Shown here in pieces: positions 1 to 64,000 of a stretch of 64,000 bases of DNA (position 1 is its first letter; each line of letters starts with the position of its first letter). The position numbers were made by a program, and so were the translations under genes. The stretch is taken from positions 930,001 to 994,000 of the forward strand of contig OX337241.1 in the NCBI GenBank assembly GCA_946965045.2, read 5' to 3'. The notes beneath the pieces were generated by a model that saw only the letters and a list, made by a program, of their open reading frames with translations, did no database searches and had not been told where the DNA came from. The DNA is from Epithemia pelagica (Eukaryota; Protista; Bacillariophyta).

Positions 1-483
1 CTTAAGCCGTTCTTGCATCGCGTCTGTACATTGTCCGAACACAAGGCTGTACAGGCTTGCTCGAAAGTTTGCATACTCTTGCATCTTGGTACGATGATCC
101 TTGATGTTCAACTTCCAATGTTCAAACGCCACCTGATCATTTGGGTCAGGATCATTTGGTTCATCTGGGTCATCGAGTTCTAGCGTTTCTATCGCTGCTG
201 TGAAGTCACCTGGGTATTTCGTAAACGTTCTTCCAACGTAGTTCGCAATCTCCTTGGTAGTACGTATGTACTTATCGGGGGTTCTCTCCCCGTTGTAATC
301 GTAGATGTGGCCCGCCAACGCCTTCTCCCGTCCTTCAAAGCGATTTCTCTGAAACTGATTATTTCTTCGGCCTGTACGGAAGTGGTTACCTCTGCCACCT
401 CGGCCGGAGCGTGGACGGCCATTTCCACGGCCATTGCTTCCACCATCTCTTGGGGGAGAGGGAGCATTACTGTCACTCGACAT
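1..483 (-). CDS. gag: Copia-type Gag, N-terminal 161 codons (partial; absent from the ORF track because it has no stop in the window)
   Basis: Manual translation from ATG 483: MSSDSNAPSPPRDGGSNGRGNGRPRSGRGGRG...FEGREKALAGHIYDYNGERTPDKYIRTTKEIANYVGRTF...LYSLVFGQCTDAMQERLK. The RGG-rich head and the GHIYD / YIxTTKEI / GQCT motifs match diatom copia Gag as I recall it. Confidence 0.85.
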   Translation of the reverse strand, partial: MSSDSNAPSPPRDGGSNGRGNGRPRSGRGGRGNHFRTGRRNNQFQRNRFEGREKALAGHIYDYNGERTPDKYIRTTKEIANYVGRTFTKYPGDFTAAIETLELDDPDEPNDPDPNDQVAFEHWKLNIKDHRTKMQEYANFRASLYSLVFGQCTDAMQERLK

Positions 484-485
484 CG

Positions 486-499
486 CTCTATAGCGAAAA
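486..499 (-). promoter_or_regulatory. Primer-binding site, non-tRNA type (TTTTCGCTATAGAG), complementary to 566-579 inside the LTR
   Basis: Directly abuts the LTR end, lacks the TGG of a tRNA-CCA PBS, and forms a perfect 14 bp inverted repeat with 566-579. Confidence 0.7.
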
Positions 500-885
500 T
501 GTTGAAACCAATTGCTCAGCCTGCAGCCTATGCAATGGCACGCTTGTTTCTCCTTACAAACTTCGTTTTCGCTATAGAGTGAGCTCTCTCAGCTCGTCGT
601 TAATCTAGTCTTAGCTTGATCTTCTACGACCTTCTCCGATTAGAATGTCCCTGTAACTTCTTGTCGTGGTCATTCCAGAGGCATTAACACCGGCGTCTGA
701 TCCGGCCATGTCTTTTCCTTTCTTGTTATCTTGTGGTTGACTTGTGTCCCCATCTGTATTGCTACTGCCGTTCCAGTATGACTTCTTGTCTCCCTGGTGG
801 ACAAGTTTAGTCTTAGTCGTACTCGGCGTTGCTTCCGAATGACCAGCTTCCGAATCGTTCGTCCGTCGGTCCTCGTGCTTCAACA
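500..885 (-). repeat. 5' LTR (386 bp)
   Basis: Minus strand starts TGTTGAA (885) and ends TTCAACA (500): canonical TG...CA ends with a 7 bp terminal inverted repeat, 16 nt before the gag ATG. Confidence 0.8.
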
Positions 886-1005
886 GTTCTCTCATCTTTT
901 GCTCCAACGGAAACAAGTGTTTGGTAGCTCCCGTTCGTGTTGAAGACGGATCGGCATTGGAATTGATCACCCATGAGAAGGACGCAGAAAGCAATGTTTT
1001 GTGCT

Positions 1006-3186
1006 CTATTCCTCATCCAGGGCGGAAGTCGCTTTGGGGGGCGACTGCTGGTACGTTCCAGTCGTATGGTCGGACAGCGGTGTATCAAGGACGAGCGGAT
1101 TCAAGGCAATTTCCAACATGGTTTCCCACGACTGCAAGGCAATGGCATGTTCGGGTGAGACAATGGCAATGACGTGACCCGGTTTTCCAGCTCGTCCCGT
1201 CCGGCCAGCAATGTGTGTATATTCATTGGGTGTGGTGGGTCGTCCAACCATGAGCACGACATCCAATCCATCCAAATGCAATCCTCGAACCGAATCTTCT
1301 CCCGTAACCCACAAGACCGAATCATCATTGCCATTCTTCTTGGTGGTGGGTGACCCTGACGACGAAAACGATTCTCCAATGCCAGTCGCACCCGTCACTT
1401 GACGATGTCTTTCCATGAGCGGATCCGTCCCCGAATAGTCACCTCCCTGAAGGGCATCCAGCAAGGATTGGGGTTCCGGGCGACATTGAAAGTGTTTCAA
1501 GGCACCAACGACATTGTTGGTACTCATACCAAAGGATTTGCACAAAACGAGAAGCATTTTGAACGATGACTTGTTCTCTTGGTCGTTATGAGTTTTGCGG
1601 TGGCCCATGAGGTGTTGAATGACACGCAAGGCACCCGTCAAGAGTTTTCCTTCGGAACTTCCCGTCACGACATGGATCGAGTGTGTCACAGTATCAGGAA
1701 TGGTCACGGCCCGCCCAGTGGACGCTGCTGCTTCTTGTTGTCGTTGTTGTGTCTGTTGCGTTCCCACTTGTTTCCCAACCATCGAATCAGCATTGTCGTC
1801 TTCCAGAGTGTCATCTAGGGCTCGTACCACGGGTGGTCCTTGTTGCGGTTCGAGTCCCAAGACACGTGCCACTTCCCGTCGCAAGGGTCGTCCTACGGTG
1901 GCGCTGGCCGCCATGACTTGGGCCCGTCCCAAGGTGGATCGTGCCACCGCTGCCGTCAAGACAGCGGCTGGTTTTTCGTGTACATGACGTTGCTTGCCTC
2001 CCCGTTTGTGAGAGGCAGCCACGGGTAAGAGACGATCCACTTCGTCCAGGACCAACCATTGAATGGATTGCAAAAAGGTCATGGCCAAGGGTTTGGGAGT
2101 AGGTGCGGCTGGTTCTTTGCCATTGCCATAAAGGGAATGATGAATGGTTTTGGCACTACCGACAAAAATCCGGGGACCACCATGCTCCTCCAGGCCTTGG
2201 TACGCCGCTTCCCCACGATCCTTTTGTGACGACGACAAGAGATTGATCGGACGAGCCACCATTCGAACCGTGCCAGGAGGAGCCAAGGTGGTGGCAATCC
2301 CCGCCACTTGAGCTGCCAATTCTCGAGTGGGTGTCAAAATAAGAGCCAATGGGGGTTGTTCTTGGGATGGTTGCAACGATGTTGTGCCCCACAAGTGTTC
2401 GGTAATGGGTAAAAGGTAGGCCAAGCTTTTGCCCGACCCCGTTTCAGCATGGACAATCAACGATTCCCCTTGCATCAAGCGTGGCAAAGCCGCGGCTTGA
2501 ATGGAAGTGGGACGGACAAAGCCGGCACGCCCCAAGGCGGTCCCCGCCGCCACTGATAAGGGCCGTCCGGCAAACCGCGATACCACCGGAACATGGCGCT
2601 CTTCTTGTTTGTCTAGCATATCGTCACTGCCACCACCGAGCCATGGATCCGGTTCCAGGACACTTGTTGTTTGTTGTTGTTGTTGTTGTCGTTGCCAATC
2701 ATCTCGAGCCAATCTCCAGGCCAAATCAGGTTTGCGACCATTTTGAGGCAATCGCCGTTCTTTCAAGATTTCCTTGAGTGCATTGGCCGACTGTTGCAAA
2801 TATTGTTCCTGGGACCGTTGAATCGTTTCCATTTGTTCTTCGTCGTCGTCCAAGGGTTCATCGCTGTTCATGCCACTGACCGAGGTGAAATCCATACCGA
2901 GGCGTCTCGCGCGAGTTGGATCCAATCGTTGGAGTTTTTCCAAATGGGCAGCCGTTCGATCCAAGGCATCTTGAGAGGCACAATCTTTTTCATTGTACCA
3001 CAATCGGGTTCTTTGTCCGTACTGATGGAACGACACTCGTTGTTGTTGTCGAGGAAGGACCATCAAGGAGGAAACAACGACTGGGTGTCGCCATGCTGTC
3101 ACCAAAAGATGACACAACCCTACCGAGAGCCACCACGGAAATATCGCAACGGATGGCGGCGAGGAGGACGACCATGGTGACACCAT
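1006..3186 (-). CDS. DEAD-box RNA helicase with SAP-like N-terminal domain, possibly organelle-targeted
   Basis: Q motif GFVRPTSIQ, AETGSGKS, PTRELAAQV, DEVD, SAT, RGLH, HIAGRTGRAG. SAP-like LKEILKERRLPQNGRKPDLAWRL. The likely start is ATG 3186, not 3375. Confidence 0.9.
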   Translation of the reverse strand: MVSPWSSSSPPSVAIFPWWLSVGLCHLLVTAWRHPVVVSSLMVLPRQQQRVSFHQYGQRTRLWYNEKDCASQDALDRTAAHLEKLQRLDPTRARRLGMDFTSVSGMNSDEPLDDDEEQMETIQRSQEQYLQQSANALKEILKERRLPQNGRKPDLAWRLARDDWQRQQQQQQTTSVLEPDPWLGGGSDDMLDKQEERHVPVVSRFAGRPLSVAAGTALGRAGFVRPTSIQAAALPRLMQGESLIVHAETGSGKSLAYLLPITEHLWGTTSLQPSQEQPPLALILTPTRELAAQVAGIATTLAPPGTVRMVARPINLLSSSQKDRGEAAYQGLEEHGGPRIFVGSAKTIHHSLYGNGKEPAAPTPKPLAMTFLQSIQWLVLDEVDRLLPVAASHKRGGKQRHVHEKPAAVLTAAVARSTLGRAQVMAASATVGRPLRREVARVLGLEPQQGPPVVRALDDTLEDDNADSMVGKQVGTQQTQQRQQEAAASTGRAVTIPDTVTHSIHVVTGSSEGKLLTGALRVIQHLMGHRKTHNDQENKSSFKMLLVLCKSFGMSTNNVVGALKHFQCRPEPQSLLDALQGGDYSGTDPLMERHRQVTGATGIGESFSSSGSPTTKKNGNDDSVLWVTGEDSVRGLHLDGLDVVLMVGRPTTPNEYTHIAGRTGRAGKPGHVIAIVSPEHAIALQSWETMLEIALNPLVLDTPLSDHTTGTYQQSPPKATSALDEE

Positions 3187-3648
3187 TCTTTCGGAACCGA
3201 TTTGGAACTTTTCTGGATCTGATGGATGGGTGTGGGAGCGGTCGCGTTTGGGTTCGGTTTTGTTTTCCTTCAAATTTTTTAACATTTGAATTTTAAAACT
3301 TACCACAAACGGTACTGGTGGTGGTGGTGGAGGTGGAGGTGCACCAAGCACCAACGCTGCCATACTCACAGACAAACAGACACACCAAGATACGTCAACT
3401 CTTGTACGAGACGCGCAAAATTATCCGATATCCACCACAACGAGATTTGCATTCGGTTGGTGTCATCACTCAATCCATATATTGTATCCTTCGCATTCCT
3501 AATCCTTTTGAAAGCAGTTGTTCAAAATGTAAGCCTTTGTTACGATTCGACATTCCAATATCATCATGGATGTGGAAGCATTTAATCTCCATAATGCCAT
3601 GCGGCAAAGGATTTTGGTCGTTTGGATCGTGAAAGGTCATGTCACACA

Positions 3649-4846
3649 ATGACCGGTGACTCGAGTCTTTTTGTGGTGAAACTGGAGGAGCAACAAGTGA
3701 GCATGCCAATACGGTCTTTCTTTTCTTTTTTCTGACACATCCATCGTTTGTTGCACACAGGTCTCTTCCCAAGGTGTACTTTGATATGACCATTGGTGGC
3801 AAGCCGGCGGTAGGTATTGTCGTTTTGATCGTGGATCCCATTCCAGAAAGAACGTGTTGTCTCTCTGACCCTCGACTCATCTCTCTCTGTCATTTGTTGC
3901 TGCTGTTCTTGGTTGAAATGAAATGATTCCATTTTCAATCCGAATATAGGGCCGTGTCGTTATGGAGCTTCGCTCGGATGTAAGTTTCCTCGTGTGCACT
4001 CACAACAACAAACGAGAAGCCACCGAAAGTGCAGCGCGGACTTTCGACATAATGTTGTTTCTCATGCATTTGTTTTCTCTCTGCTTTTGCATTGCCATTT
4101 TGTTGGTTCTGGAATATCGAATATCTTATTCTGTAACTATAGGTTGTTCCCAAGACGGCCGAAAACTTTCGAGCCTTGTGCACTGGCGAAAAGGGCTTTG
4201 GCTACAAGGGATCCACCTTTCATCGTGTGATCCCTGACTTTATGTGTCAAGGAGGAGATTTCACCAATCACAATGGTACCGGTGGAAAATCCATTTATGG
4301 ACACAAGTTCCCCGATGAAAACTTTCAACTCAAACATCAAGGAGAAGGCATTCTCTCCATGGCCAACTCGGGAGTACGTAGGAGTGGAGAGACAGACATA
4401 TCTCTATTGCTGTTGTTGGCCACAGTGGTATTGGAATCGTCTCTGGAGCATTGTTCTCACATTTGAGCGTCTCTTTGTTCGTGTTTTCAGCCCAACACCA
4501 ATGGATCGCAATTCTTTATCTGCACCGTTCAAACTTCCTGGTTGGATGGCAAGCATGGTACGTTTGGTTTGTTCGTTGGACGAGAGATTCTCTGGTGTTG
4601 ATTGTATCATTTTTGCTGACGCTCTTTTTTTTCTCTCGTGTGATTTTGGGTGCCGTGGTGGTTCTTCCATCCCATGTCTCGGATCATATGTGGTGGTCCT
4701 GTCGTCGTTTGGTTGGTTCCCTTATAACAGTCGTGTTTGGATCGGTCGTGGAAGGTATGGATGTGATCCGCGCCATTGAAAGGGTTGGATCTCGTGGAGG
4801 TCCCACTTCGGTTCCCGTCGTTGTGGCCGATTGCGGTCAGCTCTAG
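3649..4846 (+). CDS. CYP: Cyclophilin-type peptidyl-prolyl isomerase, multi-exon
   Basis: Exons about 3761-3809, 3950-3979, 4143-4373, 4491-4557 and 4731-4846 with GT-AG introns splice to [40 protein letters not shown]...[16 protein letters not shown]...[28 protein letters not shown]. The first exon is uncertain (ATG 3649 is a candidate). Confidence 0.95.
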
Positions 4847-5191
4847 AGAGCGGAAACCAAAACTGGATGGGACACCACCACAAAGTTGGTACAAAAACGC
4901 GCAAGATGGTAACAGCCCCGGTAGACAAAGAGATATTCTTTTGGTAACGACCAGAGAAAAGATACGGACACATTAGCATATCGTAACAAAGTAGCAACAA
5001 GGGGCATTGCAGATAGGAATTAGGTAGGACCCTCCGCGTCGAGTGCATGACAAACGAGAAGACATGGCAGCATCCATCATACAGTTTACTATACGCCGGG
5101 GTTACATAGAACATGATGCTTCAATCACACAAACTCTACGTCCTAAAGTGAAAACAAAAAGGAACTCTCCTTTCTTCTCGTATTCGTATTT

Positions 5192-7081
5192 TCATCGCTC
5201 TGGGCTGTTGGACACTTCTCCATCCAAAATGTTTTTGTTCAGGCCGGCAGTGGCTGGATGATTAGTATATTGATGACGAATCCACACGGAATCGTAGACG
5301 GTCAATCCACCACCATTCTTTGGTTCGGCAATGCCGTCACGGACCCAGGTAATTTTGGCATGGGTCGCATTGGGCAAAAAGACATGACCGTAGCCATACT
5401 CACTATTGTCGCGTTTGGCCACCCACGATTCCGGGTGACGGTTTCGAAAGCCACGGGCATGATGTTCCCGATTCCCACCGGCTCCCAACGTCAAGTAAAT
5501 GGGAGCACGACCACTGGGAACCACACTCCCATTGTACATTGGGTACGTTCTCATGTCTACAACAGACAACATATACGACAGTGACACAAACGAAACACAC
5601 AGGAAGTGAGACCAAGACAGGATACAAGCATGCAAGACCGCTGCTCCACTACAATGATAAAAAATAAAAGGAGCCGAGTCCACCGGGAACTTACATGCAT
5701 GGTCATGGCCCGAAATGATAAAATTGACATTGTACTGGACAAACAAGTGTTCCATGTAACGTCGCATCCGAATGGATTGTCCTTCATTGACATGTCCCAA
5801 AAAGGTCGTATACAAGGGACTGTGAAAGGCGACAATCAACCAGGGAAATTGTTCGCTGTCGTGGTGTTGGAGTTCCCCTTCCAACCATTTGTATTGGGTG
5901 GAATTGGATCGCGTGTCGGTATACGAATTCAAAACAATAATCTTGGCCAATCCATGTGTATACGAGTAAAAGGAATTGCCATGCAGGTAATGTCCTTCAA
6001 AATCACTGGGACTGGAACATTCACCATGCCACAAGGTTTTGCGATAGTCATCCGTCACGGGCCACATGGTGGCATTTCCCAACCGATTGGGAACACGAAA
6101 GTAGTGTTCGTAGGGAACAAAAATGTCTCGAGTCTCGGTATCGCATTCAATTTCGTGATTTCCCACTGCAACCTGCAACAGTGTGGAACGAAGGAGGGGT
6201 TCCATGAGAGCAAACCAAGATGGCCATCGCAAGGCATCCGAGTCGGCATAGCTCATGTCGCCGACAATCAAGAGTTGCGTCACTGGATTTTGCACAAACT
6301 TGTTTTCCGTGCTCGCCGCTCGCCAAATATGCGCCATGGTCTTGGTACTGTTTTCCGTCTGACCCAAGTCTCCCAACAGCGCCAAGGTTGTGGCTTGCCC
6401 CGGTAGGGGAGGAGTCCAAAACGTGGAAACCCTCGTCTCGGTTCGTCGACTCTGACAAGAAGCACTGCCACCAATGGAGGTGGGGTATCGAAGTCCATAG
6501 CGTAGCGGTTGATCGTCTTTGTGGGAACAGCGATGCGATTGTACCACAATTTCATACCAGTACTTTCGATTGCCTGCCTGGAGATTCGGCACCAGGACAT
6601 GAAAAATGTAATCGCTATGAAATTGGGGTGTTTCCTTGGAGGTGTAATTGAACTGAAGAGGTACTGTTCCTTCTACGACGCCCTCGGGAAAGGCTCCTTG
6701 TCCATACACAACTTGCGGTTTGGCCTGACCACAAGAATCGAAATCCAGCATGAACGAGACTGTCACATTCACTGTTCCATCACTGGACTCCACGTTGCTG
6801 GCCTGCGACAAATGAATCCCTCTAGGAAGGCAATCCGCTGCCGACCGTTTTGCCGTTTGTGCCGAATCGTATAACGAAGAGGGGAAGGCACTTTTGGCAA
6901 TTTGCTCGGGGCTGCCATGATTCTCATTCTTCTGGCTACGGATGGACAATGATTGGTTGGGGCCCGTCCCACGAATCTGTCGAATCTGCACCACGACATG
7001 CAACAGGGCGACAAGAATCACCACCAAGCACAACAACGGGATCTTGTCCCGGATCGAGTGTCGCTTTGACTTATTCAGCAT
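5192..7081 (-). CDS. Purple acid phosphatase (metallophosphoesterase) with N-terminal membrane anchor
   Basis: GDLG, GDMSY, GNHE, FHSPLY and GHDH motifs. An in-frame intron at 5557-5694 restores GHDHAYMRTYP. Confidence 0.92.
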   Translation of the reverse strand: MLNKSKRHSIRDKIPLLCLVVILVALLHVVVQIRQIRGTGPNQSLSIRSQKNENHGSPEQIAKSAFPSSLYDSAQTAKRSAADCLPRGIHLSQASNVESSDGTVNVTVSFMLDFDSCGQAKPQVVYGQGAFPEGVVEGTVPLQFNYTSKETPQFHSDYIFHVLVPNLQAGNRKYWYEIVVQSHRCSHKDDQPLRYGLRYPTSIGGSASCQSRRTETRVSTFWTPPLPGQATTLALLGDLGQTENSTKTMAHIWRAASTENKFVQNPVTQLLIVGDMSYADSDALRWPSWFALMEPLLRSTLLQVAVGNHEIECDTETRDIFVPYEHYFRVPNRLGNATMWPVTDDYRKTLWHGECSSPSDFEGHYLHGNSFYSYTHGLAKIIVLNSYTDTRSNSTQYKWLEGELQHHDSEQFPWLIVAFHSPLYTTFLGHVNEGQSIRMRRYMEHLFVQYNVNFIISGHDHACKFPVDSAPFIFYHCSGAAVLHACILSWSHFLCVSFVSLSYMLSVVDMRTYPMYNGSVVPSGRAPIYLTLGAGGNREHHARGFRNRHPESWVAKRDNSEYGYGHVFLPNATHAKITWVRDGIAEPKNGGGLTVYDSVWIRHQYTNHPATAGLNKNILDGEVSNSPER

Positions 7082-7635
7082 GATGATGATCTGGTTCGAG
7101 CGATCTTGATGGATACAACAGACTTGTTTGAAACGGGATGATGTTGTGGTTTAGAGAGTGTCGGAAAAGAGAATATCTCGAATCTTGACTCAGAACGTGC
7201 GTGCGCGAGTGTGTCTGGGCGGCTAGCTATCTCTTTGACGTGAGCTATGACCCGAGAAAGCAGTCCTCTTAGCTAGGAGTATCCTCCTTCGGGTGAGACT
7301 ATGAACGACTTCCCACCCATGTGGACGGCACGGTGACGTTCAAAGGCGCATTGAATTCCAGAAAAGACAGGTGAATAGAATATGTCATTGGAATGAATCA
7401 ATTAGTGATACAAATTGTGCTAGACGAAAGAAAAAAGAAAAGTCCGAACGCGGTAAAAGGCTCCATGGACACCACAGACCCTTCTCGTCCCGCTGAAGGA
7501 ATGGCATAAGCACTCTCCCACAACAAACAAGAGGACAAGGAGCTGATGGATCCCACTAGTCACACGCACACATGCTACAACCACGAAACCTTCCCGTCAC
7601 GTTCATCCTTTTTTGTCACGCAGCAGTGACTTATA

Positions 7636-8415
7636 TTATGGATGTGGTGGCTCTTCTGTATATTGTGAATAATCCGTGGCATGTTGAGATGCGTCTTCTG
7701 TGGTATGATTGGCCTTGCCTGCGCGTCGTTGTTTTTGCGCATGATGATGTTTCGTATCCACAGGTGCCACCACCATTTCGCCCTTGAAGTGAAAGAGCAT
7801 CAAGGCAAAGAGGGCCAACACCAAAAACAGACCAAAGCCTAAATTGGCAAACACTCGATTCGTCTGTGGATTGCCATGCGAATACCAAAAGAAGGTACCC
7901 GTCAAGATAAAGTTTTGATTGGCCAGGACTACCAATACACCCATAAAGAAGCCAATCGAAAAGGACGTGGGAAATCGCTTCAATACGAATGTTCCCAAAA
8001 TACCCAGCACCATATGTATAACTCCAGTAAACACAGCCGCTATCATCACCGCCCGAGAACCATCCGACGATTTAAGGTTGACCACTGAACAAAATAAAAT
8101 TCCATCCAACGCCACAAGAGAGACAAGAATACTTGAGTCAGCGACCTTCTTCCTTTTTTGCACTGTAACAGAGCAGCAGAGAATTGTTGAACAGAGAGGA
8201 CCAATACAATAGGACTTACTCTCAATTACCGCCACCACAAAGAACACGACTAATAGAATCAACGTCAAACCCCACGCTCGATGAATGGATGATTTTGGAT
8301 CGTCGGAGCATGATCGAAACAATCTAGTCAAGATGCTGTTGGTTGTGGCCTGTCCATAGTAGGACGCACCATCAGTCTCCGTCACCACACTGGCTGTAGA
8401 AGTGACTTTCGGCAT
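7636..8415 (-). CDS. Multi-pass membrane protein of unknown function
   Basis: 4-5 hydrophobic helices, first ATG at 8415, probable intron about 8085-8219 (GTAAGT...TTCAG). Confidence 0.7.
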   Translation of the reverse strand: MPKVTSTASVVTETDGASYYGQATTNSILTRLFRSCSDDPKSSIHRAWGLTLILLVVFFVVAVIESKSYCIGPLCSTILCCSVTVQKRKKVADSSILVSLVALDGILFCSVVNLKSSDGSRAVMIAAVFTGVIHMVLGILGTFVLKRFPTSFSIGFFMGVLVVLANQNFILTGTFFWYSHGNPQTNRVFANLGFGLFLVLALFALMLFHFKGEMVVAPVDTKHHHAQKQRRAGKANHTTEDASQHATDYSQYTEEPPHP

Positions 8416-8848
8416 CCTTGACAACTCTTTCGGTGGTGAACCAAGATTGCTACGCTGTTCAAGGAGGCTGCCGTTGGAGCTGTTGCTACGTTTGCGATGC
8501 CCTCTTCTACCACACCTTCCCAAATGACTCTTTCAATGTGTGAATTGAACTAGAGCAATGAAAGGTGAGGAGAAGCAGCACAAAGTCGAATGGTGACTTG
8601 CCGACTTCCCGTTTCCCAGTGTGTCTGTCTCGACTTCCAAGTCTCTCGTCTTGAATTCTTGTTGATGCAAGCCAAGAAGGAGAGGGAAACGGAAAAGAGT
8701 CGTTCGGTTATAACAGCGTTGAAAGGTTCACACCGCAGCACCATCCACACAATGACAGATCTTTACTAACGAACCGTAAAATGAGTCCAACGCCAGCTTT
8801 CGAAGACGCGGCCTCCTCGGAAAAGAGTTAATTTTCTATTATAGAATG

Positions 8849-10559
8849 CAGTATGAGGTCTTGATCCCGTTGAAGCGCCGACCGACCGCTATTCTTGGGA
8901 GAGAACGCCCAGCTGCCCCATTTTCAAAAACTAGAAGAATCATGCTCCTCTTTCTCCGAGAAGTACCACATGACTAATGACTATGGTTAAGCCAAAGTCT
9001 GCACCTGTACGTTCTGAACATGAGGAAATAACTAAGCACGTATTAGAAGTAGCATATTTGGTGCGGCGAATCCACAACAACGCGGTAGAGTCCTTCGCTG
9101 TTGGCATCTTGTCATTTCAGCTCTACAGTTGGCTCGCCTAGAAACGCGGTTCACGGTCAGATTGCTCCGAAGGTTACACTGTATTTGTACCTACCAACAC
9201 GACGTTGAACAGATTGGGTGCAGCAACCTTCTCAAAGCTAACCAGCGCTCCCTACAAGTCACATCTCAATGCTATTCTTTCATACCATGTCCTGGCATAA
9301 CAGTTGAGGCTGGTGCCATTCTGGAGGCTGGCAGACTCCGCGCGAAAACTCTCCAGGGTGAGGGCAGGTTTGAATCATCGAAAGCGCCAGAGTCGCGGAC
9401 GTTCGGGCATCTAATGAAATCGTCCAGGTTGCTAATAATGTTCTTTAACCAGACTTCGTATTTAAGTAAAGCCGCATGTTGATATTGGAAAGGAATCTGG
9501 ACTTAATTCATTGCTGAGTCCCCTGCCCGAAATTGAAAGCTTGAATGAAAGTTTCCTTGTAGCTGCGGTTGTGCTGCATCGGTTGCTCTTGATAAATGAC
9601 CCTCCTATAGCGGGGGACCCTTATTGTATGTTTATCAATTCGTTTTCTCGACCCGCCGACGTTTGGGCGAGTTCTCGGGGAAAAATTCACTGTACACCAC
9701 CGATATTTCACGATCATCACTCAGTTGATTCCAATGTATGTCAAATGCTTCATGTTCGCCATCTTCAACAGGCGAAATTCGAATAGATTCCCAGTTCTTG
9801 CAGCGTGCATAGCCGGTGAGGTTGTAACTTCCATAAACAGAGTGTTGTGTGGTAACAAGCGTTTTTTCATGCATGGAGGACAAGCCGTGTGGACAACACC
9901 TGCCCCCAGAAGTGTCCATTGTATCCGCTACTCTTATTTCAATTGCATTGAACAACTGATAACTCTGATACCGTTTGTTGTATTCGAGAAATTTCGAAAT
10001 AGCTCGGACGGAATTCTTAGTTTCATGAAGAGTCTTCGGGTCCTTGCTGACGTAGTCGATGATGATGCGTATTTGATGGCTGGTGGCGTAATGAAATATC
10101 AGATCAAATGCAAAGAAATCTGTGATACGGTATCCCTTCATTCGAATCACCGACATTGGGGGCGCTTGATCAAACACAGCAGCAATCGCCCGTAAAGGGT
10201 GATGTTCTGGTACGTCGCTAACACTCTTGTCGAATGGACGGGGCACTGTTCGGTAGAAGGTTTTTGTCTTGAGATCAATTCCGTTCTTTAGCGTCGCCAT
10301 GCGCTGATCAAACCACCCATAGCCTTGGTATTCCTCCGGTACCATTACATTGTTGTCCCAGTCTACATCCACTTCCGCGGCGGATGACTCACTGGACCGA
10401 TTCGGGGTGTACTTATGGGATATCCCTTCGGCATCCAAGCCATCCTCTTGGTCGATTGCACTGTAGTCGATTTCTTCCACTTCTTCTCCCATGGTGCCAT
10501 CGCAAACATTCGTCGCCATTAGGCAGAGTCCACCCGTTATGGGAAGGGAGCACTCCAGA
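8849..10559. repeat. Copy 1 of a 1.7 kb direct duplication (copy 2 at 19897-21588)
   Basis: Identical ends CAGTATGAGG...CACTCCAGA. By eye about 8 substitutions plus a 19 bp insertion near 9137 in this copy. Confidence 0.97.
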
Positions 10560-10917
10560 ATCACCGTCCCTTCATTGGGATCCTTGGTCTTATCGGTGGG
10601 CAAGTAAATACCCGACGCCGTTTGGACTTCTTTCGGTGCCCGTTTTACCAAAACGCGATCGCCCAAAGGAGCCAAACTACGAAACAAGGCCTGTTGAAGA
10701 AATCATACAAACAGCACCAGCTTCAGTGAGACGGCAAAGCAAAGCAAAGCGAACCACGAGACACAAAGATCCAAAAGATACACTCGCAATCAATGGCCTG
10801 ATGATGAAACAGTCTCGATTCCAAAACGACCCTGATCCTCTATGCCCTCTCTATCGTTGAAAACCCTACAGAATGAACATTCAAAGGCAATGGCAGACTT
10901 ACGCGTGTTCTAAACAT
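9635..10917 (-). CDS. Chimeric ORF: mitochondrial chaperonin-10 N-terminus fused in frame to a PLD/Nuc-like nuclease (356 aa)
   Basis: Exon 1 10903-10917 (MFRTR), intron 10691-10902 (GTAAGT...CAACAG), then ALFRSLAPLGDRVLVKRAPKEVQTASGIYLP..DPNEGTVI (GroES signature). At 10559 it joins the duplicated segment encoding HEKTLVTTQHSVYGSYN. Confidence 0.8.
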
Positions 10918-11085
10918 GGTGACGGCGGATTCACAGTCGACGCAGAAAGAGTTCAATGAATGGAAAAGATGGAATGATGCAAGACGAAATCCAGACCCAC
11001 CGTAGGCAGACGGACAGACGGTGCTGAATTCGTCTGAGTTCAGTATGAACGGGACGGGTGGGCCGTAAGGCTTGGGGTCTGGGGT

Positions 11086-11100
11086 GGGAATTTCCAGAAA
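11086..11100. promoter_or_regulatory. Putative heat-shock element upstream of the Hsp10 start
   Basis: GGAatTTCcaGAA fits GAAnnTTCnnGAA with one mismatch, about 170-185 bp upstream of ATG 10917. Confidence 0.45.
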
Positions 11101-11817
11101 GACCAGCTGTACCGAAAACGGACGGACAGTAGAGTAAAAAGTACAATTGAGCAAACATGGCGGTTGATGAAACGGTTAAATATATAGGGCAATGATATAG
11201 CAATGATTATTTTAATGGTCAGTCATGGTATGATTTGGAGGTGCACCTCCAACCGCGTAAAATGTGAGTGGAGACTCACCCTTGACGTATCGTTAGTAAT
11301 AATGTAAGACTCCCAACCATCAATCTATGACCTCTACAAGCCATTTTTCTGTCGAAGCCTGTAATTTGACGTTGAATGACGTTACGAGCTCCCGGCTCAC
11401 GATCGCACCACTGCATAATAGCACCACCATCACCATGAACAGTAAAGCCGCAGTGCACCTCCAACGAAAGGTGCTAGCACTCCTCCAACCATCAAGCATG
11501 CCTCAGAATGGAGTGTACCGTGAAGGTTGAAAAGGGCGGCGATGAGTTGGATAGTTTGATCGAGCTACAACTACATTTGCAATGTCTTCCAGTTTGATGA
11601 GTGATGAGGGAAAGTCGTGACAAGAATATCAACAATGGAGACAGATAACGATGGAAAGATAAAGATCACAACGGAGGAACGACGGAGAAAGATTCAATTC
11701 GGGTCAAGGAATGATGGACGACCCGGAAATTGAAACACGGCAATCAGACGGGTGGTTTTCAAGCATCAAGGAAGTATCTGTCAGAAGACGACGACACAGC
11801 TTCTGTTGTCGGCGACA

Positions 11818-13149
11818 ATGGTGGCGGTGCTGCTGCTGCTTCGAGTGGATACCGTGGAGCTGTGGTGGCAGTCGAAGATCGCGTGGTCGTTCTTCTCCTT
11901 CCGCCATGCGACAAACGTTGAGTCACACAGCGTCATTATTGACGAGCGGCCACAACGACCACGACTGGACGAAAAATGGTCGTGCCCGAGGCTGTGCCCA
12001 ATCTACGAATGCAACAATCACGGAAACAAGCACGGAGGGTTGCATCCAAACAACCACCATCACCAGCGACAACAGCACACCAGCAAGAAGAAAAAGAAGA
12101 ACCAACAGGACATTCCAGAGAATCGTTCCTCGAGTACTGCTAGTCGCTTTCATGTTTGGAATTATGCCGAGAAACGACCTCCAACACATGCACATCCAGA
12201 ACGTGATTTAGAGGAGGACGACGACAAGCCCCATTCCGTTGACTCCAGGATTGTTTCTTCCACAGCCTCGTATTTGACCTCGTGTCCGACGGCTGCCTTT
12301 ACCATTGGTTATGGTGTCGGAACCTGGCCGCATCATTTGCCGACAAGCAGCAGCCGCAGGACAAGCAGGAGCAGTACAGATCGTGGGCGGGGAGACGAAA
12401 CGGATGCCGAAACAGGATCATTGTCCTGGTCCTTTTCGTCCGAGAATCCTCCTATCAGCCATGGCAGCCATGTGAGTACAAAAACGACTCTTCTTTCTCG
12501 CTCGCAAGTGGTGCAACAATTACCACCCTGTGAATTTGTGCAGTTTCAATGTTGGTCTCGCCTGCAAGCACCGACTGGTGCGGCGACACAGGTGGCTGTC
12601 GTGCGGGCCGTGACACTGGCGTCGTCGTCGTGGGTGAGGAGTATTACTGCCATGGGTGGGAAACGACGAGGCAATCGCCATTCAAATAAGTACTACAATC
12701 ACAAAACAGACACTCGTACAAACCATGATCCTCCCTTGGGTTGGTCCTGGTTGTTTCAAACCTTTGGTGTCGAACAATTGCACGTGCAAGCCTTGGATCG
12801 AGCCTTGCCCAGCAATCTGCGCAACATTGTGTTGGATCGCTTGCAACAAACGGGTACCACGGCCCAAAACAAAAAAGCCTTGATGCGAATCCTCCACGAG
12901 TTGCCAAAAAAACCACAAGGAAAGGACTCCACAGACCTGGCCTGGTCCTTTCCAGAGTACTACTCGTCCCGTAATCGAAGAATGGTGGTGAACCAAACCG
13001 AGCCGAACCAGCAGCTGCAGCGTCACCCTAAGAGGTGGTGGTGGAACAAGAACCCGCATCACAACAAGATGTGGTGGCATGGCAAAAAGGACAAGACGAG
13101 CCTCGATCATTCTCCTTCTTTTTCTTTTAGCAACAATGATCCAAAATGA
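11818..13149 (+). CDS. Hypothetical low-complexity protein with hydrophobic N-terminus
   Basis: Long ORF with H/Q/K/S-rich tracts and no recognisable domain; start uncertain. Confidence 0.45.
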   Translation: MVAVLLLLRVDTVELWWQSKIAWSFFSFRHATNVESHSVIIDERPQRPRLDEKWSCPRLCPIYECNNHGNKHGGLHPNNHHHQRQQHTSKKKKKNQQDIPENRSSSTASRFHVWNYAEKRPPTHAHPERDLEEDDDKPHSVDSRIVSSTASYLTSCPTAAFTIGYGVGTWPHHLPTSSSRRTSRSSTDRGRGDETDAETGSLSWSFSSENPPISHGSHVSTKTTLLSRSQVVQQLPPCEFVQFQCWSRLQAPTGAATQVAVVRAVTLASSSWVRSITAMGGKRRGNRHSNKYYNHKTDTRTNHDPPLGWSWLFQTFGVEQLHVQALDRALPSNLRNIVLDRLQQTGTTAQNKKALMRILHELPKKPQGKDSTDLAWSFPEYYSSRNRRMVVNQTEPNQQLQRHPKRWWWNKNPHHNKMWWHGKKDKTSLDHSPSFSFSNNDPK

Positions 13150-14038
13150 TGAGGAGTATATGAGGTCGGTTCGTATGGTCAACGACCCTCCTCAGCAGGA
13201 CCTTGTGGTTGTTTCTTCATGGTTCGCCCATGGCAAAACAATCCAAAATCAATCATTGGCCGCCATCATGCTGACCATGTTCTCTCTCTCATTCCCCCAT
13301 AATTTGGCGGCGATAATGCGTAGATACCCCTCTCTCTTGTGGTTTTGGTTGGGGAACAGAAAAGTGCGGGGCAAAAACATCGCTACCATTCGCTATCGTC
13401 AGCGACTACTGGTAGCGACTCCACTCCACTCGTATTCGGTGGAAGTGGAATCGGCATGGGGACACGAGCGAATGCAAGGTGCTTCTCGAGCTACCCTTTC
13501 CTCATCAATAGTAATCGTAGGATTTCGCCCTCGTTTGGATGTTTGCGGGATAGATAAGTTCTGGCGAGCTTAGTAGTTTGGAACCAGTCCAACCATTCAT
13601 GGTTCCCTTGCTATGAACTAGAGGAATGATGTCGCATTCAAAGCAGGGAAATTTTGCAAACATCACATAATCTCTAGTTCATGTGGGCTCATCCACTACC
13701 ACTAATACCTCTCTATCTAGTTGAGGCGAGTCCTTCATCTCCCTGTCTACGACAATGGTAGTGGCGGCATTCAAAGCGATGAATATCATGTTGTGATTTT
13801 TGCCAATGATAGTGACTATTTGTGTTTGAAGGCATTCATGGGCAAATTGGATGAGGCCGAGGACGTACTTGGACATTGCTGGAATGTAAGGTATTACCCT
13901 CTTATCCATCAACAAGGAAACCTATACTCAACTTTTTCAAAATGCTTGTACGGCAGGAACATGAAGACAAACAAAAACATGGTTACTTCTGAATTAGATT
14001 CAACATAGTAGATCCTTCGACTGTGGCTGACCTAGCAC

Positions 14039-14959
14039 TTAGGAGAGACCAAACACCATCATGGCCATTCCAATCCCAAACACCAGTGAGAACGGATTCA
14101 TGGACAGTGTCACACTCGCACCCGACAATAAGGAGGTCTGGTTGTTGTTGGCAGACAAGGATGACTGGAACAAGTTCTCAAATTCCGTCCGTGTAAAACA
14201 AGTATCGGCTCCACTCTCCTCTTGAATGTGTTGGGCCAATTCGGGACTGACTACCGAAGAACCACCAAAAAACAAGTTGACAAAATCCACCACATTGTCT
14301 GCCGTGATACAGAGATCATCCAGAGCGGCTTCACTGCCCTCGGCGCCAGTTGCAACACCGGTGCAGGCCACTACATCGTCGAACAAAAACTTTCCTGATT
14401 TTCCGGCCGGGAGCTGGATATGCTCCATTTCCCAAGTATCAATGGAACCATTCTTGTTGGTATCAATAAATTCAATCGCATCTTGGACCATTGAATCCAT
14501 ATCCAGTCTGTCTTGACTTGCTGAATCATCCACAAGGCCAGACAACAATGACGTGTAGAGAGACCGGAGTATATCGGTCGAGACCGTTTGGCCAGTCTCC
14601 ATACGAGCAACAAGGTCTTCCAAGGTTTGATCCGCTTGTGTCAAAGAAGCGCCCTTGTTTGGCACGTGTGATTGGCCTCCTTGCTGAGACGTGAGGAGAA
14701 AGCACTTGTTGTTGTGGTTCGTTTCTTCTGGAACAGCCGTCAAGGTACGCCGAAGGTCCAATTTTCCGACCACCAATCCAACAAGCAGCAACAAAATCGC
14801 AATCCCAATAAAGACGAGAAAGAATTTGGGCCGCGATTCTTCAGGACTTGGTTGTACGTTCGTGGCGATGTAGAAGAAATTTGTACCATCAGGGAACGGA
14901 ACCGGAACCGGAACACCGCCATTCAAAAGATTGAGATTGCTGGCATCGAATTCGAACAC
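14039..14959 (-). CDS. EF-hand-containing membrane-associated protein, 5' end unresolved
   Basis: EF loop DTNKNGSIDTWE, an N-proximal TM helix and a hydrophobic GPI-like C-terminus. The ORF opens at GTG with no early ATG. Confidence 0.55.
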   Translation of the reverse strand: MFEFDASNLNLLNGGVPVPVPFPDGTNFFYIATNVQPSPEESRPKFFLVFIGIAILLLLVGLVVGKLDLRRTLTAVPEETNHNNKCFLLTSQQGGQSHVPNKGASLTQADQTLEDLVARMETGQTVSTDILRSLYTSLLSGLVDDSASQDRLDMDSMVQDAIEFIDTNKNGSIDTWEMEHIQLPAGKSGKFLFDDVVACTGVATGAEGSEAALDDLCITADNVVDFVNLFFGGSSVVSPELAQHIQEESGADTCFTRTEFENLFQSSLSANNNQTSLLSGASVTLSMNPFSLVFGIGMAMMVFGLS

Positions 14960-14973
14960 AGACCCGACACACG

Positions 14974-15790
14974 ATGTCCGAATTCCTCGTGTGGATTGGG
15001 ATGGTGTGGGTTTGGTCGATCATCGTCGTCCTTGCAATGGCGGCGTACTCGTCGACCCGATACCATTCGCAAGAAAAAGTCATCCTTATCTTGACTGTCG
15101 CACAGTCCGACGGATTTGCATTATGGCGGGGGTGCTTGTTCGTGGTTGGGTATTACCTTGCATTCCTGGGTGGTTCATTATTTGCATTGGTCTTTCCGGT
15201 CCAGTTTTGCTGCCGTTTTTTGAGTGCCGCCGTCGGATTCTTGGTCTCGACCTTGCTCTTTGCCGCAGTCTTGAACGGATTGGGACATCATCATCCCAAG
15301 TGTTTGGCTGGCGTGGACTTTTATGAAGCAGATTACTTTACCGATGCCTTTGTGTTGATGCCTTTGTTTCGAGTTGGACCACCTTTAGTAGGGTACGTGC
15401 ACACACACGCACAAGACACTAGGGACATTTGCCAAGAGGTGGTTGTCATGTTTGTGTTGTATCCATGATTCCATGTGTTTTCTCATACTGTCGTTGTGCA
15501 CACATGTGTGCTGCTGTGGGATTGGTGGTATCTGTATAATACCAGGTGGGATATGGGTTGATTTACAGTGGTATTAGTGCCGATGAACACGATATTCGCA
15601 AATGTACAGGCATGACCATTGTCGTGACCTTGTAGGCCTTTGTCTTTCCAAGGTCACACGAACCCAATCCGTGGCCCAAGTAGCCTTCTTTCGTACACCC
15701 ATTGTCATTCGATATGGATCCATGTTCGAGGTGTTGCTTGTTTGCAAGGTTTGTTCCTCATCTTGCGTAAATGCGACAATGGCATAAACA
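14974..15790 (+). pseudogene. Multi-pass membrane protein gene, apparently degraded at the 3' end
   Basis: Hydrophobic 164 aa ORF with a splice donor near 15392. Downstream exon-like segments carry stops or frame changes. Confidence 0.35.
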
Positions 15791-16056
15791 AAAGCTATGG
15801 TTTGTAAAAACTATCTAGGGGTAACTAGGGCAAAAGCTACTCGTGCTATCTTTCGATTTTCGGGTCCGGTCGCACATGCGTATAATGAGCGCAATCGCAA
15901 AATCGCGTTTTGATAGAATGGCCTGCGTGAAAGCGCGATGCGATTTGGAGGGAATTTTGGTGAGCATGAGCACCAAAATCGCGCTTTTGCGCGTCGATAG
16001 AATGGGCCCCGCATTGCATGCGATCACGCGTGACTCACTTTCATGCTTGGGGGTAA

Positions 16057-16648
16057 GGGCTGGGTAAGCCGATCCATGTTCGGCTAAGTAGGTTCAGTAC
16101 AAAAGCTAAGTAGCGTACATAAAATCCCATAGTACACGTCATACCTGAAATGGTGGGAAGTCCGAAAAAATGCAAAAACACTCCACGATGACGGCGAGAT
16201 CCGTTGATGCCGCATGCATTTACCGATGCATCGCATCAACATCCTACTACTGTAAGTTGTTTGAGTTTGCTAGTATTACTGTGTTCTGCAGCTACAGAAG
16301 ATTTGTCGCGTTGGATCAAAAGGTATACTGGTGATGTAATCCAAAAACCTTCCTAACTCATTCATTTCTCAACGGTGACTGAATCAAATTGAAACCATAG
16401 TTGCTCTAGTATTCAAGAGTATTATTCTAAAAGTGATTCAGTTAGGCTCAATTATCCATGAAGTTATTGCCATGGGGGTGATTTCTTCGACCATTGTCGA
16501 GTGATGGTTTCCGGATTGCACTGTTTCTCGTGGCAGCATGTTTTCGATTTGTGACCATTCGCCCCACTTGTTACAGTGATGAAAATAGTACTACGTAGCT
16601 TAATGTACTGAGCCTACTTAGCCGAACATGGATCGGCTTACCCAGCCC
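16057..16648. mobile_element. Non-autonomous DNA transposon (MITE, 592 bp)
   Basis: 45 bp TIRs GGGCTGGGTAAGCCGATCCATGTTCGGCTAAGTAGG(T/C)TCAGTACA at 16057-16101 and 16604-16648 with one mismatch. No internal ORF. Flanks TAA | TTTT, no TSD. Confidence 0.9.
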
Positions 16649-16754
16649 TTTTGTGGCTCCTGAATACGACGGATACTGAACTCAGCCGTCCTATACCGCC
16701 TTGGCGGTTTCAATCCCCAAGAACGGCCCCGAAACCTACGTCATCTTTAAAGTT

Positions 16755-17888
16755 TCAAATGAACGTTTTAAATTCAAATTCACCGACTCGGCATTCCCGG
16801 ATCTCCATGATGAGTCGTGCGCGCATGGGGACTCTTCCAACTGCCAACCACACGCACCCGATGCACAAATTTGTCGAGGCGTTGTTGCCGCAACCACGGG
16901 TGCCAGGGTGCAAGTCGGTTGGACCATGGCGTTTTGTCGAGGAGCCGACCAACGGCACCAAAATTGCGATCTGAAACACTTTCGCCTCACCATTTTCAAT
17001 CTTCATCTGAACCAGATTCACCACTGCTCCAAACACCTTGTGATGCCCATCCAGATCTCCTCTGTATTTCTCCTTTAAGATATTGTAATGTTTCAGTAAA
17101 TTGTTGACAGTTTCATGTCTCGCCCTGGCATCAGCCATCATCTTGTCTTGATAGTCATTTCTTCCAGTAGGTGTGACAAAGTAGCATCCAGAATCGTTGT
17201 AACCACCATCAGCAATCACTTTCTCATTCGGTAGTAGCTCTTGAACAAGCCAGTCTCTGGCAATCCGTAGGTCTGGCCAAGCGCCACAAGGGAATGCACC
17301 ATTCCACCACACTATCCAGCCAGTTTTCAGGCAGATTCCCACCTCATACCTCACACCTGCTCCCTTAAACTTGTGCGAGTACCATTTTGGATCAAAAGGT
17401 GACGGCTCCAAAATCCTGAAGTCAGTACCATCCAAACTAATGAAACAGACCTGTCCAGGTACACTACAATCAAACCTATTGTCCCATACAATCTGTTATA
17501 AGAACAACAGCAATGGTCAGATATGAGGAGGACGACTTCATGGCAAATTCATGTAGGGCCATGTACTTACATAATTAAGACCACTATACAACAAATTTAC
17601 AAACACTTTGACCCACTTCCTGTAGGTCTTCCTCGTTGTTTTGGCTATTGAGACCATAACATCCTCTGTAGCATAGACTTTCAGAAAAGCCAGTGTCCAC
17701 AACAAATGACGAGGCGATGCACCTTTGGGCAATGAACTGTCCAGTTCATCCCACACATGAACACAGAGCAAAGGAGACATTCCAAAGTAAGAACGAAAAG
17801 CACGTGAGAAATCAAGTGAGTGTGAGTGTCTTGCTCTACCAAGCATTGGCAGAGCCAAGTTGATGAATGTTCGTTGTGTCACCAACAT
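16755..17888 (-). CDS. Harbinger-like DDE transposase (DDE_Tnp_4 type), two exons
   Basis: Exon 17571-17888, intron 17493-17570 (GTAAGT...ATAACAG), exon 2 with SLDGTDF, KWYSHKF, IADGGY, RARHETVN. The C-terminal about 70 aa after VFQI look unrelated. Confidence 0.88.
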
Positions 17889-18225
17889 GGTGGGAGAAAA
17901 TCGCTTTGGAAAATTTATGTTTGCTCAGTGTGTGTCGCGATGCTGACCACACCTTTACTCTGATCTCGGTCTGTCTGTGTGTAGTACTGTCAGTTCATTG
18001 GAACAGGTTTTTTGGAATTTCATCACGTTCATTTGATTGGCTGGTCAGTTGAGCAGCGACACTAAACTTTGTACTGTTCTACATATAGTGACCAATTCGA
18101 ATTCGTGTCCGGTCATTGGAACCGGCCTGGAACGGTGCAGAAATTGATTCAAGTGTTTTCATTCAAAAACTGGAATTTCTGAATGGCCCTACCTCGCCAA
18201 CATCCTATTACTTTCTACATCTTAA

Positions 18226-18448
18226 GCGACCCACATATTGCCCTTATCTTGGGTTAACTGTGGGTCGCTTGATTATATCATTTGAACCACTAGAAAGTGT
18301 CCTGGGTCGGTTTTGAAAAAACAACCTGGCTCGAAAAAATCGACCCAGCTTGTTTTTTTAAAACCGACCCAGGACACCTTATAAGTGCCCAATTCACTTG
18401 GACGAACGACCCACGGTTGACCCAAGGTAAGGGCAATACGTGGGTCGC
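18226..18448. repeat. Compound palindrome rich in CGACCCA heptamers
   Basis: Outer arms 18226-18267 / 18407-18448 (42 bp, 4 mismatches) and inner arms 18297-18324 / 18350-18377 (28 bp, 1 mismatch). Confidence 0.9.
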
Positions 18449-18641
18449 ACTACTTTCAGAATTGGAGCCAAATTGGGCATGGCCTCCTCGATTGAAAAAT
18501 GGAGTCCATGATGAAAACCGACCCAGTCCGGATTTTGGTGAACTGTTTTTAGGGTCATAATTAGTTTTCGTGCGAACAGACCAGTCTGGTTTTGCACTCC
18601 CTCGCGCTTTTGTTTTACGTACTAATAGTACCTATACTCCG

Positions 18642-19704
18642 ATGACCGGGTCTGGCCGCAACACTTTGGGCGAGGGTGCCCTACTTTCGTGGGATTCAAA
18701 GTCAAAAGATGCCGAATTCCTTGACAAAATCGTGTCAGAAGGCTTGATTCTGGAGAGCGCCACACCCAAATCTGTGTGGTTGGAACACGCTGTTTTCCAA
18801 AAGTACAAATTGGAATCATTCAGGTCGGCTCTCAACAAAGCCAAAAGAAAATACCAAGTCCACTTGAAGGATCAACATGAGAGAGAGACTGGTCATGAGT
18901 TGTTGGGTCGTGGTGAGACGGCCCCATCTATGGATGGAAAGGTAAGGAACCCCAATGATGGAGATCTCAAACCAGCTCCTTCTTTGTTTGGGTCGTCCAA
19001 AGGACAAGGTAAGTGCCAGTGTACACTGTTTGTTTGATTGTTGAGTCACTGTCCTTACCTGTTGTGGTTTATTGTCTTTTATGACCAGGTGTTGCTGCCA
19101 AGGTCGCTCCTGAGTCTGTTGTCAGTGACGATGCTATGGTGAAGAAAAGGGCGGCAGGATCCATGCCATTACAGGAGACACTACAGGTACAACTACAACA
19201 AAAGAGGAAAAAGACAAATGAAGAAGACAGTGGTAATGACATGATGAGGAATTGGGAGCCTCCTCATGTCTTGACACAGTGGGTCGACGACAAGAAACAG
19301 CGTCATTTGGTGATTTTGGTGGTGTTGCCTACAGGTATTGCACATGAAGACACAACAAATTGCTTGATTGAAGTGGATCCGAGCCAGCTACAGGTACATG
19401 TGAAGGTAATTTGGCCTGACAACGCAACTCATATCCATTATCTAACCCAACAGAGTGGCATGTCGAGGAGAAAAACCTACGAATGAAACTTGCTTTGGAA
19501 GACGCCATGAATCAGATGCGAAAAAGAGAAACAGACTTTGTCAGGTCAAAGTTTTCTCTTTCTCTTCCTTTCATGGTCCAAAGCAGGTTCGACTACGAAT
19601 TTATGTACGACACAACAAACGGATTCAGAGCGTTGTTGATTTCCCTACATGAGCCGGACGCACAATTTGAAGGCGGCATGAAGCACAAGATGGTGCGTCT
19701 GTAA
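18642..19704 (+). pseudogene. Transposon accessory ORF: N-terminal helical putative DNA-binding domain plus C-terminal alpha-crystallin/HSP20-like domain; one frameshift
   Basis: ATG 18642, intron 19009-19088 (GTAAGT...ACCAG), frameshift near 19475-19485 joining the 19136 and 19483 ORFs. Confidence 0.65.
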
Positions 19705-19896
19705 ATAAATGTAGTATGATTTGGGGCGGTTGCAAAAACCGGGTGGTGGTGGGCCTAAATCTTTCTATTAGTTCTCTATTTGTCCATGTTCATAGTTTAT
19801 GCTATAGTACATCGATTAAGCGTTCTGGTCGTGTTCCGCTTTGTAGTCAGACTTTGCCTGGAATGACAGCGAGCTGCTCAGGATTACCCCAGCTCC

Positions 19897-21588
19897 CAGT
19901 ATGAGGTCTTGATCCCGTTGAAGCGCCGACCGACCGCTATTCTTGGGAGAGAACGCCCAGCTGCCCCATTTTCAAAAACTAGAAGAATCATGCTCCTCTT
20001 TCTCCGAGAAGTACCACATGACTAATGACTATGGTTAAGCCAAAGTCTGCACCTGTATGTTCTGAACATGAGGAAATAACTAAGCACGTATTAGAAGTAG
20101 CATATTTGGTGCGGCGAATCCACAATAACGCGGTGGAGTCCTTCGCTGTTGGCATCTTGTCATTTCAGCTCTACAGTTGGCTCGGTCAGATTGCTCCGAA
20201 GGTTACACTGTATTTGTACCTACCAACACGACGTTGAACAGATTGGGTGCAGCAACCTTCTCAAAGCTAACCAGCGCTCCCTACAAGTCACATCTCAATG
20301 CTATTCTTTCATACCATGTCCTGGCATAACAGTTGAGGCTGGTGCCATTCTGGAGGCTGGCAGACTCCGCGCGAAAACTCTCCAGGGTGAGGGCAGGTTT
20401 GAATCATCGAAAGCTCCAGAGTCGCGGACGTTCGGGCATCTAATGAAATCGTCCAGGTTGCTAATAATGTTCTTTTACCAGACTTCGTATTTAAGTAAAG
20501 CCGCATGTTGATATTGGAAAGGAATCTGGACTTAATTCATTGCTGAGTCCCCTGCCCGAAATTGAAAGCTTGAATGAAAGTTTCCTTGTAGCTGCGGTTG
20601 TGCTGCATCGGTTGCTCTTGATAAATGACCCTCCTATAGCGGGGGACCCTTATTGTATGTTTATCAATTCGTTTTCTCGACCCGCCGACGTTTCGGCGAG
20701 TTCTCGGGGAAAAATTCACTGTACACCACCGATATTTCACGATCATCACTCAGTTGATTCCAATGTATGTCAAATGCTTCATGTTCGCCATCTTCAACAG
20801 GCGAAATTCGAATAGATTCCCAGTTCTTGCAGCGTGCATAGCCGGTGAGGTTGTAACTTCCATAAACAGAGTGTTGTGTGGTAACAAGCGTTTTTTCATG
20901 CATGGAGGACAAGCCGTGTGGACAACACCTGCCCCCAGAAGTGTCCATTGTATCCGCTACTCTTATTTCAATTGCATTGAACAACTGATAACTCTGATAC
21001 CGTTTGTTGTGTTCGAGAAATTTCGAAATAGCTCGGACGGAATTCTTAGTTTCATGAAGAGTCTTCGGGTCCTTGCTGACGTAGTCGATGATGATGCGTA
21101 TTTGATGGCTGGTGGCGTAATGAAATATCAGATCAAATGCAAAGAAATCTGTGATACGGTATCCCTTCATTCGAATCACCGACATTGGGGGCGCTTGATC
21201 AAACACAGCAGCAATCGCCCGTAAAGGGTGATGTTCTGGTACGTCGCTAACACTCTTGTCGAATGGACGGGGCACTGTTCGGTAGAAGGTTTTTGTCTTG
21301 AGATCAATTCCGTTCTTTAGCGTCGCCATGCGCTGATCAAACCACCCATAGCCTTGGTATTCCTCCGGTACCATTACATTGTTGTCCCAGTCTACATCCA
21401 CTTCCGCGGCGGATGACTCACTGGACCGATTCGGGGAGTACTTATGGGATATCCCTTCGGCATCCAAGCCATCCTCTTGGTCGATTGCACTGTAGTCGAT
21501 TTCTTCCACTTCTTCTCCCATGGTGCCATCGCAAACATTCGTCGCCATTAGGCAGAGTCCACCCGTTATGGGAAGGGAGCACTCCAGA
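19897..21588. repeat. Copy 2 of the 1.7 kb direct duplication
   Basis: About 99.5% identical to 8849-10559 by manual comparison, lacking the 19 bp insertion. Confidence 0.97.
20664..21548 (-). CDS. Single-domain phospholipase D-superfamily (Nuc/Zucchini-like) protein, 294 aa from first ATG
   Basis: IRMKGYRIT...IRIIID strand pattern, HEK(x4)T..GSYNLT catalytic motif and downstream NWES. Acidic N-terminal extension; true start uncertain. Confidence 0.75.
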   Translation of the reverse strand: MATNVCDGTMGEEVEEIDYSAIDQEDGLDAEGISHKYSPNRSSESSAAEVDVDWDNNVMVPEEYQGYGWFDQRMATLKNGIDLKTKTFYRTVPRPFDKSVSDVPEHHPLRAIAAVFDQAPPMSVIRMKGYRITDFFAFDLIFHYATSHQIRIIIDYVSKDPKTLHETKNSVRAISKFLEHNKRYQSYQLFNAIEIRVADTMDTSGGRCCPHGLSSMHEKTLVTTQHSVYGSYNLTGYARCKNWESIRISPVEDGEHEAFDIHWNQLSDDREISVVYSEFFPENSPKRRRVEKTN

Positions 21589-21907
21589 CTCTCGAGAGTT
21601 CGAAAGCCAATTCTAACGTCGGTGCTCCCTGTCAACAAAAGAGTGTGTTGCTGACGGTTCAACTGTTCCTCCTATACACATACATCCTAGCAACACTTTC
21701 CATGATTGCCATACGGTATACTCCTACTCCTAGGAGTAGCTAGGTAGTACTCCTAGTAACACCAATGGAGGAGTACTTTTTCGACGTCGATCTTTTTTTT
21801 ACGCCTACTCTTTAGCCCTATAGTCTTTTCCTACTGCTTTCTACGTGAGATCCTACGGTGTCGCTCTTACGATGACCAACCGCCGTTCTCCTTCCAGCTC
21901 TGGAGGC

Positions 21908-22047
21908 CGAGGGGATGACCCAGCGACCACATCCTCAGCTATCGTGGCGCTCTGTCGCCGTGCAGGTCTCACTCATTGTAGTTCTGGTCACGCTAAGGGA
22001 GTAGACGCGTGTGCCGTAAAGGCCCCGGAACCAAAGATGGCTCCCAA
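21908..22047 (-). repeat. Ngaro repeat B2 (140 bp)
   Basis: Matches B1 (22298-22418 plus 23171-23190) with one indel and one substitution. Confidence 0.92.
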
Positions 22048-22063
22048 GGGCGGGTATGGGGCT

Positions 22064-22300
22064 AGTTTTGAAAAAAGTCTTAGGAACTATCTAGTCTGAT
22101 GACCTCCACTTGAGTAGGCAGTGTTCTCGTGTCGCTGCTCACTATCTCAAGATTGTGAGCTCGACTCTGATGCAGACTACTTCCATCCAGCGTTGTGCGC
22201 GCCGTCGCGCCCTGCGCGCGTGTAGCGCGTGCTCGACTAATGTCTGAACATCTGCTCCCGAACTCCTGCCGCGTCACGACGTACGCACGACAGACAACGA
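22064..22300 (-). repeat. Ngaro repeat A2 (237 bp)
   Basis: Matches A1 30406-30650, with a 10 bp indel, an A-run difference and one substitution. Confidence 0.92.
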
Positions 22301-23190
22301 GGGGATGACCCAGCGACCACATCCTGCAGCTATCGTGGCGCTCTGTCGCCGTGCAGGTCTCACTCATTGAAGTTCTGGTCACGCTAAGGGAGTAGACGCG
22401 TGTGCCGTAAAGGCCCCGTACCCCCCAGCGGGGGCGTTTTTGAGGGAGTAATTTCGTTGAAACACCCCCTTCTCTGTTCGCTGGATCTTGACGGTAGGCA
22501 TATCTCATTTCCTCCACCACGATAACAACACGACAATCAAACTTTGTTGTTGCTGGTGACCTCCAATGGCCACCCCATCATGATCTGACCATCATATGCT
22601 TCATCTGGGTACCATGGCAGTGCATTGTGAGGGACACAGTGGATTCGGGCCACTCTAGGAAATGACCAATACAGTGACGCGTAATACAGGAACAATAGGA
22701 GACCATGATGGCATGAAAATACATGAGAGTTGATGTTTTTCTATCAATGCAGCGCGTAACTACTACTGTTATGTGTATTGTAGATCAATAGGTGTTCAAA
22801 CAATGCAAGATAAGAGCCATATTGTCCCTTTGAGTTGCTTCGTTCGAAATTGTGAGACGTCGCGTCCGTGCCTGTGCCACGAGGCATGGCGCCTATGAGT
22901 CTGATGCATAACAGCCTTAACCTTTAAACTTTGGTGATGCAGATGCATTCTACACTATTGGTTTGAGGTCTATGACTGGGAAGACAGGTTTCAAGAGTCC
23001 AAATAGGTGCACAACAACCTGTGCAACACCATGGCCCGAGTTGTTATCGTGGTGGAGGAAATGAGATATGCCTACCGTCAAGAAATAGGTTATTATTTGC
23101 TCTTAGGGAAGGGGGTGGCTACACGAAATTACACCCTCAAAGCCACCCCCGCTGGGGGTAAAAGGCCCCGGAACCAAAGATGGCTCCCAA
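22298..23190 (-). repeat. Ngaro repeat B1, split by a MITE
   Basis: 22298-22418 plus 23171-23190 rejoin into a B2 match after removing the insert and one TSD copy. Confidence 0.9.
22419..23160. mobile_element. Non-autonomous Mutator-like element (742 bp)
   Basis: About 110-120 bp imperfect TIRs starting TACCCCC, including a perfect 44 bp block (22486-22529 / 23040-23083). 10 bp TSD AAAGGCCCCG at 22409-22418 and 23161-23170. Confidence 0.9.
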
Positions 23191-23247
23191 CACCAATGAA
23201 CACGAAGTTGACACAAAGGATCCATCACAGTCGCTAATTCGATGACT

Positions 23248-24669
23248 TCAGAATTCGAGATTGAGTTGCGATGTAAATGTGGCAAATTCAACGGAGCCAT
23301 TGAATGTGATTTCTTCTGGAGACTCGATTGCGGCTTCCAGATTGTTTTGGATGGCGTCGATGTCTCCCTTAGTGATTGATGTGTTCGACGATGGGTCGAC
23401 GTGTCGAAAATCCTGATTCCGAATCATGTTCGCGGACATTCCGGCAGTCCATTCCATTACCTGCGGCCTTATATAGCGGAGGAGGGCCGCCGATGACCAT
23501 CGACCAAGAATCATTATTTTGAGGACGGATGTCCCAGCCAAGAACAGTGCCATCGCCGCTCCCGAACGCAGTGAGTGCGTCCCGATGTCCAAGGGTCGAT
23601 AGCCGAATCGATTTATGCCGCCACCACTTGCGCAAGATTCCCGCAGTATTTTGATGGTGTCTTCGGCGCGAAAGAATCTCGGAGTTGGTTGTTTGCCGGC
23701 CGCCGCCACCTGGGGGTCAAACCAACAATTCACCGGTGTGTCGGGGCTCGCGTCAGGTCGATAATGCAAAATCCGTCGAATTATTCGACCCCAGAGACAA
23801 ACTGGGCAAAGTATGTTGTCGTTGGTTTTGCTTTGCGTCCTGGTCTGAAACTTCTCGCCATTCTTCTGTGCGATGAAGGTCACCGAAACGAAATGGGCTC
23901 GTGACTAGAACTCGGGGTGGGTCGGGTCGATTGGGGTCCGCAATTCGTCGTTACACCGGAATGTTATGTTGCCGATTGTGAGTAATCGGGTCTTCCCTCG
24001 TTGCTTGACGGTGGAGTATTCACAGCTCCTACACGCGGTGAAGTACGCCGCGAGTGCCAAGTCCGCGTTGCATGCCTTAAACGAAGAGAGGTCTTTCGGA
24101 TTTCGGCCGTCAGCGTCGCTCCTCGTCAATTCAATCCACATGTGGCGCAAGTGTTTTGGTGTCGCCGCCTTCTGCCGCTTCTCTTCTGGATCGAGGTGTT
24201 TCCATGCTCGTTTCAGTTGTTCGACGAGGGGGTGGAGCCTGTTGCAGCCCGTGATGTGGCAGGGGCTCTGCCTGTCGTGATACCTGAACTTCTGTGCCAG
24301 GTTGCCAAGGGCTTTCTCAATAGTGCTCGCTTGTAGATCGTCCTTAGCCCCACGGCTGAAAGCACCGTCACGGAGTCGCTGCAAGAACGTGCAGACAATC
24401 TGTGATCGGTGCCGAATGGACGGGATGCCGTCCAAAAAGGGGTCGCTTGTGAGTCCGAAGAGTTCGAGATGGATGATCCATCTTCGCCAGACTCTGTCTT
24501 GGTCCTCGTGGGAGGATTCGACTCTCCCGAAGAAGATCCTTGCCGCACTGGTGCGACCAAGGAGAGCCACGATTTTATCTCTGTTGGTAATTGATATATC
24601 TGAAAATTGCTTGGAACCTGTGAGGGGTACAAAGAGCGGATTTTTGCAGTTAGAACTGAGTCGCAACAA
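23248..24669 (-). pseudogene. Tyrosine recombinase (Ngaro ORF3) with an in-frame TAG at 23905-23907
   Basis: FTACRSCEY (catalytic R), HSLRSG and GRWSS..LRY motifs. The two track ORFs are in the same frame. Overlaps the end of ORF2 by 457 bp. Confidence 0.9.
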
Positions 24670-27638
24670 TCAAACGTCCGGGACAGCATGTCTGTCACGT
24701 GATTGATCCGACCAGGGATATGTTCCGGATGGAGCATGAAGTTGTGATCCAGTGCCAGGTACGTGATTTTCTCCGACACGCGTTGGTGGTTCGTCTTTTG
24801 GACACCGAATGATGATCGGTGCAGCCACCCCGTTGCGGAACTGCTGTCCGACAGGCTGAGGACGCATGCCTTGTCTTCCATGGAACCGTCAAGGCATGCG
24901 ATCCAGACCGTCACAACTTGGCATATAAATTCGTACAAGTTGTTCGACAGTTGGTGGTCGGGTGGGCCAAAGATTTCGTCGCTGAGAGTATCTTGTCTTG
25001 TCCCTGCCAGAGCGTAGATATCTGGGTCCAATTCACAGTGCCACGCTTTCCCTGTCCGAACGGAGAAACCTCCCATGCCAAAGGGGCATGAGTCCGCGAT
25101 GAACACTTGGGTTGGTCGGCGGCATGTGAGTAAATTGAAGCTCACTCCATCATGTGCTTTCTTCAACAGACGCTTCCATATTACCAGGTCTGGACGGCAC
25201 GCGTCGGGAAACTTATAGCGGAACCATGGCTTGGGTCGGTTGCCGCCTCTCCTTGCTCCTGTTATTTTGGGGCCTCCCTCTGGAGGTTTGTCGATCTGGG
25301 TCAGTTGCTTCTCCCTGTGTTTCTGGAGTATGCGGTTGAGGAATTGGCGGAGGCGCTTTGTGAAGTATCGCGACAGGGGGATACCCTTCGTCGCGTGAAC
25401 TAGCTTCCCAACCAGCGAGTCGATTGCTTGGAAGGTACAAGTTTTCGCATTCATCATACTATCAACGCATTTGGACCAGTTGAGAAATTTGTCTGTTGGG
25501 AGTCGAATCAACAAACGCCTTGAATCCAACAACCAACCGAGCACTCGCATTTCTTCGGAAGGTGAGCCTTCCGCGAGCATTTTGTCTTCGCCGAGTATGT
25601 CGTTCCTTGGTATCGGCTCGTCGTCACTTTTGGGGCGCACCATTGTATGAAGAACAAAGGGGACGATACCGCTGGCTCTGTCGACAGTTTCGGGTCGGTC
25701 CAGGAACAGTTGGACCATGTCATCCAGATAGACATCGTGGAAGCCATCAGGTCGCGGCTCTACGTCCACTGCTAACTCTTTTCCGCTGGCCAATGGGATG
25801 TTGTCCTCCAATCTGCGTATCGGTCCCATAAGTTCTTGCAGGGGAGACTTCAATTTGTCTGGGTGCCATTCTTGGACGTCCACCAAGTCGTTGCACAAGT
25901 CACATGCCGCCTCAGAGATTGTGCTGAAAAGAGCAGGATGTGGTTTGCCTCCAAACGACAGGCGCAAGAGAATATTGGCAAATTCGCCATCCGCGTCCGT
26001 GGTAATCGAACTGGCCACCAAAGTTCCGTCTCCATTAATCCTGCGATAAGCAGAACCCCAATCAAACTTGCAGATCAAAATCCTTTCGTTCGGGTGGGCA
26101 CGACGCAGTACTACCATCTGATGAATCAGCCGATCCAGGCACCAACCGTAAACCAGGTCTATCAGGACTGATTCGTCGATTGACAGATTCAACGAAGGGG
26201 CGAAGCCAAAAGAGAATGTCTGGTTGTGTGCCAGGCGATCTTTTGTAATGATCTCGCCTTTCTCGTCGATCCCATTATGCTGTGCTACACCCAGCGGGCC
26301 CGCTCGACCGTTCTTCAGTTTTCTTGCGCAGTCGAAAGTGATTGGACAAGCATACCCGTATTTTGAATCTTTCGCCATAACTTTCTGCAACGCTTCGGGT
26401 TTCTTTCTAGCAGAAGAATGATTCCCATATTCGAGAATGGCGTCATTTTCCTTCATTCGATCCTCCTCGGAAGGGGTTGTCTTGAAGGTGTAACGCGCCC
26501 CTTTGGTCAAAATCTCGTCGATTTTATCCCAAAAGGGGTGCTCTCCCAGTAACTTCTTAATGTCTTCGACTGCCCTAAACTCTGATCCAGGACTTATAGT
26601 CGACTTTGGGTATGCATCGAAAAGAACTTGTAGGTCGTACTGGAATTTTGCAATGAGTTCGGAATTAGCTGTAGCTGATTCCAGTGAAGTTGAATGGATA
26701 AATGGTGATGGTTTCGGCGTCGGTACAATGCGACTGCATATCGAGGCCATTGTGTCCACACTATGGACAACCTTCGGTGGAAGGAGAGTAGGTCTCGAAA
26801 TTTTTCTCGTGAAAATATGCGAAGGGTCGTTTGGAAGGAATTCCTGTCGTTCGACAGGCAATCCCCGGTCTGGATCATTGGTACTAGAGGAACGGGCATT
26901 ATCATTGTCCGACTCACCTAACATTTCTTCAGCGGACCGTATCTCCGACTGTAACCGAGCAAGATTTCGGTTAAGGGCGCGGCCAGATTGATCTGAAGCA
27001 ATGTTAGGAGCTGGAGCGCCCAGAGCCCTTGAGTTACCAATTTGAATTTGAGATGCCGGCGAGGGATCATTGAGGATCGCCGGGCGATCTTCTGCGACTG
27101 ATGCACGCGCGACTGCGCTAATCAGTTTTTGATTGGTCCGACTGATCGAATCTTCTGAAGGAAGATCCGGTAATTCGGTGTCACTATCTTCCGAGTCTAA
27201 ATCCGCGACTGCAGATCGTTTCAACACCGATCGAACCGAAGTTGGATCCATTCTCGACGGAGAGCGCAAAGGTTTCCGAGATGCCGCTCTCGTTGTCTGA
27301 AATCTTCGGCAAGCAACTGTTTCCAAAAATTGAACTGATTTCTTTGGTTTGGCTCTCGGGGGCGTCGACAGGCGAATGGGTGTCGGTGTTTCGCCAAGGG
27401 AGCGGACGTCATTCATCGAGACAGTACGTTCATCGGAAAACTCTTGTCCAAAAGGTGAACTGGAGACTATCGCTGGTATGGAAGACAAACACGGAGGGAC
27501 TGGTATTTCTCTGGTGCCAAGAAGATGCTTCAATTCAGGAACTGATTGGCTACCACCTACGACTGGAGGGTTGAAAGAAGATTGGGAGGAAGAACTTGGA
27601 ACACTGAAAGAGGAAGAACTACCTGAATCGACAATCAA
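24213..27638 (-). CDS. Reverse transcriptase / RNase H (Ngaro ORF2)
   Basis: KFDWGSAYRRI, LSFGG, YLDD, VLGW; RNase H ADSCPFG, YEF, SDS, HIPGRIN..DMLSR. No ATG at the frame start. Confidence 0.93.
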   Translation of the reverse strand: MIVDSGSSSSFSVPSSSSQSSFNPPVVGGSQSVPELKHLLGTREIPVPPCLSSIPAIVSSSPFGQEFSDERTVSMNDVRSLGETPTPIRLSTPPRAKPKKSVQFLETVACRRFQTTRAASRKPLRSPSRMDPTSVRSVLKRSAVADLDSEDSDTELPDLPSEDSISRTNQKLISAVARASVAEDRPAILNDPSPASQIQIGNSRALGAPAPNIASDQSGRALNRNLARLQSEIRSAEEMLGESDNDNARSSSTNDPDRGLPVERQEFLPNDPSHIFTRKISRPTLLPPKVVHSVDTMASICSRIVPTPKPSPFIHSTSLESATANSELIAKFQYDLQVLFDAYPKSTISPGSEFRAVEDIKKLLGEHPFWDKIDEILTKGARYTFKTTPSEEDRMKENDAILEYGNHSSARKKPEALQKVMAKDSKYGYACPITFDCARKLKNGRAGPLGVAQHNGIDEKGEIITKDRLAHNQTFSFGFAPSLNLSIDESVLIDLVYGWCLDRLIHQMVVLRRAHPNERILICKFDWGSAYRRINGDGTLVASSITTDADGEFANILLRLSFGGKPHPALFSTISEAACDLCNDLVDVQEWHPDKLKSPLQELMGPIRRLEDNIPLASGKELAVDVEPRPDGFHDVYLDDMVQLFLDRPETVDRASGIVPFVLHTMVRPKSDDEPIPRNDILGEDKMLAEGSPSEEMRVLGWLLDSRRLLIRLPTDKFLNWSKCVDSMMNAKTCTFQAIDSLVGKLVHATKGIPLSRYFTKRLRQFLNRILQKHREKQLTQIDKPPEGGPKITGARRGGNRPKPWFRYKFPDACRPDLVIWKRLLKKAHDGVSFNLLTCRRPTQVFIADSCPFGMGGFSVRTGKAWHCELDPDIYALAGTRQDTLSDEIFGPPDHQLSNNLYEFICQVVTVWIACLDGSMEDKACVLSLSDSSSATGWLHRSSFGVQKTNHQRVSEKITYLALDHNFMLHPEHIPGRINHVTDMLSRTFDCCDSVLTAKIRSLYPSQVPSNFQIYQLPTEIKSWLSLVAPVRQGSSSGESNPPTRTKTESGEDGSSISNSSDSQATPFWTASRPFGTDHRLSARSCSDSVTVLSAVGLRTIYKRALLRKPLATWHRSSGITTGRAPATSRAATGSTPSSNN

Positions 27639-27650
27639 CCCAAGACCCCG

Positions 27651-30395
27651 TCAGGATTGGCTTTTCTTCGCCTCAGCATACACTTTCTTGTAGAAGGCGG
27701 AGACTTCCTCTCCCTTGTTATGCTTCCGAGGGTCCGCGTGACAGAAATAGCAATCATCTCCAGATCGGCAAGATTTAAGAGCAAGCAGTTTGTTGCAAAA
27801 CGGTCGCTCCTCCCCATCCACCAAACAAGTTGGCATCTTCTCCAGCACCGAACGAGTGAAAACCTTGGAGTACTTCATCCGAGAGGGAAGGCACCAGTCT
27901 TTCGGGGAATCAAATTTGACTCGTTTGGTAGAAGAAGGATTCGAGTCACCATTCGAATCAGCTGCACGTTTCTTCGAATCCTTCGAACTCGAAGCGGATC
28001 TCTTCGTGGAATCTGAGTCTTCATTTGGGGTGACCTTATTCGATTTTGCATTGGTTGCCGATAAGAAGAAGCGTGGAAGAATTCGACAAATGCTCTCTCG
28101 AGCCGTGATCTTATATCCGAGTTGGTTGAAGTAGTACTCGAGAGCATCAAACGAAATATCCTCGAGACATTCAGCCGATTCCAACGAGTCTTCAATGAAT
28201 CTCTGGATTGCATCGTCAATGGAAAACAAGACTTGCGTCAAAAATTTTGCATCGTAGGCTTGGCTGATCCGGTAGACACGGGTGTTCATGAGAAAGTGTT
28301 CCACCATCTTATGGATCTGGGTCGCGATAAAGGAAGATTCACCGAAAATCGCCGCTGAGAAGAGATAGTAAGAACGAAGCTGCTGGGAGTATTCTTCAAC
28401 CTTCAGGGGACAAAACAACTTTTCATTCGTGAAAATATCACGCATATCCTTCGTTGACAGACCATTATCTTGGCGGAGAGCACATTCGTAAATGTGTTCG
28501 TGAATGTCTTTATCCAAGGCTAAATGAGCTTCAGGGCCGCCACTGTGGTAAGGGTCGAATGAGAAAGGAGAGTACCCGCTCGGGTGGTCATCACCTTTCC
28601 AGCGTAAACCGTATTTCTGCAAGACGCCGCACTGACTGAAGAGGATATAACAGGCATTCGCCGTCTTGCGAAAAACACGAGCCTGAATCAAGGAATGAAG
28701 TGTATGGGTGCTTTTTTGACGAAAGATTTCCAAGGCTATCTCAGTCGGAGCCACAGGTAAGGTATCACTTGAGGGGTTCACCTGACCATAAACAATACCA
28801 TTCCAAAGATGAACCGCGTTCTTAAACACTTCTTTCTTGTCATCCTCTTTCTCTCGAGCTAAACGGTTAGAGTGGGTCAAAAAGACCTCCGATAACTGCT
28901 CTGTCATCTTCTGAGTCATGTAAACAGCATCGGGAGAAACCCCACCCACCGCTGGAATCGAAGTACTCGGAGTTGTCAAAGAGGCAGGGGGTTGACCAAC
29001 AGGGGGAACTCGAATGGCTTGATTCGGTGTCGGTGGTAAGTTCGAAGAGGGACCACGACGAGCTGGAGAGGCCAGGTCAGGGAATACCTTGGGAAAGTTA
29101 CGACGGAACAATTTACTTGCAGCATCAAATTTTGATGGAACATCAAAGACCAGTGCATCAAAAAGGGATGGTTTATGGCAGACAATCCACAAGAATCGGA
29201 ACAATGGAAGGATTCCCGTAAAGACATTGTGGGAAGAATCAACATACTTGGACTTCCCAAATTTATTCCGACCGATAGTCTTGGCCCAACGGCGAAAGAT
29301 ATGGGAAGCCAAAGCTTGGGGGGAGCAATTTTCCGATTCAAAGCCAAAAAGGGAAAACACTTTCAACAATTCACCGGCAATAGAAGGGTGGATTGGAATC
29401 AGACCCATAAATTCGAAGTCCGTAGACTTCTTCTTGGAATTCTTCTTCTTGTCTTGATCAGTATCATCATCTTCCTCGGGGATAGAGAACTCCTCGAACT
29501 TGGACGAATCAAGGCGGAAATCAGGAAGAACATCGCCAGGACGGTCTCCATCAGAGTCTTCGGGAATGTTACAATCAACGACGCAAGCATCAAAGATCAT
29601 CTGGGCAGAGGGAATGTCAGAGTAATCCGTGCTGATCAGGAGATTCTTCAATTCGTCTGAGACCAAAGAAACTGGGGGGCTATCGAAAGCTTCCTGAGTC
29701 AAGCATATGAAGGAAGGAACCGGATTTACGATCGAACCAGAATCGGGTGCAAGGAGCACACTATGAATCATTCGAAGCTTTTTATCGTGATCAACTCCCA
29801 AGAAGGCCAACGGCATACCATTCAAGTCGCATGAAAGAAAGTGCTGGAGGTCTTGGAGGCAAGCAACTTTGTTGAAACTTGCACACAGTTTCGACCAAAC
29901 CTTCGAGTCACCATCAAGTGCTAGGTGGAAGTCTGAACAAAAGGAGTCAGCCCAACCCGCGGGACGACAAGACATAAGACGGGTCTTCTCGGAAGAGGAC
30001 ACCGGGAACTTCGACTTGAACATGTCAGCACGGCGGAATGGTAGAACAGGAACGGTAGAGGGGTGTTCAGCATTGGAAGAAGGAGCCAATTTCATCGGTA
30101 AGGTTACATCCTGATCGAATCCCGAACCGGTTTTGGATCCACCAATCTCATCGTCAAGCGAAAGCGAAGAAAGGGTATGAATACCGGCAGTGTCCGTAGC
30201 AGGCAAAACAGTCCCTTTGCGATAATCCAATCCACCAGTAAGAGCAGAAGCGTCAGAAGCATTAGGAGAGGAATCATCAGTAGTCCCGTTCTTCGAACCT
30301 GTCCCGAGGATATCCTGCGGGGGAGTCTCATCATCAGTCATCGGGAACAAATCGTCAACCTCCTCAAAGAAAGGAGAAGTCGAAGACAAAACCAT
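27651..30395 (-). CDS. gag: Gag-like ORF1 with C-terminal CCCH zinc finger (Ngaro)
   Basis: 914 aa from ATG 30395. CNKLLALKSCRSGDDCYFCH fits C-x8-C-x5-C-x3-H. Confidence 0.88.
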   Translation of the reverse strand: MVLSSTSPFFEEVDDLFPMTDDETPPQDILGTGSKNGTTDDSSPNASDASALTGGLDYRKGTVLPATDTAGIHTLSSLSLDDEIGGSKTGSGFDQDVTLPMKLAPSSNAEHPSTVPVLPFRRADMFKSKFPVSSSEKTRLMSCRPAGWADSFCSDFHLALDGDSKVWSKLCASFNKVACLQDLQHFLSCDLNGMPLAFLGVDHDKKLRMIHSVLLAPDSGSIVNPVPSFICLTQEAFDSPPVSLVSDELKNLLISTDYSDIPSAQMIFDACVVDCNIPEDSDGDRPGDVLPDFRLDSSKFEEFSIPEEDDDTDQDKKKNSKKKSTDFEFMGLIPIHPSIAGELLKVFSLFGFESENCSPQALASHIFRRWAKTIGRNKFGKSKYVDSSHNVFTGILPLFRFLWIVCHKPSLFDALVFDVPSKFDAASKLFRRNFPKVFPDLASPARRGPSSNLPPTPNQAIRVPPVGQPPASLTTPSTSIPAVGGVSPDAVYMTQKMTEQLSEVFLTHSNRLAREKEDDKKEVFKNAVHLWNGIVYGQVNPSSDTLPVAPTEIALEIFRQKSTHTLHSLIQARVFRKTANACYILFSQCGVLQKYGLRWKGDDHPSGYSPFSFDPYHSGGPEAHLALDKDIHEHIYECALRQDNGLSTKDMRDIFTNEKLFCPLKVEEYSQQLRSYYLFSAAIFGESSFIATQIHKMVEHFLMNTRVYRISQAYDAKFLTQVLFSIDDAIQRFIEDSLESAECLEDISFDALEYYFNQLGYKITARESICRILPRFFLSATNAKSNKVTPNEDSDSTKRSASSSKDSKKRAADSNGDSNPSSTKRVKFDSPKDWCLPSRMKYSKVFTRSVLEKMPTCLVDGEERPFCNKLLALKSCRSGDDCYFCHADPRKHNKGEEVSAFYKKVYAEAKKSQS

Positions 30396-30405
30396 CGTAG
30401 CAACA

Positions 30406-30650
30406 AGTTTTGAAAAGTCTTAGGAACTATCTAGTCTGATGACCTCCACTTGAGTAGGCAGTGTTCTCGTGTCGCTGCTCACTATCTCAAGATTGTGAGC
30501 TCGACTCTGATGCAGACTACTTCCATCCAGCTCCAACCAAAGTTGTGCGCGCCGTCGCGCCCTGCGCGCGTGTAGCGTGTGCTCGACTAATGTCTGAACA
30601 TCTGCTCCCGAACTCCTGCCGCGTCACGACGTACGCACGACAGACAACGA
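30406..30650 (-). repeat. Ngaro repeat A1 (245 bp)
   Basis: Direct repeat of 22064-22300. Confidence 0.92.
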
Positions 30651-33430
30651 TCCCATGGTCGCTCTCCATCCTCTTCGACGTCTTCCAGCACCTCTGCGGT
30701 TCAGTCGAATGTCACCCAGTTCTTTACTTCGACGCCGGCGACAGCAACTACTTCCACAAGGCGATCCTCTTCCTCGTCCTCTCGTCCCACCGACACTCCA
30801 GCGGTCTCCGCGGCCAACTCGCGTGGTCCTTCTACGGCTGCGTCCACTTCACCCGCTACGGCGTCGGCGAGTCGTCCTACGTACGCTGGGGTGGCGGCGA
30901 TGGATGTCGACCATGGTTCCTTGCGCGAAGACCCAACCGATCCGATTGTTGATGATTCTCCCAGGAGGTCTGTGTTGGCCCCAGTTCGTCCCCCTCGATC
31001 CCCTCCCAACGCTCGGGGTCAACGTTCCGTATCGTCCCAGCCCAATTCGCCGGCTGGACGTGGATCCCTGTCCCAACGCCACTCCATTGTCACGAACCCC
31101 GGATCTTCTCATGGCTCGCCTTCGACTACACCTTCTGATTCTAGTCGTGGTTCTTCCCCCATGGGTCCAGGTCGGGGTGGGAGGGCTTTTTTGGTCAGAG
31201 GCATCCCTGTTGCTGCCGGTCGTAGTCGAGGACGTTCCGCATCGTCGGCGCGTCGATCCAGCGCGGCTTCTCCCAACGACGTACCCATGGCCGAGGCTCG
31301 TTTAGTCCATGATGGTGTTACGACCAGGGCCCAGGCGGCGTCTGCGGCCGTCTCTGCGGCCACGGTGATTCCCAACCCCGCGTCTCAGACTCCCCAGCTC
31401 GCGGCCCCTGCATCTCAACTTCACCGTCGCACGCAGCCACCTTCCTCCTCTCGTCCGTCTCCGTCCCGTGGGGGATTTCAAGCCCTCCTGTCGGCCGAAG
31501 TCCAAGCCCTCCAGGCGGAGGAACGTGCTCAACAAACGGAAGATGCGGTGACAGGTGTCACGGCTGCGACAACTCCCCCGGGTGCTCTCGACGATCAGGA
31601 CATGTCCGACGCCGCCACAGTGGCCACCGATAATACTGAAGGTTCGTTCGTTCAAATGTTTGTTCATCAACCGGTGGCGGCTTCGATTCCGGCTACGATT
31701 GGGGGCCCGACTGGGCCCTCTCCTCCCACTGCGCCACGTCGTCCCCCAGGTCCCACACTACAACCCACCAATCCATATCTTCGATACGAATTACTCCCTT
31801 CCCGCCCCGTGGAGGCTCGCTATGAAATGCGATTGCAACTCGCACCTTCCAGTAATGCTGACGCCGAGCTCTGCTCCACTCTTGTGGCGTTTTTTACGAA
31901 GATTCGCAAGTACGATGGGACGTTGGTGATCCATCCGTGGGCCGATCGAGACAACACTACGCAACAAAATGGTCAACGGCGTTGGCGTGCCTTGGCAAAG
32001 CCGGAAGATATTCCCGCGACGATGGACAGTCTTCGGCACTACTTTCCGCGGGCGCTTCCTAAACCAACTGGGGGGTTCGTATATCCATCGGTGCATCTCG
32101 GTCATTCGAAGTCATTCGAATCCTTGAAGCACGATTTGGCGTGGTGGTTCTAAGCGAGCGCCATGGTCTATGGACTCGGCAACTGCAATGTGAGTCGACT
32201 TATATCGTGGGTTCGGGACTCTACTCCCTCCAATCGATGCACATCCCGGAGCTTAAGCGCGTTCTCGAAGAAGCGCTCGGCTTTCCCATTGGCCTCCGTT
32301 GGCGTACTATCCAAACTGGTCAAGCAGGGGCCATTCCTGCGGACCAGATGGCCAAGGCTTTGCATTTTGAAGTCAATCGGGTTCATAAACGGGAAGCCAA
32401 GCGTCGGTTGGCCGACCTCTACGCTAGGACGGCCCCCACCTTCCCGCTGGGTATCAAGATGCGTCTTGTTTGGCCGTTGTCGGACGTGATGAATATGAGG
32501 ACTCGGACGAAAGTGGCCGCCCTTTGTTTGCGACAGCTACAGTTTTGCACTCACATGAGGGGAATGCGTTCATGGGAGCTTCATTCCATCGACCAACCGG
32601 ACCAAGGGACCAATCTGACCCTTCGGTCCAGACTGATGGATATTCGAAGTACGGCCGACGGCCACCAACTCTTTCATTCGGTGGACCCCAGCCACGTGGG
32701 TGAGGGTGCCATGCAATTTGCCTTTCATCCGGCAAGAGAAGCGGAGGCCCGCGCAATGATAATCGCGCTTATCCCCTACCTTCGATGGAAGATGGCGCAG
32801 GAGGTACCGGACTCTTCGGACGTCGCCCGCGAACGGTTCTTCGCCAAATCCTTATATTGTCATTTCAGTAAGGATGCGTTGGACCGCGCTGTGGGGGCGG
32901 TTTGGAACCCGGACACCATGACCGTGGACTCCCCTGCCGATGAGTATAATGGGTGGGTTTTTGATTCGGGGGATGGGGAGCTCGATTGCTCCGGCTTCGG
33001 CGACGATGTCACCCCGGCGTCCACGCTGGCGACTTCGGTGACCCATACCTTGGTTCGTCCCCATGACGCCGCGGGAGACCAAGACAGCGTTTCCACATTG
33101 CCCCAAGGAACGTCTCTGGCTTCGACAGCTAGTACTGGTTCTCGTTCCACCCGTTCTCGCGCTCGCTCCCGTGGTCCCCCCGATCCTGGTGCTGGTCCTT
33201 CGGCCTCCACGACCGCTTCGTCCCTTTCCTCTCCCTCTGTGAACCTTTCTTCAACTCCTCAACTTCAACCTTTTTTGACTTCACTCACGTCCTTATTAGC
33301 AAATCTCCCAGACTCAGCCCAGACTCAAGAATTACGTGCCCAGTTGACCACCTTAACTTCGGCTCCGACCGATCCCTCTGCTTCCTCTTCCCCGTCGGCC
33401 CCTCCTGCGGCGACGGGGCAGGGCCATTAG
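30648..33430 (+). pseudogene. Non-LTR ORF1 (first 13 codons displaced to 21872-21910; frameshift near 32145)
   Basis: MTNRRSPSSSGGR joins in frame to SHGRSPSSSTSS... once the Ngaro is removed. Track ORFs 30891-32153 and 32141-33430 are its two halves. Confidence 0.85.
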
Positions 33431-33491
33431 TCCATCAACCTCGTCCCGGCGCTCGCCCCTTCCGACCCGGGACACCGAGAGGACCAATGCA

Positions 33492-36400
33492 ATGGATCCT
33501 TCTGTTCCCCCTCTACCTGCTTCTGAAGCTTGGGGGGACGCCTTAGCCACATCCCCACCCGACAATGTCCTTCGGGTAGTGGCCCAAAACGTGTCTGGCC
33601 TGCCTCTATCGGCCAACCATCCCAAGTATGCTGATTTACAAGAATTTATACTCGACTATTCTATCGATGTCTTATGCCTTTCCGAGATTAATGTTGCTTG
33701 GCACACCCTGCCGGAACCGCAGCAGTTTTCCCACATCGTCCGCCCATGGTTTTCGTCGGTATTTTCGAAGGTGGCGTGGTTCGCTGACCGGGATGTGCAG
33801 TCCTCTTTCCAACAAGGAGGCGTGGGCATCCTCGTCCGTGATAGCCATACAGGACGTATCTGTGGCTCTGGTTCCGATCCGACAGGTTTGGGGCGTTGGG
33901 TGTGGGTCCGCTTGAGGTGGCACCATGGTTCGGTGTTGCGAATCATCAGTGCGTATCGCCCAGCAGTGAGTAACCCTCGGGATGCGGGATCCACGTGGTC
34001 CCAACAAGCCCGGTTTTTTGAGTCGACCGACCCTCCCCGAATGGAGGATCCCCGTGCTCTGTTTCTTATGGATCTACAGCTCATGCTTCAATCCGCCTAC
34101 GACGATGGTGAACAAGTTCTCCTGTCCCTAGACGCCAACGAACCGACACTGTGGGAGCCTGATAATGTCCTTGATTCCACCGTGGCCCCAGTAGCCCTGT
34201 CCAATCTGCACTTTGGCCGGCATGACCGTACCACGGCTCCCCCAACACACAACCGTGGCTCCAGACCCATCGACGCGATTTATGGCTCTACCCCGTCTCT
34301 TACGACGGCGTTGTGTGGCTATTTCCCTTTTGGCCAGGCTCCAGGCGATCATCGCGCGCTCTGGGTGGACGTTCCCCTAGTGGATATTTTCGGAGTGGCG
34401 TCGTGCCCAGTTGTCCCTCGGGTTGCTCGCCGGTTGCAATGCCGCAATCCTCGTGTTGTACGCCGCTACCAACAGACCCTGGATACGTTTTACCACCATC
34501 ATGACGTCCCATCCCGTACATTCGCGTTGGAAGAGTCCATCGATGGTCCCTTATCCACGGATCAGGCCCGCGAATGGGAGGCCCTTGACGCCTTACGGGT
34601 CCAAGGAATATTCTTGGCGGATCGGAAGTGTCGGAAGCTTTGTACTGGTGCGGTTCCGTGGTCTCCCGTGCTAGCTCATGCTCTAGCGGTGCATCGGTTC
34701 TGGGATCGTCTTTACACCGCCTCTGCGGGTCGTCATGTGAGTCGCAAGTTGTTGACTCGGTTGGCATCCAAAACCGGAATGGAAGTTCCTGTTGCCATGC
34801 CTGAGGAAGAGATTTTACTGCATCGAACGGCCGCCTGGCAGGAATACAAACGCCTCAAGCGCAATGCGCCTCAAGCTCGCCAGGCCTATCTTCAATCCCT
34901 TATTGCGGCCCGCGCGGCCGAAGGTTGGGACTCCGCGGCGACGGGATTATCGAATCTTCTCCGTCGGGAGCCACAACGGAAGGATGCTCGTCTCCTTAAA
35001 CAAGTGCTCTCACCCACCTCCCGCCGCGGCTTAACGTCCGTAGAAGTCCCCTCGGGGCCCGGTGCGTGGGAAGATGGTGAATGGAACGGGGCTTGGGTCA
35101 CAAGGACGGACCGCGACGGCATGGAGACTGGATGTTTGGCCGAGAATGACCGCCGTTTCAACCAAGCTGCGGACACGGATTTACTTCAACCTGCCGTGGT
35201 CACCGCTCTGGGTCCGACCGGCACCTCTGCGCTTTCAGCACGAATTCTCGCTACGGGCGACGCGTCGGACTTGACGGACTGGGTCTCCCCTGAAGCCGCC
35301 GTTTATCTTTCCCACCATCGTCGTCCCTCGGTCTTAGTGGCACCCCACCCTTTCGAATTGGATTTCCGTACGGCATCTTATAGTCGGTCGTGGCAACGCA
35401 TGGATGAGTTTACGTCGTCCGGCCCCTCCGGATTACACTTTGGCCACTTTATGGCGAACAGTCTTTCCCCCCTACTGGGGTCTGTCGATGCCTCGCTCAG
35501 CCGTATCCCGACCATCTCCGGTTACCTTCCGTCTCGTTGGCAACAAGGGCTAAACGTGATGCTTGAGAAGAAGCCCGGTGTTGTGAAGGTCTCGAAGCTC
35601 CGCACCATACTGTTGTATGAGGCGGATTACAATCATAACAACAAGTTGATGGGGCGCGCGATGATGCGCTTCGCCGAGGCCAACTCTCTGTTAGCCCCCG
35701 AACAGTACGGCAGCAGACGGGGCCACAGTGCCATATACCAGTGCCTTAACAAGGTGATTACGTTTGATTTGTTTCGTCAAACAAAGCGCCCGGGCGGCTT
35801 GTGCTCCAACGATGCCAAGTCTTGCTATGACCGGATTGGTCATAGCTCCGCTGGCTTGGCTATGCAACGATGTGGCGTTCCGGCTCCCCTTGTAGATTCC
35901 GCTTTGGGTCCCATCCAACGTCTTTGTCACTTCATCCGTACGGCTTATGGTGATTCAACGACATCGTTCTCCGCCGCGGGTCACGAGGTGCCTGTTCAAG
36001 GGATTGGCCAAGGGAATGGAGCGGGCCCTGCTATTTGGGCCGTTGTCAGCACTCCGATTTTTAATGCTATGCGACAACGCGGCTATGGTTTATTCCTAAA
36101 GTCTCCTACGTCGGGCGATACGTTTGTTTTTGTGGGTTACGCGTTTGTAGATGATACAGACCTTGTGGTGGACGGCCTTCATTGTTCCGCTAGTGCCAGC
36201 CAGGTTGCCGACCGTCTTCAGGCCAGTGCCAACTTCTGGGAAGCGTCACTGCGAGCTTCCGGCGGAGCCCTTTCGCCTGCAAAATGTCATTGGTACCTCA
36301 TAGACTACCGGTGGGTCCATGGCAAGTGGTGTTTGGTGTCCCCCGATGAGTCCCCTGCCACGCTTCGCATTCGTTCGCCCTCGGGCCGAATTGTTCCCAT

Positions 36401-39190
36401 CGAACGAGTGGCTCCCACCGAGGCAAGGAAAACTTTGGGGGTTTGGACGGCGCCTGACGGCGCCATGACCGCCAAATTCGACTATCTTGCGTCCAAGGTT
36501 AAGCACTGGACGGAACGTATCCGTGTCCGTCGTCTGCCGCACCACCTGGTATGGCTGTCGCTTCACACTGGGATCTTTAAGACCCTCACTTATCCTTTGG
36601 CTGCTACCACGTTCTCTGAAGCCCAATGCCGGGCCCTGACCTCACCCCTTTTGCAAGTTGGTCTCAGTCGGTCCCACGTCGTTTGCTCGATGCCACGGGC
36701 AGTGGTCCATGGACCAGTGTCCTCTGGTGGGTTCGCGGTGCCGGACTTATTTGTCGAACAAGGCGTGGCTCATTTGACGGCGTTTCTCTCCTTCGGCCGC
36801 TCCTCTACGTCCATTACAGGTTTTCTCCTACGTAATTCCTTGGAGTTTCTCCAGGTGGAACTTGGCACACCGAATCACCCCTTTCTCTTGGATTACTCGT
36901 CGTGGTCTCAATGCGTTGTTCCCACTTGGTGTTCTCACTTATGGTCCTTCTGTTCCCAGTACAACATTGGTCTTCCCTCGCCGATTACTGCCCTCCCCCC
37001 CCCCTACGAGTTGGTGACACTTTCCTGATGGCAGCCTTCTGGTCCCACGGCATTCGATCTCCTAGCACTCTTGCGCGCCTTAATGCCTGCCGCTTGTTTT
37101 TGCGGGCATGTACCCTGGCTGATATTACCTCGGTTGATGGCACGCATATTCTGCTATCCGCCTGGTCTGGTACAGCACCGTGCAACCGTCGCCTTCACAC
37201 GGAATGGTGGCCGCGATCCCCTCCATCCTCGGCCTTGGCGTGGCACGAGTGGCGGGAAGCTCTTTCCCTCACTTTTGGAGTGGAGCCCCGGTTTCGGCGT
37301 GTCGACTCCACCTTGGGCTCTTGGTTAGTCCCTCACGTTCTGTCGGCCTTGTTTCTCTATTGCCCCTCTTGGAATCGACTTTTTGTTCCTCGTTTCGGTG
37401 GCACTTGGTCTGTGGCGATTGCTCGGCCGGTGCGCCGGAGTCGCTCGGTGTTTATGGTCACTCCTGACACGGTGTCGGTAGCCTCCTTGGTCCTTTATCC
37501 GCCCGTCTTCGCGGCGGACGTCCATGGTTCCGCGGATTCGCCGATTCTCTTGCATGTTGACACCCTCCCCTTGGATATCCAGGTTCTCTTCCAGTCGGTC
37601 CCTCGTTCCCCTCAGTCTTTTACGTGGGATGTCCCAGAGGTCTCCCAGGTTGCCGCGGTGTGGTTTGCGTCTCCTCCCCCCGACTTTCTTCCGAAATTGT
37701 GCTCAGCTATTGCGAGTGGCTCATGTGCGACTTTCTCTGATGGCTCTGCCCGGGAACAGCAGGAAGGGACGTGTGCATGGGGTTTGGCATTGGATGGTTC
37801 TACTCTTGTTGATTTGGCGGCTGGTTTCCGCGTTCCGGGCCCTGCTGGTTCCCAGTGTTCGTTCCGGAGCGAGCTTGCGGGCCTCATTGGGATTGCGAGC
37901 CTCTTACGGGCAGTTTCGCGCTATGTTCCGTCGTTGTCTGGATCGGTGTTTTTTGCCACGGATAGCGACTCGGTTTTGAGTCGCGTGTTTCACCGCCCCG
38001 CTCCGGCAACGGTGGCGGATCATAGCTGGGATCTTTTGTCGTATTGCCGCCAGTTAATCGATGCGATGCCTCAGATCCGCTGGGAGAGTTTCCATGTCAA
38101 GGGTCACCAGGACAATGGTGACGGCGATCTAGATATTTGGGCCCAACGGAATATCTACGTTGATTCTTGCGCCTCCGAGGTCTACTCCTGCGTTCTGTCT
38201 AATTGCTTTCCATGTTTTGCCACGGCCCCTCTACCACCGTTACGGGTAGGGGACAACGAGGTTGTTTCCTCCTTGGCCCCGGCTGTCCGATCGCATATCC
38301 TCGACGCCCCCTTACGTGATCATTGGTCTCGGCTTCGAAGTTGGCCCCCACAGGGTGTGCCCATTGTGGATTGGGCCTCACGGGCGCTGGCATTGCAGTC
38401 TATTCCCCAGAATCCGCGCCACTGGGTGGTTAAACACACAGCAACTCGGTCTGCCATCGGCGTTGAAATGGTTCGCCGTCGTAAATGGCGTCAGCCCACT
38501 TGCCCCCGGTGCGGTGCAGCCGTGGAAACCGCTGATCACATCCTCCAGTGTCCCCACCTCGAGTCTGTTGAGATCTGGCACACCACGTTGCGCAGCCTTG
38601 ATCGCTGGATGGCTTTACGCCACACCCAACCGACGATGGCAAGGTTGATCCTGGCGTACCTACGCTCGTGGGTCGAGGGGACGACGTACGACGCCCCCTT
38701 CACCTCCGTTCCAGGGCTTCGCGAAGCTGTCGCGGATCAGGAAGTTTTGGGTTAGACGGACGCGGTTTTGGGTTTTTGGTCTTGGCGATGGGCGGAGGTG
38801 CAACAGGCTCATTACATGTTCCTGGGCAAACGGTACTCCGGACGACGCTGGCTTGTGCTATTGATCCAACAAATTTGGAATACGTCGTGGGATCAGTGGG
38901 AACATCGGAACGCTATCTTTCACGCGGCGGAGGTTCTCCGCCTCCAAGCGGAACGCCGAGCAGCCATCCAAGCGGCTTACTCTGGCCCTCTCCGCTCCTC
39001 CCCTCGTTTTCGTTTTCTTTTCCGCCGCCCTTTGGATCGTCGGCTGCAGGATCCTGCCCACATCCAATTGGCCTTTTTACGCCGTCTCTCCACTCCAGTG
39101 GCATCGGCGGCTTCCCGGGCCCTTCGTCTTCAGCAACGCTGTTTTCGGTCCTATTTCCGGTTCTCTCGGGCTCGGCATACCTCGTCTTGA
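33492..39190 (+). pseudogene. Non-LTR ORF2: AP endonuclease - RT - RNase H - CCHC, with one frameshift and one nonsense codon
   Basis: APE: QNVSG, LSE, DAN, IDAIY, GDH. RT: SNDAKSCYDRI, QGIGQG, FVDD. RNase H: FSDGSA, RSELAG, TDS, HVKGHQD. CPRC-x8-H-x3-C. Frameshift in the poly-C run near 36990; TAG at 38753-38755. Confidence 0.92.
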
Positions 39191-39931
39191 GTTGGTGGAA
39201 CCGTCCCTGTCCTTGTGACGGCTGGGACCGTTAACCTTCTCCTTTTTGTATTGGTGATTTTTACTGTGTTGCATTTCTCTTTACCCCTTCATGCTTCTAC
39301 ATGTCTTGCATTGGTCGACTGGGCCGGGCGGGATTCGTCTCCCCTAGGTTCACCAGCGACGTTAAAGCCTCCGGCAGTTTAATTTAAACTAATCAATGAG
39401 TTGTTATTATTATTAATAACACCAATGGAGGAGTGTGAACTGCGAAAGTGAAATGGAGAGCACAGCGGCCTGGTCTTTCGTGATTCAGGTGTTCAATCGT
39501 TGTCACTTCTAGATCAAACGACATCCACGCGTAGCTTCCGTTTGTCCATAGCATTATCAAACCTTTGAATCTTACGCCACTTCTTCAAAACCCTCAGCAT
39601 GCTCTTTCGAAGCAGGCGGTCCGCATTTTTCGCCATGCAAAGACGTGCCAAAAGCCACCATTAGAAGCTTTCGACGCTTTTCCGTTCACGGTATGACCAG
39701 AAGGGGCGCCAATGTTTTTCGGATGACAAGTTCCTGTTCAAGTTCCGTTTGTGCCTGAAACTGATATTGGGGTTATGGAGACCACATCATCAATTGAAAC
39801 GAAAAGGTCCTTTGTATATTCCGACATGCTCAATGAAGGAAAGAGACTCTTCCTTTATTACCTCTTTCCTTCCTTTATTACCTTACGAGAACAATGAAGG
39901 TTTCTGTACGGTTGACCACAAACCAGGGGGT

Positions 39932-41467
39932 TTAAAACAAACCACCAAAGAGGTCCTCGCCTTCTTCCTGAAACAAATCGCGACCCTCTGTCGACGTTTT
40001 CTCGTCCTTGCCGTCCTCCACCAATGGTTTGTCGTGACGGTCGTCCACCTCATTTTCTTGGTCGTTTGCTCCACCCTGTGGTCCGCCATGTCGCACATAC
40101 CACGACAGCTCTTCGGTGCGTGCATCATGATGTTCAGTCGCATGGATTTGTTCCAAAAGGTTCAAGGCGTGTTGCAAATCGTCAATCGTTTGCGCCCGCA
40201 CGAGGGCATCGCGAATGACGGTATGGACCTGTAAATCCGCATGCAAGAAACGATGCATATGGACTCGAATACATTTGAATCCACTCCCTTGACCACCCTC
40301 GTCGGGAGGATATTGCAAGGCCAATTTCATGTACTCATGGGCCAAACTCAACCGTCCGACGCGAGTCCGGGACACGGTGTCGTCGGGTTCCAACTCTTGG
40401 CCCAGCTCACCTAGAATCGTTTCTTGTTGCTGCAAGTGCAAGGGAGCAAATAGGGGCGGATATTCCAAAATGGCTTCGGAACTCATGACACCATCGGCTT
40501 GGGTGACAGTCAAACATTCTTGAACGTCGTCCGCCGATGCAATGGATCCATTGGCCAAAATGGGAATGCGAGGACTCAATTGTTGCACGGCTTGGGCAAT
40601 GGCCGACCAATCGGCTGCCCCCGTCAAGAGTCCCTTTTCGTGTCGGGTCCGACCATGAATGGTTAACAAATGAATTCCAGCATCGACCAAGCGACTGTAC
40701 AAATCCAAGGATGCCGCAACACGAATGGATGGCTCCTCCGGCAACAAGCGTACCTTGACCGACAAGGGTACCTTGAGTCGCGGTGCCATGTAACGGACCA
40801 AGGCAACCAATTTGTCTTGTTGTTCTAGTAAAAACGCTCCATAATTGCCTCGTTTGGCAATCCCCTGTGGACATCCACAATTGATATCAATGCCATCGCA
40901 ATAATCCTGCAATTGTCGTGCACATTCCAACATGGTTTCGGGATCCGTTCCGCCACACAATTGGGCAATCAAGGGCCGATCTTCCTTGGGTGATGCCTCG
41001 GACAGACGAAACCGTTTGCGATACATTTTGGTCGTCACAAACAATCGAGCATGAATCATGGGAGTAAAACAGAGATTGGTTCCATGGCGTCGACACTGCA
41101 ATCGATAGGGCAGATCCGACTGATCCACCATGGGTGCCGCCGCAAATAGTTTGATGCGTGACCAATCGTCCAATTTCATGTCCGTGACAGATGCATCATC
41201 CTTTGCATTTCGAATCCACGATTTTAAAACCAGTTTTTGGAGCCAATAGCGATCCACACGACACAAGGGCAACGGAGGGAGATGTGTCGAAGAAGGAGAA
41301 GACGACGACAAGACGTCGGACGGTGGAGTGGAAGAAGTGTCCTGTGAAACAAGATAATCATCGTTCATGAGCTCCTCATCTGATGAATTCGATGCCTGGC
41401 CTATAACATCTCTTGAAGACGACGGAGAATCCGCAACCTCGGTAATGGCAACCGCAATTGCCGCCAT
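39932..41467 (-). CDS. DUS1: tRNA-dihydrouridine synthase (Dus1-like)
   Basis: APMVDQS, PLIAQLCG, DINCGCPQGIAKRGNYGAFL, TIHGRTR, ADW, NGSI. Confidence 0.93.
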   Translation of the reverse strand: MAAIAVAITEVADSPSSSRDVIGQASNSSDEELMNDDYLVSQDTSSTPPSDVLSSSSPSSTHLPPLPLCRVDRYWLQKLVLKSWIRNAKDDASVTDMKLDDWSRIKLFAAAPMVDQSDLPYRLQCRRHGTNLCFTPMIHARLFVTTKMYRKRFRLSEASPKEDRPLIAQLCGGTDPETMLECARQLQDYCDGIDINCGCPQGIAKRGNYGAFLLEQQDKLVALVRYMAPRLKVPLSVKVRLLPEEPSIRVAASLDLYSRLVDAGIHLLTIHGRTRHEKGLLTGAADWSAIAQAVQQLSPRIPILANGSIASADDVQECLTVTQADGVMSSEAILEYPPLFAPLHLQQQETILGELGQELEPDDTVSRTRVGRLSLAHEYMKLALQYPPDEGGQGSGFKCIRVHMHRFLHADLQVHTVIRDALVRAQTIDDLQHALNLLEQIHATEHHDARTEELSWYVRHGGPQGGANDQENEVDDRHDKPLVEDGKDEKTSTEGRDLFQEEGEDLFGGLF

Positions 41468-42805
41468 GGTGATGAAATTAGAGTTGTGGCTGGCATGTCA
41501 CTACTACATGCCCTTCCGAGGCGGGGCGCTGGTGCGAGGGACAGATGTTTTTATACGTGTATGTGTATGCGGGGGAAGACAGAAGTGGATACGACAGACA
41601 GACGAAAGAGTGTTCGAACCTCGGGGGAATCTTCCTGAGGAAACCGTTAGGAGTAGATAGTGTACTTCCCCTATGGGAATTCATGTGCCAGGACTGCCTC
41701 CTTTTACTCCTCCGCTGCTTGAATTCCCCGCTAAATCTTTGAGTTTCAAACCACACCAAAGCGTGTGCCGACGTGGGCCAACAAAGATGCACCACGGCCA
41801 TCTGGCAAAGGCGCAAAACCTCGAGATTCCAACGCAACGGCTCCTTCGCCAAACGACCATGGGAAAGGAACACGATAATGGTTCCATGAGACGCAAGAAC
41901 GCAGTAGGATTGTAATTTTCAACTTAATAATAGATAGGAAAGGTTGAGGATCTCAATGGTCACTTGAGTCCAACTGTGATGCTTGTGCACGTTCCCAGTC
42001 AGTAGGAAAGGTCACACTCAATGCTTTTTTCTCCACAACAAAGAACAAATGCTTCTAGCAAACTACAAACAGAAACTGTGTAGCGTTACCATTTCACAAA
42101 GGGATCCTGTCCCAACTCGACAGAGACAACTTGCAGATGGACATGCACAAACTTCATGCCGTCAAAGGGATTGAAACCACACACAAGTGTCCAAACGTTC
42201 CAAAATGAAGGGGAATGTTTAAGGAGTACCAGTACTAAGGAGTACCAGTACTAAAGACGGAATTGAGGATCTCCGCAAACTGTGTTACCTTGTTTGGGGA
42301 AACTCGACATGCCGTTCACTAAACTGCCAAATGCCGATGACTGCTTGTAGTACGTTCGTACTTGATGTGGTCTCCAGCCGAATGGATTGCCTATCGAATT
42401 TTCACCCATTCAATCGGCAGATCACTCAATTTTTCTTCAAGTCGATCGTATCGGCTCCCCCGTTCCTCATGGTTGTGGTCTCCATTCAACGGACGCACCT
42501 CCACCGGCGGTGTCCGGATGCGATGGTTACTTATGGGATGCGAAATTAATGGATGGACGACCGAGGTTCCTTCGATTTTTTTCAGCCAATCGTGTACGGA
42601 CCGCGGAGGAGTTTGTAGCGCCGGCGCTCCTCGGGTTGCAGCCCAGCCGGCGCTCTCACGAGACTCTGTGCTTTCCAAACAAAGTATGAAACCATTGTGT
42701 GTGTGTCATTTCGGTAACGAACCAGGAAACCGCAAGAGTGCCGCGGCGGAGCCAGGCCTTTTTCATCTGTAGAGTAGGCAACGAACGGGACAGAGAGGGC
42801 GAAAC

Positions 42806-44269
42806 ATGCCGGGGACTGGCGATTCTTCATCCATATCACGACGGGCGATTGTAGACCCCAACGACGATTCGGTGGATTCTCCACCTTCTGCATTCGGGAC
42901 AGAGAATGAAACGAAACAAGTACCGCGGTCTCCCAAATCCTGCCAGCATACTAATACAACAAGCACATGCAATGCTGCTCGTCCACGGGATCGTTCGGTA
43001 GATCCACCCTCCGATATTTCAAATTATCGTTACAATTCATCGTATGTGCTTCCTTCCCAATCCTCCGTTCCACAATCCTACCGACCATGGTCCGATCCTA
43101 CGAACCACCACCGCCAAGTCTCCAATGCGCACAATTCTTCGTCAACAGCGACGGAAGCTGCCTCCCTAGACATTGCTCGATCCTCGTCCGACAGGAAAGA
43201 AGAAGAACATCATCCAACAGAAGAATTTACAATCTCAAAGGGATGGACTGGAACTGCGGAAACAAAGGTGCAAGTGCAGAACGCGGAGGTGCCACAAGAA
43301 CAGCCGCAAGAGGGTGAGGAGTGTGAGGATCCTGAAGATTATTTGTACGACGACGATGGTTCGGCAACGAGCTACATGAACGAAGAGGAGGAAGAAGCTC
43401 TACAGCGTCTCTTGAGTCAAGACAATCCGGACTTTCCTGCAACCACACTGTTGCTCTCCAATGACCTTTCGAATCTTACCGAAGAAACCCTGGAAGTGAT
43501 CCAAACAAATCCGCAACTCTCGGCCTTTTTCTTGGACCGCGTCCAGTTTCGAGTCCACCCTCAGGAGGGCGACCCACAAGAACTGAATAATGGAGAGGAC
43601 AATGACCAAGACGATGCTCCGGATCTTTCGAGTGAATCCTCTCACACGACGGCCATGAATGTCTTGGAGTCATTGGAAGAGTCACTGGCCGTCAACACCT
43701 CTCTGGTTCAAGTGGGTCTGGTCGCATGTCATCCCAAGGTCATGGAATCGGTGCTGTGGGGCGTCTCGTGTATTCCCAGTAACTTGAATCACTTGACATT
43801 GGAGATGTGGAACGTGCATGACAATCGGCGCACCAAGTACTTGATTTGGGAAGGCTTGGTGGAACTTCTCAAGAACACGACGACATTGGAGTCTCTGTAT
43901 ATTGGCAATTGTCATGGAGACGAAGAGGACGTCACGGCCATGAATTGGTCTCTCTTGGCGCAAGGGTTGGCACAAAACACTAGTTTACACTCACTGAGCA
44001 TGGAAACACTGAGTTGGACCCAAGAAGCCACGTCTCTGCTCTCCAACGCCTTGTCGCAACATCCTCATTTGGCGCAGGCCGACTTTGAGTTTCCCAATGA
44101 TCATTCGACACTGGTGACGATTCGACGAAACGCCAATCCAGTAGCGGCCGCGGCCGCAGAGGGTGCCGTCCTGGAAGATGCCACGAATCACAACCATCGT
44201 ATCCGGCCGGTTGTGTCCGCCGATGACATGTCGTCGTCGTCGGTGAGGGAGGATGAAAAGCCCGTTTGA
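42806..44269 (+). CDS. Acidic protein with C-terminal RNI-like leucine-rich repeats
   Basis: LKNTTTLESLYIG, LAQNTSLHSLSM and LSQHPHLAQADF repeats. Confidence 0.7.
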   Translation: MPGTGDSSSISRRAIVDPNDDSVDSPPSAFGTENETKQVPRSPKSCQHTNTTSTCNAARPRDRSVDPPSDISNYRYNSSYVLPSQSSVPQSYRPWSDPTNHHRQVSNAHNSSSTATEAASLDIARSSSDRKEEEHHPTEEFTISKGWTGTAETKVQVQNAEVPQEQPQEGEECEDPEDYLYDDDGSATSYMNEEEEEALQRLLSQDNPDFPATTLLLSNDLSNLTEETLEVIQTNPQLSAFFLDRVQFRVHPQEGDPQELNNGEDNDQDDAPDLSSESSHTTAMNVLESLEESLAVNTSLVQVGLVACHPKVMESVLWGVSCIPSNLNHLTLEMWNVHDNRRTKYLIWEGLVELLKNTTTLESLYIGNCHGDEEDVTAMNWSLLAQGLAQNTSLHSLSMETLSWTQEATSLLSNALSQHPHLAQADFEFPNDHSTLVTIRRNANPVAAAAAEGAVLEDATNHNHRIRPVVSADDMSSSSVREDEKPV

Positions 44270-45193
44270 TGCGCGCACGAATCCCCCTCTCCCTTATAGA
44301 TCATGTTCGGTTGTCACCAGTGACAACCTAATTATATATATATACACACACACAAGATGATAAAGATACACACAACGTGGAACCCACATCATGTGCAAAT
44401 CCGTTGCACCTAGAAGGATGGGAAATCTACATGATACACACCGACAGACACAAGAAATGTAACAGATCACTATCACAGACACAATCAAGAAATGTAACAG
44501 ATCACACACCAAAAACAGTACTTTGTGAAGTGAAAAGAATTGAAACAAATCGAAATTAAAAGTAGTAGTCAAGAAGGATATTGTGCTTGAAGAAATCCAA
44601 CGTCTCTTTAGTTTCTGGTTCCAGGGAGATGATCATGACACCGAACGGCAAGTGTCTAGGAAAGAACCAGGGAACGTCAAAATCAAAACAAGGTTAGGTC
44701 TAGAAGCAACAGGGGCATCTTCCATTGTGCCTCTCATATGTCCAAGATTCGACTGGTATGAGATTTGTTCCAGAAAGGTTTTGTCATTTCTGATAGACTC
44801 CATGGTTCCAATTGCTAGCTTTCGGCCCTGGATTCGGCAAGAGAACTCGTAGAGAACCCAGCGAAAATTCTGGATTTTGTTGCGACACCTTGGGGGCAGA
44901 GACGGTCGGACGGCGTCGCTTCTGGGGGATCAATCCGCGACATCGGTTGATTATAGCCTTGCATACCTTGTGTTTAAAAGCCTTTTTGTACGTTGCGGGG
45001 GATCGCGCCGGCATACACTGCATCTCTTCGCCGTCCGATGTTTGTCTGTCACGATCTTCCAAATTCCAAAACAAACCAGGGAAGAAGTCAACGACAGTTT
45101 CATTTGGGAAGACACTTGAGAAAGACCCACAAATTCCACTCGAGCTCAATCGTAAACACCAAAAGAGATATCTTTCTTCTTTGGCAGCTCACA

Positions 45194-46180
45194 ATGGCGT
45201 TCTCCAACCCTTACACCAGCCGTGACAGTCCCCGTGTACTGCTCATTCTCCGTAAATGGATTGTAATTGTTACCGTTCTATTCGTCGTGATCTTGACGGG
45301 ACGAGGATACCATCACCGCAAATTGCAACGCTCGGACAGTCTCAAGGAAGGATTCCTTCGTAAAGTGGAACGCAGTCCCTTGCCGGTGTCATCATCATCC
45401 CATAATTGGAATGCCGTCGATGCCGTGGCCGACACGTTTGGAGCCGTCGCCGAAGGAGTGGGTGGAGTTCTGGACATTGGATTGGACCAATTTGGTGCAT
45501 TCACCGATCAGTTTGGCGATGACGAAGAAAGCGCCGAAGAGGACTATATTGAAATGGACGCGAGTTTCGTTGACAAGAACGATGAAGACACGGAGATGGA
45601 AGGTTCCGACGACGCGGGTGGATCCGATAATGAGGGAGAGGGAATGGAGGAAGAGGAAGATTCCTATCCCGGGCACGAACTCTCGGAGGAAGACAACACC
45701 ATCGATCAAGAACAGAAAGATGATTCGAGCCAGGATTCCAAAGATGCCGAAGATCGGGAAAGTCAAGAACCGCAAGAACAAACGCCTCTTGTCGACTCAA
45801 TTCCCGGAGATACGCAAGAGAATGCCGGGAATGAAAATGTGATTGAGGGGTCCGAAAAGGAAGGAAACGAGTTGAGGACTGGTGATGGATCGGAAGAAGA
45901 AGAAGAGGCCGAGCACGAAGATGCAGAAGAATCGGCAGAAACGGACCCGCAAGAACAAGTGCAAGACGGAGCCGGGAATGACCAACAAGACGAAACTGGG
46001 GAAGCAAACGAAACTCAAGGCCTAGACGAACCCGTGGATGACCAAGACGACAAAGGCGTCTCCTCGGAAGACCAAAAGGAAGACAGCGGCGAAGGCACCA
46101 CTCATGGTGACGATACTGAAGGCGATAACGAAGCTGAGTCGTCTGCCGAAACACCGGGAGAGATTGCCGAAACAGAGTGA
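45194..46180 (+). CDS. Single-pass (type II-like) membrane protein with long D/E-rich tail; paralog of 53782-54687
   Basis: NPY, TM ending LFVVILTGRGYHHRKLQ, DTFG..LDIGLDQFG segment, acidic C-terminus. Confidence 0.75.
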   Translation: MAFSNPYTSRDSPRVLLILRKWIVIVTVLFVVILTGRGYHHRKLQRSDSLKEGFLRKVERSPLPVSSSSHNWNAVDAVADTFGAVAEGVGGVLDIGLDQFGAFTDQFGDDEESAEEDYIEMDASFVDKNDEDTEMEGSDDAGGSDNEGEGMEEEEDSYPGHELSEEDNTIDQEQKDDSSQDSKDAEDRESQEPQEQTPLVDSIPGDTQENAGNENVIEGSEKEGNELRTGDGSEEEEEAEHEDAEESAETDPQEQVQDGAGNDQQDETGEANETQGLDEPVDDQDDKGVSSEDQKEDSGEGTTHGDDTEGDNEAESSAETPGEIAETE

Positions 46181-46766
46181 TGGACCAACGACTTACATAT
46201 GTATCAGAGTCGTACTCCACAACCAACTAGGTTGTTCACTCAATGGAGTGACGAGACACCGCCTTTGCTTCGTGGCGGTATTCAGTTCTCATAATTCAAA
46301 CGTACAACCATAGAACAAACATTATTTTAGACGCAACAGTTCCTCTCGAATCATAACAATAGTTGCTTTGAGAGGTGCACACACTTTCCTAACTCGTAGA
46401 CTTGCGTGGTGATGAGACAATCACAGAAATGGGCAAGTACCATCCCGCTAATGGCTACTAACGGTATAGCGTGTTGTGGCGCCAGTCATCAAATTTTCAC
46501 CCCCTAGAGGAGAATTTACTGAAGATGCATTAACGGCATAATTAACATAAGATGAATGGAGCGATGGGTTGTGGCAATTTTTGTGAAAGAGCTGTAGATC
46601 CGTAAGCGATCTTTTTTGCCAAAAAAGGTGTAACAACGCAGACAAGTTGTTGCCCCTGACCGAGTTTGATATAGTTGTGGTCCCCGCACTTGTAAATTTG
46701 AGTTTGCCCTCTTCCATCACGAATTGCACTGGGATAAGCATCCTGAGAAAACGAGTCAGAAGAGTA

Positions 46767-49308
46767 ATGAGCAAACGCCAAGCGAGCAAGATTGTGATTG
46801 CTCCTCCTGGTCCGTTGGGAGTCAAAGTGAAACCAACACGAGAAGGCAAAGGCCTTCTGGTCATCGCCGTAGATGTCAAATCTCCTTTGGTCGGAAAGGT
46901 TTCTCCAGGAGATTGGATAGTCTCAATGGATGAACAAGATGTCTCGTCCGTATCGGATCTAACGGCGAAAAAGGATGAAGGCCGACTCTTGGGGATTTTT
47001 ACCCAGCGTGATCAACGAAAACTTCGAACAAGTGCCAAACCAATGGAAATAGCTCCAGATCCTGCCACCAACTCCCCAATCAACTTGCTCGAATTTGTGG
47101 TGGAACCTAGAGGTGCATCTTTGGGCTTACTTTTGGACGAACAACACGTGGTCCAACAGGTTGCCGACGGGTCACCCATGGAAGGCAAACTGCTGCAAAA
47201 TGATCAAATCTATGCTGTGAATGGAGTGGGTATATCCACTCTAGACATGACGCAACTGGCGACCTATTTGACCAACTTGCAAGAAAGCTTTGAGATGGTC
47301 CATCTCAAGATTGCACGAGATCCCACGCGAAACAAGACTACACAGCAAGTCACCAGTCCAAGGCTTTTGACGATTTCTCCACCCTACACTGTTCCAACGA
47401 CGCCAACCCCTAGAACTTTGGATGGTGAACAAGACTTGCCAACCTGCGAGTCTTTGTCGCACAATGTGTTATCTCCCGATGAGAGCAAAGTCTTGAACGA
47501 AAAGGTTTTGCCCGAACTGAAAGAAGCCTTTCCAGTTATGTCTAAATACAATATTCCCTTGCCAGCAGCGGACGCTGAATCCACCAAACTTCGAAAAGCC
47601 TTGCTTTCCGAACTGATTGCCTGGAATGACGTGCACAAGATGAAGCAAGAAATCACCATTCAGAACCGGTCTTGTTCCTTGTCGTGGGTTCCCACGAATG
47701 CTGCGACTGCCATGTCGGATGACGTGCCCATGGAGGAATTCCTCAATGCGTGTCGTCAATCCCGAAGGTTTGATGAAAATGTCAAAAGTATTGTCGAACA
47801 CTTTAGCTTGGACAGTTTCAAACACGGGGTGGAGATGCTCATGAGATACTTTGCCTATTTACATCCTCGCGTCTATAACAAGGTTCAAGTGTTCTTGGAA
47901 CAAGAAATGAGCCGGAAACGTCAACAAGTTACGGTTGCAGCAGGATCCGAGGAACGACGAAACAAAAAGTACAAAACAGGCGACGATGAAACTAGAAATA
48001 ATAAGAGCCCAGAGGGAAATCCTGATTGGACGACTGAAACAACGAATGATATGGGTGATGGAAAAGCAGATCCAAAAGACCAAGAGCCGATTGTGTTTCC
48101 GGAAGACTATCAAGATTTTGGTAAGTCGCTTTCAATTGGGGACATGGATACGCCACGGAAGCTCTTGAGCTAACAAAATGGCCTTAACTTTCGAAGATGG
48201 TACAGGAGATGTCCGATGGAATCTACGATACCTGGATTTGCTCCGGTATCACCGTAAGCATGGCCATTGCATGGTCATGACCCGCGAAGTTCCTCTTGGA
48301 AAATGGGTTGCCTGGCAACGGGAGAGCTACCGCAAAAACTATTATTCACTGACTCTACGACGCCGCGAATTGTTGGATCAACTGGGCTTTGTGTGGGAGG
48401 CCAAGCATGCCAATCGCAAGCCATTTGTCGACACGGGAGACCCGCGATTGAATAAAGCCATTGCCACTCGGATTGTGTTTGGATCGCATTTCACCGATCG
48501 ACAAGTCTTTCAATTGGCCGGCTATACCAAAGATGAAATGTTAGAGGTACGTAACCCAGCGCATCAGTGGCGCAATGGGTTGGTCGTCTTGAGAAAACGA
48601 TTGGATGCCCGAATGAAATCGTTCTTGGCAAGGTCCAAGAAAGAAGATGATGGGGTGAGTAACCTTCCGCGACGAAAGACCCACGCCGCAGTTCAAGATA
48701 TAATCACCATTCTGCAAGATAAGGACAATGCGAATCGTTATATCCAAGTGTACGGACAAGAGAATGCGAGATTGTTGCAAAGCTTTTTGTCCAGCACCAT
48801 CACTCCGGACCAAGCATTTGTCGCCTGGCATGCCAACAAGAAATCGACCGACCCTGTCGGTACGAGCGCTGCAGGTCTCAACGGCACCACAGCCGAAACC
48901 GACGTTCTTCTGGAAACTCGACCACCGGGTACCCATTCCGATGAGAACAACAACAACAACAACATGAATGATACGATAGCCCGTGATATGGATGACACCA
49001 CGGGTGCTGTTCCTGCCTCGGTCCTTGCGGCAGCAGTGGGAATGACAGGGATTGCACCAGCTGTTTGGGATACACCACCAACAACAACAACTCTGCCGGC
49101 ATCGACGGAACCGACACTCAAGGATGCAATCGAAAAGCCAGGACAAGAGACCTATGAGCATCATGATGAAGATGGTGATGACGAAGGAACAAAGGAAGCA
49201 GAAGACGACGACGACGAAGAAGGTGACAATCAGTATGCCGAAGACCCGGCGACGGGGTCGCCCTGGAGACGTGGATACATTCTACCAACATCAGCCTATG
49301 GTGACTAA
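46767..49308 (+). CDS. Tandem PDZ-domain plus helicase-associated (HA) domain protein, two exons
   Basis: Two PDZ-like units (PPGPLGV..SPLVGKVSPGDWIVSMD; GASLGL..GSPMEGKLLQNDQIYAVNG). Intron 48121-48196 (GTAAGT, GCTAAC, AG) joins in frame to the HA motif WNLRY..HGHC..LGKWVAWQR..LDQLGFVW. Confidence 0.85.
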
Positions 49309-49593
49309 TGTGTCCTACCAACAGCAGTTTTCCATCATGGATTATGCGCTCTTCTTTACCGTTTGTCAATGAAATGAAACATTTCCCTTTGACGAGAGTG
49401 GTTCGATGTGTTCATCATGGCGTCAAGGTTTCCAATAACCTTGGTGACCATGAACGAGTAGCATGATGAGCGAAAGAGTAAAGCCATCTGTTGTCATCAA
49501 TGCTTGATCTTGTCTACTCTACAGTTACACTTTGACCTACAACAGTTCTCCAGCACAGGAGAGGCTGGCACCCTGTGACCTCTACAACATTGA

Positions 49594-50679
49594 TCAATAT
49601 TCCAGTGGTGCCGCAAAGAGATATTGACACAAGGGGTCCATAATGAATCCAATGACCACCAAAACAGTCAGGGTGGCAAAAAATGTTTTGTATTGTTGTA
49701 TTTTGCTGTTTGGTTTGATGTGACTCGAAGACGAACAGCAACTCAAGGCGTTTTGGGTACGGTTTCGTTTTTGCCGTATTCCATGGTATGCACGGGCACT
49801 GAGTTCCCGCACAAAGAGGAGTCCAATGCCGACTTCCACAGCATCGGTCACTTCTCCAATGTACAAATTGTACGATACAGCTACCGAAGCGGCTACAAAG
49901 GCCCAGGCAACTTCAAAGCCGGCCAAAATGGCAAAGGCCAAACCCGATGCAGTGGGAGCATTCTTAATGGCTCGTGCTGCCTGAATAAAATCAGCCGTCA
50001 AAAAGATGCCCAACATGAAAAAGGCCACAATGGCATCCCAATTATCGGTAAATCCAGCTTCGCATTGAAATCCTGAGGACTGCGCAAAGACATCGTCGGC
50101 ATTGTTATTGTTTCCATTCTGTTGTCTCTCACCATTGTAGCCTGGTCTCAGATCGGCCGCCAAACAGTCTGCATGGCTAATCGTGAGAGGCACTTGACCG
50201 GAATGATAGTCGGAAATAGATTCCTTGACAAACAAGGAGTAGGTAAAGAGTTGAAAGGCGATAATGATGCAACCAACAAGTCGATCAAACCGTGTGGCCG
50301 TTTTTTGTTTGGGATCATCCGCGAAAATAGCCCAGGCATGAGTGGTTTCGGGAAATTCATCGTACTGACTGTCCATTGTTGCAGTGGGTTGAATTCCGCT
50401 GTCTGTCTTGTTCAAGGAAGGTACTACGGCTGGCTCCACAATGTCAGCATCGCTGTAGGAGGATGTCGTCGACCGATTTGCCCGTGTTTGCCATGTCTTT
50501 TGTTCCTGATGATATCGCAGCAATTGACGTAGCTCTTGAATTTCACTCATGGACAAACGCTCCAATGTTCGAATATCATCTAATCCCTGTGGATGATGAA
50601 AGTTTCCTGCACCATCTTCTTCATGGTGCATTTGCGAATAGGAAGTTTCGGACGGCGGCATAGAGGGCGGCAATGACAT
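49594..50679 (-). CDS. Multi-pass membrane protein of unknown function
   Basis: About 5 hydrophobic helices after a hydrophilic N-terminus; first ATG at 50679. Confidence 0.7.
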   Translation of the reverse strand: MSLPPSMPPSETSYSQMHHEEDGAGNFHHPQGLDDIRTLERLSMSEIQELRQLLRYHQEQKTWQTRANRSTTSSYSDADIVEPAVVPSLNKTDSGIQPTATMDSQYDEFPETTHAWAIFADDPKQKTATRFDRLVGCIIIAFQLFTYSLFVKESISDYHSGQVPLTISHADCLAADLRPGYNGERQQNGNNNNADDVFAQSSGFQCEAGFTDNWDAIVAFFMLGIFLTADFIQAARAIKNAPTASGLAFAILAGFEVAWAFVAASVAVSYNLYIGEVTDAVEVGIGLLFVRELSARAYHGIRQKRNRTQNALSCCSSSSHIKPNSKIQQYKTFFATLTVLVVIGFIMDPLCQYLFAAPLEY

Positions 50680-51275
50680 GATGATTTCTTCACTGGATGT
50701 GGGAAACAAATTGGTTGTAAGAAACAAAGGTCAAGATGAAACCAGCACACCAATTAGATGCAAGAATAGTGAATGTGATGTTCCGAGGCGAAAGAGTAGG
50801 ACAGCGAGGAGTCGCAATGGGGTTCGCAACAACATCTCGCGCAACTCTCACCGGTTTGTCCATGGTGAGCGGAGTCTGGTCGCCGGGCGCGGTCGCCCTG
50901 TCTGAACAAGCGCGCGCGCGATGATGGCGCTTACCTAAAAGCGACTCCGATGATATCCAGTCGCATATATCCACAGATGTTTAGTGACACTATAGCTAGA
51001 GGAGAGGCAATCAAATGCATCTCTTACATTCCTCAACATGGCATCCAAAGCGATTTGTTTCAAACCCAAGAGATGTTAGTACTGTTAGAATGGCAGATGT
51101 TACCATATCTCTCAATCCTGTACGTCTACGTTTACGACTCCTTCGTTGCATGTATCGATACTGGACGGACAAAATTATTGATTCATGGACCCCCGCGCCG
51201 AACGTTTTTTGTAGGTGGAGTGATGCATATAGGCTCAGAATCGAGGGCGCAAATTCTGCACAACAACGAGAGCTC

Positions 51276-51430
51276 CATGCTCCGAACCGGCTGATCGTCG
51301 ACCATATGAGAATGGTTTGCTTCCATCAAAGAAGAAAGGTGCCGGAAAAAGCGTTCATGCTCGGAACCGGTTGATCGTCGACCACGAGAATGGTTTATGC
51401 TTCAATCAAAGAAGAAAGGCTCCAAAAAAG
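51276..51430. repeat. Two-copy tandem repeat, period 80 bp
   Basis: CATGCTC(C/G)GAACCGG(C/T)TGATCGTCGACCA...AGAATGGTTT...ATCAAAGAAGAAAGG at 51276 and 51356. Confidence 0.85.
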
Positions 51431-51579
51431 GCCAAATGCGCTCGTGTTCCTCGTGCGCCACTTAATCGAGCCATAAAGAAGGAGCACCCTCATGGTTACA
51501 ATCCAACCCAAGTCATGTTCATGTTTTTCATGCTTGTTTTGTGTCCCATATCGTTCTTATTTCCGACTATAGGAATCCA

Positions 51580-53235
51580 TCATGTAGATTGTTCCACATC
51601 GACACTGTTTGTATCAACAGGTGTATAGACAATGACAGTGGGCGTAGATTCAGATGTCGTTCTTCTCCAGTCGTTGGTTGGTTCTGGGAATCCAGGAGGA
51701 TAGTAAAAGACGATCAATCCCAAGGTACACAAGACGACACCCAGTACCACGGTTCCATCAAAGTCGGTCGCAATTACCGGATCGACCTGTGTCATGGCGA
51801 CTAGACTGGCCACGGGCAAGGCAATGGCCCGAACCAAGGGCACCGACGTGGATCCTTGCAAGGGAATCAAGACGGGCATGGCCAAGTTCAAGGCCAAGGA
51901 AAAGGGAAAGCCCATCCAAAAATACGTGGCCGCATTGCGACAATTGGCCACCGGTTCGTTCGTCGGCGTCGTCGTCGTCGTCGTCGTCGTAGTGGATGGC
52001 ATATGACCCGTCACGATACAGACCATGCCCTGCCACACGTGTTGGACAATCTCGTGATTGGTAGTGGTAGCAGCGCCGTCGTTTCGTTCCTGTTGATGAC
52101 GATGGTGACTTCCAATCCATACCAAGACCAGGGAACAACACAATTCGGGGAGACAGAGCAGGGTCCACAATTCCAATCCGGAAATGTGGGGCAAGCGTCG
52201 ACGTGCGGCACGCACAACGGCATATCCGACTGCCAAGGGAATGGAGGCCACACACAAGCACAAAATCTTGAGTCCATACAAGGGGGAGGATGATGATGAC
52301 GAAAAGGAGGCCTCCAAATCTTCTCCCGACATGTCGTCCTCCTGTGGATTCGATTCATGGTGGTGATGATGATGGTGAAGGGATCCCGTTTGAGACGTTG
52401 CCGTGGCGGCAATACCGCATAGGACCAAGACCACACCGCCCACTTGATGTCGCGTGGGCCATGTTTGGTCCCAACACGATTCCACCATCAAGGAGACGGG
52501 GACGACCAATTTTTGCAAGACCAATACCAACACGGTCGACACATCGGGGATCCCCACGTGTCGTCCCGATTTGCCAAAATCGGACAAGAGATTGTGCATG
52601 GCAAAACAAAGACCAATGCCCACACTATACGGCACGGCCGGACGCAATCGCCGAAGCCACGACAACAAGGCCGCGCATGGTGCAAAAGGTCGGGGAGGAT
52701 CATTGTTGTTGTTGTTGGTGTCACGAAACCAATGAACAGAAAGACCTTGCACGAGGAGCATGAAGGAATAACAAATCAAACCCGAGAGGGGAAGCAAAAT
52801 GGCAATGGAAAAAAAGTAATGTGGTGCCGCATTGCTCACATGTTGATAGAGCAATTGACTGCCCGCCGTGCCCACACACAAGGCGAGGGCGGCACCCACG
52901 GCAGGACCCGTCCACGGTTGCGGCACAACGAATGGAGGATTTGTCGTGGACGATGCTGTGGTGGGAGACTCACTCCACACTTCAAGTTCCGGTTCTTCTT
53001 GATGGATGTCGTCCGTTTCGTCAATCCATACGGGTTGTTGTTGATGTTGATGTTGTTGTTGTTCTTGTGGTTCTTGTGGATCATGGTCGTTGCCCATGGT
53101 CGCCGCACCAACTGTCGTCGTTGGTTGGCTCCGCGTGGATTCTGAAATCTGTTGACGTTGCTGCTGTTGCTTCAATGGCGGTTCCTGTCGTGCGGGTCGT
53201 CGTCGTCGTCGTCGTCGTCGAGTGGCAATCGGCAT
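51580..53235 (-). CDS. Drug/metabolite transporter superfamily protein, CRT-like
   Basis: About 10 TM helices. VLQKLVVPVSL...HQVGGVVLVLCGI resembles the CRT/CLT-type segment. Confidence 0.6.
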   Translation of the reverse strand: MPIATRRRRRRRRPARQEPPLKQQQQRQQISESTRSQPTTTVGAATMGNDHDPQEPQEQQQHQHQQQPVWIDETDDIHQEEPELEVWSESPTTASSTTNPPFVVPQPWTGPAVGAALALCVGTAGSQLLYQHVSNAAPHYFFSIAILLPLSGLICYSFMLLVQGLSVHWFRDTNNNNNDPPRPFAPCAALLSWLRRLRPAVPYSVGIGLCFAMHNLLSDFGKSGRHVGIPDVSTVLVLVLQKLVVPVSLMVESCWDQTWPTRHQVGGVVLVLCGIAATATSQTGSLHHHHHHHESNPQEDDMSGEDLEASFSSSSSSPLYGLKILCLCVASIPLAVGYAVVRAARRRLPHISGLELWTLLCLPELCCSLVLVWIGSHHRHQQERNDGAATTTNHEIVQHVWQGMVCIVTGHMPSTTTTTTTTTPTNEPVANCRNAATYFWMGFPFSLALNLAMPVLIPLQGSTSVPLVRAIALPVASLVAMTQVDPVIATDFDGTVVLGVVLCTLGLIVFYYPPGFPEPTNDWRRTTSESTPTVIVYTPVDTNSVDVEQST

Positions 53236-53781
53236 GCGCTGGAACTTCGTACCGCAGTTTCTCTAGTAGATTGGTGGTTGGTAGTGTCTCGGGTCGTCGT
53301 CGTCCTTCTTCCATGGTATTAGCGCATGGATTTCGTTTGAATCTTGGGTGGCGTTGGAGGGTGGATGTGTGACCGGATGGTACCTTGGTAGGCTCTTTGG
53401 TCGGTTCGGTGGGCTTTTCGGTTGGTCTATGGGTCGATTTGTTGAGAGGAAACCAAAAAATGGTCCATCAATGGAATAATAGGAGTGTGTATCCCCTGGT
53501 GCAGCAGGAGGGACATGACGCATGTGGAGTGGTGCGGACGCACGTTCATGTCTCCACAGTCTCGGGATCACGCTAGAGGTAGATACCTTTCGTTCGCGCC
53601 GTCCTCCCCACGATTTGTTGCAAGAAACGACCTCCAGAGGTCCTGTCCCTTTGTGCTAAAACTACCGACCTACCTAGAACGATACTAGTTTCACGGTCGT
53701 TGACTCTGCAGTTACTAGGTAGGAGTATTATAGATTGGTATGCATTGTTGTTCTTGTTGGGACATTCAGAGTTGAGAATGA

Positions 53782-54687
53782 TTAATGTCGAAGCATGCGT
53801 CGTCGTTCGGTTTTCGAAGCAGCAGCATCTTTCTCCTCCTTGTTGGGTTCGGCAACAGGTTCCTTGTCATTCTTCTTTGGGGGTTCCGTAGTTTCCTTGT
53901 CATCCTTGGGTGCTGCTGGTGGTGGTGGTGGAGGTGGAACCACGGCCGTTGTCGTCGAAGGAGGAATTACGGCATTTTGGGGTGGTGCTTGGGGAGGCAA
54001 TGGTTGTGGAAATTGGGGTGGTACAAAATGTTGTTGGTTGGGCGGCACAACAAAGGGTTGTTGTTGCTGTTGCTGGGGGATCATCGGGAACGGAGGAGGA
54101 GGTACCATTGGTTGTGGTTGTTGTTGTGGGAAGGAACGTGGTGGCCAGGGTTGTTGTGGTTGTGGTTGAACAAGTGGAAGAGGAGGAGGAGGAGGAGGTG
54201 CTTGTCCGACGGGTGCCTCCTGGTTCTCGTGTTGGTCGTGGCGTTCTTGGCCCTTGTCGTCCTCGTCGTCTTTGACATAACCATCGTCATCCAAGGGGTC
54301 GTCGTTGGGGTCGTCACCGCCCTCTCCCAAGAGGGTATCCACACCATAATCAATCCAATCGCCGACCGTATCCATGCCCACATCGAGGGCATCGCCCAAT
54401 TGCGCCGCCGCCTTGCCCAAGGTATTGGAGACATATTCGAGGGATTCCGTAGTCGTGGGTGATGTCGTCGTGTCCGATGCGGCTTGTGGTTGCTGCTTTT
54501 GTTGTTGCTTTTGTTTCTTTTTTTGGTCTTGTAGTTTGTGATGCTTGTGACGATGATAGCCTCGACTGGTCAAGGCGACGACAAACAGGGCCACACAAGT
54601 TGTGATGCACCGCATCAAACACGAGAGAATGCCACCACCCCGTTTCCGTCCCGAATACGGATTGACGACCGTCGCATCCAGAACCAT
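53782..54687 (-). CDS. Single-pass membrane protein with acidic and P/Q-rich tail; paralog of 45194-46180
   Basis: NPY, LFVVALTSRGYHRHKHHKLQ, NTLG..LDVGMDTVG. Confidence 0.75.
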   Translation of the reverse strand: MVLDATVVNPYSGRKRGGGILSCLMRCITTCVALFVVALTSRGYHRHKHHKLQDQKKKQKQQQKQQPQAASDTTTSPTTTESLEYVSNTLGKAAAQLGDALDVGMDTVGDWIDYGVDTLLGEGGDDPNDDPLDDDGYVKDDEDDKGQERHDQHENQEAPVGQAPPPPPPLPLVQPQPQQPWPPRSFPQQQPQPMVPPPPFPMIPQQQQQQPFVVPPNQQHFVPPQFPQPLPPQAPPQNAVIPPSTTTAVVPPPPPPPAAPKDDKETTEPPKKNDKEPVAEPNKEEKDAAASKTERRRMLRH

Positions 54688-55293
54688 ATTACTGACGACT
54701 TTTCCAAACAAAAGAGAAAAAAAAAGAAGAGCTTTCCGAGAGACAAGCGAGGCAGGAACAACAAGAGACGTGTGATCTTTTTTGTGATGACCTTGAAGAG
54801 AGAGAGAGAGAATGACAGAATGACCGCTTCCATCCGAACCGAGCCGAAATTGGTTGGGTCTTTTCTGGAGAGAAACTCCCCCCAAACTTTAGTCTGTCCG
54901 CCGTGACCCCATTCTGCTTCCGGATAATCAGTCGCGATTATAACTCTTTATGTGCGACCCATAGCGAACCCGCGCAACGTGGCAGGGAACCACCACGGAT
55001 GCAACTTTTTTTGTTGTGTTGGCGTTGTCGGGCCTTCTCATTCTTGTTGGTGTCGTTGTTGTCGTCTTTGTTGTTGTTGTTGTTTCTGTGCTGGTCGAAC
55101 CACACAAGATCTCAACACTCGCAGTCTCGTTCCAGCGAGAACCAACTGACAACACCACACCACAACACTTTTGGCTTCTGGTGCAGTTTTACGACCGCGT
55201 CGTTCTTCTGGAACCACATTCACGCAGCGATCCATTGAACTCTGTTTCGTACACACAACACAACCACAAGAACAACAAACGTTCCCGGCCACC

Positions 55294-58165
55294 ATGAAGA
55301 ATCGAATGTTCTGGGCCGTATCCGTGTCGCTGGCCACCACCATGGCGAGTGCCTTTACCCTGCCACCGTCGTCGTCGTTTGCGATCAGCCGCACTCACTT
55401 GGCCGCATCGACACTGGACAAGCAGACCAAGGATTCCACAACCACCACCGACACGGAACCGAGCAATTCCCAAGACAAGAACAACAACAACAATAACAAT
55501 AAGGTGTTTGCCTCGACGCAAACGCAATCCTTTGGCGATCGGGCGGCCAATTCGGGCTTGGCCTCGGTGGCCGCCATGGCAACGGCGGCCGTCAATGCCG
55601 CCGTCTCCATGAAGCCATTGGAAGCGCCCGACGTGGAAAAATCCTACGTGGCCATGGATCGGTCGTCGACCGTCTTGGACGACGACGGCTTACCCTTGGT
55701 CTACGACAAGGATTTGATTGAGGCCTATTGGAGCAAGGAACGGGGGGCACTCAATCAACGATGGGGTGTCTTTGTCGGCAAGGCCGTGCCCTTTTTGACC
55801 AAACTCACGACCCTCTTTATCCGGGATGGGACCATTGCCGAAACCGAAATTCCCGCTCTCAGTCGACAGGCCCGCATTGACTTGCAAGAATTGGGACCAA
55901 CTTTTATCAAGGCGGGTCAAATGATGAGTGTCCGACCCGATGTCTTGCCACCCTCCACCTTGGAGGAATTGTCCCAATTGCAAGATTCCGTCGTGCCCTT
56001 TGACACCTCCGTGGCCGTGGAAGCGATTGAAGGCGAATTGGGCGGTCCCCTTGGACAATTTTTTACCAGCATTTCCGAAACGCCCGTGGCGGCCGCCAGT
56101 TTGGCCCAAGTCTACAAGGCCACCTTGAACGATGGCAAGGACACGCCCGTGGCGGTCAAGGTCCAACGACCCGACGTGTTGGCGACGGTCAGCAAGGACT
56201 TGTACGTCTTGCGTCGGGCGGCTGAAGTCTTTCAAGGTCTCTTTGATCGCTTTGCCCCGCAACAACGCATCAATTATGTCGCCTTGTTGAATGAATGGGC
56301 CATTGGCTTTTACACCGAACTCGATTTTGTCAATGAAGCCGCCAGTCAAACCCGGTTGCGATCCCTCTTGCTCGAAAAAAATGTCACGGGCGTCCTGGTG
56401 CCCCGCATCTACCACGACTTGTGTACCCGACGACTCATGGTGAGTGAATGGGTCGAGGGACAAAAACTCAGTTCCGCCTCGCCCCAAGAAATTCAACAAG
56501 TCACACCACTGGCCCAAGAAGCCTTTTTGACCCAATTGTTTGATGTCGGCTTTTTTCATGCCGATCCGCATCCCGGTACGTACTAGTCGTCGTGGACGTT
56601 GTTGTTGTTTGTGGTGATGGGTTGGAGTTGGAGTTGAGGTCGTGGATCATGTTGCTGGCGCGGCGTACTGACTTGTTGTACCGTTTTCTCTTGTTCCTTG
56701 TTGTGTTTCGCACGGGTCGTGCGCCGAATGAACAGGAAACATTTTGCTCTTGGATAAACCGACGGAAACGGGAGCCCGATTGGCCCTCATTGATTGTGGT
56801 CTCATGGCCAGCATTGATGAGACGGATCGCGACAATATGATCTCGGCCGTCATTCATTTGGCCAACAAGGACTATGCCTCCTTGGTGGATGACTTTATGA
56901 AGCTCAAAATTCTGCCCGCCGACGCCAATCGTGCCACGGTCATTCCTCTCATGGACAAGGCCTTGTCCCCCTATGTCAAGGGGGGAGGAGCCAAGACGTA
57001 CGAACAAGAACTCAAAAAGATTTATGGCATGGAGGAGGGATCCATGCAAAGTCAAGTGGGAGGCTTTCAAGCCATGACGCAAGATGCCCTCACGGTGTTG
57101 AACGATATTCCCTTTTCCATTCCGCCCTACTTTGCCATTTTGGGTCGAGCCATTGTCACATTGGAGGGAGTGGCCCTCACGGGAGATCCGGGCTATGGGA
57201 TCATTATGGAAAGTTACCCCTTTATTGCTCGAAAGCTATTGCGCGAGGGACGTCCGGAAATTCAAAAGGCTCTTCAGGAGGTCTTGTATTCCGGAGGAGG
57301 CGATGGAGAAGAAAGTAGTGGCATTAAACTCACTCGGTTGCTCGCCTTACTCAACAATGCCGCGGGGTCCGTGTCCACCCAAGAAGGGGCAGCCTTTGTC
57401 GATTTGGATGCCGTGCCGGAAGATGGTCTGAGCCTCGAACAGGGCATTCAGTTTCTCTTGTCGGACGACGCGGGATCTCTCAGAGACTTGTTGGAAGAGG
57501 AAGTGGACAATGCCGTGGATGTCATGACCCGTCAAATCTTGCGTCGCGCCTTGGAGGAAGCCTTGGTGACCTTGACGCCACCCCGACCACCGGCGCTCCC
57601 GTTTGTCGGAGATATTTTGCCGCCACCACCCAAATTGGATGAGATTCCTCTCGTGTTGGCCCTCCCGTCCCTGCAACAACAACCACCCGATGCTTTGTCG
57701 AGCAGTGGCCTAAATCTTCGTCCGTCCTTGGCGTTTCTTTCGCTGCGGGAATTGGTTGACACGGTGGCGCCCAAACTGGATCAGGACGAGGAATTGTTTG
57801 CCATTAGTCTCGCCAAGGGGGCCGAAGAATTTGTCGGCAAGGAGTTTGCCGATTTGATTCGAGGGGATAATGTCCTGAGTCCCCAGTTTGTCCAACTCGT
57901 GTTGAATGCGCTTCGATCGGGAGCCTTGGGACAAACAAATGTCCTGAGTTCCGATGCGGTCCAGTCAGTCTTGTCCTTGGCCCAAACGGCCTTGCAACCC
58001 TTTCAATCGTCTTCGGCCGCCGCTGGCGGCAATGTCTTTGACACGACCCTGTCGACCTTGTCCACGGAAGAACGACAACGGTTGGATTCCATACTAAGCG
58101 ACATCGCCCAACGGGCCATTCAGCGGTCCGTCGAACGGCTTTCCGGTATCCAACGAATGGCCTAG
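55294..58165 (+). CDS. ABC1K: Plastid ABC1/UbiB-family atypical kinase
   Basis: Signal peptide plus ASAF motif, LGPTFIKAGQ, AAASLAQVY, VAVKVQRP, HADPHPGN (across intron 56576-56735), IDCGL. Confidence 0.93.
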
Positions 58166-58519
58166 AAGTAGACGAAGGATGCTCTTCTTGTATAATTACA
58201 TGTTGAATAGCTACATACAAAACGTCTTTTCGAAAGAATGTAGGATTTGAGTTCATTCCATGGCCACAAAGCAAGCTTTCGTCTAGCCATTGGAAACACC
58301 CGTCACCGACACATTGAAATCTCCCCCCTCTGGATCATGAATCTCATGAAGTTCATCCTGATCCGTCACATGGTCCTGTGGTCTTCAGGACGAGCTATTT
58401 TGATCCTTTGCCATTTCTCACCACTACGCTATATGGTGAATTCTGTCGAACAAAACTTTGCAGCACAGCCGGACTTCATCGTATCCAGTTTTCGGCACCG
58501 GCTATATTTTTGTGTCTAG

Positions 58520-58588
58520 AGAATGCGTCCAGCTAATGCGAAGGTTGTAAATCGTATTAAATTGGTTACCTATTGTGTGCATTGAGAA
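58520..58588. repeat. 69 bp dispersed repeat, also at 60668-60736
   Basis: 7 mismatches in 69 bp by manual alignment. Confidence 0.85.
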
Positions 58589-59527
58589 ATGCATGCAGGC
58601 CGACCGTAACCAACACCATTTATATCATGAGCATAACCATTTGCTTGCGCAGTCCGTGCGACAGCATCATCCAATTCTCTCTGAATGGGTGACACAAAGG
58701 CCTGGTGGAAATCCTGAAATAGAAACGGAGGAAGGTGATCTACATGATGTCCATGTCGGATTTCCAGTGGCAGTGTGTGTGTTTGGAACGGAACCAATGC
58801 GACACACAAGAATTGATCGTGCTCCAACATGCCTTTTTGGGTTGAATATGGCAAGTTTGCAATCCTTGGTACGGCAGTCGTTGAACCATGTCTTTTGCAA
58901 CAATGTCATCCAGGCACGAATTTTTCACCGCTGAAACACATGGCAGCAACAACAACCATACAACAATCCGACGAGTCACGCAGGTTGAAAGGATGCATGA
59001 TCGTGTCGCGCGCAACGGCGCTTTGCTGTCGTCGGACTTGCACGGTTTCGTGGCCACTGTGCCTCTTTTGCCATCTAATGTGCTAATGATCATCAGACAA
59101 ACAAATCATGATGTATGCCATCTTCCATCGCATAAGGTACAACAGGTTGTGCTCATACACATCATCATGACAAACAATGACGCGTGGCATCATCATCACT
59201 TCCGCATCGACAATGAATTGTTGGTCCCGGATTGAACTGAGTCACTTGTATGGCGGAGGTGAGCGATCGCGGAACATGAATTACTCTAGCCAGAACAGTA
59301 CACCAGAGTCGGACTGATTCAGTCGCGGAGTTCGCATGCGGAACCACCTTACTCACAGACGCAGAGGTCTTTTGCCGACTCATCCAAATTGCAAATTGCA
59401 AATTACAACACCCACCCACCGACACCGAGGTTGTTTCAACACGTCTCATAAAATCACAAAAAGTAAAGGAAAGCCAACAGCCAACACCCCTGCGCTAGAA
59501 AACATCCAAGAACTCTTGACAGACAAG

Positions 59528-60073
59528 ATGATGAACAAATCTCTTCTCCTTGCACTCTTCCTCCTTGCCTCCAACACACTGGCGTTTGTGGCACCTGGAG
59601 TTCCACAGCAGCAGGTCCGACCAGTCGAAACCAGTCTCAATGCCTATGTCCCCCAGGGTCTGACCGCCGAGCAATACTCCAGCATCAAGAAGCAAGACCA
59701 AAAACGTGTCGGAAAGGATCTTGGTAGACTCGGACCTAGAGGGTTCAAGTCTCGAAGTATGCAAGCATGGCAAGAAGCCTATGAAAAGGGGGAAACGGGT
59801 CACGCCTTTGCCCCGTTTGGATATCGGGAACAACTCAAACAGGGCAAACTCAAACGCGAACAAGTCCCCTACATGGTTCGAGGTGGACATTGGGATAACT
59901 CGGATGTGTTTGGGGCGTTGCGTCTGAAATGGAACAAGACAGATAAGGACTATGCCAAGGGAGGGTACAAGAAGGAGCAGTCCAAGTCTCTATTGGGATC
60001 TGGTCCAGGTATTAACTGGACAGGAGAGAGGCGGCAGGAGGACCGGAAGCGTATAATGCCGGGCTTTAGTTAG
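59528..60073 (+). CDS. Probable plastid-targeted protein of unknown function
   Basis: Signal peptide ending TLAF, transit-like region, then YVPQGLTAEQY...LGPRGFKSRSMQAWQEA. Confidence 0.75.
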   Translation: MMNKSLLLALFLLASNTLAFVAPGVPQQQVRPVETSLNAYVPQGLTAEQYSSIKKQDQKRVGKDLGRLGPRGFKSRSMQAWQEAYEKGETGHAFAPFGYREQLKQGKLKREQVPYMVRGGHWDNSDVFGALRLKWNKTDKDYAKGGYKKEQSKSLLGSGPGINWTGERRQEDRKRIMPGFS

Positions 60074-60758
60074 AACTGGATGTAACCAATGTGACAAACA
60101 CGAGGGTGCCAAATCCTTGATTTCGAAGAATTGAGAAGATTCAATTCCATGATAGAGAACCATAGTAATAATGTATAGAGATGTGATGCTTGTTTGAACA
60201 CGAGAAAAATGTAGGATTCCTAACTTTCAACTGGAAACAGAGAGTGCCAGTACCTTGTAGATCGATTGACAGCAGGTCATTGTCCACATTTTACCAAAGG
60301 CATGTCCTGTCTATAGATCACCGTTGAATTTTTTCTTTCAGGGACCAGCTGGTCGATATACAATACAAGCAGAATGAGCATGTCGTTCGGATTTCGATGA
60401 AAAGATTTAGCTCCCATACCAATACCGCGCCATGCATTCAACTCCTGGCGGTTTCGTCAACAAAATTCGGGTACCGCAAAGGAGGACGAATGGTCCCGTG
60501 GTCGTCAGGAAAGAGCTCTTTTGACTTTGTCACTACGCTGTTTGGTAAATTCTGTGGATCAAAACTGTTAAAGGGGACTGATACAACTTCTATCATGCAA
60601 CATAGACGACTTCATCATATCAAAAGCATACAAAATTTTGCCACAGGATATACTTTTGTGTCCCTATAGAATGCGTCCAACTAGTGCGAATGTTCTATAT
60701 CGTATTAAATTGGTTACCTGATGTGTGCATTGAGAATTTCGCTACTCTTCTTCAGAGT

Positions 60759-61520
60759 CTACTGTTGTAGCTGTCGATTGAGGATTCCAGTTCGAAAGGC
60801 CTTTTGGAGATCGCTATTTCCACCAATGTGTTTTCCGTTGACAAATATATTCGGCACCGTCGTCTGCCCTGTCATGCGATACAGTTCATGTTGCAAGGCT
60901 TCTTCATTTGGTAAGGTATCGATATCATGAACGGCCACATCGACATTTCTGAGCTGTGGAGCATTCTCAAACAATGCTTTTGAAGCACCACAATGCGGGC
61001 ACCATGATTTAGCCCACACGACGACTTGATGGGTCTTGTTTTCGTTCTCAATCAATGATCGCAAAGCGTTTCTTCCCTCCTTGTTCTTGTTGTTTTCGTC
61101 GCTTTTAGTGTCTGACACATGTGGTTCCCGGAGCAGCTTGAAGAGTTCGCCACTGCGGTATGCTGCTTGTACCTTATCGTTGCCACCGACGTGTTGGTTG
61201 TTCACAAACACATTTGGAACCGTTCTCTGACCCGTCAGCTGCTGCAGAACGCGTTGAATTGCTGCCCCGTCCTTTTCAATGTCAAGCTCATGGACCTTGA
61301 CTTGCACATCATTTCCCATTGATTCAAACAGTTGTTTTGTTTGTCGACAATAGGGACAATATGATTTAGACCATACAACAACTTGATTGCTGCTGTTTTC
61401 GGATTGAATGAACTCAAGAAGGTTGGTGTTGTTGCTGCTTGTCATGATTGTTGTCGTTTGTTTAGGTGTAGTTGTGTTGTTGTTGAATTTCAACGATTTT
61501 GTTTTTGTGAGAGGAACCAT
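60759..61520 (-). CDS. GRX: Double-domain dithiol glutaredoxin
   Basis: Two units: SKSYCPYC..TVPNVF..GGND and AKSWCPHC..TVPNIF..GGNS. Confidence 0.93.
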   Translation of the reverse strand: MVPLTKTKSLKFNNNTTTPKQTTTIMTSSNNTNLLEFIQSENSSNQVVVWSKSYCPYCRQTKQLFESMGNDVQVKVHELDIEKDGAAIQRVLQQLTGQRTVPNVFVNNQHVGGNDKVQAAYRSGELFKLLREPHVSDTKSDENNKNKEGRNALRSLIENENKTHQVVVWAKSWCPHCGASKALFENAPQLRNVDVAVHDIDTLPNEEALQHELYRMTGQTTVPNIFVNGKHIGGNSDLQKAFRTGILNRQLQQ

Positions 61521-61891
61521 CTCCGTGTATTCGTAGTGCGTTCTCTGCGCAAGCGCTTTTTAAAGACTGTTCGAGATGCTTCCAATTCCCGAGCGGTTTT
61601 GACTGAAACTTCTCACGCTTAGAAAAGGCCCACTGCTCGAGCGAAGATGAAGTTTCTCCGTTCCTGAATCTCGGACTTGTAAGAGAACATGCGCGCATTT
61701 GATCATGGGATGGATTTGGTCTTGAAATTACGCTTACATAGCAAACAGTCTAACTAAGTAATCGTGGTCCCACAAAAAATCCGACCGTTGAGTTTGTGTC
61801 TGCGTCCGTCGTTTGCATCCCTTCACAATTTTTGCACGATACATTCGCACAGAGACGATGAACCCCTTTTGGTGTTGAGAGTTGGACGATC

Positions 61892-63025
61892 ATGAAGAAG
61901 ACGATACAACGCCGAGTCGAACTTCGTGTGATCCTGATCATTGTGCTGGGACTCATGACATGGACCGTTCACTTTCAAGTAAATTTAGAGGAACGGATCG
62001 TCATGGAAGATGTCGTTCAAGCTGTTGTCTCTTCGTCTCCCTCCGTGCTGGAAACTGACCATGACAGCATAGAACCACAACAAGTGATAGCAACAGTGCA
62101 ACCACGACCCTCTCGGATTCTAATGGGGGTATTCACCACCATTCAGGATCCACTCCTTTATCGAAAGAATTATCGCCATCTCGCCACCTTGTCGCACGGT
62201 GTCATGTGCAGTCTAAACGCCTTTCTCCTCGATTCCGAATCCACCGCTGCATGTCGTATTATTTATACGTTTGTGGTGGCTGGACGAGATGAGGGTCCCA
62301 CAAAATATCTGGAACGAAACAAAGACGTTGCCCTTCCTCGTCCGACATTCAAGATACCGGCGAAACTTTCCGACTGGAACACGGCCCAGGATTTCACCGT
62401 GTTAAATATCGTGGAGAACATGGAAGATGGAAAGTCCGAAACCTGGCTCAATTTTGCTTCTCAAGTGGTGGAAGAAACAGAAGGAATCGACTACATTGCC
62501 AAGACCGATGGAGACACGTTGCTGCATGTGGACAAGTTTGTCCAATACCTTGACGCCTTCTTGCCTCCCTCCCCCTACAACTCCCACGTGATGATGGGGA
62601 AAGCTGCCGTACGACACCTTTGGGAGCACAAGCAAAAGCGAAAAGCCATGTCGTTAATGAAACACCATTATGACCGCGGTTCAGGATATGGACATTTGCA
62701 ACTGTACTTTCAAGGGCAGTTTTATGGCATGAGTCCCAATGTGGCAAACGAAATTGTCCAAGAGGCCAAACTCGATCGAGTTCAACAGTACAAGCAGGGC
62801 TATGAGGATTCCGATATTAGTGCCATGGCGAACAATTTACCCCACAGTCTCAAGTTTCTCTTTATCAAGCCCCCGGACATGTTTTGGCGACATCCCGTCA
62901 AGTTCACCCAAGAGGGAAAGACGGAATTTTTTGTGGCTTGGAGGGAAGAATTTCGCCGCCTGGCATTGTCGACCGCAACTTGGAACACCACTACCACAAC
63001 AACAACAACAACAATGTTTCGGTAA
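61892..63025 (+). CDS. Type II membrane glycosyltransferase, GT31 (galactosyltransferase)-like
   Basis: N-terminal TM, YIAKTDGDT (DxD), YFQGQFYGMS, EDSDI. Confidence 0.75.
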   Translation: MKKTIQRRVELRVILIIVLGLMTWTVHFQVNLEERIVMEDVVQAVVSSSPSVLETDHDSIEPQQVIATVQPRPSRILMGVFTTIQDPLLYRKNYRHLATLSHGVMCSLNAFLLDSESTAACRIIYTFVVAGRDEGPTKYLERNKDVALPRPTFKIPAKLSDWNTAQDFTVLNIVENMEDGKSETWLNFASQVVEETEGIDYIAKTDGDTLLHVDKFVQYLDAFLPPSPYNSHVMMGKAAVRHLWEHKQKRKAMSLMKHHYDRGSGYGHLQLYFQGQFYGMSPNVANEIVQEAKLDRVQQYKQGYEDSDISAMANNLPHSLKFLFIKPPDMFWRHPVKFTQEGKTEFFVAWREEFRRLALSTATWNTTTTTTTTTMFR

Positions 63026-64000
63026 ACAGACTCTAAAGAGTTGCCAGGCTTTCTTGCTGTGGGGACTACGCCTTTGGAGAAAAGGCGACACTGTGCTTGG
63101 TAACGAGAGCTCACTGCAATTACAATGTATGGGAGTCCTCCGAAACCGAATGAGGAATGGAATAAAGAACCAGAGAGACTGAATTTTCGCCGCCGTGCAT
63201 TCACCGCAGCTTGGAACTTGAGCATGTTGGTACAATACTAATATGCTCCAATCGTGGTGTGATTGTGAACGACTCATTTGGAGGAGGAAAAGAAGGGACA
63301 GTATGATTGGAAATGGAGTTGCACATGCAAACTCACGCACATTTTGGTGGACTGGAGTTGTTGAAGTGACTCGTGTGGTGGTTCTAGGAAAGCCATTGTG
63401 TGGTCAATCGATTGAAACATCAAACGCCAAACATGGAACGTGTGTCATTCTTATTTGCTCTACCAAGATTGGTTGGAGGTCCCTCGAATTAATTATCTGT
63501 GGTGTTGTCATAAAACTAGAGGACTGACGATACTCGAATAGCCGAAATGACAATGCACAACAAGGAACCACAGAAAATACTAGAAAGGTCAAAACTCCAA
63601 CTTGTACTTTCTAACGAAGCATGGCATCGAACATATGTTGGATCTGTCCTACTTTTCCACTCCTTTCAGGTGAGTGTGCCTACAGGTCACGGAATCGGGT
63701 TTGCCGCATCGTCTTGCGGTTGTCATTCAGGACAATGATTGTGGACACGCGGTGTACGAGACACCAGGGGGGTGGATGGAACTGGAGGATGGTGATTGTG
63801 TGTATGAGAGAAGTTCGGTCAAAGAGAATGAGAAAGAGGCCTGTTTGCTGATGGTGTAACGATGTTGAGAAAGAGGCATTTTTCCATCGCGCATTGTTTT
63901 TGTGAATCGCAGATGGATGGATTTTGAGAGGGTGGTTGGAGTGTCGTCCGCGCGCGCGACGACCACGTTGGATGATCTATCGTGCGGGACACACATGTAT

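Follow-up and report, generated by a model that had tools for sequence, protein, structure and literature searches.

Structure of the Chimeric Open Reading Frame

The window analyzed here is a 64-kb stretch of DNA of the diatom Epithemia pelagica. On its minus strand lies a chimeric open reading frame (ORF) at 9635-10917 (-), which is spliced to encode a protein of 356 aa and consists of Hsp10 residues 1-49, 13 codons of a PLD leader and a full PLD-like protein. The copied Hsp10 exon 1 (10903-10917 (-), ATG at 10917-10915) reads ATG TTT AGA ACA CGC, giving MFRTR, which is also present in a relative (L001) and in the intact Hsp10 gene of the organism (L012). It is followed by a copied intron of 212 nt (10691-10902 (-), GT..AG), which differs from that of the intact gene at one position, 10710. 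The first 44 codons of exon 2 (10560-10690 (-)) start with ALFRSLAPLGDRVLVKR (ALFRS) and end with NEGTVI. Since the segment 8849-10559 is repeated at 19897-21588, the Hsp10 reading switches into the repeated PLD segment exactly at 10559/10560. Past this junction, the frame is open through the 13 leader codons (LECSLPITGGLCL) to the PLD ATG at 10519 and closes with the stop codon at 9635-9637. The coordinates, the exon-intron structure, the junction and the length of 356 aa had been given in the initial annotation, and all of them proved correct by ORF reading, Pfam and self-comparison. A public gene call on the same DNA (L013 6407-7447) has 346 aa and likewise carries a Cpn10 match.

The chimeric ORF matched the Pfam Cpn10 family (PF00166) with 35.3 bits (cut-off 21.1, E 1.2e-8). 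The match covered only positions 2-40 of the 93 profile positions, short of the full beta-barrel of ~93 residues, and over the part in common with the intact protein P0045 the identity was 39/39. The exon 1, the intron position and the first 49 residues, including the targeting segment and the mobile loop, are the same as in the organism's own mitochondrial Hsp10/Cpn10 of the GroES family. Unlike that protein, the chimera has no beta-barrel core, and its Hsp10 part therefore cannot be a co-chaperonin. In the N-terminal 30 aa of the chimera there are 7 K/R against 2 D/E, together with an amphipathic stretch. The Pfam PLDc_2 match of the chimeric ORF reached 20.6 bits, under the cut-off of 27. 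No Rfam match was obtained for 8000-14000. A splice donor at ACG|GTGATT, which would make the PLD unit an intron, was rejected, as the relatives and the intact gene read through this point in one exon.

Source of the Hsp10 Fragment

The 3' half of Hsp10 was absent from the 64-kb window in a tblastn search, and none was found below 8849 by three-frame reading and tblastn. The earlier statement that this half is not nearby thus holds for the window and fails beyond it, because the contig that carries the chimera also has a complete Hsp10 gene at a distance of 24.9 kb. The contigs of public reads branch at 10559, and one of the branches reads, on the coding strand, GCAGTGGGACCAGGAGAACGCGATGTGACG (AVGPGERDVT), as the relatives do after NEGTVI. 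A domain-restricted protein search returned the intact Hsp10 protein P0045 of 93 aa, which continues with ...NEGTVIAVGPGERDVT and is complete to ...ILGKFD. Its locus, L012, has the same exon 1, the same intron and the full exon 2. L012 overlaps at 100% with L013 on contig ctg1346l, and L013 corresponds to window 17081-1 at 99.965%. The ATGs of the intact gene and of the chimera have the same orientation and are 24,859 bp apart, which puts the intact one ~14 kb outside the window, past base 1. The search for an intact paralog, which had been proposed as a check, was therefore successful, and the suggestion that the chimera is simply a dead Hsp10 allele was refuted by this intact, spliced and expressed gene.

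The identity of L012 9647-10117 to window 11029-10559 was 99.6%, and that of L012 9393-9649 to window 16969-16712 was 98.8%. These two matches are contiguous in L012 with a 3-nt overlap, which indicates that the window carries a 725-bp partial Hsp10 copy that was later split by an insertion. The copy begins with 370 nt of upstream sequence, goes on through exon 1 and the intron, and takes in 132 nt of exon 2. It is ~99.4% identical to its source, from which it differs over 729 nt by 4 substitutions and a 1-nt indel. Its upstream DNA now lies in two parts, a proximal one of 112 nt at 10918-11029 (-), within which the Hsp10 mRNA contig has its 5' end at ~10935, and a distal one of 258 nt at 16712-16969 (-). 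The difference at 10565 is diagnostic, with C on the plus strand in the chimera and A in the intact gene. In its remaining 20 kb, L012 contains myosin and aspartic protease genes and has only a Copia LTR in common with the window; L012 and the window are therefore not alleles. A retrocopy origin was rejected, since the Hsp10 piece has the intron and 370 nt of upstream sequence and the PLD unit is without a poly(A) end.

The Junction in Public Read Data

Contigs from four public sequencing runs on this organism were compared with window 8600-11400. Three of the runs are DNA (X1, X2 and X3) and one is RNA-like (X4). Each DNA run has a 66-nt unitig over 10530-10595, with depths of 123, 155 and 70, respectively. 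This unitig crosses the junction and includes the diagnostic base 10565, and a path specific to the chimera should have just this length in a k=31 graph. In addition, loose contig ends at 10559 lead into intact Hsp10 and into the flank of PLD copy 2. The same structure is present in a public contig-level assembly (ENA ERZ21939226, ctg1346l). The JGI metagenome contigs gave no match to the junction.

The depths of the left flank, the PLD unit, the junction and the Hsp10 5' part were 130, 213, 123 and 229 in X1, and 153, 290, 155 and 300 in X2. The pattern in these two runs is ~1:2:1:2, with one mean per contig, and X3 fits it less well. Read with this caution, the depths fit a rearrangement that is fixed, either homozygous or clonal, and has both the PLD unit and the Hsp10 5' part in two copies. 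These results indicated that the junction is not a misassembly, as junction-specific unitigs at about single-copy depth were found in three runs and the structure recurs in a separate assembly. The presence of reads across 10559, named in the initial annotation as the test that a misassembly would fail, was thus confirmed in three short-read DNA runs. With reads across it, the junction is a novel one, and both of its parents were identified, namely the Hsp10 gene of L012 and the PLD unit.

The PLD Unit and Its Neighborhood

Copy 1 of the PLD unit (8849-10559 (-), 1,711 bp) consists of a 40 nt leader, ATGs at 10519 and 10492, a coding region closed by the stop codon at 9635-9637, and a 3' flank of 786 nt. 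Copy 2 lies at 19897-21588 (-) with its CDS at 20664-21548; its presumed native upstream DNA follows at 21589-21756, and then a transposon nest. In the self-comparison the two copies were 98.4% identical, differing by 8 substitutions in 1,692 nt and one 19-nt indel, and no other repeat touches the region. Between the copies is a Harbinger-type element of ~2.9 kb (16970-19896, the right boundary being a probable one), with a DDE_Tnp_4 match in ORF 16755-17435 (-). The DDE_Tnp_4 domain ends ~13 codons before the Hsp10 junction, and the element therefore appears to be truncated at the 3' side of the transposase. The Hsp10 fragment directly adjoins it at 16969/16970. In the direction of transcription, the order is the presumed native PLD upstream DNA, PLD copy 2, the Harbinger piece, the Hsp10 fragment and PLD copy 1. 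Downstream of PLD copy 1 are ordinary genes, encoding a membrane protein, a purple acid phosphatase and a DEAD helicase. Synteny of the PLD flanks, by which the ancestral copy could be told, was sought in relatives and none was found.

A word search returned 27 PLD relatives of ~263-365 aa, including proteins of Amphora coffeiformis (84% identity) and Seminavis robusta. The relatives of 263-300 aa start with M..(P/I)DYS, which aligns with the second ATG of the window at 10492, and the DNA similarity to the relatives starts at ~10502. It follows from these two observations that the duplicated unit is a complete gene with a leader of only 40 nt. In several samples of one marine diatom, the PLD gene is an ordinary host gene between Bap31 and a 2OG-Fe oxygenase gene. 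The PLD partner of the chimera is conserved in diatoms as a free-standing gene, and it has an ATG of its own. Exact look-ups of both native PLD products found neither on record.

The family profile matched Salmonella Nuc (1byr) with E 2.4e-5 and Zucchini weakly, and some of the relatives have a precomputed PF13091 match. An AlphaFold model of the PLD protein had a pLDDT of 72 and a pTM of 0.73, and Foldseek with this model returned FAM83 (FAM83B), Zucchini, NucT and Nuc at probability 1.0 and E ~1e-5. The ESM Atlas placed the Seminavis homologue in PLDc_2-type clusters only. Profile and fold thus bear out the earlier assignment of the C-terminal part to PLD proteins of the Nuc/Zucchini kind. 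Single-HKD PLD nucleases (Nuc 1byr, NucT 6ehi, Zucchini/MitoPLD 4ggj and 4gel) act as homodimers. Like them, the protein has one PLD-fold domain, the His and Lys of H-x-K, and G-S-x-N. The H-x-K reads MHEK, with H217 and K219 conserved in at least 90% of the 27 members and aligned to the H-D-K of Nuc. Within G-S-x-N, no variation occurs at G230, S231 and Y232, and N233 is nearly invariant. Unlike Nuc, NucT and Zucchini/MitoPLD, the protein has Thr (T223, nearly invariant) at the position of the Asp of H-x-K-x4-D, an acidic disordered N-terminus (the first ~52-55 residues, modeled with low confidence) and a basic C-terminal tail. The N-terminal membrane anchor of Zucchini is absent. The C-terminus has a conserved basic patch, here SPKRRRVEK, which is likely to be a nuclear signal.

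The Promoter Region and the 5.7-kb Insertion

An insertion of 5,682 bp at 11030-16711 lies 112 nt ahead of the ATG and splits the upstream region that was copied from Hsp10. It is flanked by a 3-bp duplication, AAT (11027-11029 and 16712-16714). The empty site is present in L012 and in read contigs, and in one of these contigs the 27 nt after 11029 recur exactly at 16715-16741. At its left end, the insertion consists of high-copy repeat sequence, with a depth of 2,000-26,000 against ~130, and many contigs from different flanks enter the insertion at 11026-11029. The search for a transposase domain in the 5.7-kb insertion found none. A Helitron or an inverted-repeat element was considered for it and rejected, the insertion having only a 13-nt subterminal inverted match and no transposase domain.

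The position of the insertion at -112 reduces the copied promoter to 112 nt. A scan for heat shock elements (HSE) was carried out with three alternating nGAAn units, and sites with at most one mismatch were kept. Its sole match was the HSE-like site TTTCTGGAAATTCCC at 11100-11086, which has one mismatch and lies inside the insertion; ~0.12 such sites are expected by chance in the stretch scanned. No HSE with at most one mismatch was present in the 960 nt upstream of intact Hsp10, nor in the upstream DNA of the relative in L001. The initial annotation had described an intact 5' structure with an HSE-like motif and had proposed stress inducibility. These results support neither, since the motif belongs to the later insertion and not to the Hsp10 promoter, and the copied upstream region is cut at 112 nt.

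RNA Evidence

Run X4 contains a spliced contig of 1,167 nt with a depth of 581, which begins at ~10935. It skips the 212-nt intron exactly, which identifies the run as RNA-like; the contig derives from the near-identical intact gene. At 10559 it continues into the intact form, and it has one differing letter in exon 2, which fits the diagnostic base 10565. No chimera-specific contig was found in X4, in a comparison that covered the contigs of one run, and contigs drop rare variants. As a weak negative, this result suggests that the expression of the chimera is low or absent. The proposal of an expressed mitochondrial nuclease is accordingly not supported, one RNA-like run showing only the intact Hsp10 form at the branch, which is weak negative evidence.

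Another contig of X4 covers 8991-10350 of the PLD unit with a depth of 606, and its letters are a mix of both PLD copies. X4 is without any contig over 10351-10558, the stretch that contains both PLD ATGs.

Origin of the Rearrangement

The locus is most probably a young structural rearrangement with an in-frame chimeric ORF as a functionally unproven by-product. The data establish the DNA structure and where it came from, together with the presence of an intact, expressed Hsp10 gene. The earlier view that a rearrangement created an in-frame chimeric ORF is upheld by the reads that span the junction. Two direct PLD copies enclose the foreign pieces and unique DNA lies outside, an arrangement typical of a tandem duplication whose breakpoint took up filler. 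The 1.7-kb PLD unit would have been duplicated in tandem, with foreign DNA between the copies that is made up of the 725-bp Hsp10 piece and ~2.9 kb of truncated Harbinger. The divergence between the Hsp10 fragment and its source and that between the PLD copies are equal within error, which supports one recent event.

At the new junction, the middle of exon 2 of the Hsp10 copy is joined to a point 40 nt upstream of the PLD start codon, and the frame was probably kept by chance. The chance of an in-frame, stop-free join is ~1/3 × 0.5, about one in six, and the open frame is therefore not evidence of selection. The microhomology at the junction is 1 nt, the T at 10559 being common to both source sequences. 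This single nucleotide, with a Hsp10 template only 25 kb away, fits non-homologous end joining with templated filler or replication template switching of the MMBIR/FoSTeS type, and we infer that one of these two mechanisms was at work. The Harbinger piece may have arrived via a template switch, or via separate transposition and truncation. The 5.7-kb repeat was inserted later, 112 nt upstream of the copied Hsp10 ATG.

Two other explanations of the DNA structure were weighed against the tandem duplication. A Pack-type Harbinger may have captured the Hsp10 fragment as cargo and moved with it, as might be thought from the direct contact between the fragment and the Harbinger at 16969/16970 in a region rich in transposons. 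However, the Harbinger is truncated on the very side of the fragment, just past the DDE domain, and there are no terminal inverted repeats around the fragment. Moreover, direct PLD repeats flank the whole insert, which is the signature of tandem duplication and not of cut-and-paste, and the source gene is only 25 kb off. We consider such a capture very unlikely. The other explanation, that the structure is due to misassembly or to an Hsp10 allele broken on one haplotype, is extremely unlikely. The junction does coincide exactly with the end of a repeat, where assemblers err, but junction-specific unitigs occur at flank-like depth in three short-read DNA runs and the separate contig-level assembly carries the same structure. 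A broken allele is contradicted by the intact Hsp10, which is on the same contig, not at an allelic position, and has flanks unrelated to the window.

Potential Function of the Chimera

If the 112-nt promoter stub fires, normal splicing and translation from the Hsp10 ATG would lead to the 356-aa protein. The product would be a fusion, because the Hsp10 ATG precedes the PLD ATGs and shares their frame. It would carry the uncleaved Hsp10 targeting segment and the mobile loop ahead of a nuclear-looking PLD nuclease. Hsp10 uses an uncleaved N-terminal targeting signal (PMC8724765), and since the N-terminus of the chimera is basic and partly amphipathic, import into mitochondria is conceivable.

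Instead of being a by-product of the tandem duplication, the chimera may be a working gene, in which the stub promoter, maybe with the HSE-like site, drives a spliced mRNA for a mitochondrial dimeric nuclease or lipase of the PLD type. This would agree with the open frame, splice sites identical to those of the working Hsp10, and the 112 nt of promoter with the transcript start region kept. Both PLD copies are intact, H-x-K and G-S-x-N are conserved, the N-terminus is basic with an amphipathic stretch, and Hsp10 is known for an uncleaved targeting signal (PMC8724765). On the other hand, the RNA-like run has no chimera-specific contig although its Hsp10 mRNA is deep, and only 112 nt of the promoter are left. 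The HSE-like site is single, has a mismatch, is expected at ~0.12 by chance and is foreign to the native promoter. In addition, the event is very young (~0.5% divergence), and the acidic disordered N-terminus and the basic C-terminal patch of the PLD part suggest a nuclear and not a mitochondrial protein. Taken together, a working gene is improbable. It is quite improbable that the chimera is expressed, perhaps under stress through the inserted HSE-like site, takes a normally nuclear PLD nuclease to mitochondria, and is one of several independent cases in this diatom of nuclease genes with N-termini gained from mitochondrial proteins. If true, this would point to recurrent selection for organelle-directed nucleases.

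Comparison With Known Chimeric Genes

Chimeric ORFs from tandem or partial duplication are well documented in Drosophila yakuba/simulans (PMC5460883, PMC4069613) and as fusion genes in rice (PMC9199173), and these are mostly recent and of uncertain function (PMC5460883, PMC4069613, PMC9199173). The present case resembles them in that a young breakpoint joins a promoter and a 5' coding part to another gene, with direct repeats flanking the junction. It differs from them in three respects. Its 5' partner is not a neighbor gene but a 725-bp templated copy from 25 kb away, its Hsp10 filler came with a transposon piece, and its 3' partner is a complete gene, start codon included. As a candidate chimeric gene, the locus is young and belongs to a known kind; the templated 5' partner from 25 kb away is its unusual detail.

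Such snapshots are well known in flies and rice and are rarely documented in diatoms. Unless expression and import of the fusion can be shown, the chimera alone alters no open question. It is a base-resolved example of the birth of a candidate gene in a diatom, with a promoter, an intron and a targeting peptide placed before a complete enzyme gene. The two parent genes remain intact, and the later insertion is already dismantling the promoter of the chimera.

Insertion and Read-Through in the Copied Hsp10 Upstream DNA

The proximal and distal parts of the copied Hsp10 upstream DNA are separated by a 5,682-bp insertion (11030-16711) with a 3-bp target duplication, AAT. The left end of this insertion was found at 15-200x single-copy depth, which marks it as high-copy, and a 13-nt subterminal inverted match joins 11034-11046 with 16673-16685. 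No recognisable transposase was found within 11030-16711. The insertion is a mobile element, unclassified, or a composite. It also contains ORFs, among them one at 14039-14959 for a weakly EF-hand-like membrane protein.

Like the Hsp10-PLD fusion, the long "transposase" ORF at 16755-17435 (-) is chimeric. Its DDE_Tnp_4 domain ends near 17010, and the frame reads through into the copied Hsp10 upstream DNA, where 16969-16755 encodes the final ~70 codons.

The Duplicated PLD Unit

The acidic N-terminal (P/I)DYS motif and the C-terminal K/R patch were each present in all 27 diatom relatives (27/27) in the alignment of the PLD protein family. Among single-HKD PLD proteins, the family seems to form a conserved and undescribed branch in diatoms that has Thr at the position of the HKD Asp.

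In the RNA-like public run X4, a deep PLD contig covered 8991-10350. It ended at 10350, which is 5 nt short of an internal ATG (MVPEEYQGYGW...), and no X4 contig was found for 10351-10558, the interval that holds the annotated PLD start region. Transcription starting internally might explain this end, as might a break in the assembly graph.

Between the window and ctg1346l, a contig of the public assembly ERZ21939226, six bases differed (8884, 9010, 9386, 14174, 14863, and 14979). Two of these, 9010 and 9386, coincide exactly with sites at which PLD copies 1 and 2 differ, and at both sites the copy 2 letter was found in ctg1346l as well as in the contigs of public runs. This pattern suggests cross-talk between the PLD copies during polishing, or gene conversion.

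In the 3′ flank of the PLD unit, a decayed, putative fasciclin-like reading (ILSYHV..., ...VANNVL.P) was recognized by eye at 9129-9482 (+), on the strand opposite to PLD, and is repeated at 20149-20511. No Pfam match to this reading was found at E 0.01.

The Copia Element and the Transposon Nest

A Copia element with a 1,646-aa gag-pol call lies across the window start (window 500-885 and ctg1346l beyond base 1), and its second LTR is located ~5 kb outside, before the intact Hsp10 gene is reached. In the transposon nest adjoining PLD copy 2, the ORF at 23248-23883 (-) carries tyrosine-recombinase-like motifs (HSLRSG..., LGRWSS..., and ...RY).
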